In this document: positions 1-12,109 of the stretch, piece by piece
How the letters are laid out: each line of letters starts with the position of its first letter
Position numbering within the stretch: position 1 is the first letter of the stretch
Source: Fidelibacterota bacterium
GTDB lineage: Bacteria > Fidelibacterota > Marinisomatia > Marinisomatales > UBA2128
Length of the DNA stretch: 12,109 nucleotides
Reading direction: 5' to 3'
Assembly (NCBI GenBank): GCA_046861645.1
Contig: JBHHUM010000062.1
Span: forward strand, 1-12,109
Notes under the pieces: model-generated
The model's database searches: none
Seen by the model: the letters and a program-made list of their open reading frames with translations, nothing else
Told to the model about the DNA's origin: nothing
Made by a program: the position numbers and the translations under genes

Positions 1-395
1 GCAACGCCTATGAAAAGAGGCGGAGATGATACCAGTATGACATCGAAACTGCTTCTCAATGAAATGCCAGTAATAATCGCAGAAATCAAGAACGACAAGT
101 AATTCAATAGCCGACGAATACTGGAGCGGTGAGAAGTAGCGAACACCCAAGTCCGTACGACTTTTACACCGTCCCGGTTTTCGGAGATCCGGAATTTACG
201 CCGGTACTCACTAGGAATATTACCTGAAGGGTAGTTGGGAAATCCCGTAAGTGTTGTCACTTGGTGCCCCAACTGAACCAACCAGCGGGCCAGGCCGTGC
301 CCCCTGGCCGCAGCTGCCCCCATTTCAGGAGGATAAAAGTGCGTCAAAAGTAGGATACTCAAATTTTTTTGCTTCTCTTCTGCAGACCTGTCCAT
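1..395 (-). CDS. Glycosyltransferase family 4, WbuB/WcaI-like (N-terminal part; runs off the left edge)
   Basis: Not in the ORF track; translated by hand from ATG at 395: MDRSAEEKQKNLSILLLTHFYPPEMGAAAARGHGLARWLVQLGHQVTTLTGFPNYPSG...VRTWVF...RRLLNYLSF...DVILVSSPPLFIGV. The YPPE.GA, GH.V..LTGFPNYP.G, R.LNY.SF and SSPPL motifs are typical of WbuB-like GT4 N-termini. An in-frame TGA at 411-413 bounds the start; TTG at 362 is an alternative start. Confidence 0.9.
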   Translation of the reverse strand, partial: MDRSAEEKQKNLSILLLTHFYPPEMGAAAARGHGLARWLVQLGHQVTTLTGFPNYPSGNIPSEYRRKFRISENRDGVKVVRTWVFATSHRSSIRRLLNYLSFLISAIITGISLRSSFDVILVSSPPLFIGV

Positions 396-489
396 TTCCA
401 ACGTTAAAGCTCAATTTGCAATCAACCGGCGGCAAATCTACAATACATTTTCTAATTGACCTTTCGATTTCCTGGTTTACCCGCTACCC

Positions 490-1725
490 CTAATCCAGCT
501 TCATAGTACAAAGGGCACGAATCCCTGTGTGAGCCGAGTCAAAACAAACCTGCTCACCGCTCCGGTCCCAGCGAGGATGAAGATCGCACCGCACATCGTG
601 TCGGTACTTCCAGGGCGATCTCAGTGCTGCCAGGTCCCAGCGCTTATTCTTTTGTAGATCGTACAAAATTAGATATTGAACCCTCCGATGGTTAGGGTAG
701 GTGTCTGTGATTACCCGATTGCCGTCTGGGGAAAACTGAGGGTGACCATCGGATGAAAAGTGCCCCCCTCCGAATATGTCAAAATCACTACTCTGATCAC
801 TGAATAGATAGTAACCACCACCCAATTCTCGAGTATAGGCATAAGCCAGAATAGTAGAGTCATCTTTCCAAGCAACATGTGTAACGGTACCTGCTGTGGG
901 GAAAATGAAAAGATCGCTGCCGTCCCTGTTGCACGATATCATCCTCGTCCACGTCTGACCATTTGGAAGCACCCAGCGGTGATAAAAGAGAAAGCGTACA
1001 TCGGATGGAGAAAAGAGACAATGAGTAAAGTAATGAAACCCCTTTTCCATGGAAGGTTCTGCGGATATTTTGGCAATATCAGCCACGGAAAACATGAACT
1101 GTGTTTCTCCTGTCTCAAGGTTAAGCAGAGTAATGCCTTCCTCTTCAGGAATAGGATTTTCTTCCTCTGGATCTATACCGTTGGCGTAACCATATGCCGG
1201 CGCAAATCTCCTCAAGCGGGCAAAGTTGTGACTCACAGCCCATTTGCCATCTCTACTTAAAGCCGCCACAGGGATAGGGAACCTCTCTATTTCATACCCT
1301 TCTTTATCTAGAATTCGTGAAATGTGCCTGTTTCCATCAAAGTCATTGAAGATAATAGTGGACATCTTTCCAACCCACTGCAGCATGGATCCCATCTGCC
1401 AGTTCCAGCAGTAAGTTTCTCCCAACGAAACAAACCTCTTGTTTCCATCTTCAGCGAAATAACCCACTTCGATTGATTCATCCGTCCGTGGCATTCTTAG
1501 AGGATCACGATATTTGTGTGCCAGCAACATAGTGCTGTCTGGAGACCAAGGACATTTGTCATGAAATCCATAAAAAAATCCTTCTCTTATTTGAATTGGA
1601 TACAGAGTATTCGATTTAGCCCCGGGGAGTAGAGAAAATAACAGTTGATAGGTATCAACAACCGTCTTCTTGAGACGAGGATATTGCTTCACTCTCTCGT
1701 ATATTATTCGCTCAAAATGTTTCAC
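490..1725 (-). CDS. Beta-propeller protein (TolB-like / oligogalacturonate lyase-like fold), polysaccharide-locus associated, function unknown
   Basis: 411-aa ORF with GTG start. Repeated propeller-blade motifs: PWSPDS, LSRDGK, FSPSDV, HPQFSPDG, HPRWDRSG..VCFDS. Also WNWQMG and ITDTYP motifs. No obvious signal peptide or TM segment. The ORF is confident; the function is not. Confidence 0.7.
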   Translation of the reverse strand: MKHFERIIYERVKQYPRLKKTVVDTYQLLFSLLPGAKSNTLYPIQIREGFFYGFHDKCPWSPDSTMLLAHKYRDPLRMPRTDESIEVGYFAEDGNKRFVSLGETYCWNWQMGSMLQWVGKMSTIIFNDFDGNRHISRILDKEGYEIERFPIPVAALSRDGKWAVSHNFARLRRFAPAYGYANGIDPEEENPIPEEEGITLLNLETGETQFMFSVADIAKISAEPSMEKGFHYFTHCLFSPSDVRFLFYHRWVLPNGQTWTRMISCNRDGSDLFIFPTAGTVTHVAWKDDSTILAYAYTRELGGGYYLFSDQSSDFDIFGGGHFSSDGHPQFSPDGNRVITDTYPNHRRVQYLILYDLQKNKRWDLAALRSPWKYRHDVRCDLHPRWDRSGEQVCFDSAHTGIRALCTMKLD

Positions 1726-1740
1726 AGAAGAACTACCCCT

Positions 1741-2733
1741 CTAAAAATATTTGGTATAGCCTAACTCTTCAGCCAATTGCCCACACTGGTTCTCAATAAT
1801 TTCTAAGTCCTTCTCACTGATTTTCCCTCTGTAAACAGTGTTTACATCACGTCGGAGCGGAAACCATCTGTCGCGGAAATGAGAACCAAAAGGTACCCGT
1901 TGGTCCTGCTGAGGAAGCATGTCTTTAACAAAATCCAGTTCAGCAAAATTGCATATTTCGCGTATCATGTCCAGGGGGGAGTTCAGAATCTTTTCCAGTT
2001 GAACAATCAACACACGAATCCCTAATCGGCTCATATCCTCTTGAACTGATTGTATACTGTTGCGCCAATGCTGAATACATAATTCCAAACGCTCCTCCCA
2101 TGATAGAAAATTAGCATAGCGCTTCATATCGCCAGCCTTCCCCATGGCAGCACGCGGGCACTCCACATAAGGATTCCTGGTCACAAGTATGTATTTGGGG
2201 TTACTCTCTCTTAGTAGTCTGTGAAGGAAAGATAGTCTGACAGTATAGACTTGACTCTTGTCCACAAATCTCCCCTGGACGTCCTTGCTGTATCGACCAA
2301 CAATGTATTTAATCACTTTCTTTAAACGGTATTCCAACTCTTCAGTCCAGTCATTTTCTGTTTTACGATAATCACTTAAAAGGGCATTAGAAGCATAGGA
2401 CCAACTCCTAGGAGGCGACAAGGTAGGGTGTGGAGGAGCCTTATGCTTTATTCCTGTGAGTTCAGCTGGTAATATTGCACCCATGACGTTCTGCATTTCG
2501 TCAGCTCCAGACCAGTATCCACAATTACCAGTGACAGACACAACTTCCCTGTTGCGACGAAGAATTCTCGACACTAGTGTAAGTCCCCCACCTTGATTAC
2601 CTAAAAGAAAAATCGGACGATCTATTACTACATCCTTATAGAAAGAGAGATAAAACCGAGGATCAATCATCCAGTTGTTGCGGAGGAAGAGATACCATAT
2701 CTCATTCAGTAACCTCAAGCTATAACCCTCCAT
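1741..2733 (-). CDS. Sulfotransferase-fold protein (Sulfotransfer_3-like) with atypical PAPS-binding motifs
   Basis: 330 aa. DRPIFLLG....G.TLVSRIL (5'-PSB region), RFVDKS, KYILVTRNP (3'-PB region), LEKILNSP....REICNFAEL, and a C-terminal LEIIENQCGQLAEELGY motif all follow bacterial sulfotransferase architecture. Confidence 0.75.
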   Translation of the reverse strand: MEGYSLRLLNEIWYLFLRNNWMIDPRFYLSFYKDVVIDRPIFLLGNQGGGLTLVSRILRRNREVVSVTGNCGYWSGADEMQNVMGAILPAELTGIKHKAPPHPTLSPPRSWSYASNALLSDYRKTENDWTEELEYRLKKVIKYIVGRYSKDVQGRFVDKSQVYTVRLSFLHRLLRESNPKYILVTRNPYVECPRAAMGKAGDMKRYANFLSWEERLELCIQHWRNSIQSVQEDMSRLGIRVLIVQLEKILNSPLDMIREICNFAELDFVKDMLPQQDQRVPFGSHFRDRWFPLRRDVNTVYRGKISEKDLEIIENQCGQLAEELGYTKYF

Positions 2734-2827
2734 TTTAACTACCCACGCAATGGGTCACTATTACTGAACAAGTGAAAGTCAGCAGGAAAAGACTAAAGTA
2801 AGACTTGACTTGAGAGATTGCAGATCC

Positions 2828-4957
2828 TCACTTGGCAACAGATACAATTTTCAAGGTAGTTTGAGTCACCTCAAACATCTCCTCAATCGGAATGGGAGAA
2901 GTTTCTCCTTTCTCTACTGCCCTTATAAAGGCTTGCATACACTGTCTATGCCCCTTATCCTGGGATCTCAGTCTCATTCCTGAAAAACGGTGCCAACCAT
3001 AACCCCTTAGCTTGATGAAGTTATCCAGTTGGAGAATTCTACTACCGCAGAATACCTCAAGTCTTTCCTTAGGGAAACTCCTGTGCCCGTTGGCAAGATA
3101 ATGGATGCTCCCGAATGACCCATTTTCAAATTTAAGGGTTGTTGTTATCTTATCTCCACGTACAGAGCCTCCTGTTGGACCAATCTTTACTGCACTTACG
3201 TCCTTAATTGGACTGTGACTAAGATATCTGAGTAAGTCTACAAAATGGCACGCTTCCCCGATGATCCTACCGCCGCCCCTCTCAACATCATGCACCCAGT
3301 GATTATCAGGAACAGCGCCAGCATTCACTGTCATGATGAAGCTCATAGGCTGATGAACGGTTGTCAGTAATTTATTCATCTTTTCGATATGTGGGGCAAA
3401 CCTCCGGTTGAAACCTACCATCAGGAATGGGTTCTCTACCGATTCCAAGCCACTCTTAATCTCAAGCAGTTCCGCAGAAGAAAGTGCCAATGGTTTTTCA
3501 ACGAACACCTTTTTGCCTGCCTTTAGTGCTTGGACAACCAGTTCAGCATGAGTATCATGTTGTGTGGCAATAACCACTGTATTAATCTCACTATCATTCA
3601 TGACTTCTGTACTATCCGACGCAGCCTGTTCAAATCCGAACTTTCTTCCAAGGTGTGCTGAGTTTAAACCTCCAGCAGATACGATAGTTTTGAGTTTCGC
3701 CGATGTGCGTATAAGATTCGGAAGTAGAACTGAAGCAGCATAATTACCCGCTCCGATCATGCCAAGAATGACCTCTCCATCCTTACTAGTGACTGTTGGC
3801 TGGCTGAGTAGCGGTACAATACTTACTTGTTGATCCTTTTCCATATCCATTTTAGAAAATGTAAGAATGATCCCCAAAGAAGACTTGTCATCCATAAGTT
3901 TCTCGTATGCTGTGGTTGCCTCTAAGATTGTATAGCGATGGGAAATGAGGTCTGAAACATCTAATTTTCCTTGACGCATAAGATCAAGGACAGCTTCAAA
4001 GTTCCTTTTTTCAGTCCAACGAACGTAGCCAATTGGATAATCATGACCCTTCAGTTCGTAATTGTCGTCATATCTTCCGGGCCCATATGAACATGATACG
4101 TGAAACTGCAGCTCTTTCTCATAGAAGTCAGAACGTGAAAGTTCAAGGCCAGTAACCCCCACCAGGACAATTCTACCTTTCTTACGGCACATATTAGCCG
4201 CCTGATGAACAGGCTCACTGCTTGCTGTTGTCGCCGCAATGATAACACCATCTGCTCCTCTACCGCCAGTAATATCCGTAACTACCTCTACCGGATTCTC
4301 TCCTCGCGACAGGTCCACAATATCAGCACCAAAACTAGCTGCAATTTTAAGTTTATCTGGATCTACATCAATCGCTACTACGTGACAGCCGTTTGCTCCC
4401 AGCAATTGAACTGTAAGGAGACCAATTAATCCCACACCCACTACAGCGAAAGTTTCCCCTAAGGTCGGCTGTGACAGACGTACACCTTGGAGTGCAATCG
4501 ACCCAAGAACTGTGAAAGCGGCTTCTTCTGCAGATACTCCCTCAGGAATGCGGGTACACAGATTCTGGGGAACAGAGATGACCTCAGCGTGATAACCGTT
4601 TGAGGCCACCCTGTCGCCTACGTCAAACCCTTCCACGCCATCACCAACCGCTATTACTTTACCAGCCTGAGAGTACCCTAAGGGGAGGGGTTGATCCAGC
4701 TTAGTTCGAATTGCCCGAATTGTCGGCGACAATCCGTCTGTTTTTATTTTGTCAAGAACCTGCTTGACCTTATCCGGTTGCTGTCTTGCCTTTTTGATCA
4801 ATCCTGCTTTGCCAAATTCGAGGAGCATTCGCTCGGTGCCGATGGAAATAAGACTGGCCTCGGTCCGGATAAGCAAGTGACCATCCCCCACCTTGGGTTC
4901 GGGGACATCAATAAGTTGAGTTTCTCCGGTTTTCAGGTTTTCCACGACTTGTTTCAT
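2828..4957 (-). CDS. Bi-domain oxidoreductase (N-terminal MDR/alcohol dehydrogenase-like + C-terminal Gfo/Idh/MocA), WeeE-like
   Basis: 709 aa. N-domain: SLISIGTE, PLGYS, GDRVA, Rossmann GVGLIG, SCSYGPGRYD...YVRWTE. C-domain: IGAGNYA, IATQHDTH, VFVEKP, VGFNRRF, GGGRIIGEACHFVD. SD-like AAGGGA upstream of the ATG. Confidence 0.93.
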   Translation of the reverse strand: MKQVVENLKTGETQLIDVPEPKVGDGHLLIRTEASLISIGTERMLLEFGKAGLIKKARQQPDKVKQVLDKIKTDGLSPTIRAIRTKLDQPLPLGYSQAGKVIAVGDGVEGFDVGDRVASNGYHAEVISVPQNLCTRIPEGVSAEEAAFTVLGSIALQGVRLSQPTLGETFAVVGVGLIGLLTVQLLGANGCHVVAIDVDPDKLKIAASFGADIVDLSRGENPVEVVTDITGGRGADGVIIAATTASSEPVHQAANMCRKKGRIVLVGVTGLELSRSDFYEKELQFHVSCSYGPGRYDDNYELKGHDYPIGYVRWTEKRNFEAVLDLMRQGKLDVSDLISHRYTILEATTAYEKLMDDKSSLGIILTFSKMDMEKDQQVSIVPLLSQPTVTSKDGEVILGMIGAGNYAASVLLPNLIRTSAKLKTIVSAGGLNSAHLGRKFGFEQAASDSTEVMNDSEINTVVIATQHDTHAELVVQALKAGKKVFVEKPLALSSAELLEIKSGLESVENPFLMVGFNRRFAPHIEKMNKLLTTVHQPMSFIMTVNAGAVPDNHWVHDVERGGGRIIGEACHFVDLLRYLSHSPIKDVSAVKIGPTGGSVRGDKITTTLKFENGSFGSIHYLANGHRSFPKERLEVFCGSRILQLDNFIKLRGYGWHRFSGMRLRSQDKGHRQCMQAFIRAVEKGETSPIPIEEMFEVTQTTLKIVSVAK

Positions 4958-5007
4958 GAACTTATCCCTTTATGTCAAACAAGTATCTGTTCAGGCTCAT
5001 AATGACT

Positions 5008-6006
5008 CTATGCTATCTCTATTCCGAGGATGTTCTTCAAATCCGCTTTCCGTCTCTCTTCCGGGAAAAGTCTCTCGATTCTATCTCTTGCCAGTTGCCC
5101 CAGTTGACTCCGCAATATCTTTGCCCCGAGCAAGTGATCAACAGCGTCCGCGATCACCAACGGATCACTCTGTTCTAAAAGGATTCCGGCCTCTCCAACA
5201 ACCTCTTTAACAGCGCCCACATCGGAACTGATGACCGGTGCGCCACAACTCATGGCTTCTGCAATGGCCAGCCCGAAACCTTCGTACCTAGATGGCTGGA
5301 GGTAAATTGTGCAAGACTGCATATATCGAATCTTCTCCTTTTCACCAATATCTTGAATGAGCTCGATCAAACTACCTAGCCCGTTCTTACTCACCGCCTC
5401 TTGGAGTTTCTCGTATCCATTGCCCCGTCTTCCGGCTATAACGAATCTACATTTTCTACCCCGTTCAGCCAAAACTTTGGCTGCCGCAATGATATCCATG
5501 ATCCGTTTCCTTCTGATGATACCTTCAGTCATCCCAGATACGGTGAAAACGAGGGCATCATCGCGATTGTCACTGTAGCTATATTTGGTCACCTTCACTG
5601 TGTGGGGAGAGTAGAAGAGATTAGTTAGCCCCCAATCCTCCTTCAGCGCATCATATTCCCTCATCGATACCAGAACATTTACAGTAGCATCCCGAGCAGC
5701 GTATCTGATAAGCAATCTTTTCATCAAAGTCCTGTTGTCATAATCGTTCTCATATGCTGGACAACGATAGTTAAATGTGCCTGTTATTACTATCCTTTTC
5801 CGTAGAAGTTTCCCCATCAGTACGGGGAACGAGGCGTATGTCCACCACCAGATAAAAATGACCTCCGAACTCCAATCGATTTCCCGCCAGCGCGTTGCAA
5901 TTGTCAGTTCACACCCAAGTTCTTCCAGAATCTCTAAATCTTGTCGGTAAAACTCCACAACACCTAGAAGATCTCGTTCCACCCGGCAGAAGAAAGTAAC
6001 CTTCAT
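5008..6006 (-). CDS. Glycosyltransferase family 4 (GT-B, retaining)
   Basis: 332 aa with the EX7E motif PSRYEGFGLAIAEAMSCGAPVISSDVGAVKEVVG and the RRK / FVIAG elements of the Glycos_transf_1 domain. Confidence 0.92.
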   Translation of the reverse strand: MKVTFFCRVERDLLGVVEFYRQDLEILEELGCELTIATRWREIDWSSEVIFIWWWTYASFPVLMGKLLRKRIVITGTFNYRCPAYENDYDNRTLMKRLLIRYAARDATVNVLVSMREYDALKEDWGLTNLFYSPHTVKVTKYSYSDNRDDALVFTVSGMTEGIIRRKRIMDIIAAAKVLAERGRKCRFVIAGRRGNGYEKLQEAVSKNGLGSLIELIQDIGEKEKIRYMQSCTIYLQPSRYEGFGLAIAEAMSCGAPVISSDVGAVKEVVGEAGILLEQSDPLVIADAVDHLLGAKILRSQLGQLARDRIERLFPEERRKADLKNILGIEIA

Positions 6007-6061
6007 CTTTCCAGTCCTACTACAGAATCACCTTTGAATGATCTTCTTACTTCCCAAGTGA

Positions 6062-7351
6062 TTAACTTCGGAGCAAGGTTAATGAAAAATGTACCAATCC
6101 CCTCAACAATAAGTATACTGGAGGAATCACTAACATATAGAACGTCGCTTCATACGTCACCAGTTTGTTGAAGTACAAGTCGAAAAACGAAACGGTTAGA
6201 AACGCCATGATTAATCCATAGACAAGTTGTACTCCTATAGATTCTCTGACCCTTAGAGAAATTCCCCACAGAAAGTAGGAGAAAATCCCTAAGAAGAACA
6301 TATATACCCAAGCTAAGTACTTCCCGAGGTACATGTAGAGCATTCCGACAGCCCCGAAAATGTTTGCGGTGTGATGCATATCTGTATGATGCGATACCGG
6401 TACCCAGTTATGAATGATTATATCAATAAGGCTATGATCACCTGTCAAGAATCTATAAAGATTTATTGGCACTGCTATGATCTCCTGAGGACTGTATATG
6501 GGAAACCTGATATCAGTCAATATCTCGCTGAAAGCAATTGGACCTCCAAAAAGATATGTAAAAAAATGATTAAGAAGCCTAACATTAGTCCGGGCAGCAA
6601 AAGTATAATCTAATCCAACTACTAGAAAACCGATGTAATACGTTGCACTGAAAAGGATAAAAACAGTTAGAGAATATAGGAGTATTTTCCTGATGGAAAA
6701 TCGTATTATACCGTTCAACAGACAGAAGAAGTATGCCCCAAGTACAATTCCAAAAATATGATACTTCACTTGCCTGATTAAGATAATCAGGAATACAAGA
6801 ACAAGGAGTATAAGTATGTGTTTCTTTCGATTTAGAAGATAGTCACCCATAAGAAAAATAAAGGACAGCCTACTCAGGTTCTGAATATGGGATAACCACC
6901 CTGTTCCATAGGCTATGGCAAACTCCTCTGAACCAATGTTGACCCACCCTAACTCCCCTATCGAAAGTCGAAAATTGAGCAGACCTGATACAATCGCTAC
7001 GAGAGCGAGAAAGACGAACAGTGGCCTATAGATATCGAATAGTTGGCTTACGTTTTTAGCTGTATTGGCTTCTGGTTCAAAACTGCCATCGGATTTTCTG
7101 AACAGGGGAATAATCAGTTGTCCTCCAACTAGAAAGAAGGTGTAGCTAACTACAATAAATGTAATACTCTGAGGACTCACTGCAAAAAAACCAAACTGCT
7201 TGCCTAACAGATTGATCATCAAGACTACAACGGTATACGGCCAAACCATTACACCAAACGGAGTTACAGCTGTTCCATACCGAGATCGTTCCCAGTAACT
7301 GACTATAAAGCAGAAGGTAACAAGTATAAGTGGCCCTAGGAAGTCGCTCAT
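6062..7351 (-). CDS. wzy: Oligosaccharide repeat-unit polymerase (Wzy-like) integral membrane protein
   Basis: 429 aa with roughly 10-11 hydrophobic segments and a larger loop (YLFGGPIAFS...ANIFGAVG) late in the protein. It lies between glycosyltransferases in a wzx-containing operon. The call rests on topology and context, since Wzy sequences are poorly conserved. Confidence 0.72.
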   Translation of the reverse strand: MSDFLGPLILVTFCFIVSYWERSRYGTAVTPFGVMVWPYTVVVLMINLLGKQFGFFAVSPQSITFIVVSYTFFLVGGQLIIPLFRKSDGSFEPEANTAKNVSQLFDIYRPLFVFLALVAIVSGLLNFRLSIGELGWVNIGSEEFAIAYGTGWLSHIQNLSRLSFIFLMGDYLLNRKKHILILLVLVFLIILIRQVKYHIFGIVLGAYFFCLLNGIIRFSIRKILLYSLTVFILFSATYYIGFLVVGLDYTFAARTNVRLLNHFFTYLFGGPIAFSEILTDIRFPIYSPQEIIAVPINLYRFLTGDHSLIDIIIHNWVPVSHHTDMHHTANIFGAVGMLYMYLGKYLAWVYMFFLGIFSYFLWGISLRVRESIGVQLVYGLIMAFLTVSFFDLYFNKLVTYEATFYMLVIPPVYLLLRGLVHFSLTLLRS

Positions 7352-7382
7352 TTAACTACCTGTTTAAATGACATTGTAGCTA

Positions 7383-8474
7383 TCATCTTTCATTGAACAA
7401 CTCTTTTGCCTGAAAAAAATCTTCACTTGTTACTGAGTCTTTTCTTGTGGAATAATCTATAAGTAAGCCGGAAAATTTAAGTATTCTTCGTAATGGAACC
7501 CCATGGCGGATACGCAGCATGGGGATAATATAAGCGAGCGAGAATATTCTCCACACTTTCCAGTAGAGAGGGCGATAGTGTTCCTTCAGATCGATAAATC
7601 TATTCAGATGATGAATGAAGGCGCTGGGAAGGGCGTCATCTCTGAACACCGATTCTTTGGCTTGAGACACTTTATGAAAGATTCGGGCCTGTGGCACCGC
7701 CGCCATGACGATACCCTCTCTTTGCATCCGTAAGCTGAACTCATAATCCTCTTCACCCAAGAAGAACTGCTCCGATAGCAATCCATACTTCCTAAAAATA
7801 TCAGCTCGAGCCATAAGAGCGCACCCTGTAATGAAGCTGATTTCACAATGACCGACCGGACACTGATCAGCTTTCTGATTACGATGGTAATAGTTACGGC
7901 TGCCCCACCAGGTAAGTTTTCCACCACAATTCCAGACATTGTCTGGCTCATCGTAATAGCAAATCATCGGGGTCACTACCGCATACTTCTTATTCTCCTC
8001 TATAAAGTTCGAAAGGATCTCGAGACAATTGGCTGCCACCGTAGTATCATTGTTAAGTAAAAAGATTTTATCATAATTTTTGTTAAGTGCATAATGGATA
8101 CCAACATTATTCCCCCCTGCAAAACCTAGATTTTTACTATTCCTTATGAGAACAAAATCCGGCTGCTCGCTTCCATCACTAATTGCCTCTTCTATTTTCC
8201 TGGGGATTTGTGATTGTTCAATCTCAACTATCCTCAGAGTTGTTCTCCATTGCTTACCAGATGAAGGTGGGACAGTTCCCGATCCTTCAGCCCATTTCCT
8301 GATCTTTTTTAAAGAACCATCAGTGGAACCGTTGTCTACAACAATAAAGGTAAAGTCTTTATATGTACTCTTTTTCAGTGATTCCAGGCACTCTATCGTG
8401 TCCCGCCAGCCGTTCCAGTTAAGCAGGATGACCGCCAAGTTCTTTCTTATCTCTTGCTGTCCCAAAACTGTCAT
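7383..8474 (-). CDS. Glycosyltransferase family 2 (GT-A)
   Basis: 363 aa: VILLNWNG..DTIECLESL, VVDNGSTDGS, NLGFAGGNNVG, LLNNDT, ITGCALM, FFLGEEDYEFSLR, IFHK. The start overlaps the wzx stop (TAATG at 8472-8476) and is preceded by AGGAGG. Confidence 0.93.
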   Translation of the reverse strand: MTVLGQQEIRKNLAVILLNWNGWRDTIECLESLKKSTYKDFTFIVVDNGSTDGSLKKIRKWAEGSGTVPPSSGKQWRTTLRIVEIEQSQIPRKIEEAISDGSEQPDFVLIRNSKNLGFAGGNNVGIHYALNKNYDKIFLLNNDTTVAANCLEILSNFIEENKKYAVVTPMICYYDEPDNVWNCGGKLTWWGSRNYYHRNQKADQCPVGHCEISFITGCALMARADIFRKYGLLSEQFFLGEEDYEFSLRMQREGIVMAAVPQARIFHKVSQAKESVFRDDALPSAFIHHLNRFIDLKEHYRPLYWKVWRIFSLAYIIPMLRIRHGVPLRRILKFSGLLIDYSTRKDSVTSEDFFQAKELFNER

Positions 8475-10009
8475 TATCCTCCTGTAGAAGCTGTAGTGAA
8501 TATTTTTGGTAGTATAGCCACCATTCGTTTCTCATCGTCATCCAGCACCAGAAACCAGTTCGTCAGTGCTAATAGAGCCAAGAGTACTGTTCCGCCAACA
8601 AACGCCAAGACAGTATCCAGATCCAGCAAACTCCACAGGTAGAGGAGTAGTCCAAAACCAACCAGTAATGTACCTTCCAACCAAACTTTTCTTCTGCTTA
8701 GATTCCTGATAATCCCGGGATATAGCTTCAGAGTCCATATGAATTGCAGGGAAAAATCAACTGCTACACGGGCAAACCAGGTCCCTGCCGCACCGGCAAT
8801 CTGATACTCCTTCGTCAAGTACCAGAGGAGTATTACATAGACAGGAAACTCCGCCAGATGGAACTTAGCCGGTAGATCCGGTCGTCCAACACCTTGAAGG
8901 AGATTGAAAGGAATATAGGCAATGGAATTTATCAAAATCCCCCCTGCAAAGAATCTCAGGACAATAGATGCCTCTACCGCAAAGCGGTCACCCAACCATA
9001 GACTAAGGATATCTTGAGCATAAATCAGCAACAGCAAAGCGACAACTCCTACCGGCAATAGAATATACTTGATGGAACGGACTACAAGAGCTTCCAACTC
9101 GGCATCATTATTCCTTGAGGAAAGAGCGCTGAACTCCGGAAAGAAAGTACGCATGAGGGCAATAGGTAAAATCCTCATACGGTTCACAGCTTCAAAAGGA
9201 GCAGTATAGAGAGTCACTGCGGTCATTGAAATCATGGAGCCAATCAGAAAACGGTCAAGATATACAAGGACCGGACTTATGACACCTGTTATGGTGATCC
9301 ATCCTCCGTATGTAAGCAGTTTTCGAAGAATAACACGACTAATACGAAACTTTTTTCTCAAGAGAGGGAGCTGTTTGATACAGAGTAACAAATAACACAG
9401 TGAAGCGGTGACCCTGGTAATAACGATGAACAAAACTACCGTTGAAACAGACCATCCTAAAGGTAGAGAGAGCGCTGGAAAAACGATACTGATTATACTC
9501 ACTGGTACTTGAATGGTATTTACCAGATCAAAACGCTGGAGTGCTCCCAAGACGCCTCTGAGACTGGTGGAAGCGAGCATAAATGGAAGAGAGAGGGCGA
9601 CGTAAAAGAAAGCTCTTTCTGCTTCAGAAAAATATTCTGGCTTAATCTTTAAAAGAGAACCTGCAAGATGTGGAGCAACAATTGTAATGATTCCAGCTGC
9701 TGCCAGACCTGTGATAAACGCCATGGTCACTGCAGTCCAAATCAACTGGGGTAGATTACCATCCTGCTTGGGATCATGGAGTTCAGCGACATATTTCATA
9801 GTCGCTTTGGCGAGACCAAAATCGAGTAATGTGAGATATCCCAGAATAATCCAGGCAATTGAGAGAATGCCGAAACCGTCGTCACCCAGTCCTTTTACTG
9901 CTAGGGGAATACAGACAATACCGGCCACGATAGGAGCCAGCATACCAAGAAAATTCAGCAGGACATTTTTCGCCAACATCTGCCCAGAGGTAGATCTGGC
10001 TTCGCTCAT
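8474..10009 (-). CDS. wzx: Wzx polysaccharide flippase (MOP/MATE-like superfamily)
   Basis: 511 aa with about 12-14 TM segments. LAKNVLLN, LGDDGFG, LDFGL..A..KYVA, YLDRFLIG, VTLY..P, FFPEFS and LQGVGRPD are characteristic Wzx motifs. The start overlaps the upstream stop (ATGA at 10006-10009). Confidence 0.93.
   Translation of the reverse strand: MSEARSTSGQMLAKNVLLNFLGMLAPIVAGIVCIPLAVKGLGDDGFGILSIAWIILGYLTLLDFGLAKATMKYVAELHDPKQDGNLPQLIWTAVTMAFITGLAAAGIITIVAPHLAGSLLKIKPEYFSEAERAFFYVALSLPFMLASTSLRGVLGALQRFDLVNTIQVPVSIISIVFPALSLPLGWSVSTVVLFIVITRVTASLCYLLLCIKQLPLLRKKFRISRVILRKLLTYGGWITITGVISPVLVYLDRFLIGSMISMTAVTLYTAPFEAVNRMRILPIALMRTFFPEFSALSSRNNDAELEALVVRSIKYILLPVGVVALLLLIYAQDILSLWLGDRFAVEASIVLRFFAGGILINSIAYIPFNLLQGVGRPDLPAKFHLAEFPVYVILLWYLTKEYQIAGAAGTWFARVAVDFSLQFIWTLKLYPGIIRNLSRRKVWLEGTLLVGFGLLLYLWSLLDLDTVLAFVGGTVLLALLALTNWFLVLDDDEKRMVAILPKIFTTASTGG
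8477..8483 (-). promoter_or_regulatory. Shine-Dalgarno-like sequence for the GT2 gene, inside the wzx 3' end
   Basis: The minus strand reads AGGAGGA-TA-ATG. Strong anti-SD complement, but the spacing is unusually short; it coincides with the TAATG stop/start overlap. Confidence 0.45.
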
Positions 10010-11376
10010 TTACTTGACTGAATAGTGTTAGATAGATCTAAGAAAGCAGGCTTAAAAATAATGTAAATTGAAGTGAGTATAATACTAAAGAAACTGTAAA
10101 ATATCACGATAATAGCCCGTTTGGGTTTGAATTTCTTGTCCGGTACTACCGCCCGATCTAAAACTTGCACCGTGGGTGTATCCTTGGCCTCTTGAATTTT
10201 AGCCTCCTCAAATTGCTGAGTCAGGAATGTAAAAAGAGTATTCTGAATTTCTACTTCCCGGGTGAGCCTGGCAAGTTCAACTCCCAAGTAGGGAACCTCA
10301 GAGAAACCAGGAAACAAGTTATTTCCATCAGTACCCTTCTCCATTTCAACAAGTTTAAACTCTAAACTAGTTATTTCTCTCTTCAACATATCAATATCAG
10401 GATGGTCAGGGTTAAGAACCTCAGTCATTACTTCAAGTTTGACTTCGTTGGCCATAATCTGTGCCTTTATTTCAGCTGCAGCCTCGATAGCTGCAGCAGT
10501 CTGTTCCGGTAGGGCAATCATTTTATGAGTTTCCTGAAAAATCTGAAGACTATCTTCAGATTTCTTTAAATCTATGATATTCTGTCTATAACGTTCTTCA
10601 ATAAACATCCTTTGAAACCGAGCTTTCTCAGTTTTTAAGCTCTTATTCATAGCATCAAGATTACTTAGGAAAAAGTTAGTTATATCTGTTACCATCTGTT
10701 TCACTGAATCTTCCTCATCTGTAGAGGCTAGCCATCCAGTCTGTACATCAACAGATACTAGAATAGTTCCTTCATCCTCGGTTTCTATAATAATACTTTC
10801 AGAAAGCTTTTTTCTAGCTTCTTCATAGTTATCCACATCATAATACTCTAACAATCTGAATTTTCTGATAACATCATCCATCATAGTACGACTTTTGAGA
10901 ATAGCAATAAGTCGCAGACTTTCCGAATCTGTGCCAGTAAATCCTAATCCTCCCAAAGGCAAACTTGTAAGTCCACTTAGCAGACCAAGATCACTCTGCT
11001 CTTGGGGTGGTAGGAGTGCAGCAGTAGCACGATATGTCTTAGGCAAAATCAGGGATACAATAACCGCTAAAACTGATATCAGGAGAAAATTAGTAATAAT
11101 TAGTTTTCGTTCACTGAATAGAACCCGTAAGAACAAAAGTAAGTTTGATTTCTCTAAAATTCGAGATTCTTCAATTTTAAATAATTCAGCTTCCTCTCCT
11201 TTTTGCCCAACTAACCCATACCGCTTTAAATCCGCAATCCTGTTCCTCATCGTCTTCTCTGTCATTCCATTAGCTACAGCGACTTTCTCTCGCTCTGCAC
11301 GGTCGTCCAAGATCTTTGGATGTTTCTTCACCAACTCAAGTATCTTCTTCTCGTGGTCCGTAAGAGTCTGCATCAT
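10006..11376 (-). CDS. wzz: Polysaccharide copolymerase / chain-length determinant (Wzz/GumC-like, no kinase domain) with an N-terminal HTH extension
   Basis: 456 aa. Amphipathic helix NLLLFLRVLFSERK, TM1 (about aa 92-111) followed by PKTYRATAALLPP, then ILKSR, a long coiled-coil periplasmic region with NPDHPDI, GNVR-like EAKDTPTVQVLDRAVVPDKKFKPKR, TM2 and a short C-tail. No Walker motifs or Tyr cluster. Confidence 0.88.
   Translation of the reverse strand: MMQTLTDHEKKILELVKKHPKILDDRAEREKVAVANGMTEKTMRNRIADLKRYGLVGQKGEEAELFKIEESRILEKSNLLLFLRVLFSERKLIITNFLLISVLAVIVSLILPKTYRATAALLPPQEQSDLGLLSGLTSLPLGGLGFTGTDSESLRLIAILKSRTMMDDVIRKFRLLEYYDVDNYEEARKKLSESIIIETEDEGTILVSVDVQTGWLASTDEEDSVKQMVTDITNFFLSNLDAMNKSLKTEKARFQRMFIEERYRQNIIDLKKSEDSLQIFQETHKMIALPEQTAAAIEAAAEIKAQIMANEVKLEVMTEVLNPDHPDIDMLKREITSLEFKLVEMEKGTDGNNLFPGFSEVPYLGVELARLTREVEIQNTLFTFLTQQFEEAKIQEAKDTPTVQVLDRAVVPDKKFKPKRAIIVIFYSFFSIILTSIYIIFKPAFLDLSNTIQSSK
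11209..11376 (-). other. Putative winged helix-turn-helix domain (aa 1-56 of the Wzz-like protein)
   Basis: LTDHEKKILELVKKHP-(KILDDRAE)-REKVAVANGMTEKTMRNRIADLKRYGLV fits the AsnC/HTH_24/HTH_11-type pattern L...d.kIL.lL..nP......elA...G.s..tv..ri..L...Gli. Recognised by eye only. Confidence 0.72.
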
Positions 11377-11377
11377 A

Positions 11378-12109
11378 CTACTGTAATGTAGCCAAGTATG
11401 TAAGATAAACGGTTAGGAGTGCTGTACCAATTTGCAGTAGAGAACTATCCCCAAAAATTGAACTCTTAAGATTGCGGGGCACTACGATTACATCACCCCT
11501 TCTCACTAATGCATCCTGACCTCGTTCTCTGCTGCCATCTAAATGTCGAATTAGGGCACCATCCGGGTTTCCTTCGGTGGTATTCCCCCCTGCCAGATTA
11601 ATATAGTCACCCGCGGTGAAACCTGGGAAGAACTGGAAGCTTCCCGGTACCTGTACAAAACCATTCACTGAAACCCCTCTCTCGCGAAGAATATCGAGCG
11701 TATCACCAGGCTTCAATACCGTGGAAGCAAATCGTTCCGGGGGTATATTAAGATATTCCTCTTTGTTGTTTTTGACTCGTGTAATAGTAACACTTTCTAA
11801 ATCGGCACTCTCACGGAATTGAGCTTTCCTCCAGAGAAAGTGTTCTAACGTTTCCCCTTGGGCTATAATATCGTATCCTTTCCCCGAAACAGCACCCCTG
11901 ATAACCACACCCTCTTTTTCGACATTTCCAAAGGGCACTATTACTTGGTCACCCTCTACAAAAGTTGGATTATGATTGAGATCACCATTGTTGATGAATT
12001 GCAAGAAATCCACTTTTCTAACCGTACCGGCATGAGTGCGAACCGTGATATCGAATTCTCTGGCTAATTGATGAAAACCGCCAGCAAGTTCTACTAAGAC
12101 ATCCAGTCT
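11378..12109 (-). CDS. SLBB-domain polysaccharide export protein (Wza/KpsD-like OPX); 5' end outside the window
   Basis: The frame stays open upstream of the track's GTG at 12013 to the window edge (RLDVLVELAGGFHQLAREFDITVRTHAGTVRKVDF...). Repeated SLBB units (ELAGG...NPTFVEGDQVIVP; VIRGAV...LKPGDTL; VSVNGFVQVPG...YINLAGG...VRRGDVIVVP) and a C-terminal hydrophobic helix (LLQIGTALLTVYLTYLA). Confidence 0.88.
   Translation of the reverse strand, partial: RLDVLVELAGGFHQLAREFDITVRTHAGTVRKVDFLQFINNGDLNHNPTFVEGDQVIVPFGNVEKEGVVIRGAVSGKGYDIIAQGETLEHFLWRKAQFRESADLESVTITRVKNNKEEYLNIPPERFASTVLKPGDTLDILRERGVSVNGFVQVPGSFQFFPGFTAGDYINLAGGNTTEGNPDGALIRHLDGSRERGQDALVRRGDVIVVPRNLKSSIFGDSSLLQIGTALLTVYLTYLATLQ

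Follow-up and report, generated by a model that had tools for sequence, protein, structure and literature searches.

We found that the window, a whole contig of 12,109 nt, encodes a polysaccharide co-polymerase (PCP) with a helix-turn-helix (HTH) domain fused to its N-terminus. The gene, denoted HTH-PCP, belongs to a locus rich in glycosyltransferase genes and has wza on one side and wzx on the other. Judging from sequence comparisons and structure prediction, we put at about one half (0.5) the probability that HTH-PCP is a membrane-tethered DNA-binding regulator that works like a transmembrane transcription regulator (TTR) and couples the assembly machine to transcription. The features of the region are as follows:

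8474..10009, minus strand: downstream Wzx-type flippase gene (Polysacc_synt), whose ATG overlaps the PCP stop as ATGA
10006..11376, minus strand: whole HTH-PCP ORF of 456 aa, comprising HTH, linker, TM1, periplasmic PCP body and TM2
10051..10275, minus strand: GNVR domain, aa 368-442, TM2 included (Pfam and AF2)
10054..10116, minus strand: predicted TM2, aa 421-441, inside GNVR (AF2 helix 420-455)
10276..10860, minus strand: periplasmic PCP body, aa 173-367, predicted as long antiparallel helices (AF2)
11047..11109, minus strand: predicted TM1, aa 90-110 (AF2 helix 90-110, within the Pfam Wzz match)
11113..11208, minus strand: variable linker, aa 57-88 (low identity, varying length, low pLDDT)
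11209..11367, minus strand: HTH domain, aa 4-56 (profile, Pfam of relatives, AF2, fold search)
11374..11380, minus strand: junction TAG-T-ATG, i.e. wza stop, 1-nt spacer and HTH-PCP start (sequence read)
11378..12109, minus strand: upstream Wza-like outer-membrane polysaccharide export gene (SLBB), 5'-open, the contig end cutting the ORF

The gene boundaries agree with the earlier note on this DNA, which had placed the ORF at 10006..11376 and its ATG 1 nt after the TAG of the SLBB gene. The junction reads TAG-T-ATG-ATG, the first ATG lying 1 nt past the wza stop, and this spacing suggests translational coupling between wza and HTH-PCP. At the 3' end, the TGA of the PCP shares ATGA with the ATG of the flippase. 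The Wza neighbour is the same in most related loci. Because the contig ends inside wza, the promoter of the window's own locus is out of view.

Residues 79-442 are an ordinary kinase-less Wzz+GNVR co-polymerase. Pfam Wzz (PF02706) matched aa 79-172 (nt 10861-11142) with an E value of 2.9e-9 and 37.5 bits against a gathering cut-off of 25.5, and GNVR (PF13807) matched aa 368-442 with 9.4e-12 and 45.1 bits against 27.7; with both domains over their cut-offs and a Wza-Wzx-glycosyltransferase locus around the gene, the earlier assignment to the Wzz-like co-polymerases holds. In the AF2 model, two predicted TM helices flank a long helical periplasmic domain, as in PCPs, with helices predicted at 219-283, 291-320, 326-347 and 361-397. 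Close homologues are named 'GumC family' or 'KpsE/RkpR' in public sources; the NCBIfam matches to Wzc, KpsE and Wzz models are weak and all far below their cut-offs (47.9 bits against 1068 for the Wzc equivalog), so that no PCP subfamily can be assigned. The C-terminal BY-kinase domain of PCP-2a/Wzc-type proteins is absent; the protein stops 15 residues past TM2, and Pfam found no kinase family in it. A genome scan returned HTH-PCP as the sole Wzz-domain gene of its genome (42 bits) and no BY-kinase reaching the family threshold of 108 bits (best score 49).

By its Pfam start at aa 79, the Wzz domain is preceded by about 78 residues, close to the 75 or so noted before. The earlier note had read aa 4-56 as a three-helix winged HTH; the HTH was borne out, and the wing was not, neither of two AF2 models predicting a strand in aa 1-113. 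A Pfam search with the window's own aa 1-78 gave no match at E<0.1, only noise, and at E<=10 only DUF6945, ssDNA_TraI_N and RPC3_helical, without Trans_reg_C. Among the relatives, 21 of 24 aligned N-terminal segments matched HTH_24 at E<=1 (best 2.7e-7), 19 of 24 matched HTH_11 and 18 of 24 LexA_DNA_bind; two related fusion ORFs scored 21.6 and 22.3 bits for HTH_24, for which the cut-off is 21.9. The profile of these N-terminal segments matched, in the PDB, Csa3 (E 4.4e-5), GerE (5e-4), the LexA DNA-binding domain (1e-3; a match that spans the whole HTH domain) and LrpA (7e-3). AF2 predicted helices at 7-18, 26-35 and 40-53 and a short one at 20-23 (pLDDT 83), which is a three-helix HTH fold, followed by a linker with pLDDT <50 at aa 59-77. 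Nearly all of the best 50 rows of the fold search were HTH-type DNA-binding domains of transcription factors. The Lrp/AsnC-type matches gave an rmsd of 1.6-2.1 Å across 49-54 residues, and sirohaem decarboxylase AhbA/B was also among the fold matches. By sequence profile and predicted structure, the N-terminal domain is an Lrp/LexA/Csa3-like three-helix HTH.

In 70 full-length fusions, the mean pairwise identity was 59% in the HTH, compared with 30% in TM1+Wzz, 31% in the periplasmic body, 40% in GNVR and 16% in the linker, whose length differs among fusions. The HTH is the best-conserved part of the protein and, to judge from these identities, much more tightly constrained than the PCP body. 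Its presumed recognition helix, E40-K41-T42-x-R44-N45-R46-I47 (EKT-RNRI), is invariant in 70/70 fusions, the residues T42, R44, N45 and R46 picked out in the earlier note included; E9, P20, R29 and A33 are invariant in the same set. The PCP body and the set of glycosyltransferases vary even inside one genus: same-genus genomes match in the HTH at an E value of about 1e-29, yet their PCP bodies are 32% identical. An invariant helix next to so variable a PCP body and glycosyltransferase set argues for a conserved target, for example a fixed DNA site, and not for locus-specific polymer chemistry. It also yields a testable prediction, namely that the hypervariable glycan loci have a single conserved target in common.

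The fusion is carried by 24 of 29 aligned homologues; the other five (374-397 aa) start past the HTH. Every strong single-stretch match in the representative search has the HTH domain near residue 1, and the matches of at least 380 aa are PCPs. Complete fusion ORFs of at least 380 aa were present in 69 of 80 named loci, with five further loci cut by a contig end; the 69 ORFs stem from independent assemblies, nearly all Marinimicrobia/Fidelibacterota, and the loci with the fusion include one complete chromosome as well as single-cell assemblies. GNVR is present in 24 of 24 loci of the divergent ~400-aa subclass plus the 560-aa ORF, and Wzz too in all but one. In the phylum sample, 37 of 201 genomes had strong HTH matches in 400-600-aa frames. 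Thirty-six of these, G000 included, belong to the window's order, where 63 genomes were sampled, and one (G141) is the only true fusion outside it. Weak A2 matches (E about 1e-4) in ~450-aa frames of other orders were considered as divergent fusions and rejected: none of the five regions examined was confirmed, two being unrelated proteins and three having no ORF of at least 300 aa in the stretch examined.

This distribution bears on whether the extension could be an artefact, be it through a wrongly called start, a small gene of its own or a chimeric assembly, with translation of the PCP beginning past the HTH. Such an origin would fit the five homologues that begin past the HTH, the many short HTH-only 'proteins' in metagenome collections and the junction sequence, in which inspection revealed no evident Shine-Dalgarno-like sequence ahead of the ATG. 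We nevertheless consider it very improbable: in agreement with the earlier note, to which the fusion looked real, the frame is continuous, as seen in the 69 complete ORFs from independent assemblies, one closed chromosome included. The translated 456-aa ORF is free of Met from M43 to M164/M165, and so has none between HTH and TM1, again as described before. Moreover, conservation of the HTH at the protein level exceeds that of the rest of the ORF, and many of the short matches are contig-end fragments or frameshifted or adapter-derived tails, several of those that are long enough continuing into the linker and TM1.

In one family of the order, f12, the PCP occurs in 361-385-aa frames in six of six genomes, and no HTH match was found in the two genomes sampled. 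These HTH-less orthologues show that the HTH is dispensable for PCP function as such; they do not thereby make the fusion an artefact. The earlier note would have taken homologues lacking the extension as a refutation; family f12 alone is of this kind. Conversely, six contigs labelled as archaeal MAGs (mostly Poseidoniales) encode a tail-anchored HTH-linker-TM protein of 101-103 aa without a PCP, in which the helix SEKTLRNRI is identical. Annotation of one of these contigs, L054, showed archaeal housekeeping genes around it and none for polysaccharides. On this gene content, the HTH+TM module evidently works without a PCP, and a form free of both PCP and polysaccharide genes points to a partner that is universal, like DNA, and not a bacterium-specific protein.

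We searched for an operator in an intergenic alignment of 12 class-B loci and by k-mer enrichment in the noncoding DNA of 71 loci. In these analyses and a genome scan, no single site recurred in every locus type, nor did the window's own genome yield one. Among GC-rich noncoding 8-mers, enrichment was confined to GCCCGGGC, which was present in 22 of the 71 loci and is noncoding only in 15 class-B loci. In the seven class-C loci among the 22 it is coding sequence for the Wza signal peptide, G-Y/V-A-R-A-Q, as read from translations of four of them; it was not found in the noncoding DNA of class-A loci, and all four of its copies in the window's own genome lie inside ORFs. Its coding role in class C, its absence from class A and the coding copies in the own genome rule out GCCCGGGC as a general operator, and it stands as a candidate lead for class B only. 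The leader upstream of wza in class-B loci contains TGCCCGGGC. In class-A loci, the 50-77-nt gap upstream of ugd holds no palindrome and only sequence resembling an FCB-type promoter. An Rfam search of five loci found nothing relevant.

Co-polymerases and transmembrane transcription regulators are both known kinds of protein. Like the kinase-less PCPs of the Wzz/KpsE/GumC type, HTH-PCP has Wzz and GNVR, two TM helices and a long helical periplasmic body, and its gene lies between wza and wzx as theirs do. PCP N-termini are normally short, whereas here some 78 presumably cytoplasmic residues make up a conserved HTH and a tether. Like the TTRs ToxR, TcpP, CadC, TfoS and ChiS, it combines in a single chain a cytoplasmic domain of DNA-binding type at the N-terminus, a TM segment and a periplasmic domain, but its periplasmic domain is a structural part of the machine that assembles the polymer and not a ligand sensor. 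ToxR and CadC use an OmpR-type winged helix; the domain of HTH-PCP is instead Lrp/LexA/GerE/Csa3-like and without an OmpR-type Trans_reg_C match. Compared with the Lrp/AsnC proteins (FFRP), it lacks the ligand-binding/oligomerisation domain RAM, has the linker and TM1 after the HTH, and differs by the additional short helix at aa 20-23, by a longer connection between H1 and H2 and by its attachment to a membrane protein. The best PDB profile match, the C-terminal wHTH of the CRISPR-associated transcription factor Csa3, has the near-identical recognition-helix string SEKTLINKIAELKKFGIL but aligns only over the second half of the domain (profile positions 30-58); HTH-PCP has no CARF domain, and its context is unrelated. 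In PMC10269533, a TTR is defined as a DNA-binding-type domain and at least one TM segment in one protein, a definition that covers HTH-PCP by its HTH profile matches and predicted TM1. Supplement file 4 of that paper counts 601 HTH_24-bearing TTRs out of 50,302, and the table of non-DNA-binding domains in supplement file 5 lists neither Wzz nor GNVR (PMC10269533). A literature search whose coverage excluded most subscription journals found no paper describing an HTH-PCP fusion.

As a TTR-like regulator, HTH-PCP would bind DNA from the membrane through its cytoplasmic HTH, with the linker of ~30 residues serving as a flexible tether to TM1. PCPs assemble as rings, and several tethered HTHs would hang under the assembly complex, where neighbours may pair up at one site in the DNA. 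Most likely, the HTH would serve to make transcription of a conserved target depend on whether the Wzx/Wzy/PCP/Wza machine is present or on the state it is in. A point against DNA binding is that small HTH domains serve protein-protein contacts too. The HTH could accordingly be a docking or oligomerisation module that recruits a cytoplasmic partner (the initiating glycosyltransferase, a regulator or RNA polymerase) or stabilises the PCP ring from the cytoplasmic side, and it might stand in for the BY-kinases that provide PCP-2 proteins with their regulatory input. With no BY-kinase over the family cut-off and a single Wzz-domain gene in the genome, another cytoplasmic input to the PCP is plausible; no universal operator emerged, and some families of the Lrp-like HTH fold, such as AhbA/B, are not transcription factors. 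We regard a docking role as rather unlikely all the same, as the invariant K41, T42, R44, N45 and R46 form a basic/polar face of the third helix in a DNA-reading pattern and the best sequence matches are DNA-binding domains. The helix is also kept in the archaeal tail-anchored protein, whose annotated contig is devoid of PCP and polysaccharide genes, which makes a partner from the bacterial machinery unlikely.

The HTH might also bind DNA with little or no sequence specificity and keep the nucleoid, or the locus being transcribed, at the export site, as a structural, transertion-like anchor and not a regulator. The lack of a conserved operator across locus types is consistent with this, as is the minimal archaeal HTH+TM form, which has no sensor domain, and the many copies per PCP ring would provide avidity even at low affinity. 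However, invariant polar residues such as T42 and N45 beside arginines are more typical of base-specific reading, and we judge non-specific tethering to be improbable.

Regulation of Wzx/Wzy-dependent polysaccharides is usually explained by BY-kinases, phosphatases, two-component systems and NusG/RfaH-type antiterminators. The strongly conserved HTH on a co-polymerase in one order of uncultured marine bacteria suggests that the assembly of sugar chains at the membrane may be linked directly to the chromosome; if the HTH binds DNA, a co-polymerase with its own DNA-binding-type domain would constitute a one-protein link from the assembly machine to gene expression. Marinimicrobia are abundant in the ocean and, to our knowledge, are without genetics and have almost no characterised regulators.

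In a bolder and doubtful extension of the regulator reading, the HTH-TM unit would be mobile and would suffice by itself to read DNA from the membrane. Marinisomatales would share it with MAGs labelled as marine group II archaea, and in the bacteria it would have been grafted onto the co-polymerase, giving a ring of DNA-binding heads under each assembly and export complex. If so, polymer assembly could feed back directly, by mechanical means or by occupancy, on how a conserved regulon is transcribed, or the chromosome could be coupled physically to export sites, and surface-glycan synthesis would have a signalling route independent of kinases and two-component systems. For biochemistry, the archaeal tail-anchored homologue is a minimal form to work with, and it points to a possible exchange of a membrane-tethered HTH across domains, between plankton that occur together.

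The HTH-PCP gene (window 10006-11376, minus strand; 456 residues) is tightly packed on both sides, since its first ATG lies 1 nt past the stop codon (TAG) of a Wza/SLBB gene truncated at its 5' end and its TGA overlaps the ATG of a Polysacc_synt flippase gene (ATGA). The upstream junction reads TAG-T-ATG-ATG, in agreement with the 1-nt spacing given in the earlier note. Pfam locates a Wzz domain at residues 79-172 and a GNVR domain at residues 368-442, and no family on residues 1-78. NCBIfam matches to Wzc, KpsE, Wzz and EpsF models are all far under the cut-offs, so that no PCP subfamily can be assigned. HTH-PCP is the only Wzz-domain gene in the window's genome (94% complete), in which no BY-kinase was found above the TIGR01007 cut-off (best score 49 bits versus 108). 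An AlphaFold2 model of the whole protein, built on a 29-sequence alignment (pLDDT 76.8), comprised the following segments:

aa 7-52, HTH
aa 59-77, tether, low confidence
aa 90-110, TM1
aa 219-397, long periplasmic helices
aa 420-455, TM2

Because both termini of PCP-family proteins are cytoplasmic, the HTH is placed on the cytoplasmic side of the membrane, attached through a tether ~30 residues long.

Residues 1-78 of the window's protein yielded no Pfam HTH match. To build alignment and profile A2, this N-terminus was combined with 23 N-terminal segments from homologues; when the 24 segments were scanned singly, 21 matched HTH_24 at E≤1 (best 2.7e-7), 19 HTH_11, 18 LexA_DNA_bind and 14 HrcA_DNA-bdg. 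Against PDB sequences, the A2 profile matched the winged HTH of Csa3 (E 4.4e-5), GerE (5e-4) and the LexA DNA-binding domain over its full length (1e-3), as well as LrpA and further Lrp/AsnC proteins. AlphaFold2 with A2 (pLDDT 83) predicted helices at residues 7-18, 20-23, 26-35 and 40-53, followed by 58-76. Foldseek with the N-terminal model gave no match at E≤1e-3; its top rows were HTH DNA-binding domains, the first being Lrp-like (1i1g; rmsd 1.8 Å over 52 residues, probability 0.96). The three-helix HTH read from the sequence in the earlier note is supported by the matches of relatives and by the models. The wing is unsupported, since neither AlphaFold2 model predicts a β-strand in residues 1-113. 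For the domain at residues 4-56, the description that fits best is a tri-helical HTH of Lrp/LexA/Csa3-like type.

A word-index search returned 524 homologues of HTH-PCP, most of ~448 aa and with 96-100% coverage, whose named members are Marinimicrobia or Fidelibacterota MAGs. The N-terminal motif is present in 24 of 29 aligned homologues and missing from five shorter ones (374-397 aa). When 1.84 billion representatives were scanned in full with A2 by HMMER, 217 matched at E≤1e-3, of which 103 reached E≤1e-10. In strong single-stretch matches the domain always lies near residue 1, and those of at least 380 aa run on into TM1 and the PCP; many short matches are contig-end fragments, frameshifted tails or adapter-derived tails. 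In a set of long proteins from the same scan (P0122 of 764 aa, P0205, P0208, P0212, P0216, P0217 and others), the second half of A2 was matched 5-11 times in tandem, each repeat reading ...EIAxxLGxSxxTVxxxIxxLRxxGxL...; this set of multi-HTH repeat proteins is unrelated to HTH-PCP.

Strong A2 matches (E<1e-20) occurred in 37 of 201 genomes sampled across the phylum, all within open frames of ~400-600 aa; 36 of these genomes belong to the window's order (G000 included) and one to another order (G141). At E≤0.001, A2 matched 36 of the 63 other genomes of the window's order; in family f3 (~1-Mb genomes) none of 13 had a match. The 80 named loci from GTDB species genomes comprise 69 complete fusion ORFs of at least 380 aa, five cut by a contig end and six of a short archaeal form. 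Among 25 divergent fusions (24 of ~400 aa, one of 560 aa), Pfam found GNVR in all and Wzz in 24. Among the sources of fusion loci are single-cell assemblies and one closed chromosome of 2.14 Mb. Three fusion contigs labelled Candidatus Scalindua rubra (L015) and gamma- and alphaproteobacterial MAGs (L059, L066) are short (2.4-9 kb), carry Marinimicrobia-like genes and are probably mis-binned. The fusion, which had looked real in the earlier note, is upheld by the 69 ORFs and 37 genomes. The architecture is real, strongly selected and of long standing in a single order.

Family f12 of the same order provides natural HTH-less comparators. Its orthologous PCP occupies 361-385-aa frames in 6/6 genomes (G174, G181, G212, G217, G221 and G225), so the HTH is dispensable for the PCP as such; an A2 match was found nowhere in the two f12 genomes sampled for it. 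The earlier note had held that homologues lacking the extension would speak against the fusion. Such homologues do exist in f12, yet the fusion is real in 69 loci.

Constraint was compared as mean pairwise identity over 70 full-length fusions (the 69 loci plus the window):

aa 4-56, HTH, 59%
linker, 16%
TM1 + Wzz, 30%
periplasmic body, 31%
GNVR, 40%

Residues E9, P20, R29, A33, E40, K41, T42, R44, N45, R46 and I47 are invariant in 70/70, which includes all four recognition-helix positions singled out previously (T42, R44, N45 and R46); L43 is kept in 68. Two congeneric genomes have PCP bodies with just 32% identity to that of the window, and their HTH still matches at E ~1e-29. In its behaviour the PCP body thus resembles a serotype-variable component, and the HTH a part whose partner is fixed.

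The same HTH occurs as a 101-103-aa protein in six contigs labelled Poseidoniales, Euryarchaeota or Methanobacteriota (marine group II/other archaeal MAGs):

L037:810-1115, archaeal-labelled short form
L046:5791-6096, archaeal-labelled short form
L054:5211-5516, archaeal-labelled short form
L071:5771-6076, archaeal-labelled short form
L077:5627-5938, archaeal-labelled short form
L093:5359-5664, archaeal-labelled short form

In this protein the HTH is followed by a polar linker and, at the very C-terminus, by a hydrophobic helix (tail-anchored); the HTH plus TM unit is therefore able to stand alone. The archaeal HTH is 48-58% identical to that of the window and contains SEKTLRNRIGDL[KR]RYGLL, with an unchanged recognition helix. 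At each of the six loci, the preceding gene encodes a conserved ~214-aa polytopic membrane protein without a Pfam family. At L054, the one archaeal locus annotated, the Pfam-identified neighbours are archaeal housekeeping genes (among them eIF-6, carboxyltransferase, B12-binding subunit, MeaB and an Ogt-like gene), with no polysaccharide genes among them. These findings suggest a membrane-tethered HTH shared across domains.

On our reading, to which we give a probability of about 0.5, the HTH would read DNA by sequence while tethered to the membrane and would thereby couple the assembly complex to transcription. A protein-docking module would be a doubtful alternative: the target of the invariant helix would have to be present in both domains of life, and its retention in the archaeal short form is easier to reconcile with a nucleic acid than with a protein partner in the bacterial export machine. 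That the HTH would act as a non-specific nucleoid tether appears improbable. By architecture, HTH-PCP belongs to two known kinds, the kinase-less PCPs and the transmembrane HTH proteins (transmembrane transcription regulators, TTRs). Their combination was not found described within the literature searched, where no paper retrieved by full text deals with the fusion of an HTH to a PCP or Wzz protein. The closest concept is a survey of 50,302 TTRs in 9,673 bacterial and archaeal genomes, in which 601 carry HTH_24 (file 4), Wzz and GNVR are absent from the table of non-DNA-binding domains (file 5), and the main text leaves Marinimicrobia unmentioned (PMC10269533).

A Wza-like gene lies directly upstream of HTH-PCP in most bacterial loci. 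Class-A loci have the order ybbR-like gene, tsaD, uncharacterised ~700-aa ORF, ugd, rmlC, rmlB, wza, HTH-PCP, with short gaps or overlaps. Between the ~700-aa ORF and ugd, a gap of 50-77 nt (e.g. L038:3969-4029) shows only a promoter-like pattern, TTTG followed after ~19 nt by TA-nn-TTT, which resembles the Bacteroidota-type sigma-A consensus; it is the likely promoter for ugd-rmlC-rmlB-wza-HTH-PCP. In class B, a divergently transcribed serS and a ~270-nt intergenic region precede a Wza of 550-580 aa and an HTH-PCP of ~400 aa. Twelve such regions (L068, L055, L072, L078-L081, L085-L087, L089 and L092) share a conserved leader of ~190 nt upstream of wza:

L068:5984-6268, class-B conserved leader

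It contains an invariant TGCCCGGGC ~190 nt upstream of wza, often after GGGC-N4-5, and complementary blocks CTATCGA and TCGATAG flanking GCGCCCAGTTTA. This leader is specific to class B and has no match in Rfam (five loci scanned); it may represent either an operator or a structured RNA.

No operator tracking the invariant helix across all locus types was found by 8-mer enrichment in 71 loci or in the alignment of the 12 class-B regions. The most enriched GC-rich 8-mer in 'noncoding' DNA, GCCCGGGC, occurs in 22 of the 71 loci versus 0 after shuffling, every instance 5' of wza. In 7 of the 22 (class C) it lies ~50 nt inside the called wza ORF:

L060:6814, L064:6419, L065:2008, L067:7024, L069:6826, L074:6826, L088:110

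Translation of four of these (L060, L065, L067 and L088) shows that the octamer codes for G-Y/V-A-R-A-Q, where the Wza signal peptide ends. As it lies inside wza in class C, has no noncoding copy in class-A loci and is confined to ORFs in its four copies in the window's genome, it was rejected as a general operator, and stays a candidate for class B alone.

The other genes of the window form a single polysaccharide locus, all read in one direction: they encode a GT2, a DUF6337 protein, a GT4, a 709-aa fusion, a sulfotransferase, an uncharacterised 411-aa ORF and a second GT4, including:

1741-2733, minus strand, sulfotransferase
2828-4957, minus strand, 709-aa ADH_zinc_N+GFO/IDH/MocA fusion
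6062-7351, minus strand, DUF6337 protein, 429 aa (E 8.8e-74)

As the window is an entire contig ending inside wza, the locus promoter falls outside it. The product may be a sulfated polysaccharide. The ADH_zinc_N+GFO/IDH/MocA fusion recurs in related loci L026, L027 and L049 (54-62% identity), and the sulfotransferase in L027. The DUF6337 protein, encoded between GT2 and GT4, sits in the place expected for a Wzy-type polymerase.
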